A stretch of 64,000 bases of DNA, taken from Chthoniobacterales bacterium. Its GTDB lineage: Bacteria; Verrucomicrobiota; Verrucomicrobiia; Chthoniobacterales; SZAS-18. The stretch is from positions 4,293-68,292 of the forward strand of contig JBBRQH010000020.1 of the NCBI GenBank assembly GCA_038226705.1, given 5' to 3'. The first letter of the stretch is position 1; every line of letters starts with the position of its first letter. Below are positions 1-64,000 of this stretch, one piece after another. The notes under the pieces were generated by a model. The model was not told the origin of the DNA and did not search any database. It saw nothing but the letters and a program-made list of their open reading frames with translations. Made by a program: the position numbers and the translations under genes.

Positions 1-1081
1 GACAAAGCTGCCGGATGCGCGACAGGCTGACCTTTCGGCCAAAATGGCGGCAAATCATTCCAAGACTGGCCGCGCCGCAATCCATCTCATCGATTTGCTC
101 GATGTGATCGATCTTCTTGACGCGCCCGGCCCGCTTTTTGAACAGCCCTTCTTCATCGACGAAAGGATCCTCACCATCTTCGTTAGCCGGCTTCTCCCCA
201 TCGAGTGCCACCTTGTCGTGAACCTGCGATTCGGCCGGCAACATCTCGGTCGTGAAATCGAGCGGGATGCGCGCTTCTGTTTTGGCCTGATAAACGGCCA
301 GGCGCTCGCTTAACAGTTTCTCGAATTCCGGGAATCGCCCGCGCAGATCAAGAACTGCCTTGGGGTTGAGAGCCAGTAACTGGCAATCGGTGAATGCTTC
401 GACCGAAGCCGCGCGCGGCGAGCCATTCAGAATGGAGAGCTCACCGAAAAAATCACCCTCGCGATAAAAAGCCAGGTTCCTTTCCTTACCATTGACCCCG
501 GCAAAGGCGCGGGCGCGACCCTTCTCGATCACAAACATGGGCCCGGCTTCGTCGCCCTGCCGAATAATCAAATTGCCCTTGGTCACGCCGATCGGTTCCA
601 GCTTGTCGATCACGCTGCGCAACGCGATCGCAGGCAGGCGCCCGAAATTGCTGAACTGGTAAAGGAAGCTTTGCAAAGCCCGACTGCGGCCTGTCATCTC
701 GACGTAACGCTTCAAATCCGGCACCTGTTCGATCAGTTGCAGAAAGTCTTTTCGATCAATCCGCAAAACGTCCACCGCCGTGCTGCATCGGACAGTCGCG
801 CTGCGCATCCCGCCGTCGGCCAGCGCGGCTTCGCCGAAACTGTCTCCCGGTTTGAGTGCGCCCAGCGGAATTTCCTCGCCGTCCGCTTTGACTTTCAGCG
901 CGCGGGCGCGCCCATGGGTCAGAAGATAAAACGAATCGGCCGGATCATCCTGCCGAACGATCACGTCGCCAAATTCAAAATGCTCTTCCTGGAGGAGCGG
1001 CTCAAGCGCGGCAAAATGCTCTTCCGAAAGGAACTTGAAGGCGGCCGAGCGCCGCATGATTTCGAGATCGGGCGCTTTCAT
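1..1081 (-). CDS. ABC exporter, N-terminal part: two cyclic-nucleotide-binding domains followed by the start of a C39 (bacteriocin-processing) peptidase domain; the 3' end runs off the window
   Basis: Absent from the ORF track because there is no stop in the window. My reverse-strand translation from ATG 1081..1079 gives MKAPDLEIMRRSAAFKFLSEEHF.... It shows two cNMP-binding signatures (GDSFGEAALADGGMRSATV and GDFFGELSILNGSPRAASV), then DEMDCGAASLGMICRHFG, the catalytic-Cys motif of C39 peptidase domains. Confidence 0.85.
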   Translation of the reverse strand, partial: MKAPDLEIMRRSAAFKFLSEEHFAALEPLLQEEHFEFGDVIVRQDDPADSFYLLTHGRARALKVKADGEEIPLGALKPGDSFGEAALADGGMRSATVRCSTAVDVLRIDRKDFLQLIEQVPDLKRYVEMTGRSRALQSFLYQFSNFGRLPAIALRSVIDKLEPIGVTKGNLIIRQGDEAGPMFVIEKGRARAFAGVNGKERNLAFYREGDFFGELSILNGSPRAASVEAFTDCQLLALNPKAVLDLRGRFPEFEKLLSERLAVYQAKTEARIPLDFTTEMLPAESQVHDKVALDGEKPANEDGEDPFVDEEGLFKKRAGRVKKIDHIEQIDEMDCGAASLGMICRHFGRKVSLSRIRQLC

Positions 1082-2232
1082 TCCTGAACACTGCTTCCAT
1101 GCAGGCGCGGTTCGATGTGTCGGGCCGACAGTTCCGAGAAATGGCGGTAGAGGAGAATATTATCGATGCGCTCGTGCAGGCTCGGATCGTCTACTTTGGG
1201 CTCGGTTTTACTGGTGATTCGGTACAACTCAAAACCGTCGCCCCGGGTCAGCGGTTCCAGCACGTCTCCCACCGTGACGCTCAGGAATTTCTGCTGTAGA
1301 TCGTCCGGAATATCCTCCTGTAAAAACGACAGGAGTTTATACGGATACCGGCCTTCGGTCGCAACTTCCTCCATAGACATCCCATCTTCCTTCACGCAAA
1401 AGAGCGCTTCCTGTGCAGCATCGCGCGATTCCAACTCGATCACTTCAGTCTCGAAACGGGTGAGCGGCAACCGGAGGAGCGTCATCTCGCGCTGGCGCGC
1501 CTGCGGAGTCAGGAGAGAGTCGCGCCGGCGGCGATATTCCGACTCCATGCGCAGCATTTGCTCGAACCAGGGAGTGTCCCGCCCCAGTTTTTGCAGCCAG
1601 TCTGATAGCTGGTCTTTGGTCAAACCACTGTGTTCCAGGAAACAGCTGCGTTCGGCTTCGATGCTCTCGGCCTGCACTTCGTCATTAGCCGTGGCTGCGG
1701 ACGCAGCCATGCGCCAGTTCAGGTCTATCGTGATACGGTCGAGGTCACCCGATAAAATGATTTCCGCGGCGAAAAGCTGCCTCAGTTCATCTGGCGCGGA
1801 AAGATAACCGATTTCCTCGGCCGTCACTTCTTCCCCCAGGGCATTCAGGCAGGTTTGCCGCGCAAAATAGCCACCGAAATCATCCAGGGTAAGACCCCGC
1901 ATGGCCAACCACTGCTCGGTCTCCTCTGCCGTGATCAGATCATGGTCGTAGCGAAATTTCTCGGCGGCGTCGTCGATCGCATCCTCATCCAGCTCCATCT
2001 CCGCGGAGTCCGCCTGTTTTTCGGCCGCAACACGTCGCAGGAACGGCTGCCACAAGTCGTCCAACTGACCACGGAAAAGTGCCGCCTCAATCGCATCACG
2101 TGCCGTAAACTCCTGTCCCCCGCACGCGCACACGACCAGGTCATCGTGCGACACTGACTCAGTATTCGCCATTAAAAGGGCGTTTGTAGCGGGATTCGCG
2201 AAAGAAGTCGAGTCCATCGTTAACGCCATCAA
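1078..2232 (-). CDS. Putative peptide-maturation protein with a C-terminal parvulin/PpiC-like region
   Basis: 384-aa ORF. Its stop overlaps the exporter ATG (ATGA at 1078-1081). The C-terminal ~100 aa (ALFCVKEDGMSMEEVA...VGDVLEPLTRGDGFELYRITSK) look rotamase-like. From memory only, it resembles the PpiC-related maturation proteins found beside C39 ABC exporters. The start is ambiguous (2232, 2229, 2217 or 2172). Confidence 0.6.
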   Translation of the reverse strand: MMALTMDSTSFANPATNALLMANTESVSHDDLVVCACGGQEFTARDAIEAALFRGQLDDLWQPFLRRVAAEKQADSAEMELDEDAIDDAAEKFRYDHDLITAEETEQWLAMRGLTLDDFGGYFARQTCLNALGEEVTAEEIGYLSAPDELRQLFAAEIILSGDLDRITIDLNWRMAASAATANDEVQAESIEAERSCFLEHSGLTKDQLSDWLQKLGRDTPWFEQMLRMESEYRRRRDSLLTPQARQREMTLLRLPLTRFETEVIELESRDAAQEALFCVKEDGMSMEEVATEGRYPYKLLSFLQEDIPDDLQQKFLSVTVGDVLEPLTRGDGFELYRITSKTEPKVDDPSLHERIDNILLYRHFSELSARHIEPRLHGSSVQE

Positions 2233-2409
2233 ATCGTCGTTTCTCAGTAAGGGCGAGCTTCATCGAGCCGGCCCGTAAGCTTTATTCGTCCGATGGACGG
2301 CGGCCCCAGCTAGGAAAGGGATCATCCGCGGCCTTGGCTAACGGCGGAAGGCGTCCTCGAATCGTTTTTTGTTTTTCTCATTGCGCGGAAGCAGATGGAG
2401 AGGCATATA

Positions 2410-2423
2410 TGTTCATATGAACA
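2410..2423. promoter_or_regulatory. Candidate LexA (SOS) operator, TGTTCATATGAACA
   Basis: Perfect match to the published Verrucomicrobia LexA motif TGTTC-N4-GAACA. It forms a 16-bp perfect palindrome (2409-2424) in a divergent intergenic region, about 75 bp upstream of ATG 2497. Confidence 0.5.
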
Positions 2424-2496
2424 TTCACCGCATACGCGCTGCCTTCCTCAGACGCCGGGTTCGCCGGGCTAAACCCACCCAACTTGAACTCAACCT

Positions 2497-2718
2497 ATGG
2501 CCGAAGAGCCGCCGTTAGACAGACTTAAGTCGGTCTTTGATCTGATCCGCGAACGCGCCAACTACGCGCTTAAGGTCATCGCGGAGTTCGAGGAGGTGAA
2601 ATCGCTGCGCTGGCGCTGCCTCGTGTGCGGTCACGTCAAAGGCTTTACCCGCCGCGTTCCTGTGGAAGTCGCGTTTCCCTGCCCCAAGTGCCAGGGCTCA
2701 GATTTTATTAGAGACTGA
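2497..2718 (+). CDS. Small helical + C4 zinc-ribbon protein (73 aa), TraR/DksA-like architecture
   Basis: ORF with sensible composition. An N-terminal amphipathic helix is followed by CLVC-x17-CPKC. Confidence 0.65.
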   Translation: MAEEPPLDRLKSVFDLIRERANYALKVIAEFEEVKSLRWRCLVCGHVKGFTRRVPVEVAFPCPKCQGSDFIRD

Positions 2719-2746
2719 AATGACCGCGGGACAGCCACTGTCAGGT

Positions 2747-2771
2747 AGGGACGTCTCTCCGAGACGTCCCT
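2747..2771. repeat. Perfect 11-bp-stem palindromic hairpin (AGGGACGTCTC-tcc-GAGACGTCCCT)
   Basis: Read directly from the sequence. It is one of five GACGTC-containing elements between 2750 and 2946. Confidence 0.8.
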
Positions 2772-2899
2772 GCTTGGGTTCGGTCGCCTGTGCGTCGACG
2801 TCCGACAGTGACTTCAGGTTGGCCGCCTCTTTCGCCTGCAGTAACCTTGCATCAGCCATTAGATTTCGACGACAAGGGAGATAGGGACGTCGACTGCAA

Positions 2900-2934
2900 C
2901 GCCGGGAGAGAAATCTCCCGGCGTTTCTCTTTAT
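2900..2934 (+). terminator. Rho-independent terminator
   Basis: 10-bp stem CGCCGGGAGA/TCTCCCGGCG with a GAAA loop, followed by TTTCTCTTTAT. It lies downstream of the 73-aa gene. Confidence 0.6.
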
Positions 2935-3024
2935 AGCACGGACGTCGCGCTGCAGCGTCCGCCCTCCCTGAATCGCTTGACCGGTTGCTATTCTGGAATT
3001 CCTGGTGCAGACCGCTAACTGCAA

Positions 3025-3408
3025 ATGCACGCTCTTTTCAGAAAAAGATCCACGCGGGTTCTTCTGCTCACACTCTGCGCTGTTTTCGGATTGTTTTTGG
3101 TCAGGAGTTACAACGGCGCCGTGCAGCAAAACGGCACCCGCGCTGTGGCTGCCCTGTTCGGTCACGCTATTTACGAGATTCAACAGGCCCCTCCCGGCAT
3201 CCAGAGAGTCGAAATTTTTCTCGGACGACTCAAAGCGATCGATTCGAGGAAGAGTCCCCCGGAAGTGCAACAGGCGCTTCGCAATTACATCGCCGCAATC
3301 GAACCCTCCCTCCAGGCGGCCCGGACCGGTCAAAGTATCGTGCCCTACGACCATGCTATTGCTCAAGCCAAACAGCGACTGGTAGATGTCGTCCGCGACA
3401 ACGAATAG
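3025..3408 (+). CDS. Small membrane-anchored or secreted hypothetical protein (127 aa)
   Basis: N-terminal hydrophobic segment RVLLLTLCAVFGLFLV. The two overlapping ORFs in other frames are R/S/P-rich and look spurious. Confidence 0.6.
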   Translation: MHALFRKRSTRVLLLTLCAVFGLFLVRSYNGAVQQNGTRAVAALFGHAIYEIQQAPPGIQRVEIFLGRLKAIDSRKSPPEVQQALRNYIAAIEPSLQAARTGQSIVPYDHAIAQAKQRLVDVVRDNE

Positions 3409-3525
3409 TCGGAAAGCTGGCCCGGGAGGTTCGCGTTTGACGGCCGCGGCCCCAGATTTTCGATTTCACGAAATCGACACACGATCGCAACCAAATCGCC
3501 ATGCGAAGGGTTCAACCTTTACTCC

Positions 3526-3813
3526 ATGGATATAGACGCTCTGCACTCGACCCTCCTTTCGATCACCCTCGTTTCGGATAAACTTCGCTCCACCCGCGAG
3601 AATCTTTGCGTCATGACCGATGTCCGGTCGGATGTAGCGGAATCCCTCGCGCATGCGGAAAGCGATTTGCGCGTGGCCAAGGCAACCCTGGCGGGCGAGC
3701 TCGGATTCAATTTGTGTCCGCGCTGCTGGCCACCGGAAATCGTCACGACCGATCGAGATGGTCGAGTGAATTGTCCCGCCTGCGGCCAGATTTCTTACGA
3801 TCGAGCGGCCTGA
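3526..3813 (+). CDS. Small coiled-coil + C4 zinc-ribbon protein (95 aa)
   Basis: About 57 aa of helical hairpin, then CPRC-x15-CPAC. Same architecture as the 73-aa protein at 2497. Confidence 0.6.
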   Translation: MDIDALHSTLLSITLVSDKLRSTRENLCVMTDVRSDVAESLAHAESDLRVAKATLAGELGFNLCPRCWPPEIVTTDRDGRVNCPACGQISYDRAA

Positions 3814-3901
3814 TTTCGGACGGCGGTCTCGCGACCCGGGCAGGGGCGATTGACCCCAATCGCCTGAGGCGGTTGAGCAACGCCTTCATCCGATTTCCGG
3901 T

Positions 3902-4684
3902 TCACTTCACCAGCGTGATTTTCCAGAAGTCATCCGATAGGTTCGCGTCGAGCAGATACGCGTACGGCATCGTGAAGTAACCTTTCGTTCCCCAGGCATT
4001 TCCCCACGAATTGCGCATGCGAAACCGGCTGAGCTTGTCGTTGTAGCCCACCACCATGACAGCATGGCCGCCGAGGACATGCTCGCGCTGCGCCGGCATC
4101 GGGATAATGCCCGTCCTCGCTGACTCTTCGCTCTCGAAGCTTTCGTAAACGGTAAATCCGATGACAAAAGGATAGCCTGAGGCGAGGCAGCCTTTCATTT
4201 GCGAAAGATTGCGCCGCACCCGCTGATATTGCACGGCGGTATGCTTGAGCGCTTCCTTGTAGCAAGGCGCTGACGGTTTCTTCGCCAGATGTGCATTGGG
4301 CGGGAAAGGCGCCGGATCGTAGGGCCACATTTTCTCTGGGCAAACACCCTGCTTGCCCACGCTCTTTATTCCATCCCTGATCATGGCGCCGGCATCCTCC
4401 TTGATCGTGTTCTCCATCACGCGCTCGTTGTAGTAGATGAACAGACGCGATGGCACGAAGGCGTTGCGCATCTTCTGTTTCATCTGGTCGAACTGGATGG
4501 TCCCTCCGATCGCATTGGCCGTGCAGCTGCCGATCTCGCCTTGGTCGTAAACAGCAGGGCACTTATTCGTTAGGTCGATTTTGGCCGGTAACTTGGACAG
4601 AATCGAGGGAGCGGCCGCAAAAACGTAATCCCGATGATCGGGCAGATCGGGAATCCAACCGTAACGAGCAACTTTACGAGGCAT
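3902..4684 (-). CDS. Papain-family (C1) cysteine peptidase with no signal peptide
   Basis: Catalytic motifs QGEIGSCTANA (Cys), GGHAVMVVGY (His) and NSWGNAWG (Asn/Trp). The N-terminus MPRKVARYGWIPDLPDHRDY is not hydrophobic. Confidence 0.85.
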   Translation of the reverse strand: MPRKVARYGWIPDLPDHRDYVFAAAPSILSKLPAKIDLTNKCPAVYDQGEIGSCTANAIGGTIQFDQMKQKMRNAFVPSRLFIYYNERVMENTIKEDAGAMIRDGIKSVGKQGVCPEKMWPYDPAPFPPNAHLAKKPSAPCYKEALKHTAVQYQRVRRNLSQMKGCLASGYPFVIGFTVYESFESEESARTGIIPMPAQREHVLGGHAVMVVGYNDKLSRFRMRNSWGNAWGTKGYFTMPYAYLLDANLSDDFWKITLVK

Positions 4685-4777
4685 ACACGGTTCCGATGCA
4701 CAAGTTATGCCAGAATGTAGCGCGCATGACCAAACATCCTTGTTGTCCGACGGATCGGCTCGCTATGCTTTCTGTCA

Positions 4778-5503
4778 ATGCTTCGCCCCATTGCTGCGCT
4801 CGCCTTCCTCCTCTTCGGATTCTGTTCCTGCCTGGTGGCAGAGGAAGAAGACGCAACCGAAGAACGCGATTCTTCGGCCGGCCTGCCCAAAGAGTACGCT
4901 TCCAAATACCTGATCGCCTCGAGCACCCTCTCACCGGACAAGGGCATGGCTGTCATCTATCCGAAGGAAGACGATGAAAAAGGCAAGGATTTCCTCGTCG
5001 CGCTAAAGCCATTCAAAATTCTCGCGACCCTGGAGACCAATTCGCCCTACTTCGCCCATCAGAGTCACGGCGGCATCAATGCCGAATGGTCGCCCGACAA
5101 TTCGATCGCGCTCATCACGCTCGATAGTAAATGGGGGCCAGGCGATGTCCTGCTCTACGAGATTCGTGATGGTAAACTGGCGCGCTTCACGAACCTGCTG
5201 GGCAAGATCCACGAGCTGCTCAAACCGGACTATCAGAAAGTGAAACCCGAACCGTATAATGATGAGATCGATTTCATCTTCGACGATGACATGACTGGGG
5301 GTGGGGAAGGGGGCTCCAGGCAATGTGTTCTCGATGGGAGCGAGCGGGTCAAGATTCAGGCCGCCGCGACGACCGATCCGAAACACATCGGCGGGATCAA
5401 GGCGTGGGACGCGAAGTTCGAGGGCGTTTGGGACATCGCCCAGGCCAAATTCACATCCGAGAAAGTGACAAGAATATTTGGCGGAGTCCGCAAAGACGAC
5501 TGA
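4778..5503 (+). CDS. Secreted hypothetical protein (241 aa)
   Basis: N-terminal signal-like segment MLRPIAALAFLLFGFCSCLVAEE. I recognise no domain. Confidence 0.65.
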   Translation: MLRPIAALAFLLFGFCSCLVAEEEDATEERDSSAGLPKEYASKYLIASSTLSPDKGMAVIYPKEDDEKGKDFLVALKPFKILATLETNSPYFAHQSHGGINAEWSPDNSIALITLDSKWGPGDVLLYEIRDGKLARFTNLLGKIHELLKPDYQKVKPEPYNDEIDFIFDDDMTGGGEGGSRQCVLDGSERVKIQAAATTDPKHIGGIKAWDAKFEGVWDIAQAKFTSEKVTRIFGGVRKDD

Positions 5504-5521
5504 GGAACCGGGCCCAGACCC

Positions 5522-6016
5522 ATGCGCTACTTGAAAAGCGGACTGGCGGGAATTCTTGTGATCGCCGCCGCGTTGCTCGCCGCCGGCGAGTACTCATTGA
5601 TCAGGGGCCTTCCCGGGCCAGATTCAGCGACAAGGTCAGCGGCTGGGTGGGAGCCGCATGTTTCTGCTCTCTTGCTGGTCGCCTTCTGCATATGCGCCGC
5701 GTATCTGCTCGTTCGCAAGAAAACGGATCCCACTGCGGGAATTTATTGTCCAAACTGCCGGGCCGCGCAGGGGTTCGCGCTTGAGCCATCTCATGGCGAG
5801 CCCTTGGTAAGTCGCGGGGTCATGCACGCCGGTGGGATTCTTTTGGCGCTGCTTTACTATGGCGGCAAACAAAAGCGCTTTCGCTGCGGGAGCTGCCACC
5901 AGTTGTTTCATTCTCATACTCGCGGCACGCGAGGGTATTTTTTACTAACCTTGATTTTCGTAGCCATGATCCTTGTCCACCTCGTAGCGGATCTGCTTGA
6001 GATGTTCCAAACTTAG
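5522..6016 (+). CDS. Membrane protein with a split zinc ribbon (LITAF-like topology)
   Basis: CPNC, then a hydrophobic stretch (VMHAGGILLALLYYGG), then RCGSC, with further TM segments on both sides. Confidence 0.6.
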   Translation: MRYLKSGLAGILVIAAALLAAGEYSLIRGLPGPDSATRSAAGWEPHVSALLLVAFCICAAYLLVRKKTDPTAGIYCPNCRAAQGFALEPSHGEPLVSRGVMHAGGILLALLYYGGKQKRFRCGSCHQLFHSHTRGTRGYFLLTLIFVAMILVHLVADLLEMFQT

Positions 6017-6022
6017 AGACCG

Positions 6023-6484
6023 ATGACATTTAGAAAATTTGAAGGTCCATTCTCCGATGTCCGACTTCTCGGATGCCGTAATTTATTCCTGAGCGATCGA
6101 TTGATTCTCGATGTGGGCGAGTATCAGGAGAGTAATCCCGAGACGGTTGAGATTGATGGAGAAAAGGTGGAAAGCCACGTCGTCGGCCTAACGGAAACGT
6201 CCCGACTATGGCGATTCACTTTTGAGCGACCCTTCGTGCTGAGAACGCGCGACCGGGATATCCACGAGCAGGAGCCGGTGTCCCTCGAACTACCGGGCAA
6301 GTGTTCATACAGCGAGGATTCCGATTGGCTGCGCTCGTTTGAGACCGATCCCAACGTGCGCAGCTTTATCCCCACGCACTACATCTTCGAGTTAGTCGAG
6401 TATACCGTCGAAATCATCGGAGATGATTCGCCCGCGGTGGAAGAGATCGCTAATGAGTTGGGTGATGTCCGCGGCGATGATTAG
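6023..6484 (+). CDS. Acidic cytoplasmic hypothetical protein (153 aa), visibly lower GC
   Basis: ORF starts 7 nt after the preceding stop. The DNA is AT-richer than its surroundings. No recognisable motif. Confidence 0.55.
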   Translation: MTFRKFEGPFSDVRLLGCRNLFLSDRLILDVGEYQESNPETVEIDGEKVESHVVGLTETSRLWRFTFERPFVLRTRDRDIHEQEPVSLELPGKCSYSEDSDWLRSFETDPNVRSFIPTHYIFELVEYTVEIIGDDSPAVEEIANELGDVRGDD

Positions 6485-6558
6485 GGCCGCCCCGACACTC
6501 CACTTTCCCAAGCCTATCTTTGAATATCAAGCCAAGCCAACATGTCTGATCTTTCACC

Positions 6559-6957
6559 ATGTACAAGAATTTTATCAGCGCCGCCGCCGTCCTCCTGTCT
6601 TTTTGCCTCTGCCAGGCCGAGAATAACCCTACGAAAACGTCGCAGTCAGAGACAGGCATTGAAGGAGCTATCCTGATGAGTCCGGCGCATGGAGGGCCCA
6701 TCCGGGAAGGCATGTCGGACTCAAAACCTTTGGCCCGCGCGAAGTTCGTCGTGGGAAGGGCGGGGGAAACAAAGCCGGTTGCATCCTTCGTCACCGATGA
6801 AAAAGGAAACTTCCGAGTCTCGTTGCCGCCGGGTCATTACAGCGTCACGAGGGAAGGCGGCAAACGGGGAATCGGAAGCTTTGGTCCGTTCGACGTGGAA
6901 GTCGGAGCCGGGAAAATAACGTCCGTGCAATGGCACTGTGATAGTGGAATGCGGTAG
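6559..6957 (+). CDS. Secreted carboxypeptidase-regulatory-like (beta-sandwich) domain protein
   Basis: Signal peptide MYKNFISAAAVLLSFCLCQA. DEKGNFRVSLPPGHYSV is typical of CarboxypepD_reg-like domains. Confidence 0.6.
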   Translation: MYKNFISAAAVLLSFCLCQAENNPTKTSQSETGIEGAILMSPAHGGPIREGMSDSKPLARAKFVVGRAGETKPVASFVTDEKGNFRVSLPPGHYSVTREGGKRGIGSFGPFDVEVGAGKITSVQWHCDSGMR

Positions 6958-7007
6958 AGAGGACAGAGGACTCCAGTTCTGCCGCGTCTAACGCTAAGAC
7001 GGAAAGG

Positions 7008-7319
7008 CTATTTGCTCTTGGCCCGCACAATCACGGCCGCGATATCGGAAACGTCCACCAGTCCGTCGAAATATTCCAAGTCGGTCAGCTGGGTCAGGTG
7101 AACGAGTTTTTCACCGACCTTGTCGACCTTGCCACCGATCTTTTCGCCCGATTTCATGCGGAGTTCGACCGTTTGACCTGCGCTGCGCTGCAGGATGCTC
7201 AGAATGGTGTCACCCGGTTGGAGTTCAATTTTATTCTGAGCGGAGAGGGTTCCGAAGCTTGCGGTAAGGAGAAGTGCGGAAAGAAAAAGCAACCGTTTCA
7301 TCATGGAGCTTTTCTGCAC
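7008..7319 (-). CDS. Small secreted hypothetical protein (103 aa)
   Basis: Signal peptide KRLLFLSALLLTASFGTLSAQ, and the composition is coherent for a coding region. Confidence 0.55.
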   Translation of the reverse strand: MQKSSMMKRLLFLSALLLTASFGTLSAQNKIELQPGDTILSILQRSAGQTVELRMKSGEKIGGKVDKVGEKLVHLTQLTDLEYFDGLVDVSDIAAVIVRAKSK

Positions 7320-7445
7320 GAGGGGAGGGGCGTTGGCGACACTTTTTTAGCCTGAAGATCTGATCGACCCTTGTGAAAGACATCCGCCTTGGCAGAAGTT
7401 ACATCGCGACAGTTTACGCTCTACGCGCGCACTACGAGCGTAGAC

Positions 7446-7461
7446 TGGAGGCAAGGGGATT
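7446..7461 (-). repeat. 16-nt duplicate of the tRNA-Ala 3' end (TGGAGGCAAGGGGATT on the plus strand)
   Basis: Identical to 7609-7624, which is the T-arm 3' half plus acceptor strand of the tRNA. Confidence 0.85.
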
Positions 7462-7608
7462 ATCCAACGCTGCGCGTTGGCTCTGGATAATGAGCTTCGC
7501 TTTTAACCCTCGCGGCCAAACCGCCCCACCAGTCAAACCCCCAAGGGGGTTCGCATCCCGGTTGCGGGTAATAAGGGCTTTCAGTTTTTCAGCGTTTCCG
7601 CTTTCATT

Positions 7609-7681
7609 TGGAGGCAAGGGGATTCGAACCCCTGACATCCAGCTTGCAAAGCTGGCGCTCTACCAACTGAGCTATGCCCCC
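7609..7681 (-). tRNA. tRNA-Ala (anticodon UGC); CCA not encoded
   Basis: Reverse complement reads GGGGGCATAGCTCAGTTGGTAGAGCGCCAGCTTTGCAAGCTGGATGTCAGGGGTTCGAATCCCCTTGCCTCCA. The cloverleaf has a TGC anticodon loop and the G3:U70 alanine identity pair. Confidence 0.95.
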
Positions 7682-7951
7682 GCAAAATGGAAGATGGAAT
7701 GGTAATTGGAAGATCGAGAAATGCAATGCGCGGAGGAGGCTGGTGCATTACTCCAAGACTTCCGGATTGGCGGCTCGTTTCTCCCGAATCTGTGAAAATC
7801 CGTGTTCATCTGCGGCTAGTTTGATTGGGCTGGCCGCGGAGCGATTACGATTACGACCATGAGCGCGTGATTGGCCGGTGATCCCCATCGAGTAACCCTG
7901 TTCATCCTGTCAGGTTTTTCTCCGAGATCCAGAGAACACCGAGTATAGAAA

Positions 7952-7990
7952 AAATGCCGGATAGAGATGTTATATCGCCATCCGGCATTT
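7952..7990 (-). terminator. Intrinsic terminator downstream of the 16S rRNA gene
   Basis: On the minus strand, an 11-bp perfect stem AAATGCCGGAT/ATCCGGCATTT with a 17-nt loop is followed by TTTCTAT. This gives a U-run of six when the stem-terminal Ts are counted. Confidence 0.5.
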
Positions 7991-8168
7991 ATCGATGTCT
8001 GCAGCAAAGACTGAATTGTGCGCTACCGTTTCGAGTTTCTCTAAGCCCTGGTTTCTTTCGATTCCAAGGTCTTCACGGCATGTCTGAAATCCCGAAAGAC
8101 TTCAGGGTTAGCCGTCGACCTATTCAAACCACTCTCTGGGGAGCGAACTCCCTGGAGGTGATTGAATA

Positions 8169-9714
<1,546 letters not shown>

Positions 9715-9853
9715 AATTTGAAGCTCTATGCTTCATTAAAAAACTGACAATTACTGACTAAATTGACGGACGAATCCGTTGGGTTATTTCTCGATGACCT
9801 CGTCGCACCAGGACGTTTCCGCTACTTGGTGCCCCGCGGCTTGCGGGACCGAG

Positions 9854-9882
9854 AGTGTACGCAGAATCTCCAGACCGTCAAA
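9854..9882 (-). promoter_or_regulatory. Candidate sigma70-type promoter for the 16S gene
   Basis: The minus strand reads TTGACG-16 nt-TACACT, preceded by an AT-rich stretch (GATATTTTT). It lies about 140 nt upstream of the mature 16S 5' end. Confidence 0.3.
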
Positions 9883-10161
9883 AAATATCTCGTTGGCGAT
9901 GCGCTGGTTACGCTGTAAGTAATTGCGTACCAGTGGGATGGCGGTGTGAAAAATTTGACGTTTTTGCGGCGCGGCTGCGTGAATTGCTCGTTATTTCGCC
10001 ACGATTTGAGGGATATTTTGGCTCTTTTTTTGACAAACCGGGGCTTTTCCACCCGTCACAGCGGCCGAATCCCGGTCCTCCCGGGCGCTTTCGCCGGCAT
10101 CCGGTCTTTCCGGGTTGAATTTCGAGCGGTTGCCGCCATACGGATTGCGAAGGCATAGCTT

Positions 10162-11724
10162 ATGAATCCATCGGAATTACTTCTCACCATCGGTAAAACC
10201 TCGGCGGGTACGCCCGTTGAACTCCGCGTGGGCATGGCAAATCGGCACGGACTGATTGCGGGCGCAACCGGGACGGGCAAATCGGTCACGCTCCAGACCC
10301 TGGCCCAAGGCTTCTCGAACTTGGGCGTGCCGGTCTTCACCGCGGACGTCAAAGGCGATCTGGCAGGTCTATCGCAGTCCGGCGACCCCGCCAACGAGCG
10401 GGTAAAGGCGCGATTTGCCGAACTCGGCATGGCCGATTCCTTCGAGCCCGCGGCCTGCCCTACGACTTTCTATGACCTATACGGGAAACGGGGGCATCCC
10501 ATCCGCACGACCATTTCGGAGATGGGGCCGCTGATGCTCGGCCGCCTGCTCGATCTGCCGGACATCCAGCAGGGTGTTCTGGAACTCGTCTTTCGCGTGG
10601 CTGATGACCACGGGCTCTTGCTGCTCGACATGAAGGACTTGCGTTCGCTGATGACGGCGGTTGCGGAGAACGCTGCCGCGCTGACCACAACTTACGGCAA
10701 CGTCTCAAAAACCACCGTCGGTGCGATCCAGCGCAAGCTCGCCTCACTTCAAGATGCCGGGGGCGACGTGTTTTTCGGAGAGCCGGCCGTCGCCATCCCG
10801 GATTTCCTTCGCGTTGATGACAAAGGACGCGGGATTGTCAGCGTTCTGGATGCCACCAAGTTGCTGGGCGACGCGCGCTTGTATTCCACCTTCCTGCTGT
10901 GGCTGCTGTCCGAGCTGTTCTCCACCCTGGAAGAAGTGGGCGACCTGAAAAAGCCACGACTCGTCTTCTTTTTCGATGAAGCGCATCTCCTGTTCAAGGA
11001 TGCACCCAAGAGCCTTGTCGACAAAATCGAGCAGGTCGTGCGTCTCATCCGCTCCAAGGGCGTCGGCGTGTATTTTGTCACGCAGAGTCCGCTCGATATC
11101 CCCGAAACGGTGTTGGGCCAGTTGGGCCACCGGGTGCAACACGCTTTGCGAGCGTTCACTCCGCGCGACCAAGCTGCGGTGCGCACAGCGGCGCAAACGT
11201 TTCGGCAAAATCCGGCTTTGAAGACCGACGAGGTCATCATGGAACTGGCAGTCGGCGAAGCGCTCGTCTCGATCTTGGATTCGCAGGGACGGCCCACTCA
11301 GGTGGAACGCACGCTCTGCGTTCCCCCGTGCTCGCGGATCGGGGCGATCACCGATGCGGAGAGAACCAAATGTGTCGAATCCTCCCCGCTTTACGGCAAG
11401 TACGAGGATGCCGTCGACCGCGAGTCCGCTTACGAGGTGCTGCAGAAGCGCCAGGGGCAGCTCGAGCTAAATCCACCGGGTTCGAAAGGTGCGGCCCCCG
11501 CCTCGGAAGCGACCCCTGCTCCGGGAACCCCCGCGCAGCCGGAGGGGCCGGGCATGATGGAAAAGATGGGCAGCGTCCTGTCCGGAATTTTTGGCGGAGG
11601 CGGCGGTAGGCGTCAATCGGCCAGCGAAGCTTTTGCGAAGTCGGTGGCACGTTCGATGGGATCGAAGGTTGGCAACGAGATCGTGCGCGGTGTTCTTGGC
11701 GGCATTTTCGGCAAGCGCCGCTAA
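10162..11724 (+). CDS. HerA-like/DUF853 (YjgR-type) P-loop ATPase
   Basis: Walker A GATGTGKS near the N-terminus, Walker B-like LVFFFDEAHLLF, and the overall ~500-aa DUF853 layout. Confidence 0.8.
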   Translation: MNPSELLLTIGKTSAGTPVELRVGMANRHGLIAGATGTGKSVTLQTLAQGFSNLGVPVFTADVKGDLAGLSQSGDPANERVKARFAELGMADSFEPAACPTTFYDLYGKRGHPIRTTISEMGPLMLGRLLDLPDIQQGVLELVFRVADDHGLLLLDMKDLRSLMTAVAENAAALTTTYGNVSKTTVGAIQRKLASLQDAGGDVFFGEPAVAIPDFLRVDDKGRGIVSVLDATKLLGDARLYSTFLLWLLSELFSTLEEVGDLKKPRLVFFFDEAHLLFKDAPKSLVDKIEQVVRLIRSKGVGVYFVTQSPLDIPETVLGQLGHRVQHALRAFTPRDQAAVRTAAQTFRQNPALKTDEVIMELAVGEALVSILDSQGRPTQVERTLCVPPCSRIGAITDAERTKCVESSPLYGKYEDAVDRESAYEVLQKRQGQLELNPPGSKGAAPASEATPAPGTPAQPEGPGMMEKMGSVLSGIFGGGGGRRQSASEAFAKSVARSMGSKVGNEIVRGVLGGIFGKRR

Positions 11725-11735
11725 GATCTTCCGCC

Positions 11736-13001
11736 ATGTCGTCCAACGTCTCCCGCGATGCGCAACGCGCTTTGTGGCTGTTGCTGGCGGTGAATCTTTT
11801 CAACTACCTCGACCGCTACATTCTCGCCGCGGTCGAACTTGAGATTCGCTACACGTTCTTCGCGCCGGACGACCTCAATGCCAAAGCCGCCACGGGCTCA
11901 CTCGCGCTCTGGTTTCTGGGCAGCTACATGATTGCCGCGCCGCTTTGCGGTTGGCTGGCGAACAAGATTTCCCGCTGGTGGCTGATCGGGGCCGCCGTGG
12001 GCGTTTGGAGTCTCGCCAGCGGGGCAAGCGGACTGGCCACGACCTTCGTATTTCTGCTGGTCGCGCGCATATTCGTAGGCATCGGTGAGGGCGGCTACGG
12101 CCCCATCGCGCCCACGCTCATCTCGGATTATTTCCCTGTAGAGGTTCGAGGTCGTAAAATGTCGCTTTTTTACATGGCGATCCCGGTGGGGAGCGCCCTC
12201 GGCTATGCATTCGGCGGTTTCATGTCTTCGAGTTTCGGCTGGCGGGTGCCATTTTATGCGGTGGTCCTGCCCGGGATTTTTCTGGCGTGGCTTTGCACGA
12301 GAGAACGCGATCCCCGCGGCGCCCCCGGCCAGATGGCGGCAAATCCGGGTTTCGCGGCGTATCCAGCGCTCCTGCGCATTCGCTCGTACGTCATGAATAC
12401 GACCGCCATGACGGCGATGACGTTCGCGGTCGGCGGCATTTCGTTTTGGATTCCAAGTTACCTCAAGGAGAGCCGTGGGATCGCTGAGCCCAACACCATG
12501 TTTGGCGGCATCACCGTGGTGGCGGGCTTCCTCGCGACGTTTGCAGGCGGTTGGCTCGGCGATCGCCTCCGCGGCCGGGTGCGCGGCTCATATTTCCTCG
12601 TGTCCGGCTGCGCCATGCTGCTCGCCGTGCCTTTCGTGGTCGCCATGCTCTACGTGCCCTTTCCGGCCGCTTGGGGATTCATTTTCTTCGCCGTTTTCTT
12701 CCTGTTTTTTAACACGGGCCCATCCAATACCGCCCTCGCCAATGTGACCTCTCCAGCGCAGCGCACGGCGGCATTTGCGCTGAATATTCTGTGCATTCAC
12801 CTGCTTGGCGATGCGGTTTCTCCGCTGGTCTTGGGATATATCGCGGGTCACGCGAACTACAATGCCGCGTTCCTCCTCGTGGCCGCCATGATGACCGTCG
12901 GCGCCATCATCTGGATTATCTCCGCGCGCTGGCTCGATGAGGACACGGCGTGCGCAGAACGAATTGGAAGCGCCCCCGGCGAGGTGCAGGTCGGCCGCTG
13001 A
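11736..13001 (+). CDS. MFS transporter (Spinster-like)
   Basis: About 12 predicted TM segments. MFS signature-like GWLANKISRWW / ARIFVGIGEGGYGP. Confidence 0.8.
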   Translation: MSSNVSRDAQRALWLLLAVNLFNYLDRYILAAVELEIRYTFFAPDDLNAKAATGSLALWFLGSYMIAAPLCGWLANKISRWWLIGAAVGVWSLASGASGLATTFVFLLVARIFVGIGEGGYGPIAPTLISDYFPVEVRGRKMSLFYMAIPVGSALGYAFGGFMSSSFGWRVPFYAVVLPGIFLAWLCTRERDPRGAPGQMAANPGFAAYPALLRIRSYVMNTTAMTAMTFAVGGISFWIPSYLKESRGIAEPNTMFGGITVVAGFLATFAGGWLGDRLRGRVRGSYFLVSGCAMLLAVPFVVAMLYVPFPAAWGFIFFAVFFLFFNTGPSNTALANVTSPAQRTAAFALNILCIHLLGDAVSPLVLGYIAGHANYNAAFLLVAAMMTVGAIIWIISARWLDEDTACAERIGSAPGEVQVGR

Positions 13002-13095
13002 AACTCTGCGGCGCGGCCGCCTTTCCCACCAATCCAGCGGCACACGACACCGGCGGAAAACCCCGCCGAAATTACCCTCATCAGGGAGCGAGAGT

Positions 13096-14859
13096 TCAGG
13101 GAATAATCGTGACGCGCACCCGAAGAAACCGCGCTGGCGCCCCCGCGCTCTCTGTCACTTGAATAGTGGCGCCGTTGTCCACGGCGGAGACCTGGGTGGT
13201 GTTTGCCGCTCCGGCGCCTCCGCGTACGAGGACGCCGCCCGCAGTGACGGAATATTGCGCCCCGGACTGCCAGCCTTGCAGATCAGCGCTGGTCTCCACG
13301 TCGATCTGCAGGTCGGGTGCAGTCTTGGAGACTTGGAAGATGATCGCCGCTGCGCCAGTTGCGCTGCTCGGTTCGGGCAGCGCGGAGACTGGCGATGGTG
13401 CCACCGGATCCAGCGCGAACGCATATTCGAGCAGATTGGGAATCCCGTCGGCATCGGGATCGGCGGTCGGACCCGAGATGCCCACATTTGCCGCATCCGC
13501 CCCAAAATGCGCGACGGTCCAGGCGTCGAGCGGCTCGGGCGCGATGAAAACTTGGGCGCTGCTTGCTGCACCAACGGCATACCCCGAACCCCCGGCGAGG
13601 CTGAGTGTGGCCGTCTTGCTCCCTGGGGTGGGATTCGGATTGTCGACGGGAGTGAGTGTGACGTTCACACTCGCGAAGCCGGCCGGGATGGTCGCACCGG
13701 TCGCACCGCTGCTCAGCGTGAACTCGACGCCATAGCTGGCGCCGGTGGAGGACATGGTCGTAAAGTTCACGGGGAGGGCGGCAGCGAGAGAGCCGCTCGC
13801 GCGTGTAATGGTGTACGTGCCCGAGACCGGGCCAAACTCGGCCGCAGAGGGCTGCGTCGCAGAAACCGTGACCACCGGAATGGCGCTCGCCGCCGCGAGC
13901 CAGGCAGAGGCGTTGAGAAAAAGTCGGGCGTGGTCGCCGTTTACCTCGGTCCAGCCGAAGAACAAAGTGTTGCCGGGTGCCCCCGTGCCGTCGTCGCAGG
14001 GGGAGCTGTCGCCCACGATCACGAAGCGACCGCTCCCAAACGACCCGTAGGCGCACATTACTTTGTTGTCGACCGGAGCGGCCGTGGACCAAATAACGCC
14101 GCGCACGCTGGGGTTGACCGCCGGATGGATCGTGATCGTCGCCCCCGCGGAATACTTCATTTGTGAAACTGTGCCTTCCGGCCCGCGGGTGAGCGGATTG
14201 CCCGGCGTTGCGTCTACATCGGAAGTGGTGACTGAAATGCTGTCGAGATTCACGGCCAGGCCGAACGGATCGGCCTGCACGCCGTTCGTCGTGAAGAGGT
14301 CGTTCCAAATCTTGGGTGAATCCGCCCCGTCGTTGTTCCGGTCGGATCCATTGTGATCAGAAACCATGAAAAGCGCGCCCCCCGCTTGCACCCAGGACAC
14401 GATGGCAGTCTTTTCGGCAGTCGTGAAAAGGATGTTCGGTTCGCAGACGACGAACACGTCGTAGTTCGCGAGATCCTGCGGATTTGTGCTGACGCCGAAA
14501 GTCAGTGCCGTGCCAACGGGTAGGGACTCCACGCTGTGGCCGCGCTGGACGAGGGCGACGCCCCAAGACGAGAGTGCGCCCACCCAGTAGGTCTCCGGCG
14601 TGCTCGCGGTAATTCCGGACGCGGGCGGGGAAGGGAAGCGAGAAATCACGCCGTTCACTTCGGAAATTACCCAATCTGCATTACCGGCGGTCTCGGCCTT
14701 GGTGTTATCGAACAAAAAGCGCGCCCCGCGCACGGAGCTGGTGACGACGAAAAACCAGCCCAGCAGGAAGACGATCAATCGGAGTTGCACTGCGCGCATT
14801 AGCACGGACCGCGCCTGCCCGACAGGTCCCGAATGCGAACCCCCTGGAACACCAGCCAA
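13096..14859 (-). CDS. Secreted protein with a conserved C-terminal DxDxDG-LLEY / ETSxDLQxW module
   Basis: N-terminal signal/TM segment RLIVFLLGWFFVVTSSV. The C-terminal ~135 aa are homologous to the C-terminus of the nuclease at 25135..28521. Confidence 0.75.
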   Translation of the reverse strand: MAGVPGGSHSGPVGQARSVLMRAVQLRLIVFLLGWFFVVTSSVRGARFLFDNTKAETAGNADWVISEVNGVISRFPSPPASGITASTPETYWVGALSSWGVALVQRGHSVESLPVGTALTFGVSTNPQDLANYDVFVVCEPNILFTTAEKTAIVSWVQAGGALFMVSDHNGSDRNNDGADSPKIWNDLFTTNGVQADPFGLAVNLDSISVTTSDVDATPGNPLTRGPEGTVSQMKYSAGATITIHPAVNPSVRGVIWSTAAPVDNKVMCAYGSFGSGRFVIVGDSSPCDDGTGAPGNTLFFGWTEVNGDHARLFLNASAWLAAASAIPVVTVSATQPSAAEFGPVSGTYTITRASGSLAAALPVNFTTMSSTGASYGVEFTLSSGATGATIPAGFASVNVTLTPVDNPNPTPGSKTATLSLAGGSGYAVGAASSAQVFIAPEPLDAWTVAHFGADAANVGISGPTADPDADGIPNLLEYAFALDPVAPSPVSALPEPSSATGAAAIIFQVSKTAPDLQIDVETSADLQGWQSGAQYSVTAGGVLVRGGAGAANTTQVSAVDNGATIQVTESAGAPARFLRVRVTIIP

Positions 14860-14860
14860 C

Positions 14861-15376
14861 CTAAGGCCTGCGCATCGCTTCCAACTCCTCGGATTTGATC
14901 ACGCGAAAGGCGTATTTGTAACCGCTGTAAATAGCGATCCCGGAGAAGAGCACGTCCATCGGCTTGAAGCCCGCTTTTATGACGTTGACGATCCCCGCGG
15001 GCGGAAGGTTCGCGAGCAAGGTTCCGACGCCGACGTGGCGCGCGCGAGAGATGAACTCGAGATAGGAAAAAAAGTTCCCAAATAGACATCCCAGGAGGGA
15101 AAGCGCACCACCCATCAAACCGAAGATCGGATCCACGCCGTTGCCGTAGCGGCGAATCGCCAGGCCCGTCAGAAGGCCAACCCCCACGGCCATGAATCCG
15201 ATTTGAAACTTCGTGATGACTGTCACAAGTATCCAGGCCGCCGCGCCGATCAGCGCCGCGCCGGCACCGGCCGCCAAGCCGCGGAGGAAGTTTTGCTCGC
15301 GATGCACGCGCGCGTCGAATTCCGCCAATTTGTCCGGGTCCAAATCATGCGGGCTAAGTGTGTCGGCTTCGGGCAT
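14861..15376 (-). CDS. Integral membrane hypothetical protein (171 aa)
   Basis: Four glycine-rich hydrophobic segments. The stop abuts the downstream gene. Confidence 0.6.
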   Translation of the reverse strand: MPEADTLSPHDLDPDKLAEFDARVHREQNFLRGLAAGAGAALIGAAAWILVTVITKFQIGFMAVGVGLLTGLAIRRYGNGVDPIFGLMGGALSLLGCLFGNFFSYLEFISRARHVGVGTLLANLPPAGIVNVIKAGFKPMDVLFSGIAIYSGYKYAFRVIKSEELEAMRRP

Positions 15377-15470
15377 TCGCGGAGGCTATACCGGGCCCTT
15401 CCGCGCCGGTCTAGCCGGAACGAATGAGTCAGGCACGGGCGTCCCGCGAGAAGTTCGCTATCGTCGCGCC

Positions 15471-16427
15471 ATGAGTCCTGTCCGGTTGCTGTTTCCTTTT
15501 ATCCTTTTCTCCACATGCTTCTTCTCCCCGCTGCCAGCGGGCGACGCCGCATTTTCCGCCAACGGCGAGCGCGTCTACTGCCTTGAGAATGGTTCCGCCC
15601 ACGTCGAGGAGATTGTCCTCGCCAGCGGCAAGCGAACCATGCACGACCTTTCCGCCGGGGTGCCGAAGGATGCCGTCATCCGCGCGATCGTGCGGGGCGG
15701 CGATGGCGGCTTGCGGCTCGCGATCGGTGCCGAGCTGCGCCGCTGGGATCCGCCCGTGACCCAACTGGAGACCTTTTGCCGGACACCGGACGGCTCCGAA
15801 ATCGAAGAGGTCGCCCTCGAACCGAACTCGAATGCGCTGCTGCTCGTGAGCCGCAAAAGTACCTGGCTCAAGCTGCCGCGGCGCGAAGCGCTCGTGCCCG
15901 TGTTCGAGCGTCGGCAGCGGGTGGGCGACGCGCCGTTTTTCACCGAAAGTGGCGAACTTTTCTTCTGCGCGGATGGTGATGTCTGGCGGGGCTCGATCGA
16001 AGTGCATGACACCGAGGGCGCCCCGGGGGGCACGATTCGAGGGGTGCTCACCGCCGCGCGTCTGGCCCCGCTGGCCGCGAGCGAGACAGATGAAGGCACT
16101 CCCTCCGGGGAAGGCGCCCGGGAAGTCGTCGTCGCCGGCGAGCGAATGCTGGTCCACGTCAGCCGCATGGGCGGGTCCGGGTGGGGAGATCTGGTCCGCC
16201 TCGCCCGGCCGGAGCGGGTTGGGGCGGTCGATCAGTCGAGCGTGCGCAATACCTGGGAGCTGTTCCGCAAGATGCTCGTCCCGCTGGACACCTGGGAGGC
16301 CAACAATGGGATTACTTTCCTTTGTGTCGCGCCGGATCAGCACACCGTCTTCTTCCGCACCGACGAGGGTTCCTGGATTTGGAACAAAGATGCATCCAAG
16401 CCGGAGAAGCTTTCACTCAAGGACTGA
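15471..16427 (+). CDS. Secreted hypothetical protein
   Basis: An internal ATG of the 15213 ORF gives MSPVRLLFPFILFSTCFFSPLPAGDAA, a signal peptide. The upstream part of that ORF overlaps the antisense gene. Confidence 0.6.
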   Translation: MSPVRLLFPFILFSTCFFSPLPAGDAAFSANGERVYCLENGSAHVEEIVLASGKRTMHDLSAGVPKDAVIRAIVRGGDGGLRLAIGAELRRWDPPVTQLETFCRTPDGSEIEEVALEPNSNALLLVSRKSTWLKLPRREALVPVFERRQRVGDAPFFTESGELFFCADGDVWRGSIEVHDTEGAPGGTIRGVLTAARLAPLAASETDEGTPSGEGAREVVVAGERMLVHVSRMGGSGWGDLVRLARPERVGAVDQSSVRNTWELFRKMLVPLDTWEANNGITFLCVAPDQHTVFFRTDEGSWIWNKDASKPEKLSLKD

Positions 16428-17253
16428 CGGCAACACGGGTCACGCATGTCCAAAGGGACTCGCCGAAATGTGCCCGCGTGCGCGCCGCGAGAGGTTCGCC
16501 TTCGGTCGCGTCGCGCAAGACCGCAAACATCGTGGACCCGGAGCCCGACAGCAAAGCGCCTTCCACCTCCGGTTGTGCCCGCAACCAGGTCTTCAGTGCG
16601 GCCAGGAAGACATACTTTTCGAAGACAGGCCTCTCCAAATCGTTTTGCAACGTGCCCCAGGAGAGCTCCTGCGGCGTGTAGTCGATGCCCGGCAACTCCC
16701 GCGACTTGGCCCAGTCTTTGTAAGCAGCCGGAGTAGGGACCGGGAAGGGTGGCTTTACGAGCAGGACAGGCAGTGCCTGCGGAAAAGCGCACGGTTCTAC
16801 AATCTCGCCCCGGCCCATGCACCAGGCCGGCGCTTCGTAAATAAAGAAGGGAACGTCGGATCCCAACTCCGCTGCCAAGGCCGCGAGGTCATCGCTTCCA
16901 AGACCGGTGGAATGTAAGCCGTTGAGAGCGAGCAAAACCGCGGCAGCATCGCTGCTTCCGCCCCCCAATCCGGCGCCATGCGGGGTGTGCTTTTCCAGGT
17001 GGATTCGAACGCCGCGCGGCCTGTTGGTGCGTTCGGCAAAAACCCTCGCGGCGCGCACCGCGAGATTTGAATCGTCCGCGGGCAGCGACGGATCGGAGCA
17101 CGAGAAAACGAAGTCTTCCGCTGCTTCGAGCGTAACTTCGTCCGCGAGGCCAAGTGGGACCATTAGCGTCTCGAGTTCATGAAAACCGTCGGGGCGCCTG
17201 CCTAGGACTCGCAGCGAAAGGTTGATTTTCGCCGGGGCTGAGCGTTTCATCAT
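16417..17253 (-). CDS. ispE: 4-diphosphocytidyl-2-C-methyl-D-erythritol kinase
   Basis: MMKRSAPAKINLSLRVLGRRPDGFHELETLM... and the GHMP kinase motif PHGAGLGGGSSDAAAVL. The start is taken at the MMKRS methionines. Confidence 0.9.
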   Translation of the reverse strand: MMKRSAPAKINLSLRVLGRRPDGFHELETLMVPLGLADEVTLEAAEDFVFSCSDPSLPADDSNLAVRAARVFAERTNRPRGVRIHLEKHTPHGAGLGGGSSDAAAVLLALNGLHSTGLGSDDLAALAAELGSDVPFFIYEAPAWCMGRGEIVEPCAFPQALPVLLVKPPFPVPTPAAYKDWAKSRELPGIDYTPQELSWGTLQNDLERPVFEKYVFLAALKTWLRAQPEVEGALLSGSGSTMFAVLRDATEGEPLAARTRAHFGESLWTCVTRVAVSP

Positions 17254-17262
17254 TCGGACATT

Positions 17263-17991
17263 GTGAAAGATCCCCAATCGGCGAAAGACCAAATAATTGT
17301 TGCCCTCGATCTCCCTGATGAGGTGCAGGCCGTCGCGATGGCCAGGCGGCTGAAGGGCTCCGTGGGCCTCTTCAAGATTGGACTCGAACTCTTCACGCGC
17401 TGCGGTCCCTCCATCGTGCAAAAGGTGCGGGACGCCTCTGAGGGCACCGGGATCTTCCTCGATCTAAAGTTTCACGATATCCCCAATACCGTCGCGAAGG
17501 CCGTGGGCTCGGCGGTGGCGCTGGGGGTGGACATGCTCACCATTCATCTTTCGGGAGGCGGTGCGATGATGGGAGCCGCCCTCGACGCCATGGGGGAATC
17601 GGGTGCTGTTCTGCTCGGCGTCAGTGTACTCACCAGCCACACGGATGCGACCCTGCGCGAAACCGGCGTCGAATCCGAGACGGTCGAGCAAGTCGCCCGC
17701 CTCGTCGGGCTCGGCTATGCCCGGGGCCTTCGCGGGTTCGTCGCCAGTCCGCACGAGGTAAGAGCGCTTCGGGCCGCGTTCGGAGACGAGGTTCGACTCG
17801 TTGTCCCCGGGGTGCGCCCGTCGTGGGGTGAGGCGCCCGCCGGCGACGACCAGCAAAGGATCATGATGCCCGGCGAAGCCGCCGCGGCCGGCGCGGACTA
17901 TCTGGTGATCGGCCGACCCATCACCCAGCATGAGGATCCTGCGCTCGCCGCGGAGTGGATTGCCTGTGAGATGGCCGGGACCATCCTGTGA
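17263..17991 (+). CDS. pyrF: Orotidine 5'-phosphate decarboxylase
   Basis: IIVALDLP...FKIGLELF...FLDLKFHDIPNTV matches PyrF signatures. GTG start. Confidence 0.9.
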   Translation: MKDPQSAKDQIIVALDLPDEVQAVAMARRLKGSVGLFKIGLELFTRCGPSIVQKVRDASEGTGIFLDLKFHDIPNTVAKAVGSAVALGVDMLTIHLSGGGAMMGAALDAMGESGAVLLGVSVLTSHTDATLRETGVESETVEQVARLVGLGYARGLRGFVASPHEVRALRAAFGDEVRLVVPGVRPSWGEAPAGDDQQRIMMPGEAAAAGADYLVIGRPITQHEDPALAAEWIACEMAGTIL

Positions 17992-18692
17992 GCATTTGTC
18001 CCTGCTTCGCCGAGCTGCGCGTCTGGCAGGATTCAACTCCCCGCACGCCGGCACTCAACATGGGGCTCGACGAGGCCCTGCTCGAAAGAGCCGTGGAAAT
18101 CGGCGCTCCCCTGCTGCGATTTTATGCGTGGGCCGAGCCTTCCGTTTCTTTCGGCTATTTCGACCGCATCGCTTTCGTGCGAGCCACCTTTCTCGAGTGC
18201 GTTCCAGTTCGCCGTTGGACGGGCGGGGGCGCGGTCGAACATGTGGGTGATTTCACTTTCGCGCTGGCCATTCCGCGGGCGCACCCAGTTTGTGCAAGCC
18301 CGGCGCGGGACAGCTATGGCCTGATCCATGCCGCGCTCGCGGCTGCCCTCATTCGCTGCGGCATCACCGCTCGCCTTTCCGGAGCAGAGGCACTTTCGCC
18401 GCCCTCTCGCGACGCGGCGCCATGCTTCGCGCGTCCGGTCTGTGCCGATGTCTTGCAGGCCGACCAAAAGATCGCCGGGGGTGCACAACGCCGCACTCGA
18501 GCTGGCCTTCTGCACCAGGGGAGCGTCCAGCGCGTTCGCCCGGAACTTCCGCGCGCCGCGCTCGCTCGTGAGTTTCCCACCGCATTGGCCTCCGCGGTAA
18601 TCGCGTGGGAGCCATCGAGCGCGTTCCTTGCCACCGGCGAAAGGCTGGCCGCCGAGAGATATGCCCATCCCGCTTGGACCGAACGGTATTGA
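17988..18692 (+). CDS. Biotin/lipoate A/B protein ligase family protein (LplA/LipM-like)
   Basis: RRWTGGGAVEHVGDFTF and KIAGGAQRRTRAGLLHQGSV motifs. ATGA overlap with pyrF. Confidence 0.75.
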   Translation: MSICPCFAELRVWQDSTPRTPALNMGLDEALLERAVEIGAPLLRFYAWAEPSVSFGYFDRIAFVRATFLECVPVRRWTGGGAVEHVGDFTFALAIPRAHPVCASPARDSYGLIHAALAAALIRCGITARLSGAEALSPPSRDAAPCFARPVCADVLQADQKIAGGAQRRTRAGLLHQGSVQRVRPELPRAALAREFPTALASAVIAWEPSSAFLATGERLAAERYAHPAWTERY

Positions 18693-18775
18693 AAATCAGC
18701 CCGGCGTGCGCGGTTTGCGGCGCATTTCCCCCGCCTCCGGCTTGCGGCCCGCCCCTTCGCTCGATAAATGCCGCG

Positions 18776-19840
18776 ATGGCGCAGCGCGATCAACCTAAAC
18801 CCCGGCCGTCGCGACGCCCGCCCGTGGCCGGGAAACGCGACATCCTGGCGGTCACGGCGCGGCCGGAGCGCGTGGCGGCCGTACGCCGGCGACGCACCTG
18901 GAAGGTTGCCTTTGCGACGCTGCTTCTCGGGGTGATCGTCCTCGGCGGCGCTTATGCCTTTCTCCACATTCGCACCCGGTTCTTCATCGAGAATCCCCAC
19001 TACGAGTTGAAGGAGCTGGAAGTGAAGACCGACGGCACGCTGGCGCGCGACGCGATCTTGCGGGCCGCAGGACTCGAACTCGGCGTGAATCTTTTCCGGC
19101 TGGATCTGGCGGAGGCCGGGCGCCGTCTGGAGGCATTGCCTCAGGTGGAGCGGGCGAATCTGCGCAAACTCTTCCCCGCGACCGTCGTGATCGAAATCGT
19201 GGAGCGCAAACCGGTGGCTTGGTTTGTGGCGGAAGGCGCCGGCACGTCGCGAGAACAAGTGGTGGCCGAAGCGCACTCCCTCCTGGCTGACAGGAACGGA
19301 GTCCTTATGCACGTGCGCCAGCCTTCGCCCGAACAAGCTGCGCTGCCTATCGTACATGGCTGTTCCGCCGCAGAACTGCAGCCCGGCAAGACCCTGCAGC
19401 ACGAAGCCGCCTTGTCGGCCCTCCGCTGGCTGGCCGCCCACCGCGACAGCCCCGTGGCTGCGCGCTTCGCGGTGCAGGACATCGATGTCTCGCGCGGCTA
19501 CGCCCTCGTGGCACGGGACCGCAGTGGTTTGCTCGTCACGTTTGGAGTCGAAGGCTACGGGCTCGATCGCACCCGCTACGCGGACCAGCTCCAAAAGCTC
19601 GACCTGCTGCTCGGTGAGTGTGAGCGCGCCGGTCAGAAACCCACGAGTATCGATCTCATGGCACCGAAGAACACGCCCGTCGTCTTCGCTTCCCCCACCC
19701 CTACGGTGGTGCCAGAAGTTTCGGCGCCACCCACGCCCACGCCCAAGCCCACGCCGACACCCGGACGCGAAAACCGCACCAAACCGGCACCGAAACCGAC
19801 CGAGATTCCCGTGCGAAAAGCGATCCCGGTGGGCCGTTAA
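18776..19840 (+). CDS. ftsQ: FtsQ-type POTRA domain cell-division protein with a Pro/Thr-rich C-terminal tail
   Basis: A TM anchor VAFATLLLGVIVLGGAYAFL is followed by YELKELEVKTDGTLARDAIL...LPQVERANLRKLFPATVVIEIVERKPVAW. Start chosen at the internal ATG (MAQRDQ). Confidence 0.75.
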   Translation: MAQRDQPKPRPSRRPPVAGKRDILAVTARPERVAAVRRRRTWKVAFATLLLGVIVLGGAYAFLHIRTRFFIENPHYELKELEVKTDGTLARDAILRAAGLELGVNLFRLDLAEAGRRLEALPQVERANLRKLFPATVVIEIVERKPVAWFVAEGAGTSREQVVAEAHSLLADRNGVLMHVRQPSPEQAALPIVHGCSAAELQPGKTLQHEAALSALRWLAAHRDSPVAARFAVQDIDVSRGYALVARDRSGLLVTFGVEGYGLDRTRYADQLQKLDLLLGECERAGQKPTSIDLMAPKNTPVVFASPTPTVVPEVSAPPTPTPKPTPTPGRENRTKPAPKPTEIPVRKAIPVGR

Positions 19841-19913
19841 GAGATTTTGACCGGTCACGGTTTGCCAGCCCGGCATTGACCCGATGCGCAGGCGCTGGCA
19901 CGAGGTAATCCTC

Positions 19914-21661
19914 ATGGCGCCGCGTTCCCTGCTCGCACTCGCGATCTCTTCTCTCGCTCTCCTGCCCTTTGCCGCGGGCGCACCTGCGACAAAGGCAATT
20001 GTCGGCGGCACGCTCATCGATCCCGCCTCCGGCCGGGTGATCGAGGATTCCGTCATCGTGATCGAAGGCGACCGCATTAGCGCGGCCGGCCCCGGCAAGG
20101 AAGTGAAGATTCCCGCCGCCGCCGAACGCGTGGACGCAAGGGGACGCTGGATCATTCCCGGCTTGATCGATACCCATGTGCACTTCTTCCAGTCCGGCGG
20201 CCTCTATACCCGCCCGGATGGCTGCGACCTGCGCGCGGTACGCCCGTATCCGGAAGAGATCGCCGGAATTAAGAAAAATCTGCCGGACACCTTCAAACGC
20301 TGGCTGCGCAGCGGCGTGACTTCCGTGGTCGATGTCGGCGGTCCGTTTTGGAACTTCGACATGCGCGACCAGGCGCGCGCCACCAAGGCTGCCCCGCGTG
20401 TGGCCGTCGCGGGTCCGCTCATTTCCAGCGTCTCGCGCGAAGCGCTCGATCTCGGCGATCCTCCCATCCTCGAAATCAAGACGCCGGAAGAGGCGCGCGC
20501 ACTCGTGCGCCGGCTCGTCGAACGAAAGCCCGATTTTGTGAAGATCTGGTACATCCGGCGCACGCCCGAGGACGTCGAAAACTTCCGCCCCATCGTGCGA
20601 GCCACGATCGAGGAGAGCCACGCCCATAAGGTGGCGTCGCTGTCCATGCCACGGAACTCGAGACCGCCCGGGCTGCCGTCCAGGAAGGCGCTGAAGTACT
20701 CGTTCACATGGTGAGCGACACCGATGTGGATGCGGATTTCATCAAGCTCGCGCGCGATCGCAAGGTAATCATCATCCCGACGCTGGTGGTGAATGAACGC
20801 TACTACCGGACCTTTGGCGCCTCGCTCAATCTCCTCCCGGCCGAGCTCCGCTTCGCAAACCCCGCCGTGGTCGGGACGCTGACCGATATCCGGCATCTTT
20901 CGCCCGATCTCCTTCCCGCGCGGATCAAGCAGGCCATGAGCGAGCCGGAAAGAAACGAACGCGCGATTCAGCTCGTGCTCTCCATCGTGAAGCGGAATTT
21001 GAAGGCGCTTTTTGAAAGCGGCGTGACGGTCGCGGCCGGCACCGATGCCGGAAACATCGGCACCCTGCATGGCCCTTCCATCTTTCGTGAATTTGTCCTC
21101 ATGACCGAAGCGGGCCTTACGCCCATGCAGATTCTCGCTTGTGCCACGGCGAATGGCGCACGGGTCTTTGGGCCGAATGCCAACACCGGCGAAATCGCGG
21201 CGGGCAAACTGGCCGACCTCGTTATCCTGCGCGCCAACCCGTTGGAAGCGATCGGGAACACCGCGAACATTCAGACCGTCATTAAAGGCGGTGACGTTTA
21301 CGACGCGGATACCCTCATCGAGCAGACGCCGGAGGAGGTCGTGCAACGGCAGGTTAACGCCTTCAACGCCCATAACGTTGAAGTGTACCTCTCTACCTAT
21401 GCGCCAGAGGCGAAGTTCTCCCGGGAACCCGACCAGATCCGCGAGACCGGCCCGGCGGCAATTCGTCAGTCGCTGGAGAAGGAATTTGCCGCTTCCCCGT
21501 CACTCCATCTCCAGGTCGTAAAACGAACCGTGACCGGCAACACCGTGGTCGATCACGTCGCAATGATCCGCGCCACGAATCCGCGGAAGCCGGAGGAGTC
21601 AGTCCTGACCTATGAAGTGAGCGGCGGCTTGATCCGCAGTCTGCACTCCGTGACGAAATAG
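19914..21661 (+). pseudogene. Secreted amidohydrolase fused to a C-terminal NTF2/SnoaL-like domain; disrupted by a frameshift near 20627-20640 (or a sequencing error)
   Basis: ORF 19884..20714 carries IPGLIDTHVHFF. After ...EESHAHK the homologous continuation VAVHATELETARAAVQEGAEVLVHMVSDTDVD is in the frame of ORF 20708..21661, directly behind an in-frame TAA at 20627-20629. Confidence 0.7.
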
Positions 21662-21751
21662 CGGTCCTCGGGACACTTGACTGCTACCGGGCACGGTCGG
21701 GGTTCACTTTCCGGCGATCGCTGGTATCTTTCGCGCTCATTTCACCCCGCC

Positions 21752-23563
21752 ATGCCTGCCCTTGTTGCTGCCCCGCTCTCCTTTGTCGCGAACGCTTTTC
21801 GATATACCCGCCGGGAGTCGCGCGCGGTGCGCGTGGGCAAGGTGGGGGTTGGCGGATCGAATCCGATCCGCGTGCAGTCGATGATCACCTGCGACACGAT
21901 GGATACCGCCGCGTGCATCCAGCAATCGCTCGATCTCGCCGCGGTAGGATGTGAGATCGTCCGCATCACGGCTCCCACCGTGAAGGACGCCGCCAATCTC
22001 GAGCATATCAAGGCCGGTCTGCTGGCTCGCGGCTGCGATGTGCCCCTCGTGGCTGACATTCATTTCAAGCCAGATGCCGCCATGGAGGCCGCAAAATGGG
22101 TGGAAAAGGTGCGCGTAAACCCGGGGAACTTCGCGGATTCGAAAAAATTCAACGTCCGCGAATACACTGACGACCAGTACGAAGCGGAACTCGAGCGAAT
22201 TCGCGAACGCTTTACGCCGCTCGTGCGGCGCTGCCTCGAACGCGGCATTTCCCTCCGGATTGGCACCAATCATGGTTCGCTCTCCGATCGCATCATGAAT
22301 CGCTTCGGCGATACCCCGCTCGGCATGGTCGAAAGCGCCTTGGAATACACGCGAGTCGCCCGCGACCTCGGCTGTCACGACCTCATTTTCTCAATGAAGG
22401 CGAGCAACCCAAAGGTGATGGTGAATGCCTATCGCCTCCTGGTCGCGCGCTTGAATGAACTCGGTCCGGACTGGAATTATCCCATCCATCTCGGCGTCAC
22501 CGAAGCTGGCGACGGCGAAGACGGTCGGATCAAGAGCGCCACCGGTATCGGTTCGCTGCTCGCAGATGGGATCGGCGACACGGTCCGCGTCTCGCTCACC
22601 GAGGACAGCGTGCATGAGATCCCCGTGGCGCAGGCGCTCGTCGCACCATTCAATGCCAGCCGCATCCCGGATTCCGAACTATCCGCGGAGGATCTGCCGT
22701 TCGATCCGTTTACCTATCAGCGCCGGGAAACCCATCGCGTTGTCATCCAGGGCGTCGCGCTGGGCGGAGAGGAAGTGCCGCGCGTCGTAGTGGCCGAGGA
22801 GACGTTCAACGCCGTGGCCCACAAACTCGCCCAACTCGGCGACTTTCAGCCCGAAATTGTGCGTGAAGCCGCTCTCGCCGCGGGCGAAATCGTCGAAATC
22901 GATCCACGCGATGAGGATGCCATCGCGGGGCTCAACGCCTCGCCTTTGGCGCGTCTAGTCGCCGTGCAGGACGGCCTCACCAATCTGCCCACCATCACGG
23001 CGTACCGGCTCCTCGCCGCACGCGTCGCAGAACGCCATCCGATTTTGCTCAAGGATACGCTGCTGCCCATGGCACCAGGCTGCAGTGACCGCGAGTTCGT
23101 CGCCGCTCTGCTCGACGCCGCCACCAGCATCGGTTCGCTTCTCTGCGACGGCATCGGCGACGCGGTCATGGTCCACGGTTGGAACACGCCGGGGCAGTCC
23201 CTGCGCATCGCCTACAACACCCTCCAGGCGGCCGGGGCCCGTATCTTCAAGACCGATTACGTGGCCTGCCCGAGCTGTGGACGCACGCTATTCAACCTCC
23301 AGGACACCACCGCCAAGATTCGCGCTGCCACCGGGCACCTCAAAGGTGTGAAAATCGCCATCATGGGCTGCATCGTGAATGGGCCGGGCGAAATGGCGGA
23401 TGCCGATTTCGGCTACGTCGGCGGCGCGCCCGCGAAGGTAAATCTTTATGTCGGCAAGAAGGCCGTGAAGTTCAATATCCCGGAGGCCGAAGCCGTCGAG
23501 CGCTTGCAGGATTTGATCCGCGAACACGGCAAATGGATAGATGCCCCCGTGGACGCGAACTGA
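21752..23563 (+). CDS. ispG: 4-hydroxy-3-methylbut-2-en-1-yl diphosphate synthase, long form with an insert domain
   Basis: GGSNPIRVQSMITCDT, RITAPT, NPGNF, and the C-terminal cluster motif CPSCGRT...GCIVNGPGEMADADFG. Confidence 0.92.
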   Translation: MPALVAAPLSFVANAFRYTRRESRAVRVGKVGVGGSNPIRVQSMITCDTMDTAACIQQSLDLAAVGCEIVRITAPTVKDAANLEHIKAGLLARGCDVPLVADIHFKPDAAMEAAKWVEKVRVNPGNFADSKKFNVREYTDDQYEAELERIRERFTPLVRRCLERGISLRIGTNHGSLSDRIMNRFGDTPLGMVESALEYTRVARDLGCHDLIFSMKASNPKVMVNAYRLLVARLNELGPDWNYPIHLGVTEAGDGEDGRIKSATGIGSLLADGIGDTVRVSLTEDSVHEIPVAQALVAPFNASRIPDSELSAEDLPFDPFTYQRRETHRVVIQGVALGGEEVPRVVVAEETFNAVAHKLAQLGDFQPEIVREAALAAGEIVEIDPRDEDAIAGLNASPLARLVAVQDGLTNLPTITAYRLLAARVAERHPILLKDTLLPMAPGCSDREFVAALLDAATSIGSLLCDGIGDAVMVHGWNTPGQSLRIAYNTLQAAGARIFKTDYVACPSCGRTLFNLQDTTAKIRAATGHLKGVKIAIMGCIVNGPGEMADADFGYVGGAPAKVNLYVGKKAVKFNIPEAEAVERLQDLIREHGKWIDAPVDAN

Positions 23564-23616
23564 AGGACCTGCACGACCGGCTGGTGCGAATCGGTTCCCG
23601 CGTCCGGTGCCGGCAC

Positions 23617-23650
23617 AAAAAAGGGTGCAGTTGGGCTCCGGACCTGCACC
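23617..23650 (-). terminator. Intrinsic terminator on the minus strand with no annotated minus-strand gene upstream
   Basis: The minus strand reads GGTGCAG-13 nt-CTGCACC followed by CTTTTTTG. Confidence 0.45.
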
Positions 23651-23805
23651 GCCGAGGAACGCCCCGACGCCGGGTGAGTCATAGGCGTGGAGAAAGCGGA
23701 CGGAAGGAGGAACAGGCGGCGCCTTCGGAGGGGGCCCGCATTTGGTGGTATTTATGTTCTTTCAGAGGGAAACGGAAAAAATTGAGCCAAAACGTCTCTT
23801 TCCGA

Positions 23806-24254
23806 AAGAGTCGGCGCTATTATTCGAAGAGGCGGCGCTCTTCCCAAAGAGCCGGCGCTCTTATTCGAAGAGCCGGCGCTCTTACGCGAAGAGCCGACGC
23901 TCTTATTCGAAGAGTCGGCGCTCTTACTCGAAGAGGCGGCGCTCTTCCCAAAGAGCCGGCGCTCTTATTCGAAGAGGCGACGCTCTTACGCGAAGAGCCG
24001 GCGCTCATGCGCGAAGAGCCGGCGCTCTCATCCGAAGAGTCGGCGCTCTTCCCAAAGAGCCGGCGCTCTTATTCGAAGAGCCGACGCTCTTACGCGAAGA
24101 GCCGGCGCTCTTGCGCGAAGAGTCGGCGCTCTTGCGCGAAGAGTCGGCGCTCTTTCCGAAGACCCGGCCCTCGTATTCGAAGAGCCGGCGCTCTTGCGCG
24201 AAGAGCCGGCGCTCTTATTGGACGAGTCGGCGTTTTCGTCCGAAGAGCGGCTGC
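23806..24254. repeat. Tandem array of 22 units of 21 bp (four units of 20 bp), each with the dyad AAGAGC-N4-GCTCTT; 104-bp higher-order periodicity
   Basis: Unit starts (first A of AAGAG) are 23806, 23827, 23847, 23868, 23889, 23910, 23931, 23951, 23972, 23993, 24014, 24035, 24055, 24076, 24097, 24118, 24139, 24159, 24180, 24201, 24222 and 24243. The short units at 23827, 23931, 24035 and 24139 are exactly 104 bp apart. Confidence 0.95.
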
Positions 24255-24359
24255 TAAAGCAGGGAACACGACCTTCGATCTTCGATCGAAGTTCGACACG
24301 CTTCGCCACCAACCGCCAACTACAACCGACACCCATCTCAGCCACGAACCCTGGCTGCC

Positions 24360-24854
24360 ATGTCTAACCCGACCGAAAAAGCGGACGTGAAAGCCTGCCT
24401 TGAAGCTTGCGAGAAGTGCATCGAGATCTGTGACAAGGCGGCCGCGGAGGAAGCGCGGCTGACCGCTCCCGGGCGATCGAAGTTTGGAGATCTCTGCGCG
24501 GATGCCGCGGATATCTCTCGGTCGACAGCTTCATTCCTCCGGCGCGAATCACCGGAGACCCCGCGAATCTGCGCCCTTTGCGCCCAGATTTGCCGCCTCT
24601 GTGCGGACGCGGCCGCGCCCTCGGCAGCGACGAGCGAGCTGCACCTTCTTTGCGCGAAAGCCTGCACGTTCTGTGCGGACGAATGCGCCCTCCACGCCGT
24701 AGAGCGTAGAGCTGAAGGCAAGAAATACAGTCGCGGACTTGCCTCTCCCGGAAAGCCAACCCAGGTCTCCAGGCGCGCAAATCCCGCCGCGCCTCCAGAC
24801 CCCCTCTCCGGCCGACCCCAATCCGAACACGCCAAGGTAACGTTTGGACGCTGA
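24360..24854 (+). CDS. Cys-rich four-helix-bundle (DUF326-type) putative copper-binding protein
   Basis: Repeated CxxxCxxC-type motifs: CLEACEKCIEICD, CALCAQICRLCAD, CAKACTFCADECA. Confidence 0.75.
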   Translation: MSNPTEKADVKACLEACEKCIEICDKAAAEEARLTAPGRSKFGDLCADAADISRSTASFLRRESPETPRICALCAQICRLCADAAAPSAATSELHLLCAKACTFCADECALHAVERRAEGKKYSRGLASPGKPTQVSRRANPAAPPDPLSGRPQSEHAKVTFGR

Positions 24855-25134
24855 GGGCATTTGCCCCTGGACCTTCATGCGCCACGCCGTGCCGAAGGAG
24901 GCCACTCTCACTCGTTTCTCAGCGCGATTCCGACCCACCACGAAAATTTTACGACGCATCCGCCCGGCCGACCCGAACCGCAAGACCAGCTGCGTGCTCG
25001 TAACAAGCTATTGACGTGCGCTTTACAAAAAAACTTCCTCGAGAATGCGCGTCCCTTTCGGGGCGGATAGGCGAGCTCCCCTCGTGATTGGGGCTGGCGC
25101 AATCACCGGGTTGTGTCATGACGCCGCTCCTCCC

Positions 25135-28100
25135 ATGTTTTACCGTATCTGCGCCTCCCTCGTCGCGACCCTTCTGCTCGCGAGCTCCTGCCTCGGTCAA
25201 ATCAGCTATACCGGGGGCACCTACACGCAAGACTTCAATACGCTCCCGAACTCCGGGACGTACACGCTCAGCGGCGCCGGGCCGATCGCCCTCGACGCGG
25301 CGCCGATCAACGCGGCCGGAATGGCGGGCTGGTCCATCGGCCTCGTGCCCGGCAGCAGCGGCACCAACACGCTCTTCCGCGTCGATACCGGCGCCTCGAA
25401 TTCTGGCTCCGCGTACTCATATGGGGCGAGCGCCGCGACAAACCGTGCGCTTGGCTCGGTCGCCAGTGGAACGACCATCTCACGCTTCGGCGCCATCTTC
25501 ACCAACGGCACCGGCAATACCATCACGAGCGTCACGATCGGCTATACCGGCCAGCAATGGCGGAATGGCGGATCGAATTTCGCCAACACTCTCCGGTTCT
25601 CGTACGCCGTCGGGGCTGCGAGCATTAGTGATACCGCGGCGACGTTTGCGGAAGTCACCACCCTGAATCTCGTCTCGCCCGTGGTCGGAACGACCGCAGC
25701 CGCCCTCGACGGCACGCTGCCCGGCAACCAATCCGCGCTCACCGCTCAAGTCGCCGGACTCCTCTGGCCTCCCGGGCAGACGCTGGTCATTCGCTGGAAC
25801 GACGCCAACGATGCCGGCTCCGACGACGGACTCGCTATCGATGACTTTTCGTTCACCAGCGCAGCTGGCGGTGGACCGCTGACGGTGACCGGCACCACCC
25901 CGGCGAACGGGGCGGTAAACCAGGCTCCGAACGGAAGCCTGTCGGTCACGTTCAATCACCCGGTCACGGTGACCGGCAATTGGTATCAGATCACGGGCAC
26001 TACCAGCGGCACGCACGCCGCCACCGTGACGGGCGGGCCTTCCACTTTCTCGCTCAAGCCGACGACCGAACTGGCCTTCGGCGAAACCGTTTCGGTGACC
26101 TTCGTGGCGGCCAATATCGTGGACCAAAACACGAGCCTGAATCTCCCGGCCGATTACACCTTCAGCTACAGCACCGTCGCGGCCCCGCTCAGCACGACCT
26201 TCATTCACGACATCCAGGGCAGCGGTGCGAGCAGTCCGATCGTGGGCACAAATGTGCGCATCCAGGGCGTGGTGACCGGCTCTTTCCAGAGCACGACGAA
26301 CGGCCTGAAGGGCTTCTTTGTTCAGGAGGAGGATGCAGATGCCGACAACGACCCGAATACTTCGGAAGGCATCTTCGTTTTCGATAATGGCAATGCTCCA
26401 GCCGTGCTGCAGGGACACTTGGTGACCGTGATCGGCACGGTTACAGAATTCAACGGACTAACGGAACTTTCGCCCACTCTCTCCGTGCAGATCAACGGAT
26501 TTGCGCCCTTGCCCAACGCCGTGCAACTCACGCTACCGCTCGCGAGTGCCACAGACCTCGAGAGGTATGAGGGAATGCGCGTGGTTCTGCCGCAGACGTT
26601 GACCGTCACAAATAACTTTGACCTCGGACACTTCGGAGAAATTGAAATCTCCTTGGGGCGTCTCGCGCAGCCAACCAATGTGACCACCCCAGGGGCAGCC
26701 GCGAACGCTTTGCAGGCTCAAAATAATCTCAACCGCATCAAGGTGGACGACGGCTCGAGCAGCCAATACGTGGATCCCACCCCGTATGAATTCGGCGCGA
26801 GCCCCACCTTGCGCACCGGCAACACTGTTACGGGCCTGACCGGCGTGGTCACTTATATCGCTGGTTCGTACAGTATCGAGCCGACCAGCACGCCCGTTTT
26901 CGTCGATGCGAATCCGCGGCCGGCACCTCCGGCGGTGGGCGGAAACGTCCACGTTGTCGGCGCCAATGTGTTGAATTACTTCAACGGCGATGGGCTGGGC
27001 GGGGGGTTTCCCACCGCGCGTGGAGCCACGACGCCGGCGGAATTAGCCCGGCAACGCGCGAAAGTGGTGGGGGCACTTTCCGCCCTGAACGCCGATATCT
27101 ACGGCCTGACCGAAGTCGAGAACGACGGCTACGGACCCACCAGTGCTCTGCAGGATATCGTCAACGGCCTGAACACGCTGGCACCAAGTGGAACCTCCTA
27201 CACTGCGATCGCTCCCTCGTTCGCCCTCGGCACGGATCTCATTCGCGTCGCCCTGATCTATCGCAATGAGACGGTTACGCCGGTCGGCCTGCCGGCCACC
27301 ACCAATGACGTTTCGTTCAGCGGCGCCCGGCCCCCTCTGGCGCAGACCTTCCAGGAAATCGCCAGCGGCGAGAAGCTCACCGTTTGTGTCAACCACTTCC
27401 GGGCCAAAGGCAGCGCCGCCGCAGGCGATCCACTCAATCTCGACCAAGGCGACGGGCAGGCGACGAACAACCACCTGCGCGTGCAGGAGGCCATGGCCCT
27501 CACGTCGTGGCTGGCCACCGATCCCACCGCTAGCGGCGACCCGGACTTCCTCATCATCGGCGACCTGAATTCCTACGCGATGGAAGATCCCATCATGACC
27601 ATCAAGAGCGCGGGTTACACCGATCTCACGCGTACTTACGAAGGCGCGAGCGGCTATTCCTACGCGTTTGCCGGCCAGTTCGGCCACCTCGACTATGCGC
27701 TGGCAACCGCAAGCCTCACCAGTCAGGTCACCGGAACCCAGGCCTGGCACAACAATTCGGACGAGCCCATTTTCCTTGACTACAACCTCGAGAACAAGAC
27801 TCCCGCGCAGGCCGCCCTCAATGTGGGCACACCCTACCGCGCCTCCGATCACGATCCCATTCTCATCGGCATCACCCTCGTTCAGGCGCAGGCGCCGCTC
27901 GTCACGCAGGATCCGGCCAGCCAGACGGTCAACACGGGCGACACCGTCACTTTCACCGTGATGGCCACGGGCACGCCTGCGCTCTCCTACCAATGGTTCA
28001 AAGACTTGCAGCCGATTGGTGGTGCGACGAGCGCCACGCTCGTGCTGCCGAGCGTCGGGCTCGGCGCTGCGGGATCTTATACGGTCGCGGTGACCAACTT

Positions 28101-28521
28101 CAGGGGCACAGCGACCAGCGCGGCGGCCACTCTCGCGGTGCACCTCACCTATAATACGTGGTCGAGTGGCATTGCCTGGGGCCGCGGCGCCAACACCACC
28201 CCCACTGGCGACCCCGATGGCGACGGGATCTCGAACCTCCTCGAGTTCGTGCAAAACCTGGATCCGCTCTCGAACTCAAACGCCCAAGCGCCAACCTTTG
28301 CGACGGACGGCACGAACGCGACATTCACCTTCCGCCTGCGGAAAAACTTGGGCGCCGTGAGCGTGATCGTCGAGACTTCCACGGACCTCCAATCCTGGAC
28401 CAGCGCCGGCGCCGGCACGTATCTTTCGACCGTCGATGCGTCGACCGATCTCTATCGCGTGACCGTGCCAGCGCCCGCGAATGGCCAGATCCTCGCCCGC
28501 CTCCGTGCGACCACGCCGTAA
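25135..28521 (+). CDS. ExeM/NucH-family extracellular endonuclease with Ig-like and C-terminal DxDxDG/ETSTDLQSW modules
   Basis: Signal peptide MFYRICASLVATLLLASSCLGQ. IHDIQGSGASSPIVGTNVRIQGVVTG...GFFVQEEDAD...VTEFNGLTEL is the OB-like module. An EEP nuclease region (GANVLNYFNGDG...SDHDP) follows, then the Ig-like PALSYQWFKD...GSYTVAVTN. Confidence 0.85.
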   Translation: MFYRICASLVATLLLASSCLGQISYTGGTYTQDFNTLPNSGTYTLSGAGPIALDAAPINAAGMAGWSIGLVPGSSGTNTLFRVDTGASNSGSAYSYGASAATNRALGSVASGTTISRFGAIFTNGTGNTITSVTIGYTGQQWRNGGSNFANTLRFSYAVGAASISDTAATFAEVTTLNLVSPVVGTTAAALDGTLPGNQSALTAQVAGLLWPPGQTLVIRWNDANDAGSDDGLAIDDFSFTSAAGGGPLTVTGTTPANGAVNQAPNGSLSVTFNHPVTVTGNWYQITGTTSGTHAATVTGGPSTFSLKPTTELAFGETVSVTFVAANIVDQNTSLNLPADYTFSYSTVAAPLSTTFIHDIQGSGASSPIVGTNVRIQGVVTGSFQSTTNGLKGFFVQEEDADADNDPNTSEGIFVFDNGNAPAVLQGHLVTVIGTVTEFNGLTELSPTLSVQINGFAPLPNAVQLTLPLASATDLERYEGMRVVLPQTLTVTNNFDLGHFGEIEISLGRLAQPTNVTTPGAAANALQAQNNLNRIKVDDGSSSQYVDPTPYEFGASPTLRTGNTVTGLTGVVTYIAGSYSIEPTSTPVFVDANPRPAPPAVGGNVHVVGANVLNYFNGDGLGGGFPTARGATTPAELARQRAKVVGALSALNADIYGLTEVENDGYGPTSALQDIVNGLNTLAPSGTSYTAIAPSFALGTDLIRVALIYRNETVTPVGLPATTNDVSFSGARPPLAQTFQEIASGEKLTVCVNHFRAKGSAAAGDPLNLDQGDGQATNNHLRVQEAMALTSWLATDPTASGDPDFLIIGDLNSYAMEDPIMTIKSAGYTDLTRTYEGASGYSYAFAGQFGHLDYALATASLTSQVTGTQAWHNNSDEPIFLDYNLENKTPAQAALNVGTPYRASDHDPILIGITLVQAQAPLVTQDPASQTVNTGDTVTFTVMATGTPALSYQWFKDLQPIGGATSATLVLPSVGLGAAGSYTVAVTNFRGTATSAAATLAVHLTYNTWSSGIAWGRGANTTPTGDPDGDGISNLLEFVQNLDPLSNSNAQAPTFATDGTNATFTFRLRKNLGAVSVIVETSTDLQSWTSAGAGTYLSTVDASTDLYRVTVPAPANGQILARLRATTP

Positions 28522-28574
28522 TTGGGGTGGCGGGACCGGGGAATACGCTCATATCCGGCGTCTCTCAACCTTTC

Positions 28575-28901
28575 ATGGTCACACGGATCTGGCGGGGTTG
28601 GACGACTCCGGAAAATGCAGCTGCGTACGAACGCCTCTTGCTGGGCGAGATCTTCCCGGCCATCGCGGCGCGGCTGCCGGAGGGCTACCGTGGATTTTCG
28701 GTCAATCGACGCGATTCTGGCCGAGAGGTGGAGTTTCTCACGACGATGTGGTTCGACTCGCTCCACGCGATCAAAGCCTTCGTGGGGGACGATGTCGAGA
28801 CGGCGCACGTCCCAGCAAAAGCGCGCGAGCTGTTGGTACGCTTTGACGCGCGAGTGGCACATTACGAGCAACTCGTGCCGCCCCCCGCCGGCTTGAGTTG
28901 A
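28575..28901 (+). CDS. Antibiotic-biosynthesis-monooxygenase (ABM)-like small protein
   Basis: MVTRIWRGWTTPENAAAYERLL...EVEFLTTMWFDSLHAIKAFVGDD. The internal ATG of ORF 28158 was chosen because the upstream part overlaps the nuclease gene. Confidence 0.65.
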   Translation: MVTRIWRGWTTPENAAAYERLLLGEIFPAIAARLPEGYRGFSVNRRDSGREVEFLTTMWFDSLHAIKAFVGDDVETAHVPAKARELLVRFDARVAHYEQLVPPPAGLS

Positions 28902-28945
28902 GGCGCGAGCGCCGGAGCGCCGGAGCGCCAGAGCGCCGGGGCCTG

Positions 28946-29278
28946 CTAAACGCGCGCGAGGGACTTTTCGAAATCGCGCACAAAGAACCGTTTCCCCTTT
29001 TGGAAAACGCGGTGGCCCTCCGCTTCGAGCCGCGCCGTGAGAGCGGGGATGCCGCCGGGATACTTCGGGTTCAGTTCTCCTTTGAGCTTGAGCGTGCGCC
29101 AATAGGGCGTGACTTCGGCCTCGCCCGCCGCGGTTGCCTCGTCGGATGCGTGGGCCGCGAACCAGGCAAAGATCCCGGTCGTGACAGGGCAACCGACGTC
29201 AGCCGCGTGCTGAAGGGCGACGGCGTTCCGGAGGTCATTGATCGTCGTGAGTTCTCCCCGTGGCACGAGGCGCATCAA
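28946..29278 (-). CDS. MGMT-family (methylated-DNA-protein-cysteine methyltransferase DNA-binding-like) protein; homology continues upstream to about 29425
   Basis: GCPVTTGIFAWFAAHA...TPYWRTLKLKGELNPKYPGG. The in-frame upstream stretch reads KSWREKLADDKDLPKVVKLSGDAAARWGGRTLVIPAPREVDAL but has no ATG/GTG/TTG, only CTG at 29425. Confidence 0.7.
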   Translation of the reverse strand: MMRLVPRGELTTINDLRNAVALQHAADVGCPVTTGIFAWFAAHASDEATAAGEAEVTPYWRTLKLKGELNPKYPGGIPALTARLEAEGHRVFQKGKRFFVRDFEKSLARV

Positions 29279-29529
29279 GGCGTCGACCTCGCGGGGCGCG
29301 GGAATTACGAGGGTGCGTCCACCCCAGCGCGCTGCGGCGTCCCCGCTGAGCTTAACGACTTTCGGGAGATCCTTGTCATCGGCGAGTTTCTCGCGCCACG
29401 ATTTCTTGCGGCGCGATTTAACCAGAGGCCTGGAGGCGGGGTTTTTCGGCGGCTACATGGTTCCCGCAATAAGACCCGAAGGTTGGAAGATTGTGCCATC
29501 GCTTGTTATCGTAATTGGACGCGACGCCT

Positions 29530-29919
29530 TCAAGTCGAAAGGGCACGGCCTGGGGCACCCCCGAGGGCCGAGCCAAACATGATGCGATGACCGTCCGCCG
29601 TGACGAGGCCGAATTCTCGCATCCCCCACGCTTCATCTCGCAGACTCTTGCAGATCCGGGTGCCGGCTGCGCAGACCGTTTCGTAAAGCACATCGATATC
29701 TGCAGTTTCGAGATAGGCGAAGTAGGAATGGTCGCCTAGTTTGGAGGGATGCAGCGCGCCCGGACATTCGCCCGCCATGATCGTGCAGGCGCCTGAGCTA
29801 AAGAAAAGCCAACCGGGATCCGAGATCGCATGGATCATGAAACCGAGAACGTCCCGATAAAACGCCGCCGACGATTGCAGGTCCGGCACGGCGATGACAA
29901 AGCGGGTTCCGGTGATCAT
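29530..29919 (-). CDS. VOC/glyoxalase-bleomycin-resistance family protein
   Basis: FVIAVPDLQSSAAFYRDVLGF...EAWGMREFGLVTADGHRIMFG. Confidence 0.8.
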   Translation of the reverse strand: MITGTRFVIAVPDLQSSAAFYRDVLGFMIHAISDPGWLFFSSGACTIMAGECPGALHPSKLGDHSYFAYLETADIDVLYETVCAAGTRICKSLRDEAWGMREFGLVTADGHRIMFGSALGGAPGRALST

Positions 29920-30290
29920 GAAGGCTCCATGAGCTTTTGCGGGGAAAGATCGTTATTAGGCGAGGATCTCCAAAGGATGGTTCGTTATTCGCGACGAACG
30001 CGGCTGCTCGCGAGCCATCTCGTTGGATTTCATGCCAACCTTTCGGTTGGTCCAGCCTGAGGAGCCGCGAAGTTCATGGCAAGCAAACCGCGACACGCCT
30101 GCTCCCGGCGGACGCATCAGATTCTTGTCACCTTGAGCTTGCCGAAGGGCCTCAAGTATTCGCCTTTTCTCACGCTATTGCGATGTCGAATCAGTGACTC
30201 GGATTCACGACTCGCCTCGATTTTCGCTGCGTCCGCTGGAAACTGAAAGTCCCGTCAAATGGGTCCACGGCAAAGCAAAACGCGTAGAAA

Positions 30291-30752
30291 CTACTCGGCT
30301 CCGTGTCCGGCGACTTCTTTCTCTCCCGCATAAGCTCTTACTGCTGAAAGGAAAAATAGGAATCCCGGGTGAAGGGTATCGGAGTCATAGACGGTCCTGG
30401 GTAGCCGACAACCCCGGATCCTGAAACTCACAGCCGCCACCGTAAATGAATCCCCATCGCTTGATCCTTGCCGATCTTCCATCGCCCAAGATTCGATTTC
30501 ACCCCATGTGGCTGAGAATCCGGGAATCTTGGCGATTCGTGCGTCGGTGACAACGACCTTTTGGAGCAGGAAAGCGCTGAACGCCAGAACGGCGAGGAGC
30601 CCGAGGCCAACAAAGGCGTAAGAAAACACGTGCGACCCGACCGTTCCAAAGCACGCACATCCCGCCGCAAAAAAAAGCGCACCGCAGGCAAAACCCAGCC
30701 ACCCTTTCTCGCGGCTCGGACGAAAGATTTTTTCTGGATCGGCGTGTTGCAT
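30291..30752 (-). CDS. Small membrane protein (two TM segments plus a cytoplasmic domain)
   Basis: MQHADPEKIF...WLGFACGALFFAAGCACFGTVGSHVFSYAFVGLGLLAVLAFSAFLL. It starts 2 nt after the pntB stop; an alternative ATG is at 30761. Confidence 0.55.
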   Translation of the reverse strand: MQHADPEKIFRPSREKGWLGFACGALFFAAGCACFGTVGSHVFSYAFVGLGLLAVLAFSAFLLQKVVVTDARIAKIPGFSATWGEIESWAMEDRQGSSDGDSFTVAAVSFRIRGCRLPRTVYDSDTLHPGFLFFLSAVRAYAGEKEVAGHGAE

Positions 30753-30753
30753 T

Positions 30754-32127
30754 CTAGGCATCCTGCACCGCGTGCACGAGCTTCGAGAGCGTCTCCTTCG
30801 CGTTGCCGTAGAGCATTCCCGTATTCGGCTTGAAGAAGAGCGGATTTTCAATGCCGGAAAAGCCTTTGCCCTTGCCGCGCTTGAGCACGATGACCGCCTT
30901 CGAGCGGTCAACCTCGAGGATCGGCATGCCCGCAATGGGGCTCTTCGGGTTGTCCCGGGCATCTGGGTTCACCACGTCGTTTGCACCGATGACCACGGAC
31001 ACGTCGGTGTTCGGGAAATCGGGATTGATCTGCTCGAGTTCGTAGAGCTGCGAGTAGGGGACGTCCGCCTCGGCCAGGAGCACGTTCATATGACCGGGCA
31101 TGCGGCCGGCCACCGGATGAATGGCAAACTTGACCGTCACCCCGCGCTTCTCGAGCATATCGGACAACTCCCGCACGACGTGCTGCGCCTGGGCCGTGGC
31201 CATGCCGTAACCGGGCACGAAGACAACCTGGCGGGCATAGGCCATTTGGGTGGCGGCGTCCTCCAGGCCGACTTCGCGCATGTCGCCCTCGGCACTGCCC
31301 GATTCCTGATCGGAGACACTACCGAAGGCGCCAAAGAGCACGTTCCAAATGGAGCGGTTCATCGCCTTGCACATCAGCACGGAGAGAATGAAACCGGAGA
31401 ACCCATCGAGCGTGCCCGCGATGATGAGGACGTTGTTGGAAATGGCGAATCCCGTCGCCGCAGCCGCGAGCCCCGCGTACGAATTTAGGAGGGCCATGAC
31501 GACCGGCATGTCGGCGGCCCCGATCGGCAGCACGAGCATGATGCCGAAGACAAATGCGAGCGTCAGCATCAGATAAAACGCCCACGAAGCCCCAGGGTTG
31601 AAGAGCAGATAGAAAAACAGCGCGACGGTGACCGCGATGAGCGCCGCGTTGAACACCTTCTGCCCCTTGAACGTCATCGGCGCGCCGGGCAGGATCCCCT
31701 GGAGTTTGGCGCAGGCGATCAGACTTCCCGTGGTGGTAAGCGAGCCGAGGAGCACCTCAAAGCTGATCGCGGTCATCTTGAAGCCACCAAGATTTTCGCC
31801 GTGGGTGTAGTACTCCGCGACGCCCACGAGCGAAGCCGCCAGCGCGCCGAAGGCGTGGGAAAGCGCGGTCCGCTGCGGGAGGGCCGTCATCGGCACCCAG
31901 TAGGAAATCACGCCGCCGATCGTGCCGCCGATGATGAGCCCCGCGATGATCCACTGATACCCAATGATGTCCTTGTGCAGGAGGGTGCCGATGACCGCGA
32001 GCAGCATGCCCAGCTCGGCCGCGTGCATGCCCCGCCGCGCGGTCTCCGGATGCGTGAGGCAACGCAGTCCGTAGATGAAGAGCAGCGAGGCCGTGAGGTA
32101 ACTGAACTCGATGAAATAGGACGTCAT
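30754..32127 (-). CDS. pntB: NAD(P) transhydrogenase subunit beta
   Basis: A multi-TM N-terminal half plus the dIII NADP(H) domain: VVFVPGYGMATAQAQH...HPVAGRMPGHMNVLLAEA...VIGANDVVNP. Confidence 0.95.
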   Translation of the reverse strand: MTSYFIEFSYLTASLLFIYGLRCLTHPETARRGMHAAELGMLLAVIGTLLHKDIIGYQWIIAGLIIGGTIGGVISYWVPMTALPQRTALSHAFGALAASLVGVAEYYTHGENLGGFKMTAISFEVLLGSLTTTGSLIACAKLQGILPGAPMTFKGQKVFNAALIAVTVALFFYLLFNPGASWAFYLMLTLAFVFGIMLVLPIGAADMPVVMALLNSYAGLAAAATGFAISNNVLIIAGTLDGFSGFILSVLMCKAMNRSIWNVLFGAFGSVSDQESGSAEGDMREVGLEDAATQMAYARQVVFVPGYGMATAQAQHVVRELSDMLEKRGVTVKFAIHPVAGRMPGHMNVLLAEADVPYSQLYELEQINPDFPNTDVSVVIGANDVVNPDARDNPKSPIAGMPILEVDRSKAVIVLKRGKGKGFSGIENPLFFKPNTGMLYGNAKETLSKLVHAVQDA

Positions 32128-32136
32128 GGCGGTGCG

Positions 32137-32447
32137 CTATTCCTTGTCCGGCTTGGGCGCGATCGCCTCCTTGCGCTTGAAGAACTTCAGCATGCGCTCG
32201 GTGATCCAAAACCCGCCCACGACGTTGATGGTGGCACAGAGCACCGCCACGAAGCCAAGGACGGCGCTCACCGTGCTGTGCTGCGCACCGGCCGTGACGA
32301 TGGAACCGACGAGCGAAATGCCCGAAATCGCGTTGGTGGCCGACATCAGCGGCGTATGCAGCAGGGGCGGGACGCGCGAGAGGACGAGGTAGCCGAGGAA
32401 GGCCGCCAGGGCGAAGACGTAGAGCGCCGGAATCAGGGTTTCAGCAT

Positions 32448-32451
<4 letters not shown>
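32137..32451 (-). CDS. pntAB: NAD(P) transhydrogenase subunit alpha, part 2 (membrane)
   Basis: 104-aa protein with 3 TM segments and the motif LHTPLMSATNAISGI. Confidence 0.9.
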
Positions 32452-33602
<1,151 letters not shown>

Positions 33603-33922
33603 GTTCGTGGGGGTTAAGACAACGGGCCGCCGCTACCCCGTCCGTTCGATTGGTGCATAGGCTCGGGCAATTTTTGAACAGGCGGAGGATGTAGGCCGCA
33701 CGCGCCCGCAGGCAACACTTTTCCGCGCAGCGAGCCCGGAGGAACATCCAAACCTCCGCGCCGCCGGCAGGAAGCCTGCAGCAAGCGAAAGACCTCGAGC
33801 CGTTTACGGGCAAACACGGCCATCACCCGAGCGGGGCACGAATAGGTCTTGCGCGCAGGACTGGAGCAATTGCTTCGGGGCCTACGGTTATCGCAAGTGC
33901 AGTTTACCCAAAACAACAAACC

Positions 33923-34243
33923 ATGAAACTCCTCCTCCCTATCGCTTGTGCCGCGTTTGCCGCCACTAGCCTCTTTGGCCAGGTCACCGAGACGACCACG
34001 ACCACCACGACCAGCAACGGTACTCTCACGGAATACACCCCCGGCACGACCTTCGTCATCAAAGAGACGACCGGCCCAATGAAGTACACCTACGGCAAGA
34101 CCGTGACCTATGTGACCAAGAGCGGCAAGGTGCTCAAAGACGACGAAGTTCGCACCCGCGTGAAGCTCGGCAGCCCAGTGAGCGTGCAATACGTCCGGAC
34201 CGGCGAAGATCGCGTGATCAGCCGGGTTGTGATCGACGATTGA
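33923..34243 (+). CDS. Small secreted Thr-rich hypothetical protein
   Basis: Signal peptide MKLLLPIACAAFAATSLFGQ, then TETTTTTTTS. Confidence 0.6.
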   Translation: MKLLLPIACAAFAATSLFGQVTETTTTTTTSNGTLTEYTPGTTFVIKETTGPMKYTYGKTVTYVTKSGKVLKDDEVRTRVKLGSPVSVQYVRTGEDRVISRVVIDD

Positions 34244-34389
34244 GCCAGCTCACTCAGCTAGTTCTCTTCGACCGGCGCGACCGCTGCCCAAGCCCGAATT
34301 CTCGGGCGGGGGCACGGCGCGCCGGTCTTCCTTTGCGCCGGCGAACCTCGACGTTGCGCGAAGCCCCTCCCGCAGTTTCTTGCGCCGAC

Positions 34390-34932
34390 ATGAGCGAAGC
34401 TCCCGAGAATGAACCGATCGATGAATTCGACCTCATGGTCATGTTCGCCGATATGGAGGACGCCTTGGAAAAACTCGCGGAGGGCTTGAAGAAGGGCGCA
34501 GACGGAATCGCGAAGACGGGCATCGACCCGGACGAATTGTCCGAGCGGATCCTCGCCGCGAAGGACGCCATCGCAGACGGCCGCTTCGAGCGGGGAATGA
34601 TGGACGACATCATGCTCGATCTCTCCGCCCTGCTAGGCGAACTCGACCGCAGCGTCCATGGTCAGGTGGGCTACATCGCGGAACATTGGGACAAAATGTT
34701 TCCGGTGGGAACGGACAAGGAAGTTCCAGAGGGAATCGCGGAATTGCTCGTCGAATGGCGCAGCCACGAGCGCGAGAACTTGCTCAGTCAACTGCCGCTG
34801 GAGGACCGCCGCAAGATCGAAGCCGGAGAGAATCCGGCACTTCCCGAAAAACCCCTTCGTCCCCGCGTCAAACCGGCCGCGTCCGGCGCAAAAACTGGGA
34901 AGAAAAAGCCGCGGAAGCGAAAAAAAGAGTGA
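34390..34932 (+). CDS. Acidic hypothetical protein with a Lys-rich tail
   Basis: Internal ATG giving MSEAPENEPIDEFDL.... The upstream part of ORF 34240 is Arg/Pro-rich and unlikely to be coding. Confidence 0.5.
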   Translation: MSEAPENEPIDEFDLMVMFADMEDALEKLAEGLKKGADGIAKTGIDPDELSERILAAKDAIADGRFERGMMDDIMLDLSALLGELDRSVHGQVGYIAEHWDKMFPVGTDKEVPEGIAELLVEWRSHERENLLSQLPLEDRRKIEAGENPALPEKPLRPRVKPAASGAKTGKKKPRKRKKE

Positions 34933-35490
34933 AGAACCGGTTCCGCCATTACGCGATCCTTATGCAAGGGAGCACCGGCGGTTGCCGCGCACCTGCGCCG
35001 CCGCCCGACGACTGCGCAGATTCGGCCAAGACAACCACAGCTTAAAATTCGAGACGAAGCCTCTCCGATAACACCGGCCAGATGGTGCCCTGGCAATACG
35101 CGAGGCGAACTGCGGGAATCGGCTTGGGGACAAACTGACGGGGAGCACGCTGGCGAACGGACCTCGACTTGGAGCCTTTGGGATTTGTCGATTTATTGGC
35201 GGCGGCGGAACGATTGGCGCGTTTGTCAGACATGCGTACTCCGTCGCGAATCGCGGCCTCCATCTCAAATGCGGGAACTACGTAGTGCGCCACTGTGGGG
35301 ACTTCCGCCTAACCCCTTTGCCTCCAGCGCGATTACGAGATATCGCAAAATTTGATTAACCGCCTTTGCCGTCGTTCCTACGCCCGCAGCCGGTCAAAAA
35401 CGGCCACAATCGGCCCCGATTTGGAAGGACGGAATTGGCGAGGCTCGCGCGCAGATCTGCGCCAAAAGCGCGCGAAGGCGACACCGATCG

Positions 35491-36627
35491 TCAAACCTTC
35501 AGCGAAGCAAGGAACCCGCGGTAAAACTCGACGCCGCGCCGGAGCGCAGCGATCTCAATGAATTCATCGGCGGTGTGCGCCTGCACAATCGAGCCAGGAC
35601 CCGCGGCCACACTCGGGATGCCGGCTTGCGCCAGCAGGCTGCCATCGCAAAACCACGGCGCGGTCGTCAGGGTGGCTCCCTGCGACTCGAGACGTCTCAC
35701 AAGTGGATGCGCGGGATCCGTGAGCAAGGGCGGATGCCGGCGAATCAGTTCGACCTCCAAGCTGTGGCACATCGAGCGCAGGATCGCCGCGATTCGCAAA
35801 ATGAAGGCGTCATCCTGCTGGCCGGGAAGCGTCCGCACGTCGAGCTCCGCCTCACATTCATCGGGCACGACATTGATCTTCCGTCCGCCCCGCACGATTC
35901 CGATATTCACCGAGGCAGCGCCAAGCACGGCATCCGCCTCCGCGGCGAGTGCCGGCCCGAGAACATCCCGCACGGCGCGAATGACATCGGACATCGCGTA
36001 AATCGCGTTCACGCCGCGCTCCGGCGAGGCGGCATGCGCCGCTACTCCGGGCGTGCGCAGGCGCAGCCAGAGGGCTCCCTTGTGCGCGTGCATTGCCTGG
36101 CATTCGGTCGGCTCGCCGATGAGCGCAAAATCCGCCCGGTAACCGGAGTCCACCAGCCACTGCGCTCCCTCGTTTCCAGCCTCTTCTCCCATCAACCCCG
36201 CGAACCAAACCTCGTGCGAGAGGAGCGGCAGGACCTCGTGCAATTCGTGCAACGCACAAAGCATCGCCGCCATGGTGCCCTTGGTGTCGGTCGTGCCCCG
36301 ACCCCAGATCCGCCCGGCGCGTTCCTCGGCGGCAAACGGGTCGATGGTCATGCCCTCCACCCCGACGGTGTCGAGATGCGGCGCCAGCAGCAGGCGCGGC
36401 TTGTCCGGCCGGTCGGACGGGAAGCGCGCCAAAACATTCGGGCGCCCCGGCAATACTTCCGGGAGAGTAACCTCCGCGGCGCCGAGCGCACGCAGATGCG
36501 CCGAGACGGCTTCGGCGCAGCGCTGTTCGCCCGCGATGGCGGGGTCATTCGTCGCCGTGGGATTGACGCTCGGAATGCGAACGAGCTCCTGCAACAACGC
36601 GACGACATCCCACTCCCGCGCGCTCAT
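35491..36627 (-). CDS. M20 family metallopeptidase (ArgE/DapE-like deacylase)
   Basis: LVRIPSVNP...LLLAPHLDTVGVEG...GRGTTDTKG...GEEAGNEG motifs. ATGA overlap with the upstream epimerase gene. Confidence 0.85.
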   Translation of the reverse strand: MSAREWDVVALLQELVRIPSVNPTATNDPAIAGEQRCAEAVSAHLRALGAAEVTLPEVLPGRPNVLARFPSDRPDKPRLLLAPHLDTVGVEGMTIDPFAAEERAGRIWGRGTTDTKGTMAAMLCALHELHEVLPLLSHEVWFAGLMGEEAGNEGAQWLVDSGYRADFALIGEPTECQAMHAHKGALWLRLRTPGVAAHAASPERGVNAIYAMSDVIRAVRDVLGPALAAEADAVLGAASVNIGIVRGGRKINVVPDECEAELDVRTLPGQQDDAFILRIAAILRSMCHSLEVELIRRHPPLLTDPAHPLVRRLESQGATLTTAPWFCDGSLLAQAGIPSVAAGPGSIVQAHTADEFIEIAALRRGVEFYRGFLASLKV

Positions 36628-37610
36628 GCCGGCGTTCCGCTCAGGACTCCCGCATGCTTCAAGGGGCGATGTTGCGCGCCAAACCAATCGATGAACTTCA
36701 CGAGTCCCGCGCGCAGGGGCGTCGCCGGGGAGTAGCCGAGTTCCGCCTGCGCTTTCGTGATGTCCGCGTAGGTCAAAGGAAGGTCGCCCGGCTGTTCGGG
36801 GAGATATTCGATCAACGCCTTTCGCTCCAGCAATTCCTCCAGCAGTTCAATGAGCCGCGCGAGTGACGTCGTTTCGCTGCCGCCCAGATTGAAGATATCG
36901 AAGCGCGGCCCTTCGAAGTCCAGTGCCGCCATGATTCCGCTGACGATATCAGCCACGTACGTGTAATCCCGCCGCGTGGAGCCATCGCCGAACTGGCGGA
37001 TGGGCCGTCCCGAGAGAATGCGATCGGTGAACTGATGAATGGCGAGATCGGGCCGCTGGCGGGGACCGAAAACCGTGAAGAACCGGAGGCACACCACGCG
37101 GAGCCCATAGAGGTGCGCGTAATTGGAGCAAAGGTGCTCGCCCGCGAGCTTCGTGGCGGCATACGGGCTGATCGTCGCCTGCAGCGGCATATCCTCCCGG
37201 AAGGGGGCGGTCTTGCAAATACCGTAGACCGACGACGACGAGCCAAAGATGAACTGCGGCACGTTCGCCTTCCGGGCCGCCTCGAGCAGATTCAAGGTGC
37301 CCGTGACGTTCGCGTCCACGTAGAGCTGAGGTTGCTGGATCGAAGGACGAACACCGGCGCGCGCGGCCAGATGCACGATGGCATCGAATCCCCCGTCCGA
37401 AACGACCCGTCCCACCCCGGCGGAATCCTCGAGCGAAACGCGGTGCAATTCGATCCGATCGCGGACCGCGGCGAGGTTCATTTCCTTGCGTCGCAGCTCG
37501 TAGAAATCGTTGAAGTCGTCCAGCACTGAGACGCAATGAGCCGCCTCGAGCAGTCGCTCGACCAGGTGAGATCCGATGAACCCGGCTCCGCCGGTGACGA
37601 GAACGTTCAC
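36624..37610 (-). CDS. NAD-dependent epimerase/dehydratase (UDP-sugar 4-epimerase-like SDR)
   Basis: MNVLVTGGAGFIGSHL..., the SSSSVYG...YAATK catalytic Ser/Tyr-x3-Lys motif. Confidence 0.88.
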   Translation of the reverse strand: MNVLVTGGAGFIGSHLVERLLEAAHCVSVLDDFNDFYELRRKEMNLAAVRDRIELHRVSLEDSAGVGRVVSDGGFDAIVHLAARAGVRPSIQQPQLYVDANVTGTLNLLEAARKANVPQFIFGSSSSVYGICKTAPFREDMPLQATISPYAATKLAGEHLCSNYAHLYGLRVVCLRFFTVFGPRQRPDLAIHQFTDRILSGRPIRQFGDGSTRRDYTYVADIVSGIMAALDFEGPRFDIFNLGGSETTSLARLIELLEELLERKALIEYLPEQPGDLPLTYADITKAQAELGYSPATPLRAGLVKFIDWFGAQHRPLKHAGVLSGTPA

Positions 37611-37688
37611 ATCTGCACCGTTACCCGTCCGCCGATTCCCGTCGAGCGTACAAAAAGGACCAGGGAGCGACGGCAGAACAGGTCAGAA

Positions 37689-37720
<32 letters not shown>

Positions 37721-37859
37721 TTCCCGCCTGCTATCCATCGTCCCTGGCGCCGGGATGATCCGCGACCCGGCGCGTGACGCAAATAATTTCACCGTCAGCG
37801 TTCTTGCGGTTTACCGCGCAATGCTTACAACTCGCGGCTCTCTTCCTGCCGCCTGCAAA

Positions 37860-38627
37860 ATGCCGACTCTATTACTCTACGCCTCCGCCGCGTTGTTGCT
37901 TGCCTCGGCGGGGTTGGGCTACATGAACTTTTCGCGGCTCAAGGAGCGCACGACGCAACTCAAGGAGCGCTCGGAAAAGCTTACGAAAACCACGTCCGAT
38001 CTCGGCTCGACCAAGAAGGAGTTGAAGGGTATGCAAGAGCAATTCACGACTTCTGCCGCAAAGGTGACCGCGTTGGAATCGAATCTCGCCCAGGCGAAAA
38101 CGGAGTCGGAACGCGTCAACAGCCAGATCACCGATCTACAGTTGCAGATCGCCGCCAAGCAGACGGAAGTTGAGCAACTCAAGGCGCAGGTGGCGACCGC
38201 CAAACCCGGCGGTGAGCCCGGGGCGCCGGACGAGTCCCAGCGCCGGCTCGTCGAATTGCAGGCCCAAGTGGCGGAGCTGAGCCAGGTGAAGACCAGCCTC
38301 GACGACAAACTGGCCGCGACGGAAAGTCGCGTGCGGGGACTGCAACTTGCCGAACAACGGCGCCAGGTAGGCGTGGCGGCGCGCGGATTGAGCGGTGAAG
38401 TCCTCGCCGTCAATCAATCCTGGAATTTCGTCGTGCTCAACTTGGGAGACCGGCAGGGCGTAACCCCGAACGCGGAAATGCTGGTCATGCGGCGCGGAGC
38501 AATGGTGGGAAAAGTCCGGATCACGTCGGTGGAGCCTTCCCAATCGATCGCCGATATCGTGCCGTCCTCCCTCGCCCCCGGACTCGTCGTCCAACCCGGG
38601 GATCGCGTCATTTATCCCGGCTCGTAA
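37860..38627 (+). CDS. Membrane-anchored coiled-coil protein with a C-terminal beta-rich domain
   Basis: TM anchor LLLYASAALLLASAGLGY and heptad-rich LKERTTQLKERSEKL...QLQIAAKQTEVEQLKAQ. Alternative start at 37821. Confidence 0.6.
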   Translation: MPTLLLYASAALLLASAGLGYMNFSRLKERTTQLKERSEKLTKTTSDLGSTKKELKGMQEQFTTSAAKVTALESNLAQAKTESERVNSQITDLQLQIAAKQTEVEQLKAQVATAKPGGEPGAPDESQRRLVELQAQVAELSQVKTSLDDKLAATESRVRGLQLAEQRRQVGVAARGLSGEVLAVNQSWNFVVLNLGDRQGVTPNAEMLVMRRGAMVGKVRITSVEPSQSIADIVPSSLAPGLVVQPGDRVIYPGS

Positions 38628-38661
38628 TTGACTGCGGCGCCCCTCCGCGCACCGTTCCGAT

Positions 38662-38883
38662 ATGTTGAAAGCCACTGTTGTCCGTTTTGGTCTTCTCCTT
38701 GTTCTCGCGTGCGCACTCGCGGGATTGAGTGCGTGCGAATCTGTGGAATCGACCGACAACTCGAAGTATCTCGCAGACGGCAAGCGGCCGGATACCCTGC
38801 CGTGGAACAAGCCGGAGAAATGGGAAGGCACCGGAGCGCTCGGCGCCATTGCGGGTCAGGACGGGCGATTTGGCGGGCGCTAG
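38662..38883 (+). CDS. Small lipoprotein
   Basis: Lipobox LAGLSAC after a hydrophobic signal segment. Confidence 0.6.
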   Translation: MLKATVVRFGLLLVLACALAGLSACESVESTDNSKYLADGKRPDTLPWNKPEKWEGTGALGAIAGQDGRFGGR

Positions 38884-38953
38884 TGGCAACGCGCGAACTC
38901 GGCGGCGTTTGTCAAAGACGGGCGCGATGCTATCCATGCGCGCCCTTTTCTGA

Positions 38954-41197
38954 ATGACTTCGTCCGCCCTGCCGGTGTTCCACTTTCGACGTCTTAAACG
39001 TCTCTTAGCCGTCGCGCTGGTGGTCCTCCTGGGGTGCGGCCAGATTTCCGCGCAGCAGGAGAATGAGGATCCTTCCGAACTTTTTCTGAAGGCGTTCACG
39101 TCCGTCCAGCAAGGTGAGAAGCTGGAACGCGACGGAAAGATCAAGCTCGCGATCTCCAAGTACCGCTTCGCGTCCACTCTGCTCGAGCAAATCACGCAGC
39201 GAAATCCCAACTGGCAGCCGCTCATCGTCCAGTATCGCACGCGCAAGACGGGCGAAGCCATCCAGCGCGCGGAGCAACGGGCCGCGCTGGAACGCCCGGG
39301 AGACTCCACCGCCTTCGAGGCGGCGCCTACGCCGCCCCCCTTGCCGGCCACCCCACCGCCGACAATCCCGGCCGGAAGACAGCCCCGCTATGTTCCGTCC
39401 GGTGATGGGACCGATCCGCTTCCGACGAACGAGCCGGAGATTCCTGCCAACCGGCGCCTCCCCGTGCCAGCCGCCTTCCCGGCTCAAGCTACGGCTCCGG
39501 AGTCGATCAGCCGCAGCACGCAGGAAGTCTCCTCCAAGCTCGAGAAGCTCCAGCGTCAAAATGAGGAGCTGCGCAAGACCGCGGCGGCAGCCAAGGACGA
39601 GCGGGACAAAATCGAATTGGAACTCCGTTCCCGCGAACTCGAGCTCAAGACCCAAAAGAAAAAGGCGGAGCGCGCGACCACCGAGGTTTCCGATCTCGAA
39701 GGCCAGCTCAAGAGGGCGCAGGAGACACTCAAGGAGGCACTGACGAAGAGCCCCGATGCCGCTGAGACGCGCAAGCAACTCCGCGAACAGATCGGCGAGT
39801 TGAAGAAACAAGTCGTTGAAGCCCAGAATCAGGCGAAATCCTCCGACAAGGAAAAGGAAGAGACGGCGCGGAAGCTCGCCGAGACGACTCAGCGGGTCGA
39901 GGAACTGACCGGGGAACGCGATGCCGCGAACCAGCGGGCCGACGGAGCCCGGGATGCCAACACGCGCATCGACTCGCTCCTCGCCTCAAACTCCGAATTG
40001 CAAATCAAGCTCGAGACCGCCGAAGGCAATGTCCGCCGGCTGAACGCTGCCGCGGAGCAGAAGCAAAGGGAGGCGGAGGCGCTCCGCGGCGAGATTGTCA
40101 GCATTCGCGACCAATTGAAGGCGTCGAAGGACGAGAATGACCGCGCCGCGACTGCGATCACCGAACTGCGGGCCACGCTCGAGCAAACGACCAAAGATCT
40201 CACGGATGTGCGCCTCCGCGGCGTGACCGACGAGGAGATGAAAAAGGCGATGCACGAGCGCGACCTGCTCAAGACGCTGATGATTTCACAGCTCAAGGAA
40301 CAGGCGAAACGCGAGCAATCCGTCAAGTTGCTCACAGCCGAGCTCGACCGGCTCGAGCCCCGCTCGAAAGCACTCTCGGCGCGGGTCGCGGAACTCGGCC
40401 GCCCCACCATCGAGCTGACGGATGAAGTTCGCGCGATGTTCCGCGATACCGAGATTCGCTCCACCGCGGCGCGGGGGACGGTGCTGGAAGGCGCCATCGA
40501 CATCATTCGGCAGCCGGATCGGCGAGACGATCCGAACGCGGCCGACGCGAGCGGAACCGCCCAAAGCTCGCCGCCGACGGGTCCGCAGGTCGAGACCAGT
40601 GTGAATCCGCGCGTGCCGGATGAGTTGCTGCCCCTGGCGCGCGAGATGAAGGATCATCTGGACGCCGGACGGTTCGCAGAGGCGGAAAAGATGTGCGAGC
40701 GCGGGCTGGCCAAGGAGCCGCAGAATTTGTTTCTGCGCTCGAACCTGGGCGTGGCGCAGTTGCGGCAGGGGAAGCTGCGCCAGGCGGAGATCACGTTGAA
40801 ACGCGCGCTGACGGCGAGTCCCGACGATGCCTTTGCGCGCTCCGCGCTCGGGATCGTTTACTACCGCGGCAACAAGCTCGACGAGGCCATCGAACAATTG
40901 ACGAAAGCCATCGCGCTCGATCCCAAGAGCCCCTCCGCCCACAATCACTTGGGCATCGTGGCCGGGCGCAAAGGCTGGCCGGAAGCAGCCGAGCAGGAAT
41001 TCAAGAAGGCGATCGCGCTCCATCCGAGTTACGCCGATGCGCATTTCAATCTGGCGGTCGTGTACGCCACGAACCAACCGCCGTCCCGCCAACTGGCGGA
41101 TCAGCACTATCGCAAGGCCACCGCGCTCGGCGCCACGCCTGATCCTGCGCTGGAGCGGCTGATCCGCGACACCGGGACCGCCAAGGCCGGGAACTAA
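38954..41197 (+). CDS. Secreted long coiled-coil protein with C-terminal TPR repeats
   Basis: Signal segment LLAVALVVLLGCGQISAQQ, about 350 aa of E/K/R/Q-rich heptads, then TPR-like AHNHLGIVAGRKGWPEAAEQEFKKAIALHPSYADAHFNLAVVY. Confidence 0.75.
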   Translation: MTSSALPVFHFRRLKRLLAVALVVLLGCGQISAQQENEDPSELFLKAFTSVQQGEKLERDGKIKLAISKYRFASTLLEQITQRNPNWQPLIVQYRTRKTGEAIQRAEQRAALERPGDSTAFEAAPTPPPLPATPPPTIPAGRQPRYVPSGDGTDPLPTNEPEIPANRRLPVPAAFPAQATAPESISRSTQEVSSKLEKLQRQNEELRKTAAAAKDERDKIELELRSRELELKTQKKKAERATTEVSDLEGQLKRAQETLKEALTKSPDAAETRKQLREQIGELKKQVVEAQNQAKSSDKEKEETARKLAETTQRVEELTGERDAANQRADGARDANTRIDSLLASNSELQIKLETAEGNVRRLNAAAEQKQREAEALRGEIVSIRDQLKASKDENDRAATAITELRATLEQTTKDLTDVRLRGVTDEEMKKAMHERDLLKTLMISQLKEQAKREQSVKLLTAELDRLEPRSKALSARVAELGRPTIELTDEVRAMFRDTEIRSTAARGTVLEGAIDIIRQPDRRDDPNAADASGTAQSSPPTGPQVETSVNPRVPDELLPLAREMKDHLDAGRFAEAEKMCERGLAKEPQNLFLRSNLGVAQLRQGKLRQAEITLKRALTASPDDAFARSALGIVYYRGNKLDEAIEQLTKAIALDPKSPSAHNHLGIVAGRKGWPEAAEQEFKKAIALHPSYADAHFNLAVVYATNQPPSRQLADQHYRKATALGATPDPALERLIRDTGTAKAGN

Positions 41198-41262
41198 GCC
41201 ATGAGAAAAGCTTACGCGCGCCTGGACGCCACTCCGCCGCCGTTTCCGTCCTCCGCCCCCTG

Positions 41263-41919
41263 ATGTCTTACGTACTCGAAGCCCAGAAGCGCCGCGCGGC
41301 GCGGATCGCGATGGTTGCGATGGTCTGCGCGGTGCTCTGTGCGGATGGAATCTTCGTCGCGCGCCTTCTCTACACGGGTGGGTCTTTCACCGGCTCATTC
41401 ATCTCCCATCTCGTGCGCGGACCGCATGCCTGGGTGGCCATGGCGTCGCTTGGCTGCTGGGCGCTGGCCTGTTTCTTCACCTCTTTCGCGGTGGGTGCCG
41501 CCTTGCACCCGACCCCTTGGGTGCCGGCGGGGTTGCTCCTGCTGCGCTTGCAGGGCGTTGCGCTCGCGCTCCTCGCGTTATCGCCGCCGGGGAGCGGCGT
41601 GGAGGCAAGTTCGCTCGCCACGATCCTGCATACGGTCGGGTATTTTGCGTCCTTCTTTTTTGGGGCGTTTGCCGCGCTCGTGCTCGCCTCGGCCTTTCGC
41701 TGGGATCCCGATTGGATTGCTCTGCGCTACCCGGCGCGCGCGGTTTCCTTTCTCCTGATCGCCTTGACGGGCGGGCTCATGCTCTGGCCGCCGGAGAATG
41801 TGGCGTGGTGGGAAATCGGTTCCATCGCCACCACCCTTTTGTGGCTTCTCCTTTGCGGGGTGGGCACGTTGCGCGCCGTTCGCTGGTTTCGCCTGCCGTG
41901 GGAAAGCCGGCCGCGCTAG
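41263..41919 (+). CDS. Integral membrane hypothetical protein (about 6 TM)
   Basis: Alternating hydrophobic segments. The other-frame ORFs over the same DNA are Arg-rich. Confidence 0.6.
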   Translation: MSYVLEAQKRRAARIAMVAMVCAVLCADGIFVARLLYTGGSFTGSFISHLVRGPHAWVAMASLGCWALACFFTSFAVGAALHPTPWVPAGLLLLRLQGVALALLALSPPGSGVEASSLATILHTVGYFASFFFGAFAALVLASAFRWDPDWIALRYPARAVSFLLIALTGGLMLWPPENVAWWEIGSIATTLLWLLLCGVGTLRAVRWFRLPWESRPR

Positions 41920-41988
41920 TGGGGATCATTCTGCTTTGCCGGAGCAGTTTGAGTTGATCGCGCAACGTCCCGCGATAGAACTCGGGCC

Positions 41989-42360
41989 ATGTCCCCCTTC
42001 GTTTCCCGTGTTTTCTGGATCGCGGCGCTCTACGGCATTTTGGCCATCCCCCCGCAGTTCTTTCTCGAGGCGAAGACCGGCCGCGACTTCCCGCCGGCGA
42101 TCACGCATCCCGAATTCTTTTACGCTTTCCTCGGGGTCGCGTTTGCCTGGCAGCTCGCGTTCGTGCTCATCGCCCGGGACCCGGTTCGTTATCGCCCGAT
42201 GATGATCCCGGGGCTGCTCGAAAAGGTCGCCTTTGGCGCCGCCGCGGTCGTGCTTTTCTCGCTCGGGCGTTGCGGCTGGATGCCACTGGCGGCCGGCTGC
42301 GTGGATCTGCTCTTCGCTCTGCTCATGTTCCTCGCCTGGCAGCGCACGCCCAGGCGGTGA
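41989..42360 (+). CDS. Small integral membrane protein (4 TM)
   Basis: MSPFVSRVFWIAALYGILAIPP..., hydrophobic throughout. Confidence 0.6.
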   Translation: MSPFVSRVFWIAALYGILAIPPQFFLEAKTGRDFPPAITHPEFFYAFLGVAFAWQLAFVLIARDPVRYRPMMIPGLLEKVAFGAAAVVLFSLGRCGWMPLAAGCVDLLFALLMFLAWQRTPRR

Positions 42361-42368
42361 CGTCAACG

Positions 42369-43361
42369 CTACTTCGTCGCCGCGCGGAAGAGGCGGTCGT
42401 TGATCGCGACTCCCAGACCTTCGGGGGGTGCGGATTCGGCCTCGATCAATTCAAGCCCCGCCGCATCCAGCCGACGGAGCGCAGCAAAAAGATTGGCTGC
42501 AGCCGCGCGTAGATCGCCCTCGGGAGAGAGGACCTCCACGAGCACATAGCCCGCCTGCTGCCCCCCCGCCCGAAAGGCCAGCAATCCCTTCCGCGCCGCG
42601 GGCTCCGCGTCTTCGGCCCCGAGGAGCCGCAGGCGCGTGGTTGGGGCGTAATGGGAATCGAGCTGGCCGGGCGCCACCGGCAGAGCATCACCCCGCGCAA
42701 CCGCCCGCACGGGTCCAAAACGCACCAGCATTTCCACCGTGATCGGACCGGGGCGCAACACTTCCATCTCTCCCTCATCGGTGACCCGCACGATCGTCGA
42801 TTCGATGCCATGAGCGGTCGGTCCGGCTTCGAGCACAAGCGGTATGCGCCCGGAAAGTTCCTCGAAGGCGTGCGCCCCGGTGGTCGGACTGATGCGGCCG
42901 AAGCGATTTGCGCTCGGGGCCGCGAGCGGACGGTCGAAGGCAAGCAGCACGGCGCGAAGAACCGGATGCGCGCTCATGCGGACTGCGACCGTCGGGAGAC
43001 CAGCCGCGACCAGGTCGGGCACGCTCTCGACCTCACGCGGCAAAACGAGCGTAAGAGGCCCGGGCCAAAACGCCGTGGTGAGCTCGCCCACGACACGCGC
43101 ACCACGGTCTCCGAGTGGACGCGTGAGACGCGCCAGCCAGTCGTGCGTGGGCAGGTGACAGATGAGCGGATCGAAAAACGGGCGTTCTTTCGCTTCGAAA
43201 ATCCGCGCGACAGCGGTCGGATTGAGCGCATCGGCCGCGAGTCCGTAGACGGTTTCACTGGGAACAACGATGGGTTCGCCGCGGGCGAGTTCGCGCACCG
43301 CGACGAGCACGGCCGCCTGGATCTCAGCCTCGGTTTGGGCGGGAAGCAGTTCCGTGATCAC
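42369..43361 (-). CDS. tsaC: L-threonylcarbamoyladenylate synthase (Sua5/YwlC type, with Sua5 C-terminal domain)
   Basis: PSETVYGLAADA...KERPFFDPLICH...WPGPLTLVL...PSANRFGRISPT. Confidence 0.9.
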   Translation of the reverse strand: MITELLPAQTEAEIQAAVLVAVRELARGEPIVVPSETVYGLAADALNPTAVARIFEAKERPFFDPLICHLPTHDWLARLTRPLGDRGARVVGELTTAFWPGPLTLVLPREVESVPDLVAAGLPTVAVRMSAHPVLRAVLLAFDRPLAAPSANRFGRISPTTGAHAFEELSGRIPLVLEAGPTAHGIESTIVRVTDEGEMEVLRPGPITVEMLVRFGPVRAVARGDALPVAPGQLDSHYAPTTRLRLLGAEDAEPAARKGLLAFRAGGQQAGYVLVEVLSPEGDLRAAAANLFAALRRLDAAGLELIEAESAPPEGLGVAINDRLFRAATK

Positions 43362-43792
43362 TTCAAATCGGGCAGGGTCTGACCAAGCACCGTCTGGGTC
43401 TGGCGCGCGCGAAAGGAGTCGAGAAATTCACGCCGCCCAAAATCGCCAGCCGAAGCGAGCGCCGCAATGATGAAGAGCGCCGCATTGCGCGCGCCAGGCT
43501 CGCCCAAGGCAAAAGTGGCGACGGCTGCCGCCGGAGCCGTGCAGAGCCGGTCCAGTCCTGCGACGGGCCCCTCCCCCACGGGTACCCAGAGCGCTATCGC
43601 GTCCACCCGCTTCTGCGCAAAATCCGCGGGCTCGGAGCCATCGCCACCGAGAAAAACGTGGAAGGGCGCGGACGCCGCGGCATCTGCATCTGCCACGTGG
43701 ACACCGGCTTCGGACAGTAGAGTTCGCATAATTCGGGCGAGCCTTTCCGGCTCCTTCCCTCCCTTCGGTATAATCACAGCCCACGAATTCAT
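43358..43792 (-). CDS. Degenerate PurE/AIR-carboxylase-like protein (144 aa)
   Basis: The C-terminal half ALWVPVGEGPVAGLDRL...TFALGEPGARNAALFIIAAL...FRARQTQTV aligns by eye to the PurE C-terminus. The SAHR and GGAAHLPG motifs are absent. ATGA overlap with tsaC. Confidence 0.5.
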   Translation of the reverse strand: MNSWAVIIPKGGKEPERLARIMRTLLSEAGVHVADADAAASAPFHVFLGGDGSEPADFAQKRVDAIALWVPVGEGPVAGLDRLCTAPAAAVATFALGEPGARNAALFIIAALASAGDFGRREFLDSFRARQTQTVLGQTLPDLK

Positions 43793-43939
43793 GATTGCCA
43801 GCACGTTACAGAATCTGCATGAAAGCACCAAGCACGTCGTCTCCAAGCCGTCCCACCCCGGCTTGCAGGACGGGTGTTTGCTCCCCAAGAGCGTTTGCTG
43901 CAGCCCTCCCAGACCACCACCCATCACTCCCAGTCTGTC

Positions 43940-44161
43940 ATGGAAACCGCCGTAAAATGTCGAGGAACCGTTAAATGGTTTAATGCAAAGAAAGGCTTTG
44001 GCTTCATCAATGATCCCGAAGTGCCGGGCGATATCTTCGTCCACTTTTCCGTGATTCAAACGGATGGATTTCGCACTCTCAATGAAGGCGAGTCCGTCGA
44101 ATACGAACTCTTCACGGACGAAAAGGGCTCGAAGGCTCGCAACGTGGTCCGCATCAGCTAG
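43940..44161 (+). CDS. Cold-shock (CSD) protein
   Basis: GTVKWFNAKKGFGFI (RNP1) and DIFVHFS (RNP2). Confidence 0.92.
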   Translation: METAVKCRGTVKWFNAKKGFGFINDPEVPGDIFVHFSVIQTDGFRTLNEGESVEYELFTDEKGSKARNVVRIS

Positions 44162-44170
44162 GCTCGGCGG

Positions 44171-44731
44171 GTGACCCCGCCGCGGCCCGTCGTGATCGGC
44201 AGCGTGATCCTCATCGGTCCGATGGGGAGCGGAAAATCGTCGGCCGCTCGCTCGCTCGCTTCGCTCCTCGGGCATCGGTTTTCCGATACCGATCGCCTCG
44301 TCGTGCAACGGGCCGGTCAGCGCGTCTCCGAGATTTTCGACCGCGAAGGCGAAGCTGCGTTTCGCCAGCGTGAGCGGGAAGCGTTGCTGGAACTCAAAGG
44401 CTGGTCGCGCCACGTCATCGCAACGGGGGGCGGGATCGTGGAGACTCCCGAAAATGTCGAGACCCTCCGCAGCATGGGCTGCGTCGTCTGGTTGCGCGCT
44501 TCGCTCGAAGTGCTTTGGCGCCGTGTTGCCACGGACATGAATCGTCCGCTGCTGCAGGTGCTCGATCCCCGCGCCGCCCTCGCGCAAACCGTCGCGAAAC
44601 GCGAGCCGCTCTATTCGGCGGCGGCGCACGTAAGCGTCGACACCTCCGGGCTCACCGCCCAGCAGGTCGTGACCTCGGTGCATGAGCTCGTCGTCTCGTT
44701 TTTCCTGGCTTCCCGACCTCCCGCGGCGTGA
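44171..44731 (+). CDS. aroK: Shikimate kinase
   Basis: LIGPMGSGKSS P-loop, DTDRLV, GEAAFRQRE, ATGGG. Confidence 0.88.
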   Translation: MTPPRPVVIGSVILIGPMGSGKSSAARSLASLLGHRFSDTDRLVVQRAGQRVSEIFDREGEAAFRQREREALLELKGWSRHVIATGGGIVETPENVETLRSMGCVVWLRASLEVLWRRVATDMNRPLLQVLDPRAALAQTVAKREPLYSAAAHVSVDTSGLTAQQVVTSVHELVVSFFLASRPPAA

Positions 44732-45762
44732 GCGACGCCCTCCAGCTCAAGCAGGACCTCGCGGCTCGGGCGGCCGCGCTCGGTTTCGCGCTCTGTCGAT
44801 GTGCGCGCGCCGCCGCGCCGCCCCACACCGCGGAGTTCGCGCGCTGGCTGGGGGCGGGTCAGGCGGGAGACATGACGCCGTGGCTGGAGCGCAGCCGGGA
44901 GCGCCGCTCCAATCCCAACCTCGTGCTCGCGGGCGTACAAACCATCGTGGTTCTCGCGCTCAACTACTGGCAAGGCGAGGAGCCGCCGCCGGGCGGACGG
45001 ATTGCGCGCTATGCCTGGGGGGACGACTACCACGAACTCATCGCCGGGCGCCTGGCTGAATTGGACAAGCTCCTAGCCACGCACGGGGGAATCCAGCGCT
45101 GTTACGTGGATACGGGGCCGGTGCTCGAACGCGACTTCGCGGCGGAAGCCGGGATCGGCTGGCACGGGAAAAGCACGATGCTCATTCACCCGCAGCTCGG
45201 CACGTGGTTCCTGCTCGCGGAGATCCTGACCACGCTGGCCCTGCCGGCCGACGAGCCCCTGCCCGATCGCTGCGGGCGCTGCACCCGCTGCCTCGATGCG
45301 TGTCCGACGGGGGCCATCTCGCGCACCCGCCCACATCATCTCGACGCGCGGCGGTGCATCTCCTATCTGACGATCGAGCACAAAGGAGCCATTCCCGAAG
45401 AATTCCGCGAGGCGCTGGGGAACCGCATCTACGGTTGCGATGATTGTCTCGACGCGTGCCCGTGGAACCGCTTTGCCACCGCCTCGCGTGAAGCATCTTT
45501 CCAGGCCCGGACGGCGACGCGCGGAGTGCCGCTCCGGCGGTATCTCGCCTTGGATGACGCAGAATTTCGCGAGTGGTTTCGGGGCTCGCCCATCAAACGT
45601 GCAAAGCGCCGCGGTTTCCTCCGCAATGTGTGCGTCGCCCTCGGGAATACGGGCTCACCGGAGGACCTGCCGGCCCTGGAGGAGGCCGCGCGCGACCCGG
45701 AACCGCTCATCGCGGAACACGCCACGTGGGCGATCGCGCAGATCAAGCGACGTGCGGAGTGA
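44728..45762 (+). CDS. queG: tRNA epoxyqueuosine(34) reductase
   Basis: CGRCTRCLDACPTGAI and YGCDDCLDACPWN ferredoxin motifs plus C-terminal HEAT-like repeats. GTGA overlap with aroK. Confidence 0.88.
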   Translation: MSDALQLKQDLAARAAALGFALCRCARAAAPPHTAEFARWLGAGQAGDMTPWLERSRERRSNPNLVLAGVQTIVVLALNYWQGEEPPPGGRIARYAWGDDYHELIAGRLAELDKLLATHGGIQRCYVDTGPVLERDFAAEAGIGWHGKSTMLIHPQLGTWFLLAEILTTLALPADEPLPDRCGRCTRCLDACPTGAISRTRPHHLDARRCISYLTIEHKGAIPEEFREALGNRIYGCDDCLDACPWNRFATASREASFQARTATRGVPLRRYLALDDAEFREWFRGSPIKRAKRRGFLRNVCVALGNTGSPEDLPALEEAARDPEPLIAEHATWAIAQIKRRAE

Positions 45763-45801
45763 CTTGACTTCGCGGGACTCCGCGGACAACTCGGCGGCCC
45801 C

Positions 45802-47292
45802 ATGAAACGCGTGGCCGTCATCGGTGCGGGCGTGGGCGGCCTCGCCGCCTCGCTTCGGCTCGCGCATGCGGGCATGCGGGTGACGCTCTTCGAGCGCAAC
45901 GCTTCGCTCGGGGGCAAACTCGGCTGGCTCGAATGCGACGGTTACTCGTGGGACACGGGGCCTTCCCTCCTGACGATGCCGCACGTCTTCGAGGAGCTTT
46001 TTGCGGCGGTCGGGCGGCGGCTGCAGGACTACGTGGACCTGATTCGGCTGGAATCCACCTGCCGTTATCATTGGACCGATGGCACCGTCATCGATGAGAA
46101 CGCGGAGTTTTGGCGGCGGCCCGACGTCGAACAGTTTCTGCGCTACGCGAGAGGTCTCTACGACCTCTCTTCCGATGCTTTCCTGAACCACCCCCTGGAA
46201 GACTGGTGGCGCCAGCTCACCCCGGGATTTCTTCCGCGACTGCGCCACCTGCCCAAGATCGCCTCGATGCGCTCGATGGCGGAAAAAGTCCGAACTTTTT
46301 TTCCCAAGGACTTCCATCTGCAGCAGCTCTTCAATCGCTTCGCCACCTACAACGGATCCTCCCCGTACCTCACGCCGGCCGCCTTCAACATCATCCCCTA
46401 CGTCCAGGCGAAATTCGGGGGCTGGTACGTGCGCGGTGGACTGCATAGCCTGGCCCAGGCGCTCGGAAAGGCAGCGGTTGAAATGGGCGTGGAAATCCGC
46501 ACGGCGTGCGAAGTTCATCGCAGCGAATCGCTCGACAACGGCGTCAGCGGCTGGACGCTGGTCAGCGACGCCGGCGAGGAAAAATTCGATGTGGTGGTCT
46601 GCAATCAGGATGTGCTCACAGCCACCCGGCGCTTCCTCCCGCGTGACCTGAACGAACAATTCCGCCGCACCCACCTCGGCGTCCTACCGCTCTCAACCTC
46701 GGGATTCATCCTCTACCTCGGGGTGCGCGGGCAACACTCCCGCCTCGCGCATCACAACATTTTTTTCTCGAACGACTACCCGCGCGAATTCGCGCAGATG
46801 CACGAGGAGAAGCGCCCGGCCGATGACCCCACGATCTACGTATGCATCCATTCCAAGTCTGATCCCGCCCGCGCCCCGGCCGGCTGCGAGAATTGGTTCG
46901 TGCTCGTGAACGCGCCGGCGGTCGACGATCGCGTCGGCCCCGATTGGGGAAACTTGCGCGAGTCGTACGCGGAGCACCTCCTCAATCTGCTGGAGACGCG
47001 CTGTGGTTTTCCCGGTCTGCGCCAGCAAATTGCCGTCCGCGAAGTCTTCACCCCGGCAGATCTCGAAACCCGCTTTCTCGCCCATCGCGGTGCGCTCTAC
47101 GGCTTCGCGTCACATGGCGTCATGAGTGCCTTTCGCCGCCCCCGCCTCGAGCCCCAGGGCGTCTCGAACTTCTACTTCGTCGGCGGTTCCACTCATCCTG
47201 GCGGCGGTCTGCCGCTGGTCGCGCTGAGCGGAAAGATGATCGCGGAACGCATTCTTCGCCGGGCCAATCCGGGAGACGCCTCGCCCCGATGA
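45802..47292 (+). CDS. Phytoene-desaturase-family (CrtI/CrtD-like) FAD oxidoreductase
   Basis: VAVIGAGVGGLAASLRLAHAGMRVTLFERNASLGGK dinucleotide fold, and C-terminal FYFVGGSTHPGGGLP. Confidence 0.85.
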   Translation: MKRVAVIGAGVGGLAASLRLAHAGMRVTLFERNASLGGKLGWLECDGYSWDTGPSLLTMPHVFEELFAAVGRRLQDYVDLIRLESTCRYHWTDGTVIDENAEFWRRPDVEQFLRYARGLYDLSSDAFLNHPLEDWWRQLTPGFLPRLRHLPKIASMRSMAEKVRTFFPKDFHLQQLFNRFATYNGSSPYLTPAAFNIIPYVQAKFGGWYVRGGLHSLAQALGKAAVEMGVEIRTACEVHRSESLDNGVSGWTLVSDAGEEKFDVVVCNQDVLTATRRFLPRDLNEQFRRTHLGVLPLSTSGFILYLGVRGQHSRLAHHNIFFSNDYPREFAQMHEEKRPADDPTIYVCIHSKSDPARAPAGCENWFVLVNAPAVDDRVGPDWGNLRESYAEHLLNLLETRCGFPGLRQQIAVREVFTPADLETRFLAHRGALYGFASHGVMSAFRRPRLEPQGVSNFYFVGGSTHPGGGLPLVALSGKMIAERILRRANPGDASPR

Positions 47293-48053
47293 CGTCGGCC
47301 TCGTACCGCTTCTTCCAGTACGGCAGGGCCGAGACGGTCGCCTGGCGCTTGTTCCTCGTCTGGACCTGCGTGGGTGCCGCGGTACTTCCGTTTGGGATCG
47401 ATGCGCAAACGCTCGGCCGCCACCTCTCGCATCCTTTGGCCCTCCGCGTCGCGACAGCCCTACTCAGCTGGGCCGATCTGATCTGGATGGTCTTTGCCAC
47501 CTTCGTCATCTACTACCACGTCGTCGCAGCCGAGGGGATTGGTCGCGCTCGACTTCTCGCTGCCATTTGCCTCGTGGGTGCTGGGGCCATCGAATGGGTC
47601 GGTGCCACGACCGGATATCCCTTCGGTCCTTACCGCTACACCGAGGCTTTTGGTCCGCTCATCCTCGGCGTTCTGCCGGTCGCCATCCCGCTCGCGTGGC
47701 TGGTGATCCTTCTCTCGGCACGTTATGCACTGCTCGAGAGATGGCCGGAGTTGTCTCGTTTTGGACACGCCTGCGGCATCGGAATGGTTGCGCTGCTGAC
47801 GGATGTGAATCTCGAGTTCGTGGCTTGGAAGGTCCGCGGCTATTGGATCTGGTATCCAAACCTGGCGAATCCGCCGGCCTGGCCACCGCTCCAGAACTAC
47901 GTCGCCTGGTTCGCGCTCGCAGCGCTTTTGTCATTCTCGATGCCGCGCCTGCGTCCGCGCGAATTGCGTCCAGCGCGCCGCCTCACGGGGGTCCTCCTGG
48001 CTCTGAACGCCCTCTTTTTCGTCGCTCATGTTGTGCGCTGGACGAGGGGCTGA
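47289..48053 (+). CDS. Carotenoid-biosynthesis-associated membrane protein (DUF422-like)
   Basis: ATGA overlap with the desaturase. A multi-TM protein with GYPFGPYRYT and LTDVNLEFVA. Confidence 0.65.
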   Translation: MTSASYRFFQYGRAETVAWRLFLVWTCVGAAVLPFGIDAQTLGRHLSHPLALRVATALLSWADLIWMVFATFVIYYHVVAAEGIGRARLLAAICLVGAGAIEWVGATTGYPFGPYRYTEAFGPLILGVLPVAIPLAWLVILLSARYALLERWPELSRFGHACGIGMVALLTDVNLEFVAWKVRGYWIWYPNLANPPAWPPLQNYVAWFALAALLSFSMPRLRPRELRPARRLTGVLLALNALFFVAHVVRWTRG

Positions 48054-48061
48054 GGCGGGAA

Positions 48062-48274
48062 GAATCAAGAGTCAGTAATCAAGTAAACAGGGAGATCCGA
48101 AAAAATTTTAAGAGTCAGGATGGAGAAAGTGCGGATGAACCCCGAGGAGACAGCGAGCGTCGGGTTGCCTTTTCTCCCGGCTCCGTCGCTTTGGCCTGGA
48201 ATTCCGACTTCGGTCTTGTCCGCTCTTTTCTTCATCTTGAATCCCGTTGGCCCTTGATTTCTGACTCTTGAATC
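48062..48274. repeat. About 215-bp imperfect palindromic element (MITE-like or structured RNA)
   Basis: Left end GAATCAAGAGTCAGTAATCAAG (48062-48083) matches the reverse complement of CTTGATTTCTGACTCTTGAATC (48253-48274) at 20/22. The inner arms 48118-48141 and 48212-48236 are also complementary. Confidence 0.7.
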
Positions 48275-48369
48275 TCCTCTTAATTACACTGTCTCAAACA
48301 CGGCTACTGTAACGTAAATCGGGCCGTTTTGCGTTTTGAATGCGTGAGGGCATCCGTTAGTCTCTACGG

Positions 48370-51300
48370 ATGGCGGCGTCCTCGTTTGTTCATCTTCATC
48401 TGCACACGCATTATTCCACCCTCGATGGGGCGGTGCGCGCCGGCGACCTGATGAAAAAGGTGAAGGGCCTGGGCATGCCGGCGGTCGCGATGACCGATCA
48501 CGGAAACATGTTTGGCGCGATCGAGTTTTATCGGGCAGCGAAGAAGGCCGGCGTAAAGCCGATCATTGGCTGCGAGGTCTACATGGCGCCGGGTTCCCGA
48601 CGCGATCGCGCGGCGGGTTCGGCGCGCGAAGCCGCCTATCATTTCACCCTCCTCGCGGAGAATGCGGAAGGCTACGCCAACCTCTCCAAGCTGGTCACGG
48701 CGGGCTTCCTCGAGGGGTACTATTACAAGCCCCGCATCGACAAGGAAATCCTCGCCACGCATGCCCGTGGGCTCATCGCGCTGAGCGGATGCTTCAAAGG
48801 CGAGGTCAACTCCTTCCTCAATGCGGGCCAGCCCGAGAAGGCACTCCGCGCCCTGGGGGAACTGCGCGACATCTTCACGCCAAAGAATCTTTTCGTGGAA
48901 CTGCATGACCACGGGATGGAATCGCAGCGGAAGAACAACCCGCAACTTGTGCAGATGGCGCGCGACCTGGGCCTCGGTCTCGCCGCGGCGAATGACGTGC
49001 ACTTCCTCGAGCGTTCCCACCACGACGCGCATGATGTGCTCGTCTGCATCGGCACGCAGGCCATGGTGCACGACCAGAAGCGCATGCACTACTCGCCGGA
49101 GCTCTATTTCAAGAGCGCCGAAGAGATGCGGATACTTTTTGCAGAGCTGCCGGACGCCTGCGACAACACGCTTGAGATCGCCGAGCGTTGCAGCCTCGAG
49201 ATTGAATTCGGCCGGCCGAAGTATCCCGACTTCGAGCCGCCCGCCGACAAGACGCGCAGCGAGTACCTCCGCGAACTCTGCTGGGCAGGCCTGGCCAAAC
49301 GCTTCGGGGAACGCGCCGAGAGCGACACGACGCTCAGACAGCGGCTCGAGTACGAACTCGGGGTGCTCGAAAAATCCGGCTTCATCAGCTATTTCCTCAT
49401 CGTTTGGGATTTCATCCGGTTTGCGAAGGATCGCGGCATCCCGGTGGGCCCGGGACGCGGCTCGGCGGCCGGTTCGCTCGTCGCCTACGCCCTCGGGATC
49501 ACCGACATCGATCCCATTCGTTTCAACCTGCTCTTCGAGCGCTTTCTCAATCCGGAACGCGTCAGCCCGCCGGATATCGACGTCGATTTCTGCCAGACCC
49601 GGCGCGATGAAGTCATTCAGTACGTCCGCCAGAAATACGGGGAGAGCCGGGTGAGCCAGATTATCACCTACGGCACGTTGAGTTCGAAAGCGGTGCTGAA
49701 AGACGTGAACCGCGTGCTCGGTTTTAGCTACGCGGATGGGGACAAGCTCTCGAAGATGATCCCGCTGAAGGGACAGGTTCCCTACGATCTGCCCGAGGCG
49801 ATTCTGGTTAACGGCGAGTTGAAGAAACTCATCGAGACCGATGGCAACGCGAAGCAAGTGTGGGACTACGCACTCGTGCTGGAAGGCTTGGTGCGAGGCA
49901 CGGGCGTGCACGCGGCGGGCGTCGTGATCGGGGCGGAGGATCTTTCCAACTTCGTCCCCCTCGCCCGGGACAAGGACGAAAACGTCATCACGCAGTACGA
50001 CGGCAATACGCTGAACGACCTCGGCCTGCTCAAGATGGACTTCCTCGGGCTGAAAACCCTTACCGTCATCGAGGATGCGCTCACGCTCATTCGCGCCCGG
50101 CGCGCCCCGCAGTTTCGTTTTGAGGAGACGAACCAGGAGAACGACGGACCGACAATCGCGATGCTCAATCGCGGCGAAACCGTCGGCGTCTTCCAGTTGG
50201 AATCCGGCGGCATGGTCAGTCTTTGCCGGCAGTTCGAGATCGCCTCGATCGACGACATCATCGCGCTCATCGCGCTCTATCGGCCGGGCCCGATGGACCT
50301 GATTCCCGACTACATCGCGCGGAAGAAGGGCAAGACGAAGATCAAGTACGCGCACCCGCGGCTGGAGGAGATCTGCGGCGATACGTTCGGCATCATGATC
50401 TACCAGGAGCAGGTCATGGCGGCCGCGAATATCCTCGCCGGCTACTCGCTCGGCGGCGCCGATCTGCTGCGGCGCGCGATGGGCAAGAAGGATTTCGCGA
50501 AGATGCAGCAGGAGCGCAGCAAGTTCGTCAAAGGCTGCGCCGAGACGAATGCGATCGGCGAGACCAAGGCGAACGAGATCTTCGACTTGCTGGAGAAGTT
50601 CGCCGGTTACGGCTTCAACCGCAGCCACAGCGCCGCGTACGGCTGGGTGAGCTACCAGACGGCCTTTCTCAAGGCCAACTACCCGGTCGAGTTCATGTCG
50701 GCCACGCTCAGCAACGCCATCAATGCCAGCGATGCGACGGAGAAGATCGCCACGCTGGTGGGAGAGTGCCAGCGCATGCAGGTGCCCATCCTCCCCCCGG
50801 ATGTGAACCGCAGTCGGCTGAAGTTTCAACCCGAGGACCGCGAAGGCGAAATCGCCGCGATCCGCTTCGGGTTGGCGGCGGTCAAAAACGTCGGGGAGGC
50901 CGCCGTGACGGAAATCGTGCAGGAACGCGAGACGAACGGCGCGTTTGCCTCCCTGGATGATGTTTGCCGCCGGCTCGACTCGCGCCTGCTCAACAAGAAA
51001 GCGCTCGAGAGCCTGATTAAGGCGGGTGCCTTCGATGCCTTCGGGGAGGCGCGGGAATCCGCCGTGGCGCGGTTGGATCAGGTGATCGCCTCGGCTCAGC
51101 GCGAACAAAAAGAAAAGGCGAGCGGACAGATCTCGCTCTTCGGCGACTTTGGCAGCAACGAAGCCACCGGAGAACCCGAGGCGATGGGCACAGGCGTGCG
51201 CGAAGTGGTCTTCACCCCCTGGCCGGAAGAGGAAAAACTCGGCTACGAAAAAGAGCTGCTAGGGTTCTACGTCAGCGGGCATCCGCTCGACGCGTACCGG

Positions 51301-51927
51301 CCGCTTTTCGAGAACGAAAAGTTCCGGCCGCTCATTTCGCTCGGGGAACTCGAAGATCGCGCTTCGTTCCACGCCATCGGGATGTTTGTCTCGGTCGAGA
51401 AGAAGTTTTCCAAGAAGGACAGCCGTCCGTTTGCGGTGGTCGTGCTCGAGGATCTCACGCACAGCCTCGAGGCCATGGTCTGGAGCGAGGCGTTCGAAAA
51501 GCACTCGGCGCTGCTTGAAGCACGCAAAGTCGTGCAGGTGCGCGGCAAGGTGGACAAGCGCGGGGAAGAGCTGCGCATCACCATCGATGATATCAAACCG
51601 GTAAAGCAGCCGCCGCCCCTCACGCCGGGCGCCAAGCCCGGGCCGACGCGTCGCTCGGGTCGACTGCCCAAGGCTGAAGCGAAATCCGACTCCTTGCCCG
51701 TCCTGGCCGACGCAGCCTTGCGACTGCGCATTGCGATCGACGAGACGTTTTCCCACCGACTCACCGGCATTCGCCAGGTTCTCGCGTCCCATCCGGGCGC
51801 CCAGCACGTCGAGTTCGATCTGGTGCAACCCGATGGTGCCGTCGTCCGCTGCCGCGCTGGCTCTGCCCTTTGCGTGCAAAGCAGCGGCGAACTGGCTTCC
51901 GCGCTCGAACCCTATCTGGCCGCATGA
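48370..51927 (+). CDS. dnaE: DNA polymerase III subunit alpha
   Basis: PHP domain FVHLHLHTHYSTLDGA, the palm region GRGSAAGSLVAYALGITDIDP and FERFLNPERVSPPDIDVDF, and a C-terminal OB domain. Length 1185 aa. Confidence 0.97.
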   Translation: MAASSFVHLHLHTHYSTLDGAVRAGDLMKKVKGLGMPAVAMTDHGNMFGAIEFYRAAKKAGVKPIIGCEVYMAPGSRRDRAAGSAREAAYHFTLLAENAEGYANLSKLVTAGFLEGYYYKPRIDKEILATHARGLIALSGCFKGEVNSFLNAGQPEKALRALGELRDIFTPKNLFVELHDHGMESQRKNNPQLVQMARDLGLGLAAANDVHFLERSHHDAHDVLVCIGTQAMVHDQKRMHYSPELYFKSAEEMRILFAELPDACDNTLEIAERCSLEIEFGRPKYPDFEPPADKTRSEYLRELCWAGLAKRFGERAESDTTLRQRLEYELGVLEKSGFISYFLIVWDFIRFAKDRGIPVGPGRGSAAGSLVAYALGITDIDPIRFNLLFERFLNPERVSPPDIDVDFCQTRRDEVIQYVRQKYGESRVSQIITYGTLSSKAVLKDVNRVLGFSYADGDKLSKMIPLKGQVPYDLPEAILVNGELKKLIETDGNAKQVWDYALVLEGLVRGTGVHAAGVVIGAEDLSNFVPLARDKDENVITQYDGNTLNDLGLLKMDFLGLKTLTVIEDALTLIRARRAPQFRFEETNQENDGPTIAMLNRGETVGVFQLESGGMVSLCRQFEIASIDDIIALIALYRPGPMDLIPDYIARKKGKTKIKYAHPRLEEICGDTFGIMIYQEQVMAAANILAGYSLGGADLLRRAMGKKDFAKMQQERSKFVKGCAETNAIGETKANEIFDLLEKFAGYGFNRSHSAAYGWVSYQTAFLKANYPVEFMSATLSNAINASDATEKIATLVGECQRMQVPILPPDVNRSRLKFQPEDREGEIAAIRFGLAAVKNVGEAAVTEIVQERETNGAFASLDDVCRRLDSRLLNKKALESLIKAGAFDAFGEARESAVARLDQVIASAQREQKEKASGQISLFGDFGSNEATGEPEAMGTGVREVVFTPWPEEEKLGYEKELLGFYVSGHPLDAYRPLFENEKFRPLISLGELEDRASFHAIGMFVSVEKKFSKKDSRPFAVVVLEDLTHSLEAMVWSEAFEKHSALLEARKVVQVRGKVDKRGEELRITIDDIKPVKQPPPLTPGAKPGPTRRSGRLPKAEAKSDSLPVLADAALRLRIAIDETFSHRLTGIRQVLASHPGAQHVEFDLVQPDGAVVRCRAGSALCVQSSGELASALEPYLAA

Positions 51928-52006
51928 CGACGCCTTCGCCGCTCCCCCGCGCGGGTCGCCTTTTTGCGACCGGGATCCCACCCTTTTTTGGCTGACGCTT
52001 CTCTCG

Positions 52007-52774
52007 ATGAAACCGATGAAAATCGAGGAGATCATCCTCGAACTCCGCCAGCAACACCGGCTCGTGCCGGTGGCCGCGCTCCGCGCGGCTTCGGCGCATC
52101 GGAAGACGATGACCCCGGTTCTTCTAGGCGCGCTCGAGACCGTCCTCGCCACGCCGGACAAACCGGACGAAGCGATGCTGCAACTGGCCACGTATGGCAT
52201 CTATCTGCTGGCCGAATGCCGCGACAACCGCGCCTTTCCCCTCCTCTGCCGGCTCTATGGACTTCCGCGCGCGCAACGCGACACCCTCGTGGCCGACATG
52301 ATCACGGAAGACGCCGCCCGCCATTTGGCGGCGACCGCGGGCGAGTCCGGCGGTCCCGCGGCGTTGAATCGGGCCTTCGTGGAAAGCACGGGCGACGCCC
52401 ACTACCGCCTCGCCTTGTTTGACGCGTTGATTTCGCTCGTCGCGTGGGGAGAAGCGAAGCGCGAGGAAGTCGCGCCGATCCTGACCCGTCATTTCATTTT
52501 CTCCGCGGTGCAGGAGGTGAACCCGGATGACGACTTCATCGGCTGCGCGGTCATGAGCGCGCTGGACTTCGGCCTCGTCGAAGTGCGCGACGAGATTCGT
52601 CGACTCCTTCGAACACGTCCGAGCCTGGAAGAATTTGTCGACTGGGAGGAGGCCGAATTGCAATTGCGCCAGGGCGCGGAATCCGGCTGGGAATACCAGC
52701 GCCATCCCCGCTTTCGGCGTTTGGGGAAAGCGACCGAGGAATGCGCTTGGTGGCATCGCTCCGAGCGGGAGTAG
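52007..52774 (+). CDS. DUF1186-like hypothetical protein
   Basis: Internal ATG giving MKPMKIEEIILELRQQ.... The assignment rests on general resemblance from memory and is weak. Confidence 0.5.
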   Translation: MKPMKIEEIILELRQQHRLVPVAALRAASAHRKTMTPVLLGALETVLATPDKPDEAMLQLATYGIYLLAECRDNRAFPLLCRLYGLPRAQRDTLVADMITEDAARHLAATAGESGGPAALNRAFVESTGDAHYRLALFDALISLVAWGEAKREEVAPILTRHFIFSAVQEVNPDDDFIGCAVMSALDFGLVEVRDEIRRLLRTRPSLEEFVDWEEAELQLRQGAESGWEYQRHPRFRRLGKATEECAWWHRSERE

Positions 52775-52868
52775 AAAGGTCTCAGACCTAATTTCGGTAT
52801 TCCGTGTTTTTCGAGCCATTCGCAGGCCAGATGTTTTGCGACCTTATCTCCGCTCCGGTTGACGGTGC

Positions 52869-53273
52869 TCAAGGAGGACAGATGAGCTTCACCCTTGGAA
52901 AATACGTGACGTAACGCGCGGCGTCCCGGGTCAGGAGGGTGTGGCCCTCCGACTCGGCGTGGGCCCCGATGAAAAAATCGGGCAGCGGCGCCGTCCGTGT
53001 CCCGCCGGCCTTGCGGTACGCCGCAAAAGCACGCGCCGCAGGAAAACCGGCAGAATACGGGAGAGCGAGGCGCTTGAAATCCGAGGCAGGAAGAAGATTC
53101 AGGTCGAGTGCGCGCTCATGCGGGTAGCAAGGCGCGAGTTCCGCATATATCACCGGATTGATCGCCGCCTGACGCTTATTGATGAGCGGAGCAAGCCGGG
53201 CACTTGACCAGGCAAACCATTGGGGGTCTCGCGTGGCAATGTCGAGTAACACATTGGTATCCACCAGCACCAT
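52869..53273 (-). CDS. vapC: Type II toxin VapC (PIN-domain ribonuclease)
   Basis: MVLVDTNVLLD (first acidic residue), YAEL, FFIGAHA, LLTRD. Confidence 0.9.
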   Translation of the reverse strand: MVLVDTNVLLDIATRDPQWFAWSSARLAPLINKRQAAINPVIYAELAPCYPHERALDLNLLPASDFKRLALPYSAGFPAARAFAAYRKAGGTRTAPLPDFFIGAHAESEGHTLLTRDAARYVTYFPRVKLICPP

Positions 53274-53276
53274 GCG

Positions 53277-53516
53277 TCAATCTTCTCCCCGGGTGATGGC
53301 CATGAGTTGATCGGTGGTGAGCTTCGTCGCCGCCGACCCAGCAGCTTTGGAGAGCCAACTGTCCGCCGCCGTGGCGCCGCGCCTGCTGCGCCGCCTGGGT
53401 TTCAGGCGCAGCGCATCGCCGTCGGCGATAAACTCGACTTCAGTTCCAGGCAGCAAGGAAAAGCGTTCCCTGAGCGCTTGAGGGATTGTGACCTGCCCCT
53501 TGACCGTGATCGTCAT
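53277..53516 (-). CDS. vapB: AbrB/SpoVT-type antitoxin (VapB)
   Basis: MTITVKGQVTIPQALRERF swapped-hairpin motif; the gene lies 3 nt upstream of vapC. Confidence 0.88.
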   Translation of the reverse strand: MTITVKGQVTIPQALRERFSLLPGTEVEFIADGDALRLKPRRRSRRGATAADSWLSKAAGSAATKLTTDQLMAITRGED

Positions 53517-53522
53517 GGCAAA

Positions 53523-53551
53523 GTCTTACTAAGACCAGTATTACTTGTCAA
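53523..53551 (-). promoter_or_regulatory. Candidate vapBC promoter with an overlapping palindromic operator
   Basis: The minus strand reads TTGACA-17 nt-TAAGAC, ending 6 nt before the vapB ATG. The -10 lies inside the palindrome GTCTTAcTAAGAC (53523-53535). Confidence 0.4.
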
Positions 53552-53870
53552 TTCAATCGCGGTCCGCGCGACGCGTGACGTCCTGATCGAAATCTATGCG
53601 CGTGACAGTCTCGCCCCTGACCTTATTCCTCCCCTTTGTGTCTTCGTGACTCTGCCTGCTTGGAACGGAACGACGGAAGTGAGGACACAGCCGCTCCCAG
53701 CGGCGATTCGGCTGACCGCCGGGCGGGTGGGAGGGAAGATATTCTCACACAAAGACACAAAGGCACCAGGGCTCTGGAGCGTGTCTTTCTCGCGGTCCGA
53801 CGGTCGACTTTCCTTAGCCTATGGCCAAAGGCCTGGGTTCTAATCGCCAACCGACGCGGCCTGACATTGC

Positions 53871-54467
53871 TTACCAGTTTTTGATCCAGACGCGGTTCGC
53901 CGTCTTGGCATCCAAGGCATCTTGTCCCGCCGTGCTCCACAAATCGAAAGTCGGATTGTAGCCGCCAGTTCCCGACCGGGGTGGAGACATCTGCGCGTCG
54001 CGGGCGGTCGAATACCCATAAGATTTTCCAAACGGATCGCTCAGAATGGTTTGATTTGTCGCGGGGTCTGTCAGGGTTTGATTGGTTTTGAACTCGTAAT
54101 ACGACTTCGCACCCGCCTGCAGGGCTCCGCCTTGGTCCCGCCCGGAAAGCGTATAATAGAGCTTTTGGCCCGCAATTTGGTACACCGCCGGATTGAACAT
54201 CCGCTGCGGGTCCAATCCGTCCGTCTCGGACGTGTGCGGATACTCCCCGTTATCCAGTTTGTAATTTTCGATCGCCGCACTGAGCGCCGAGATCTCGCCC
54301 TCCGCTCGGCTGCGCCGGGCCTTGTTATTGGCGTAGCTGAAGGCCCCGATCGTGATGCCGACAAGGATCAGAATGAGCGCGATGACCGTCAGCAGCTCGA
54401 TGAGCGTGAATCCATCGCATCGAAGCGCTCGAATTCGGTGAGCGAAGCGAGACGGACAATCGTTCAT
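53871..54467 (-). CDS. GspG-like pseudopilin (prepilin-type N-terminal cleavage/methylation domain)
   Basis: DGFTLIELLTVIALILILVGITIGAF, followed by ARRSRAEGEISALSAAIENYKLDNGEYP. Confidence 0.85.
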   Translation of the reverse strand: MNDCPSRFAHRIRALRCDGFTLIELLTVIALILILVGITIGAFSYANNKARRSRAEGEISALSAAIENYKLDNGEYPHTSETDGLDPQRMFNPAVYQIAGQKLYYTLSGRDQGGALQAGAKSYYEFKTNQTLTDPATNQTILSDPFGKSYGYSTARDAQMSPPRSGTGGYNPTFDLWSTAGQDALDAKTANRVWIKNW

Positions 54468-54508
54468 GGCGTCAGGCGAAACGGGCGAACCCAAAGAATT
54501 GAGTTCGA

Positions 54509-55813
54509 TCAGTTCTGCTGCTGCCCCATCGTCTCGATGATGGTGATAAGCGGGAGGAAAAGGGCGATGACGATCGTCCCCACGATCAAGGCCAGGAACA
54601 CGATCATGATCGGCTCCAGCAGGGAGGTGAGCCCCGCCACGGCACTGTCGACCTCGTCGTCGTATACCTCCGCGATCTTAAGCAGCAGTTCCGGGAGCTG
54701 ACCAGTCTCCTCGCCGACATCCACCATACTAACGACCATGGGCGGAAAGATTCCGCTCGCTTCCATCGGTTGCACAAGGGACTCGCCTTCCTTCACGCCG
54801 TCGTGCACTTTGCCAATGGCATCGGAGATGACGGAATTATCGGCGGTTTCGCTGGTGATGGTGAGGGCCTGGAGGATGGGCACGCCGCTAGTCACAAGGG
54901 TGCCGAAAGTGCGGCTGAAACGGGCGATGGCGCTCTTGCGCACCAGTTCGCCGAAGAGCGGGATGCGAATGGCGAGACGGTCGAGAATGCGCCGGCCGCG
55001 CACGCTGCCGGAAAACCAGATCCAAATGGTGGCGATCAGGCCCACTCCCAGCGCGAGCCAGATAATCTGATCCTTCACGAAGCTGCTGACACCGATCACG
55101 AACTGCGTGAGTCCCGGCAGCGGTCTGCCACCCAATAGATCCGCGAAGATCTGCTGAAACTTCGGCACGATTGCGATCATCAAATACGAGACGATCACCA
55201 CCGCGATGACGAGGACCGTGATGGGGTAGAACAGCGCGGACTTCACCTTGTTCTTCACCTTCGCCGCCTTCTCCTGGAACTCGGCCAGACGGGCGAGAAC
55301 GAGATCGAGAACGCCTCCCACTTCGCCCGCCTTGACCATGCTCACGAAGAGCTGGTTGAAGATGCGCGGATGTTGGGCCAGGCCTTCCGAAAACGTGCTG
55401 CCGCCCTGCACGGAGTCCGCAATTTTCTCGATGGCCCCTCTCAGGACGGGATCACGCTCCTGCTTCGAGAGCACGGTGAGGCCCCGGAGAAGCGGGAGAC
55501 CCGCGTCGATCAGCGTGGCGAGCTGACGGGTGAAAATCATCATCGCTTTCGGCGCAACCGTCTTCCGTTGGAACAGAACGATCTGGCCCCGTTTTTTCGC
55601 GCCCGTTGCGGCCGCGCTGCTTGTCCTGGCCTTCGCTACTTTCCCACCCGTGGCCGGCTTCGCCTTCACGGTCTTGCCGGCTTCGACCACGCTCGTCGGG
55701 AAGAAGCCGCTTTGGCGCAATTGGGTCACGGCTTCGCCCTGCGAAGCAGCGTCGAGAACGCCGTTGGATTCCTGGCCGCGAGCATCAAGGGCGGTGTAAA
55801 CGAAGCGAGGCAT
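54509..55813 (-). CDS. Type II secretion / type IV pilus platform protein (GspF/PilC family)
   Basis: MPRFVYTALDARGQESNGVLDA... and two T2SSF repeats with three TM segments. Confidence 0.9.
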   Translation of the reverse strand: MPRFVYTALDARGQESNGVLDAASQGEAVTQLRQSGFFPTSVVEAGKTVKAKPATGGKVAKARTSSAAATGAKKRGQIVLFQRKTVAPKAMMIFTRQLATLIDAGLPLLRGLTVLSKQERDPVLRGAIEKIADSVQGGSTFSEGLAQHPRIFNQLFVSMVKAGEVGGVLDLVLARLAEFQEKAAKVKNKVKSALFYPITVLVIAVVIVSYLMIAIVPKFQQIFADLLGGRPLPGLTQFVIGVSSFVKDQIIWLALGVGLIATIWIWFSGSVRGRRILDRLAIRIPLFGELVRKSAIARFSRTFGTLVTSGVPILQALTITSETADNSVISDAIGKVHDGVKEGESLVQPMEASGIFPPMVVSMVDVGEETGQLPELLLKIAEVYDDEVDSAVAGLTSLLEPIMIVFLALIVGTIVIALFLPLITIIETMGQQQN

Positions 55814-55930
55814 GGGGGAAGGAAACTCGGCGGAAGTCGAAATGCGAAGTTCAAGAGCGCTGGCAAACGCCCAGCGAGGAAGGGATTTCGACACGTAAAA
55901 TCGATTTCAAGAGAGTTCTCGTTCAGGTGG

Positions 55931-57655
55931 TTACGTGAATTTCAGCACTTCCTCAATGGTTGTATCCCCTTCGTAAATCGAACGCAATCCGTCCTCGCGC
56001 AGCGTCGCCATACCCAGCTCAACCGCCTTCTCCTTCAGCACCACGGAGGGCGCCCGCCGGTTGATCAATTCGCGGAGCGGATCGCTGATGTCCATCAACT
56101 CGTAGATACCCTTGCGCCCGCGGTAACCCGTCTGGTTGCAGGCCGGACAACCCTTGCCGTAATGGAAGCGCTTATCGCCAATTTGCGTGGGGGTCAATCC
56201 GATGGAGCGCAACACCGCCTCGCTGGGGCGATATTCGGTGCGGCAATCCTGACAGATGCGCCGGATCAGGCGCTGCCCCAGCACCGCCTCGAGCGTGGCG
56301 CTGATGAGGAACGGCTCGACCCCCATGTCGATGAGGCGCGTCACCGCTCCGGGCGCATCGTTCGTATGCAGGGTGGTGAAAACCAGATGGCCGGTGAGCG
56401 AAGCCTGAATCGCGATCTGCGCGGTCTCGAGATCGCGCGTCTCGCCGATCATGATGCGGTCGGGATCCTGGCGCAGGAAGGCGCGCAGAACGCGCGCGAA
56501 ACTCAGTCCGATGCCGTCATTGACCGGTACTTGCACGATCCCCTCGAGATCGTATTCCACCGGATCCTCGGCCGTGACGAGCTTCGAGTCGATCGTGTTG
56601 ATCTTCCGTAAACAGGAATAAAGCGTCGTCGTCTTGCCGCTGCCCGTCGGACCCGTGACGATGAAGATGCCATTCGGCTTCTCGATCGTGGCCAGAATAT
56701 AGTCGTAGACGTACTTTGGCAGGCCGAGGCTTTCGAGTTCCAGGCTCACCACGGAGCGGTCGAGGACGCGCAGCACCAGGCTCTCACCGAACTGGGTGGG
56801 CAAAGTAGAGACGCGGAGGTCGACCACGCGCTCGGCGATCTTGCGCTGAATTCTGCCATCCTGCGGCAGGCGGCGCTCGGCGATATTCAGTCCGGCCATG
56901 ACCTTGACCCGGCTCGTGACCGCCGCGGCGAGGTGGCGGGGCGGCGGCGTGATTTCGTAGAGTGCCCCATCGACGCGGTAGCGGATTTTGAACTCGCGCT
57001 CAAAGGGTTCGAAATGGACGTCACTCGCACGGTCGCGAATGGCCTGGCAAAGAATCAGGTCGACGAACCGGATGATGGGTGCCGAGTCGGCCTCCGCTTC
57101 CGCGTTCCCCGGATCGCCCACCGCACTGCCAAAGGTCAGTTCCCCGGCCGAACCGAGTTGTTTGAGGACGTCCTCAAGGTTGGCGGTGTCGGCCCCGTAG
57201 TAGCGGCGGATGCGATCCTCGACCTGATGCGCCGGACAGACAACGAGATGAATCTCCCGATCGAGCGCGAAGCGCAAGTCTTCGAGCGCGTGGGTATCGA
57301 GCGGGTCGAGCAGCGTGAGCGAAATGGCGCCTTCCTGTTCGGCAATGGGGAGTGCGCCGTGCAAGCGCGCCATGCCGCCGGGAACGAGCCGCTGCACCTC
57401 GGGGGGCACCTCGTATTCCCTGAGATCGAAAAATTCCGCACCGATGGCTTCCGCGATCGTCTCGTAAAATTGCGTCTCGGTGACAATGCCGAAGTCAATC
57501 ATGGCCTGCATGAGGCTTTTCCCGTTGTTCGTCCCCTCGGCCCGCAAGTCCTCTTCCTGCGCCCGAACGACCACGCCACGCTCTTCGAAGAGGTCAAAGA
57601 TCTGCTGCTCGCGCGTCATGACTACGGGCGGGGAATGGAGCCCACGAAACGTCAT
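55931..57655 (-). CDS. Type II secretion / type IV pilus assembly ATPase (GspE/PilB family)
   Basis: N-terminal T2SSE_N domain, Walker A GPTGSGKTT, Asp/His boxes, and the tetracysteine CQDC...CPAC. The start is either 57655 (ATGA overlap with the upstream gene) or 57619. Confidence 0.92.
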   Translation of the reverse strand: MTFRGLHSPPVVMTREQQIFDLFEERGVVVRAQEEDLRAEGTNNGKSLMQAMIDFGIVTETQFYETIAEAIGAEFFDLREYEVPPEVQRLVPGGMARLHGALPIAEQEGAISLTLLDPLDTHALEDLRFALDREIHLVVCPAHQVEDRIRRYYGADTANLEDVLKQLGSAGELTFGSAVGDPGNAEAEADSAPIIRFVDLILCQAIRDRASDVHFEPFEREFKIRYRVDGALYEITPPPRHLAAAVTSRVKVMAGLNIAERRLPQDGRIQRKIAERVVDLRVSTLPTQFGESLVLRVLDRSVVSLELESLGLPKYVYDYILATIEKPNGIFIVTGPTGSGKTTTLYSCLRKINTIDSKLVTAEDPVEYDLEGIVQVPVNDGIGLSFARVLRAFLRQDPDRIMIGETRDLETAQIAIQASLTGHLVFTTLHTNDAPGAVTRLIDMGVEPFLISATLEAVLGQRLIRRICQDCRTEYRPSEAVLRSIGLTPTQIGDKRFHYGKGCPACNQTGYRGRKGIYELMDISDPLRELINRRAPSVVLKEKAVELGMATLREDGLRSIYEGDTTIEEVLKFT

Positions 57656-58656
57656 TCCTCGCGGGTGAAGCTCTCGAGCAGCTCCTTCGGCGTGAGGGTG
57701 GCGGTGCCGAGTTTGCCCACCACGACTCCGGCCGCGTGATTCGCCATCTCGGCGGCTTCCTCGGCGGAGGCCCCGGCGGCGAGGCAGAGGGTGAAGAGGG
57801 CGATCACCGTATCGCCCGCACCCGAGACATCGAAAACCTCGCGCGCACGGGTCGGCAACGAGAAAGGAGCATGATCGCGTTGAAAGAGCATCATCCCCTG
57901 CTCGCCGAGAGTCACGAGCAGCACGGGCGTGTTCCATTTCTTCAAAAGCGCCGCGCCCACCGCAAGCAAAGCGCGATCGGCCGTGGCCGGATCCACGGGT
58001 TCGCTCGGCGGAGCCCCCGCGGCGGCGAACGCCTCGATCCGATTCGGCTTGATGGCCGAAGCGCCGGGCCAGCGGAGGGGATTGTTCGGATTCGGATCCA
58101 CCGTCACGAGCTTGCCGCACGCGTGCGCCAGCGCCCCCACTTGCTCGACGAACGGCTGGGTCAAAAACCCCTTCGCGTAGTCCTCGAGGATGATGGCATC
58201 GAACTCGGCCACGTGTTCCGCGAGCCAGGCTAGAGCTTGCGCGTGGCTGGCCTTGGAAGGCGCGCCGCGGCGTTCGCGATCGACCCGGACGACATGTTGC
58301 TGCCGCGCGATAATGCGTGTCTTTACGATGGTTTGGTACGCGGGATCCGTTACAACCCCATCCAAACCGATGCACTGCTCGCCGAGCAGTCCGCGGAGAC
58401 GAGTGGCGTGCTCGCACGGTCCCACCACTCCCATCAGCGCCACTTGCGCCGTAAAGCCACGAAGATTTCGCGCCACGTTCGCGGCGCCGCCGGGGTAGGA
58501 AAGTTCCCGGGTGACTTCGACCACCGGCACGGGAGCCTCGGGTGAAATACGCGCGACCTTGCCGTAGATGAACTGGTCGAGCATCAGGTCGCCCACGACG
58601 AGAATGCGCTTGCCTCCGAGTGCACCAAGGAGTTCGCGGGCACGGGAGGAATGCAC
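57652..58656 (-). CDS. D-glycero-beta-D-manno-heptose-7-phosphate kinase (RfaE domain I / PfkB family)
   Basis: ILVVGDLMLDQFIYGKVARISPEAPVPVV and DVSGAGDTVIA. The ORF extends to 58764, but that would overlap the divergent gene, so GTG 58656 is preferred. Confidence 0.8.
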   Translation of the reverse strand: MHSSRARELLGALGGKRILVVGDLMLDQFIYGKVARISPEAPVPVVEVTRELSYPGGAANVARNLRGFTAQVALMGVVGPCEHATRLRGLLGEQCIGLDGVVTDPAYQTIVKTRIIARQQHVVRVDRERRGAPSKASHAQALAWLAEHVAEFDAIILEDYAKGFLTQPFVEQVGALAHACGKLVTVDPNPNNPLRWPGASAIKPNRIEAFAAAGAPPSEPVDPATADRALLAVGAALLKKWNTPVLLVTLGEQGMMLFQRDHAPFSLPTRAREVFDVSGAGDTVIALFTLCLAAGASAEEAAEMANHAAGVVVGKLGTATLTPKELLESFTREE

Positions 58657-58747
58657 GCGTCTTCGTCGCCGAGAGGCAGAGCACTTGTCAAGGCAAGTGG
58701 TCTCCGCCGACCGATTCAGCCGTTGCAGGGCTGCCGGCTGCCGAGCT

Positions 58748-59494
58748 ATGGAGAGCCTCCGCATGAAACTTCGTGACGAATGCTATGCGCTGCTGAGCGG
58801 CGACGGGATTGAGATCGGCGCTCAGCACGAGCCTGCCCCGCTCCCGGAGACGTGCCGCGTGCGTTATGTCGATGCGATTTCGCGTGAGCAAGCCATCTCG
58901 CTCTTCCCGGAGATCGATCATGCGCGGCTCGTCACGACCGATGTCATTTGCAATCTGGATCGCGATCCCCTGCCGTTCCGCGACGAGACGTTCGACTTCG
59001 TCGTGCTCAGCCACGTGATCGAGCACGTGGCCAATCCCGTGCGTGTCATCGGCGAGATCTTCCGCGTCCTGCGAAACGGGGGACGGGCTCTCATCGCCGC
59101 CCCGGACAAGCGCTTCACCTTTGATCGCACCCGGGCAATCACTCCCCTCGAGTCACTATTGGCGGATTTCCGCCAGCGTCGCAAGGAGGTGCCAGACGAA
59201 CGCTACGTCGATTTCCTGCGTGGCGCAGGTGCGCATGTGTTCGAGGAGGTCCCGCTCCGAATCGAACATCATGTGGAGCGGGCCCGTTCGCGGCGGGAAC
59301 ATTGCAGCGTCTGGGATAGTCAGGCCTTCCGCGCCTTCCTCCAAGGCGCGCTACAGGCCACCGGAAGATCCGCCAAGGTGCTGCGCGAGCACTTCGGGGA
59401 AGAGACCCAGCTCGAATATTGCGGCGTCTGGGAAAGGACTCCGTCGTCTTTCTGGTCGAAACTTGGGGGCAGGTTTCGCCGCGACTTCGCGTAG
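58748..59494 (+). CDS. Class I SAM-dependent methyltransferase
   Basis: FDFVVLSHVIEHVANPVRVIGEIFRVLRNGGRALIAAPD. Alternative start at 58763. Confidence 0.75.
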   Translation: MESLRMKLRDECYALLSGDGIEIGAQHEPAPLPETCRVRYVDAISREQAISLFPEIDHARLVTTDVICNLDRDPLPFRDETFDFVVLSHVIEHVANPVRVIGEIFRVLRNGGRALIAAPDKRFTFDRTRAITPLESLLADFRQRRKEVPDERYVDFLRGAGAHVFEEVPLRIEHHVERARSRREHCSVWDSQAFRAFLQGALQATGRSAKVLREHFGEETQLEYCGVWERTPSSFWSKLGGRFRRDFA

Positions 59495-59540
59495 CCCCAA
59501 TTGTCCCGGACGACTCGGTGGACTTCGGACTTCGCGTCGC

Positions 59541-60425
59541 TCAGAGGAGCGAAATCAGGCTCGACGTATCGTGGCGTCCGCCGCCGCGTTTTTGGATTTC
59601 GGCGTAGAACTCGTCCACGATGGTGGCGACTGGGATCTTTGCTCCCAGCCGAACTGCCTCGGTCTTTACGATGGCGAGGTCCTTGCGCATCCAGTCGACC
59701 GCGAAACCGAAGTCAAACTTCCGTTGCAGCATCGTCCGCCCGCGGTTTTCCATTTGCCACGACCCGGCCGCTCCCTTCGTGATGACGTCCAGAACGCGGT
59801 TACCATCGAGGCCCGCCTTCTCCGCAAAGGCGAGTCCTTCCGAGATTCCTTCCACCAGTCCGGCGATGCAGATCTGGTTCACCATCTTCGTGAGTTGCCC
59901 TGCGCCGGCCGCGCCCATGTACGTCACGGCCTTCGCGTAGCAGTTAACGACGGGTTGAGCCCGGGCGAAGATGTCCTCATCGCCCCCCACCATGACCGTG
60001 AGTTGCCCATTCACGGCGCCCGCCTGACCGCCTGAGACGGGGGCATCGAGGAAACCCACGCTGAGTGTTTTCGCTTCAGCGTAGAGCTTGCGCGCGATAT
60101 CCGCGGAGGCCGTCGTGTTGTCGATGAGTACCGTGCCAGGGCGCATGGCTGGCAACGCTCCCTGCGCACCCATCGCGACTTGCCAGAGATCGTCGTCGTT
60201 TCCCACGCACATGAAAACATAGTCGGCGTCCCGCGCCGCAGCTGCCGGGGTCGGCGCTGTGGCACCTCCGTATTTCTGGGCCCATTCCGCCGCCTTCACC
60301 GGAGTGCGATTGAAGACGGTCACGGAATACCCCTTGGCCGCGAGGTGGCCAGCCATCGGGAAGCCCATGACCCCAAGGCCAAGGAACGAAACGCGGACGG
60401 ACGAGAGGGAAGAATCAATGCTCAT
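59541..60425 (-). CDS. NAD(P)-dependent 3-hydroxyisobutyrate-dehydrogenase-family oxidoreductase
   Basis: VSFLGLGVMGFPMAGHLAAKGYSVTVFNRT, DAPVSGG, and a C-terminal helical domain. Confidence 0.88.
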   Translation of the reverse strand: MSIDSSLSSVRVSFLGLGVMGFPMAGHLAAKGYSVTVFNRTPVKAAEWAQKYGGATAPTPAAAARDADYVFMCVGNDDDLWQVAMGAQGALPAMRPGTVLIDNTTASADIARKLYAEAKTLSVGFLDAPVSGGQAGAVNGQLTVMVGGDEDIFARAQPVVNCYAKAVTYMGAAGAGQLTKMVNQICIAGLVEGISEGLAFAEKAGLDGNRVLDVITKGAAGSWQMENRGRTMLQRKFDFGFAVDWMRKDLAIVKTEAVRLGAKIPVATIVDEFYAEIQKRGGGRHDTSSLISLL

Positions 60426-60536
60426 TAGTTAAAATGTGGACGGCCTCAGGCGTACGGCAACGCAAATTGACACTGCAGCCCGTGGTGATACCAGCGTTGA
60501 CAGCCACTAGCCGTTGTGCTGACTAGCGATTAACCG

Positions 60537-61025
60537 ATGCGTTGCCCAAAGTGCGGAAGCTCCGAAGACAAAGTGATTGATTCCCGGCCGGTCAATCACT
60601 ACGTGGGAATTCGTCGTCGCCGCGTCTGCTTAAAGTGCGGCTTTCGCTTTACGACTTACGAGGAAATTGAGCGGGTCGACACCCGGGTCGTGAAGCGCGA
60701 CGGAAAACACGAACCCTTCGATCGGAACAAGCTTCTGGGTGGAATGGTCGCCGCCTGCCAGAAGCGTCCGGTGAAAATCGAGGACATCGAGAAAGCCGCC
60801 GACGACATCATCCAGGAACTGGAAGCCGCGCACGACCGCGAAATCCCCTCCCGACTCCTCGGCGTCAAAGCCATGGAGAAACTGCACAAGCTCGATGCAG
60901 TCGCGTACGTCCGCTACGCTTCGGTTTACCGCCGCTTCGAGGAGGTCGGCGAATTTATCGACGAGATCAAGCAGCTCACGCAGCGGCCGAAGAAGAACAA
61001 CGCTCAGGCCGAGCTCTTTTCTTAG
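60537..61025 (+). CDS. nrdR: Transcriptional repressor NrdR
   Basis: MRCPKCGSSEDKVIDSR...RRRVCLKCGFRFTTYE zinc ribbon plus an ATP-cone. Confidence 0.95.
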   Translation: MRCPKCGSSEDKVIDSRPVNHYVGIRRRRVCLKCGFRFTTYEEIERVDTRVVKRDGKHEPFDRNKLLGGMVAACQKRPVKIEDIEKAADDIIQELEAAHDREIPSRLLGVKAMEKLHKLDAVAYVRYASVYRRFEEVGEFIDEIKQLTQRPKKNNAQAELFS

Positions 61026-61039
61026 CGTCGGGTCGAAGG

Positions 61040-61387
61040 ATGCCCGCCATGACGCTCTTCGAGAAAATCGCCGCCCGGCAGATTCCCGCCGAAATCGTTC
61101 ATGAAGAGGATGATCTCATCGCATTCCACGACGTCGCGCCCAAGGCACCGGTGCATGTGCTCATCGTGCCAAAGCGTTGCATTCCGCGCCTGGGCGAGGC
61201 GCAAACGGCAGACGCCACGCTCCTCGGCCGCATGCTTCTCGCCGCCCAGACGATTGCCAAGAAACTCGGCATGGCGGAGTCCGGGTATCGGGTGGTGATC
61301 AACAATGGCCGCGATGCGGGCGAAACCGTCCCGCACCTGCACGTACATCTTCTCGCCGGCCGCGAGTTGACCTGGCCACCGGGCTAG
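61040..61387 (+). CDS. HIT-family (histidine triad) protein
   Basis: LIAFHDVAPKAPVHVLIVPK and the HLHVHLL triad. Confidence 0.92.
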   Translation: MPAMTLFEKIAARQIPAEIVHEEDDLIAFHDVAPKAPVHVLIVPKRCIPRLGEAQTADATLLGRMLLAAQTIAKKLGMAESGYRVVINNGRDAGETVPHLHVHLLAGRELTWPPG

Positions 61388-61402
61388 CGCGAGGATCGCG
61401 CC

Positions 61403-61954
61403 ATGATCGAAGCACTCTTTATTTTTGGGCTTCTCGGTTTGCTCGTCGGGGCGACGGCAGAATGGATGCTTGCCCATCCCGCCTTCGCGACGTTCATGGC
61501 GGGCTTTGTTTTCATTCCGTTTTTCACCTGGCAGCAATTCCTCGCGCTCGCAGTCCGCGTCGATCTGCCGCCGCTGGCCGTCCGCGCGCGCCGGGCGCCT
61601 ACTCCGCCTGAGGAATTCTACTGGCCCCTCCGCCGCACGGCGCTCTTTCGAGATTTTGTGCTTTGCGCCCCGTTGCTGGTTTTTGGCTGGATCGCGGCCG
61701 CGATGTATCCCGCCCAATTGGAACTGACGACACCATCCGCAGCTGGCTGGGCACTGGGAGCAGTCGCCATTTTTGCGTCCGCGCACTTTCTCGCGGCGGC
61801 GTCAGTCTATTGCAAGGCAAGCCAATGGCATGATCCGATGCGCCCTGCCCCCGCGGGCTGGTACCGCAAATTGATGTTCTGGCTTTCGGAGGACGCCGCC
61901 TTCCTGGGCCGCCTGCGCCGCGAGGGAGCGGCGCGCGAGAAGGCGATCTACTGA
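61403..61954 (+). CDS. Integral membrane hypothetical protein
   Basis: Four hydrophobic segments and coherent composition. Confidence 0.55.
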   Translation: MIEALFIFGLLGLLVGATAEWMLAHPAFATFMAGFVFIPFFTWQQFLALAVRVDLPPLAVRARRAPTPPEEFYWPLRRTALFRDFVLCAPLLVFGWIAAAMYPAQLELTTPSAAGWALGAVAIFASAHFLAAASVYCKASQWHDPMRPAPAGWYRKLMFWLSEDAAFLGRLRREGAAREKAIY

Positions 61955-61959
61955 CTCAA

Positions 61960-63003
61960 TTACGGGAACAATCCGCGCACGATGTCCCGGGCGGTCGCGG
62001 GCCCGCCGTAAACAAATCCCGTGTAGAGCTGGACGAGTGATGCCCCCGCCTCGAGCTTTTCCCTGGCGCTGGCGACGTCATCGACCCCGCCGACGGCAAT
62101 GATGGGCAGTTTCCATCTCTTCGTCATGAAGCGCACCGCCGCAGTCGCACGGTCGCGCAGAGGCCGGCCGCTGACACCCCCCTGCATTTTCTGACGCAGC
62201 ATTTCGGGGAGCCCGGTGAAGTCGGTCGTGGTGTTTGTGCAGACGAGGCCGGCGATCCCCAGCTCCCCCGCGATTTCCGCCACGTCGGCCATTTGCCATT
62301 CGGTGAGATCGGGCGCGATCTTGACCAGGATGGGCTTGGGACGGCTCAGTACGCGATTGGCCGACTGCAGCGCTGCGAGGATACGGGAGAGTGCGTCGCG
62401 ATCCTGCAATTCGCGCAGTCCCGGCGTATTGGGTGACGAAACATTCACGACCACGTAATCCGCATACGGATGCAATCGCTTGAACGACTCGAGGTAGTCC
62501 TGTTCGGCCGTGGAAAGCGAAGCCGCCTTGGATTTTCCGAGATTAATGCCCACCGGAATACCGGGCCACTTGGAATCCGCGCGGAGGCGGCCAAATCGTT
62601 TCGCCGCCGCTTCCGCGCCTTCGTTGTTGAAGCCCATCCGGTTGATGAGCGAATGCTGTTCGGGCTGGCGGAAGAGGCGCGGACGCTCATTCCCTGACTG
62701 CGCCTGCGCCGTAATCGTTCCCACTTCAATGAAACCGAAGCCCAAGGCGTCCCACGCGCGCAGCGCGACCCCGTTCTTGTCCATCCCTGCAGCCAGCCCG
62801 ATGGGGTTGGGAAAGCGCAGCCCGAAGACCTCCCTCGCCGAGGCCGGCGAATCCGCCCGTCCGACCGTCGTGCGGAGGAGCGAAAGAAGTGCGCCCCCGT
62901 CCGACGCCCGCTCCAGCCAGCGCAGGGCGAATTCATGCGCTTCCTCCGCATCTTTGCGGAAGAGCCACGGTCGCAGAACAGCGTTGTAGAGCGATTTGGT
63001 CAT
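61960..63003 (-). CDS. pyrD: Dihydroorotate dehydrogenase (quinone), class 2
   Basis: MTKSLYNAVLRPWLFRKDAEEAH..., FPNPIGLAAGMDKNG, GFGFIEVGTIT, NVSSPNTPGLR. Start taken at the internal ATG 63003. Confidence 0.92.
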   Translation of the reverse strand: MTKSLYNAVLRPWLFRKDAEEAHEFALRWLERASDGGALLSLLRTTVGRADSPASAREVFGLRFPNPIGLAAGMDKNGVALRAWDALGFGFIEVGTITAQAQSGNERPRLFRQPEQHSLINRMGFNNEGAEAAAKRFGRLRADSKWPGIPVGINLGKSKAASLSTAEQDYLESFKRLHPYADYVVVNVSSPNTPGLRELQDRDALSRILAALQSANRVLSRPKPILVKIAPDLTEWQMADVAEIAGELGIAGLVCTNTTTDFTGLPEMLRQKMQGGVSGRPLRDRATAAVRFMTKRWKLPIIAVGGVDDVASAREKLEAGASLVQLYTGFVYGGPATARDIVRGLFP

Positions 63004-63100
63004 GCTGCGGGCAAAGACGTAGCACGGGTTCGCGCTGCTCACGTGCGAATTCTTTCCGCAATGTATTTGCATTACCGATGTGCAAATGTATTGCGACAAG

Positions 63101-64000
63101 ATGCGACAATGCATCCGATTTGTCCCCTTTTTGGCGATCGTTTTCGCGAACCAGGCGGTGGCGCAGGAAAGCCCAACCCTTGCTCCCGACCGGGTGATTG
63201 TGACGGGCTCACCGATCCCCAGCACAATTTTCGACTCGGCCCGGCCTGTCACGGTCCTGGAACAGCCCGAGTTGCAGCGCAAACTTCAAGCCACGCTGGG
63301 TGAAACCCTGGCAAACGAGCCCGGGGTGACTGGAACGCAATACGGGGCGGGGGCCAGTCGGCCCGTGATTCGCGGACTCGACGCCAATCGCGTGCGCGTC
63401 CTGGCCGACGGCTTGGGGGTCTTCGACGTCTCGAACACCAGCCCTGATCACGCGGTGAGTATTGAGCCCCTCGGCGCGGGAAGAATCGAAATTGTGCGGG
63501 GTCCAGCCGCGCTCCTCTACGGGACAAACGCCGTCGGCGGTTTGGTGAATGTCACGAGTAATCGCATCCCAAATGCACCCATTGGGACCCCCCTAAGCGG
63601 CGCGGTCGACTTCTCATTCGGTTCAGCCGGGAATGCCCGCAGCGGAGCGGCGCTGCTCGAGGGAGGCCTGCGCGGCTTCAATTACCATCTCGATGCCTCG
63701 TATCGCGAGGCAGACGACTACGACATTCCGGGTTTCAAGCGAAGCGCGGCGCTGCGGGCCGCGAGTCCCCTGCCGGACGGCGAGTCGGAGATCCGCGGGA
63801 CGCTTCCCGATAGCGGTTATTCGACGAAGCAAATCGCCGGAGGTGGCTCGTACACGTGGTCGGCGGGGTATTTCGGCGTGGGAATCAGCGCCTATCACAC
63901 GCTTTATGGGGTCCCGGGCTTTGAAGAGGGTGTGAAGATCAAGCTGAACCAGCGTCGATTCGATCTAAGCGGTCGCTTCGACCATCCCCTGCCGTTCCTC
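63101..64000 (+). CDS. TonB-dependent receptor, N-terminal part (signal peptide + plug); the 3' end runs off the window
   Basis: Not in the ORF track because there is no stop. My translation gives MRQCIRFVPFLAIVFANQAVAQE...VIVTGSPIPS...PVIRGLDANRVRVLADG...IEIVRGPAALLYGTNAVGGLVNV. Confidence 0.85.
   Translation, partial: MRQCIRFVPFLAIVFANQAVAQESPTLAPDRVIVTGSPIPSTIFDSARPVTVLEQPELQRKLQATLGETLANEPGVTGTQYGAGASRPVIRGLDANRVRVLADGLGVFDVSNTSPDHAVSIEPLGAGRIEIVRGPAALLYGTNAVGGLVNVTSNRIPNAPIGTPLSGAVDFSFGSAGNARSGAALLEGGLRGFNYHLDASYREADDYDIPGFKRSAALRAASPLPDGESEIRGTLPDSGYSTKQIAGGGSYTWSAGYFGVGISAYHTLYGVPGFEEGVKIKLNQRRFDLSGRFDHPLPFL

Follow-up and report, generated by a model that had tools for sequence, protein, structure and literature searches.

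Near the left end of the 64-kb stretch of Chthoniobacterales DNA that was analysed (referred to here as the window), a short palindrome lies between two divergently oriented sets of genes. On the minus strand, the window opens with the N-terminal portion of a bacteriocin-type ABC exporter that runs past its end, in which the first part of a C39 peptidase domain comes after two cNMP-binding domains (2-1081). The adjoining gene (1078-2232, minus strand) encodes a PpiC-related peptide-maturation protein, identified through a weak match to TIGR04500. On the plus strand, a gene for a 73-residue zinc-ribbon protein (2497..2718) encodes a CxxC-x17-CxxC motif after one long helix. It is preceded by a conserved, arginine-rich open reading frame of 33 codons, MNIHRIRAAFLRRRVRRAKPTQLELNLWPKSRR followed by a stop codon (2417..2518, plus strand), whose ATG (2417-2419) is located within the palindrome, and whose 3′ end overlaps the start of the zinc-ribbon gene by 22 nt. 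A G+C-rich, terminator-like hairpin with a T-rich tail (2898..2925, plus strand) is the probable end of the transcript; it is a match to the consensus only, one such hairpin being found where 1.2 were expected in shuffled sequences. A second zinc-ribbon ORF of 95 residues, MDIDALHSTLL...CPRC...CPAC (3526-3813, plus strand), is kept in all loci that share the gene arrangement of the window (type A, see below). It sits between the gene for the 73-residue protein and a papain-family (C1) peptidase gene (3902-4684), and is not associated with an operator. This ORF was considered as a possible relative of the 73-residue protein, and was rejected, as no sequence relationship was detectable.

The palindrome (2409..2424, no strand assigned) reads ATGTTCATATGAACAT and forms a perfect dyad of 16 bp. 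Its core, TGTTCATATGAACA (2410-2423), has the form TGTTC-N4-GAACA, and the 16-mer also satisfies the looser dyad ATGT-N8-ACAT. A perfect 16-bp palindrome without a second copy had been proposed in the preliminary description, and this was borne out, the site being the sole perfect match to TGTTC-N4-GAACA across the 64 kb. In dinucleotide-preserving shuffles, the mean number of perfect copies was 0.05, and at least one copy arose in 4 of 100 shuffles. A single site with one mismatch was found at 1631-1644, within a coding region; with a chance mean of 1.26, such a site is expected by chance. The spacing of the palindrome from the zinc-ribbon gene had been described correctly, with 72 nt between the palindrome end and the ATG at 2497, whereas the distance given to the divergent gene (177 nt) is obtained only with a TTG start at 2232. 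Orthologues of the maturation protein begin with MAN[T/A]ESVSH (MANTESV in the window), so the true start of this gene is probably at 2172, which places it 237 nt from the palindrome.

In a scan of one genome per species, true orthologues of the zinc-ribbon protein were confined to five MAGs (L002-L006; 59-90% identity) that carry the label Chthoniobacterales or Verrucomicrobiae. The locus of a sixth genome (L001) is an NCBI MAG contig, and a metagenome scan added 17 further soil contigs with true orthologues (L053-L069). Syntenic orthologous loci, encoding zinc-ribbon proteins 82-90% identical to that of the window, were found in Chthoniobacterales/Verrucomicrobiae MAGs, which agrees with the earlier attribution of the DNA to a host from the Verrucomicrobia (phylum Verrucomicrobiota). 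About 45 matches from Syntrophomonas were rejected as relatives, since they are rubredoxin domains inside flavoproteins of 870 residues, and no relatives were found in viral contigs.

All of the related loci found to be intact, including the six genome loci and those from metagenomes, have a perfect or near-perfect copy of the palindrome 5′ of their zinc-ribbon orthologue. Each of the six genome loci contains exactly one perfect TGTTC-N4-GAACA, close 5′ of the gene. When 20 non-redundant orthologous promoters were compared, from loci with zinc-ribbon proteins of 46-90% identity, the half-sites of GTTC-N4-GAAC proved to be invariant (20/20). The base counts along the 16-mer are A18, T16/C4, G20, T20, T20, C20, A17 and T15 in the left half, and A15, T18, G20, A20, A20, C20, A14/G6 and T19 in the right half. 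The flanking A and T of the 16-mer are retained in 18-19 of the 20 sites, and the outermost T/A of the core is replaced by C/G in some loci, mostly in both arms together. The central four bases are variable, and include ATAT, GTAT, AAAT, ATGT, ATGC, AAGT, AACT, ATAA and GCGT. Because the half-sites remain fixed in all 20 promoters, while the 78 nt directly upstream have drifted to just 37% identity between loci, the palindrome is functional. Fixed half-sites around a variable centre are the pattern expected of an operator that a protein would contact through two half-sites. The palindrome is, as judged from this conservation, a functional and strongly conserved operator of soil Verrucomicrobia, at which binding is predicted.

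The orthologous loci were found to have two architectures. Type A comprises the window, L001-L005, L053-L056, and L067, which has a longer spacing. In this arrangement, the palindrome is positioned 87 nt before the zinc-ribbon ATG, and the exporter operon is divergent. In type B (L006, L057-L065 and L069), the exporter is absent, and the palindrome is 15-26 nt before the zinc-ribbon ATG, with the exception of L062 (58 nt). Upstream, type B loci have a gene on the same strand that encodes a small secreted protein containing a run of threonines, and this gene has a clear terminator behind it; downstream, an amidohydrolase gene lies on the opposite strand. Since type B loci keep the operator without the exporter, the operator travels with the zinc-ribbon gene rather than with the exporter. 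Neither architecture has a conserved transcription-factor gene beside the unit, and this speaks for a global regulator. The window also contains an ORF of 106 residues, beginning MKLLLPIACAAFAATSLFGQVTETTTTTTTSNGTLTEYTP (33923-34243, plus strand), that resembles the threonine-run secreted protein of type B, and is located 31 kb away here.

The sequence around the palindrome has features of a promoter facing the zinc-ribbon gene. A -35-like hexamer, TTGCGC (2381..2386, plus strand), with a T-rich tract before it, and a putative -10-like element, CATATA/ATATAT (2404..2410, plus strand), were recognised by inspection of the sequence; the second lies 17-18 nt from the first, and adjoins or overlaps the palindrome's left arm. 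In 19 of the 20 loci, a -35-like hexamer of the TTGCNN type precedes the palindrome by 18-23 nt, its variants being TTGCCA, TTGCAA, TTGCGC and TTGATC. TA-rich equivalents of the -10-like element at the left arm include CTATAT, CATTAT, ATATAT, TACATG and TACTGT. A scan with the strict sigma-70 consensus called no promoter at the palindrome. The position of the -35-like hexamer implies that the palindrome spans the predicted -10 element and transcription start; with normal spacing, it would cover roughly -10 to +8, with the predicted start near its centre. Overlap with the -10 element and the start is the classic position of a repressor that excludes RNA polymerase.

The small ORF that begins inside the operator had been missed in the preliminary description and is new here. 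It was found in the window, L001-L005 and L053-L056, and also in L067, where it has a longer N-terminus; the divergent L067 peptide retains the arginine-rich stretch and QLELNLW. Pairwise comparison of nine loci revealed 406 synonymous and 123 non-synonymous codon differences in the frame of the small ORF, compared with 54/488 and 11/523 (synonymous/non-synonymous) in the other two frames. Variable columns fall on codon positions 1, 2 and 3 in the proportion 13/5/23. Among type A loci, identity is 75% in the stretch from the palindrome to the zinc-ribbon gene and 79% in the zinc-ribbon gene, compared with 37% in the upstream flank. To judge from these substitution patterns, the small ORF is a protein-coding gene under clear purifying selection. 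With a start codon located within the palindrome, the peptide gene, and not the zinc-ribbon gene, is thus the regulated gene closest to the operator. The earlier proposal that the zinc-ribbon gene is the target holds in so far as the operator is linked to this gene in both architectures, but not in the sense of its being the nearest gene. No conserved Shine-Dalgarno sequence was found before the ATG of the small ORF or that of the zinc-ribbon gene. The mRNA from which the small ORF is translated is probably leaderless or nearly so, and the simplest reading would be such an mRNA with coupled translation of the zinc-ribbon gene.

Characterization of the zinc-ribbon protein relied on comparisons of sequence profiles and of a predicted structure. 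The residues C41, C44, C62 and C65 are invariant among the orthologues, and the conserved basic helix includes LIRERADYAL. An AlphaFold2 model of the 73-residue protein, of moderate confidence (mean pLDDT 70.5), consists of a helix (7-35) and a small ribbon. No Pfam (E <= 0.01) or NCBIfam family scored above threshold, there was no PHROG match, and a Foldseek search of the PDB with the model gave no match below E = 3. A profile search of PDB sequences matched a rubredoxin knuckle only (E = 0.006). None of the family, PHROG, PDB or structure searches linked either product to DNA repair. The protein had been labelled TraR/DksA-like, and members of that family (PF01258) do share with it a CxxC-x17-CxxC motif after an N-terminal helix. 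However, the modelled protein has a single helix rather than a coiled-coil hairpin, no match to Pfam zf-dskA_traR or structural match was obtained, and hhalign gave probabilities of 1.5% against TraR and 5.5% against DksA. As the profile and structure comparisons were without a match, cysteine spacing is the sole basis of the label, and it was abandoned.

The most likely protein to occupy the operator is predicted to be the LexA repressor of this Chthoniobacterales bacterium, to which we assign a probability of roughly 0.6. TGTTC-N4-GAACA is reportedly the LexA box of Verrucomicrobium spinosum, defined by mutagenesis and EMSA. The dyad of the window is identical to this box at all 10 specified positions. 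The two further resemble each other in the 14-bp dyad as a whole, the AT-rich spacer, the host phylum, the placement over the -10 element and transcription start, which are predicted here, and the retention across orthologous promoters. In contrast, the targets here, a basic peptide of 33 residues and a zinc ribbon of 73 residues, are not known SOS genes, the operator contains a start codon, and some relatives have a C/G outer pair. The LexA assignment is a reasonable one, on the evidence of the motif, and is strengthened by the conservation and promoter position of the site. Host phylum, exact match, promoter position, and the lack of a conserved neighbouring regulator gene all favour LexA. 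We also count for this reading the observation that decay of the zinc-ribbon gene coincides with loss of the intact palindrome. In L066 (36-266) and L068 (294-383), the zinc-ribbon copies have decayed, through an in-frame stop or truncation after about 40 codons, and in both loci the right half of the palindrome is lost and a remnant of the small ORF is retained. The palindrome and the two orphan small genes would likely form a new member of the SOS regulon.

The SOS genes of the host itself were sought in the available DNA. By tblastn, E. coli LexA, RecA, UmuD and DinB had no match in the window and the Chthoniobacterales loci, which together comprise 205 kb, and imuA-imuB-dnaE2 was not present within the same 205 kb. 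A LexA protein search, with a profile built from the B. subtilis and E. coli proteins, returned Bacillus and enterobacterial LexA only. The DnaE encoded in the window (48370-51927) looks replicative, and no motif site is present there. Among the papers searched, none contained the motif string, and none was informative on LexA or the SOS response in Chthoniobacter or Udaeobacter.

Conservation and promoter position identify the palindrome as an operator, but not the protein that binds it. The site might instead be occupied by another dimeric regulator, which could be a helix-turn-helix protein (PadR-like, for example) or the zinc-ribbon protein acting as an autorepressor, the match to the LexA box being coincidental. 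PadR-family operators have the form ATGT-N8-ACAT, a dyad that is fitted by ATGTTCATATGAACAT. However, in the orthologous sites, the T of ATGT is replaced by C in four, and the A of ACAT by G in six, while the inner TC/GA bases are invariant and GTTC/GAAC is fixed in 20/20, a pattern that fits GTTC-N4-GAAC and not ATGT-N8-ACAT. Furthermore, the surroundings lack a conserved regulator gene, whether of the PadR family or of another kind. If the zinc-ribbon protein regulated its own gene, operator and gene would be expected to be inseparable, as they are across the two neighbourhoods, and in the moderate-confidence model the long, conserved basic helix could dimerise or contact DNA; against this, zinc ribbons of such size are not known to read 14-bp dyads. 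The absence of a link between the gene products and DNA repair would also be compatible with a regulator other than LexA. Yet chance identity with the LexA box of the host's own phylum at all 10 specified bases is improbable, and LexA would occupy a promoter site that matches its consensus perfectly, irrespective of other binders, provided that the LexA of the host keeps the specificity of the phylum. A binder other than LexA is therefore considered rather unlikely. The NrdR box, the ARG box, and dyads of the CRP/FNR type were also considered, and were rejected because their half-sites differ.

The preliminary description raised the possibility of SOS control of the peptide-export operon, and it is conceivable that the exporter promoter overlaps the site, which would then also repress the divergent maturation/C39-ABC exporter operon and confer SOS control on a bacteriocin-like export system. 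In the window, L001-L005 and L053-L056, the exporter operon is indeed oriented divergently from the site. However, L006, L057-L065 and L069 have the operator and the zinc-ribbon gene but no exporter, the conserved start of the exporter operon at 2172 lies 237 nt away across poorly conserved DNA, and the -35/-10 elements at the palindrome face the plus strand. The proposal was therefore not upheld, and such dual control appears improbable. The arrangement also differs from the SOS control of colicins and pyocins, in that the operator here is probably outside the promoter of the exporter operon and is not conserved with it.

A purely RNA-level role is very improbable. In this reading, a small hairpin at the 5′ end of the mRNA would mask the start codon of the small ORF, and thereby regulate translation or mRNA stability. 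In its favour, the arms are predicted to form a stem of 6 bp closed by a 4-nt loop, the outer changes occur mostly on both arms (the asymmetric TGTTC...GAACG of L060 and L062 would form U-G wobbles), and the palindrome is extended to 24-26 bp in L058 and L059. Against it, the predicted fold of the leader (2405-2520) does not exceed shuffled sequences in stability (z = -0.49), the -35-like hexamer 18-23 nt upstream predicts a start inside the palindrome and hence an untranscribed left arm, the four inner base pairs are invariant and never co-vary, as expected for base-specific protein contacts, and the palindrome lies at very different distances from the regulated AUG in the two architectures.

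With LexA as the predicted binder, the palindrome would act as operator at a promoter of the sigma-70 type, from which two genes would be transcribed together, the peptide ORF (2417-2518) and the zinc-ribbon gene (2497-2718). Bound as a dimer to GTTC-N4-GAAC, LexA would sit over both the -10 element and the transcription start, and thereby exclude RNA polymerase. Upon DNA damage, RecA-stimulated self-cleavage of LexA would free the promoter. Transcription would probably initiate on the A of the ATG at 2417, or directly beside it, giving a leaderless mRNA; the small ORF would be translated first, and the overlapping zinc-ribbon gene, which is not preceded by a Shine-Dalgarno sequence, would be translated by coupling or re-initiation.

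Small SOS genes that are specific to a lineage have repeatedly proved to be checkpoint effectors, such as inhibitors of cell division or gyrase. The small SOS proteins SulA, YneA, SidA/DidA, SosA, ChiZ, DivS and SbmC/GyrI resemble the two products of this locus in being short, narrow in range, without homologues elsewhere, and encoded right behind a LexA box, which at this locus is a predicted one. Most of the small SOS inhibitors, except SulA, are membrane-anchored, whereas neither the 33-residue peptide nor the 73-residue zinc-ribbon protein, both known from sequence alone, contains a hydrophobic segment. It is tentatively suggested that the locus might be a hitherto unrecognised SOS effector module specific to Chthoniobacterales, in which the LexA box coincides with the start of a leaderless peptide gene that gates expression of the zinc-ribbon protein, and both products act on cell division, replication or transcription after damage. 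If LexA binds, the SOS regulon of the very abundant and almost uncultured soil Verrucomicrobia gains two orphan small genes. If the zinc-ribbon protein itself binds the dyad, it would be a new kind of small autoregulator. In compact and testable form, the locus presents an operator enclosing the start codon of a small ORF, which is probably leaderless and coupled to an overlapping second gene. The 33-codon gene is missed by automated annotation despite clear selection.

Several variations on the dyad were observed in individual type B loci. In L059 (726-751), it extends to a perfect palindrome of 26 bp, GTTACATGTTCATATGAACATGTAAC, far longer than the 14-bp core, and in L058 (4292-4315) it extends to a near-palindrome of 24 bp. 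The same two loci contain a second perfect or near-perfect site, TGTTCGTTTGAACG in L058 (3594-3607) and TGTTCGTTTGAACA in L059 (20-33), positioned 236-241 nt upstream of the gene for the threonine-run secreted protein. This second site is missing at the matching position in L006, L063, L064, L065 and L069, and may be an addition to the same regulon within a sub-lineage.

Elsewhere in the window, a 16S rRNA gene (8178-9713, minus strand) is followed by a tRNA-Ala(TGC) gene (7609-7681, minus strand), and the next gene downstream is an ORF for a small secreted protein. Because no 23S or 5S rRNA was found across the 64 kb, the rRNA genes appear to be unlinked. An ORF at 60537-61025 (plus strand), beginning MRCPKCGSSEDKVIDSRP, presumably encodes NrdR, as judged by eye only; NrdR is a zinc-ribbon/ATP-cone repressor of ribonucleotide reductase genes. 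The bacterial small SRP RNA is encoded at 37655-37749 on the minus strand (Rfam RF00169, 55.5 bits).

Follow-up and report, generated by a model that had tools for sequence, protein, structure and literature searches.

Tandem 6-4-6 inverted repeats behind a conserved leader: a probable functional non-coding module next to ispG on a Chthoniobacterales chromosome

The F-plasmid centromere sopC consists of 12 tandem 43-bp units, each of which contains a 16-bp inverted repeat that is bound by a SopB dimer, and parC of plasmid pSK41 is built of 20-bp tandem repeats. The family of repeats of EBV oriP comprises 20 units of 30 bp with an 18-bp EBNA1 palindrome, and the papillomavirus E2 site reads ACCG-N4-CGGT. 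The iterons of theta-type plasmids such as P1, F, R6K and RK2 are repeats of 17-22 bp with a spacing of ~21-22 bp. On bacterial chromosomes, long extragenic tandem arrays are rare and are usually written off as VNTRs. Here we describe such an array, located downstream of ispG in a 64-kb window (the whole stretch of DNA that was analysed). Like sopC and other plasmid centromeres it is a tandem of 10-20 units, each of them with a 16-bp dyad, and by analogy it would likely share with sopC the logic of loading many dimers side by side.

Architecture of the array and its setting

Reading of the sequence, TRF and parsing of the units all confirmed a head-to-tail array at 23806-24254 (Table 1). TRF describes the segment 23806-24232 either as 20.5 copies with a period of 21 bp (score 497) or as 4.1 copies with a period of 104 bp (89% matches, score 651), and with laxer scoring it lets the array reach back to 23796. 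A unit is composed of the 16-nt core AAGAGNCGGCGCTCTT and a linker, which measures 5 nt in 16 units and 4 nt in the remaining 4. An earlier note on this DNA had counted 22 units; these do not hold as 22 equal ones, since 20 are well formed and the two at the 3' end are decayed, and a further decayed unit precedes the array. Parsing gave the same starts for the four 20-bp units as that note, spaced by exactly 104 bp. The higher-order repeat that it had called exact is exact in this spacing, but its four copies are 82-92% identical in pairwise comparison, differing at 8-19 positions.

The dyad symmetry proposed for the unit is real and far above chance, the mean arm being 5.0 vs 3.34 +/- 0.19 in shuffled sequences. 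Five arm pairs are near-invariant, and the sixth (C6-G11) has C in 12, T in 5 and G in 3 of the 20 units. The core AAGAGNCGGCGCTCTT occurs 19 times at <=2 mismatches vs 0.29 times expected by chance, with no occurrence outside the array in the 64-kb window (<=2 mismatches, and also with free centres). The array expanded by duplication of units and later by duplication of five-unit blocks, with concerted evolution in its interior and decay of the edge units. Because its longest exact repeat is 49 bp, an assembler with k>49 can resolve its structure, although the copy number could still be collapsed by assembly.

Table 1. Features in and around the array (window positions unless the second locus, L083, is named)
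Feature	Position	Strand	Remarks
ispG (gcpE)	21752..23563	+	Pfam GcpE 405 bits; stop TGA 23561-23563; start codon uncertain; ORF as listed begins 21677
Conserved non-coding leader	23564..23805	+	homologous to L083 556-804
171-aa ORF across array	23742..24257	+	judged spurious
Decayed edge unit (unit 0)	23782..23805	+	TTGAGCCAAAACGTCTCTT + TCCG, at leader/array junction; read from sequence
Well-formed units (n=20)	23806..24221	+	21/20 bp; arms AAGAG(C)/(G)CTCTT, 4-nt centre CGGC or CGAC, 4-5 nt linker
104-bp, five-unit higher-order repeat, 4 copies	23827..24242	+	starts 23827, 23931, 24035, 24139; 20-bp unit first in each
Decayed 3' edge units	24222..24260	+	ACGAGTCGGCGTTTTC..., AAGAGCGGCTGC...; starts 24222 and 24243
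Spacer, non-conserved	24261..24359	+	between array and Csp3/DUF326-like gene; small palindrome 24275-24296
Cys-rich four-helix-bundle (Csp3/DUF326-like) gene, 164 aa	24360..24854	+	flanking gene; orphan at sequence level
L083 array	805-1025		ten units AAGAGC-N4-GCTCTT and a decayed eleventh

The gene upstream of the array is ispG, as the earlier note had stated. Its relatives at 80 Chthoniobacterales loci (65-82% identity, the nearest ispG being 82% identical) place the organism, as judged from this gene, in the Chthoniobacterales (Verrucomicrobiota), and neither the array, nor the leader, nor the flanking genes of the window are present at these 80 ispG loci, the closest one included. For the downstream gene the proposed assignment to DUF326 remains under the Pfam cut-off (16.9 vs 20.4 bits), but the protein matches solved Csp3-type four-helix bundles (3lmf, E=5.7e-6; 5fig, E=0.004). 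The leader begins one base past the ispG stop codon, leader and array run in the same direction as ispG and the Csp3-like gene, and the search for a terminator between them gave nothing; the spacer between array and Csp3-like gene contains no terminator or promoter match. The position and orientation of the module and the lack of a terminator therefore suggest that it is probably transcribed in the window.

Several readings of the leader were considered and rejected. Autocorrelation detects no 21-bp periodicity in it, which speaks against an ancient decayed array. On the minus strand, the sequence at 23624-23651 looks like a terminator hairpin with T6 behind it, but its fold z is -0.02 and L083 does not conserve it, and an NtrC-like or sigma-54 reading, made by eye, has the wrong spacing and is not conserved either.

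The contig is chromosomal: genes for 16S rRNA, tRNA-Ala and SRP RNA lie in the window alongside the housekeeping genes pyrF, ispG and pntAB and a member of the lipoate ligase family. Pfam searches with the larger ORFs at ~10-39 kb identified HerA-like, MFS, GHMP kinase, pyrF, lipoate ligase family, amidohydrolase, ispG, ExeM/NucH nuclease, pntAB and M20 peptidase genes, and no par, rep, integrase, cas, HTH or defence gene was found among the ORFs examined in this region. The earlier note had likened the array to plasmid centromeres and iterons and had proposed a search for a neighbouring ParB, RHH or HTH gene. No such gene turned up among the ORFs examined at ~10-39 kb, and this result, together with the chromosomal contig and the lack of a DnaA box (<=1 mismatch, 23000-25200), argues against membership in either group. 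Inspection by eye of the small ORFs at 28.5-30.8 kb revealed no HTH or RHH, and there is no GC skew switch.

BLAST and pattern scans of the array against plasmid (including PLSDB), phage and IMG/VR collections gave no match; the sole hit of the IMG/VR scan, L082, is a chance occurrence that, by our reading, falls within a terminase-like coding sequence. An exact DNA pattern of two units revealed no array in GTDB representatives and JGI metagenomes, a result that excludes near-identical arrays only, as the search string required CGGC as the centre of neighbouring units, so that arrays of the type found in L083 would escape it. One match to the exact pattern, L001, is a chance occurrence inside a threonine-aldolase-like CDS, and single AAGAG-N6-CTCTT sites in L020 and L049 are unrelated and apparently lie within coding sequence.

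Two other Chthoniobacterales loci carry strong but unrelated arrays with a 21-bp period (L030, 3193-3598; L038, 6195-6636). They have no indels across 18-21 units, no codon signal, and a dyad symmetry that is weak or partial. Searches with the ORF of the L038 array, and viral searches with the neighbours of the L030 array, returned nothing. In ~1 Mb, all strong non-coding arrays with a period of at least 14 bp have a 21-bp period (3/3). Other comparably scoring TRF rows are L029 1356-1883 (period 244, score 1017) and L072 9829-10475 (period 126, score 653), the latter presumed to be a coding repeat.

A homologous leader and array at a second locus

An exhaustive HMMER search with the 171-aa ORF against 1.84 billion representative proteins gave 21 weak hits, one of which, P0020, is an ORF that lies over a homologous array. 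It contains the peptides EEPALF, ERALL and KSALLFEE and then PKSSRSYRK, that is, the same peptides as the window ORF with the same kind of frame switch. The remaining hits, nearly all of them eukaryote-type heptad proteins, were rejected as unrelated, because they are explained by E/Q codons being the reverse complement of L codons; P0015, on L084, is likewise an unrelated heptad-repeat case. The contig of P0020, referred to here as L083, is a 1.2-kb Logan contig from SRR19962015, and its cluster has a further record in an NCBI contig of 11.75 kb.

The ten units of L083 measure 21, 18, 21, 21, 21, 21, 21, 20, 21 and 20 bp, and a decayed eleventh (AAAAGCTGACGCCATT) closes the array. Their arms are the same as those in the window (AAGAGC/GCTCTT), the centres read AGGC, CGGC, GCGC, GGGC, GCGG or AGCC, and the linkers differ from those of the window in both sequence and length. 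The copy number is ~10 units vs ~22 in the window. Upstream of the array, the leaders of the two loci are 64% identical and differ by indels whose lengths are not multiples of 3. Their local alignment score of 38 compares with 19.7 +/- 2.6 (max 30) in shuffles and with 19.2 +/- 2.2 (max 26) against real sequence, and blastn of the leader finds L083 at the expected position with E=0.001. The block CAAAACG.CTC.TTCCGAAAGAG at the leader/array junction is kept in L083. Homology ends at the ispG stop codon, an extension into ispG scoring at noise level. The leader pair contains no conserved ORF, and a small conserved ORF was rejected as an explanation of the leader because the tblastx similarity hops between frames.

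The neighbourhoods of the two arrays are unlike. L083 has a dihydrolipoyl-dehydrogenase-type gene (lpdA) on the opposite strand to the left; to the right, where the window has the Csp3-like gene, its array directly adjoins a fragment that weakly resembles the IS66 C-terminus (15.6 bits vs a cut-off of 30), and its right flank has no similarity to the spacer at 24261-24359. A homologous leader and array in two gene contexts indicate a module that is a unit in its own right: by sequence comparison, the element is a conserved non-coding module formed by a ~240-bp leader and a tandem of the 16-bp inverted repeat AAGAGC-N4-GCTCTT, with linkers of 2-5 nt and units of mostly 21 bp, and it is known from two loci only, of which L083 is a contig of 1.2 kb. 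As the same array and the same upstream sequence recur in a second organism within a different neighbourhood, the array is probably a functional non-coding element, neither junk nor a gene. The earlier note knew of no described element with this unit, and our searches agree with it: no Rfam family, no plasmid or phage match, and no description in the literature was found.

The two loci also show which parts of the unit are constrained. In L083, 5/120 arm cells have changed vs 12/40 centre cells (Fisher p=3.4e-5), so that 96% of the arms are intact and 30% of the centres are changed, and the linkers have drifted. Changes in the outer arm cells number 5/200 in the window and 3/100 in L083. The centre is 4 nt long in 30/30 units of both loci, and the linker is 2, 4 or 5 nt long. 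Within the window array, the unit positions that vary are 6, 9 and 17-19; variants shared by several units all avoid the 10 outer arm positions (p=0.023), and changes in the arms are singletons only (Fisher p=0.045). Position 6 varies in 10/30 units vs its partner, position 11, in 1/30 (p=0.006). C>T changes, which leave a G-U pair on the plus strand, make up 9/11 of the arm transitions (9 vs 2, p=0.065). The cells of the arms form a pair in 90% of cases, the changes are one-sided C>U only, and no compensatory change was found in the window or in L083. It should be noted that the units of one array are mutual copies, so that these statistics overstate the number of independent events, and that the leader alignment used for the structure test contains two sequences only.

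Alternative explanations and the favoured reading

The frame rotates at every 104-bp copy (104 mod 3 = 2), the 171-aa ORF has no homologue and the unit variation shows no codon pattern; from these sequence properties we conclude that the array is not protein-coding. This agrees with the earlier note, which had argued against selection for a protein, and its observation that all three plus-strand frames are open across the array is borne out as well, the minus-strand frames having 3-6 stops each. If the ORF were nevertheless translated, it would yield a repeat protein of the heptads EEPALLF, KSRRSYS and RAGALIR, and the three open frames, the period of 21 bp (7 codons) and the annotation of the equivalent ORF in L083 by a gene caller would fit such a protein. 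The same DNA is, however, read in three frames across the 104-bp copies, and the units of 18, 20 and 21 bp in L083 shift the frame likewise. In addition, a search against 5.8 billion proteins returned no match to the ORF, itself included, although the neighbouring gene is present there, and the ORF appears to be absent from the record as a called gene; homologues are limited to compositionally similar eukaryote-type heptad proteins, and no family matches in Pfam, PHROG, PADLOC or NCBIfam. A repeat protein is thus very improbable and close to refuted. Even harder to credit is an assembly artefact, which might be suspected because the source appears to be an uncultured-organism assembly, a metagenome-assembled genome, and tandem repeats are prone to collapse: the divergence of the superrepeat copies and the 49-bp limit on exact repeats make the path resolvable, and a homologous array exists in an independent sample and assembly (SRR19962015 and the NCBI contig). 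A more serious competitor, yet in our opinion unlikely, is a neutral or selfish minisatellite (VNTR) without benefit for the cell, the fallback offered in the earlier note, in which a palindromic seed would have been amplified by replication slippage and unequal recombination, and the arms kept alike by gene conversion and template-switch 'quasipalindrome correction'. The array falls under the definition of a minisatellite (head-to-tail units of 10-100 bp in non-coding DNA), and prokaryotes are known to contain unique non-coding satellites whose function is unexplained (Subirana and Messeguer 2019, PMC6749651). Unequal crossing-over classically leaves behind higher-order structure and decayed edges of the kind seen here, and the array is absent 3' of ispG in all 80 relatives. 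Moreover, the variable positions 6 and 9 correspond to the two-strand deamination products (TCGG, CCGA) of the outer C of CCGG and may be mutational hotspots, and six conserved positions lie outside the arms. Against neutrality, array and leader survive in a second organism in which the leader retains only 64% identity, the arms there are conserved while centres and linkers drift, and the length of the centre is invariant. The bacterial deletion bias should have purged 220-450 bp of useless DNA over such a time, and the two genomic contexts imply that the module was retained or transferred as a unit. Should the array be neutral after all, it would still illustrate clearly, in a bacterium, how satellites with higher-order repeats evolve. 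Explanations beyond those considered here (DNA, RNA, neutral, protein, artefact) have a small residual probability.

The closest rival to our favoured reading, possible but on balance somewhat unlikely, is a plus-strand RNA element. Leader and array would be transcribed by read-through from ispG or from a promoter of their own, as L083 would require, and each unit would form a co-transcriptional 6-bp hairpin with a 4-nt loop; the 10-22 hairpins could act as a barrier to 3'-exonucleases or Rho that stabilises the upstream mRNA, as REP sequences do, or could sequester an RNA-binding protein at many sites, like a sponge. The position of the module, which starts one base after the ispG stop in the orientation of both neighbours and with no terminator found, speaks for this reading. 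So does the pattern of change in the arms: G11 is kept while its partner alternates between C and U, the 9/11 C>T transitions would break pairing on the minus strand and preserve it on the plus strand, 90% of the cells are paired, and loop sequence and linker length are free. Two C>T variants in L083 furthermore create plus-strand sites with a terminator-like hairpin and a T-run. On the other hand, compensatory changes are lacking, and both organisms have the same arm sequence. A CsrA-type protein that recognises loops would keep the loops, but here the loops, usually the determinant for the protein, are the variable part and the stems are fixed. The string of 22 small hairpins envisaged in the earlier note is not what the MFE fold gives, which consists of long-range pairing between units with a z of about -2.4 on both strands alike. 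No Rfam family matches the array, even at E up to 10, and no promoter match was found. The C>T excess could also stem from a strand bias in mutation or from the deamination of m5C at CCGG, and the unit counts on which it is based are not independent events.

The reading that we favour, albeit tentatively, is that the array is a series of operator-like sites for a dimeric DNA-binding protein. Each 16-bp repeat would be a site for a sequence-specific dimer encoded elsewhere, with two 6-bp half-sites one helical turn apart and a 4-bp spacer that is not contacted and would hence be fixed in length but free in sequence. A centre of 4 nt in 30/30 units, next to linkers of 2, 4 or 5 nt, is the prediction of such a fixed-spacer dimer site. 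Likewise, the identity of the arms in both organisms, at 64% identity of the leader and without compensatory changes, suggests that it is the sequence of the arms that is kept and not their pairing ability alone. With 10-22 consecutive sites and about two turns per unit, a long protein array could be loaded on the DNA, and the loaded locus might serve as a titration sink, as a nucleation or anchoring site, or as a barrier between ispG and the next gene. This view is supported by the array being real, non-random and non-coding, by the L083 arms being kept while the centres change, by the widespread variants of the window array avoiding the outer arm positions, and by the presence of the module in two unrelated gene contexts; the weak support for RNA (no Rfam match, no hairpin string in the fold, no terminator) points in the same direction. 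Other observations do not fit as well. The innermost pair is asymmetric with a C>T bias, which a symmetric protein dimer would not predict and a plus-strand RNA would, and the module is probably transcribed, given its orientation with ispG and the Csp3-like gene. A candidate gene for the binding protein is absent among the ORFs examined at ~10-39 kb, and L083 is too short to tell. Finally, the helical phasing emphasised in the earlier note (21 bp as two turns, 104 bp as ten) is weakened as an argument by the units of 18, 20 and 21 bp in L083, which show that strict phasing is not conserved.

A wider possibility, which we regard as doubtful, is that a class of bacterial non-coding element not described before has come into view here for the first time, in the Chthoniobacterales, composed of a ~240-bp leader and 10-22 tandem 6-4-6 inverted repeats, kept as a unit and able to change location. 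Such an element could be a chromosomal counterpart of the protein-loading platforms sopC and the oriP family of repeats, or a sponge RNA with stem specificity, and in that case the arrays of L030 and L038 could be sister elements with other specificities. Conservation of arms and leader in two organisms, combined with drift of what lies between the arms, is the mark that a recognised site leaves. Should a partner protein or a transcript come to light, an abundant uncultured soil lineage would gain a new regulatory or chromosome-organising element, and the natural array of 20 identical sites would provide a clean handle for pull-downs.

Comparison with known systems

The window array can be compared with several families of repeats. 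CRISPR repeats are 23-50 bp long and separated by unique spacers of ~26-72 bp, in contrast to the 16-bp repeat and 2-5 nt linkers found here, and no cas family was present among the ORFs scanned. Like REP and BIME elements, the palindromes of the window are extragenic, start just after a stop codon, lie head-to-tail with short linkers and are probably co-transcribed. However, REPs are dispersed in hundreds of copies with alternating orientation, whereas the window array has no copy elsewhere in the 64 kb, has a conserved unique leader and is arranged in one orientation, its centres and linkers having one polarity in all units of the window and L083. With the CsrB/RsmZ sponge RNAs and ToxI it shares many short hairpin-capable repeats in a locus of the size of a transcript. 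CsrB conserves GGA in its loops, but in the window the loops vary and the stems are fixed; as the earlier note had remarked, GGA loops are lacking, with 1 GGA in the array on the plus strand and 6 on the minus strand. ToxI units measure 34-45 nt and precede the gene for a toxin of the ToxN/AbiQ endoribonuclease type, compared with a unit of 21 nt followed by a Csp3-like gene in the window, and PADLOC gave no hit on the Csp3-like protein and the array region.

The array also resembles the prokaryotic non-coding satellites or VNTRs (PMC6749651) and the mycobacterial MIRUs in being intergenic and lineage-restricted, with higher-order structure and decayed edges. Unlike VNTRs, it is conserved together with its unique flank in a second organism, and its arms are far more conserved than its centre and linker; this cross-organism constraint, as far as it can be read from the two sequences, would go beyond the label of a minisatellite. 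The spacing of iterons, about two helical turns, is also that of the window array, which is immediately preceded by a stretch of lower GC content (23745-23790), but iterons are direct repeats and not dyads, are present in 3-9 copies, and are located beside a rep gene and DnaA boxes, neither of which was found. In contrast to sopC and parC, the window array has no adjacent sopAB, parAB or parMR, is chromosomal, has a 21-bp unit and shows no similarity to PLSDB plasmids. Hence, the defining features that were tested fail for plasmid centromeres, iterons, REP/BIME, CRISPR, ToxI and CsrB. In its presumed mode of action the array would come closest to sopC and the oriP family of repeats or, should it act as RNA, to REP/BIME and sponge RNAs. 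The oriP family of repeats and the E2 clusters belong to eukaryotic viral episomes, and their likeness to the array would be a functional analogy and not relatedness: as in these clusters, the window contains ~20 tandem palindromes that are candidate dimer sites, and, as in the E2 site, the arms are conserved around a 4-bp spacer that is free in sequence but fixed in length.

Base variants and array edges

The units of the palindromic array downstream of ispG carry CCGG at positions 6-9, with the recurrent variants TCGG (five units) and CCGA (three units), which are what deamination of the outer cytosine in CCGG would yield on the one strand and on the other. This pattern of substitutions hints that CCGG may be subject to m5C methylation in the window organism. 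GAAGAGC, the recognition sequence of the SapI type, is also present in every unit.

The homologous array on L083, a 1.2-kb contig that shares the leader and array module with the window, abuts the C-terminal ~55 codons of a transposase of IS66-like type (1027-1199), a fragment whose match to the Pfam model DDE_Tnp_IS66_C is weak (score 15.6 bits, cut-off 30). The junction could be a rearrangement scar, or it could hint that the module travels together with insertion sequences or inserts into them. In the same array, at 873-903 and 957-986, the arms carry two C>T variants (GCTTTT) that convert junction dyads into plus-strand terminator-like hairpins, each with a T-run after it. Four such sites were found against 1.7 +/- 1.4 expected, an excess that is not significant.

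Other features of the window

Two adjacent, overlapping ORFs encode two parts of one amidohydrolase (see the table), and this split points to a pseudogene, a frameshift or an error in the assembly. The 16S rRNA and tRNA-Ala genes (7609-9713) look like an unlinked rRNA operon: no 23S rRNA match was found across the whole 64-kb window, and the region from ~1.1 to 5.5 kb contains ORFs of at least 200 aa. The SRP RNA gene lies inside a long ORF on the opposite strand, and therefore the 5' end of this ORF is probably spurious.

Coordinates of additional features in the window
Feature	Position	Strand	Remark
tRNA-Ala	7609-7681	minus	
16S rRNA gene	8178-9713	minus	
Amidohydrolase, N-terminal part	19884-20714		ORF
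Amidohydrolase, C-terminal part + SnoaL domain	20708-21661		ORF
SRP RNA	37655-37749	minus	within long plus-strand ORF 37536-38627

Other arrays with 21-bp units

In ~1 Mb of DNA from Chthoniobacterales the strong non-coding arrays number three, those of the window and of the loci L030 and L038, and each of them has a period of 21 bp. The L030 array (3193-3598) comprises ~19 tandem units in two blocks, GGTGAACTGGTTCAGGTCTGG followed by GGTCAACTGGTTCACCTCCGA, and is unrelated to that of the window. The dyad TGAAC-TG-GTTCA is confined to its first block, and neither indels among the units nor a codon signal were found in it. An inverted partial copy lies immediately upstream, two unknown ORFs flank the array, and an XRE-type HTH gene (2157-2489) is located ~700 bp upstream.

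The L084 contig, whose 3' half is AT-rich, holds five 21-bp units (640-760; CTAGAAGAGGAGCCAGCCCTC). This array was detected only because its translation is EEEPALL, and we judged it unrelated to the window array.

The L038 array (6195-6636; 21 units, with a higher order of 42/84 bp) is likewise unrelated to the window array, and older. No indels and no ORF homologues were found for it. GAAT is constant in all 21 units, with an entropy of up to 1.7 bits at other positions, and the array looks like a set of phased direct-repeat sites.
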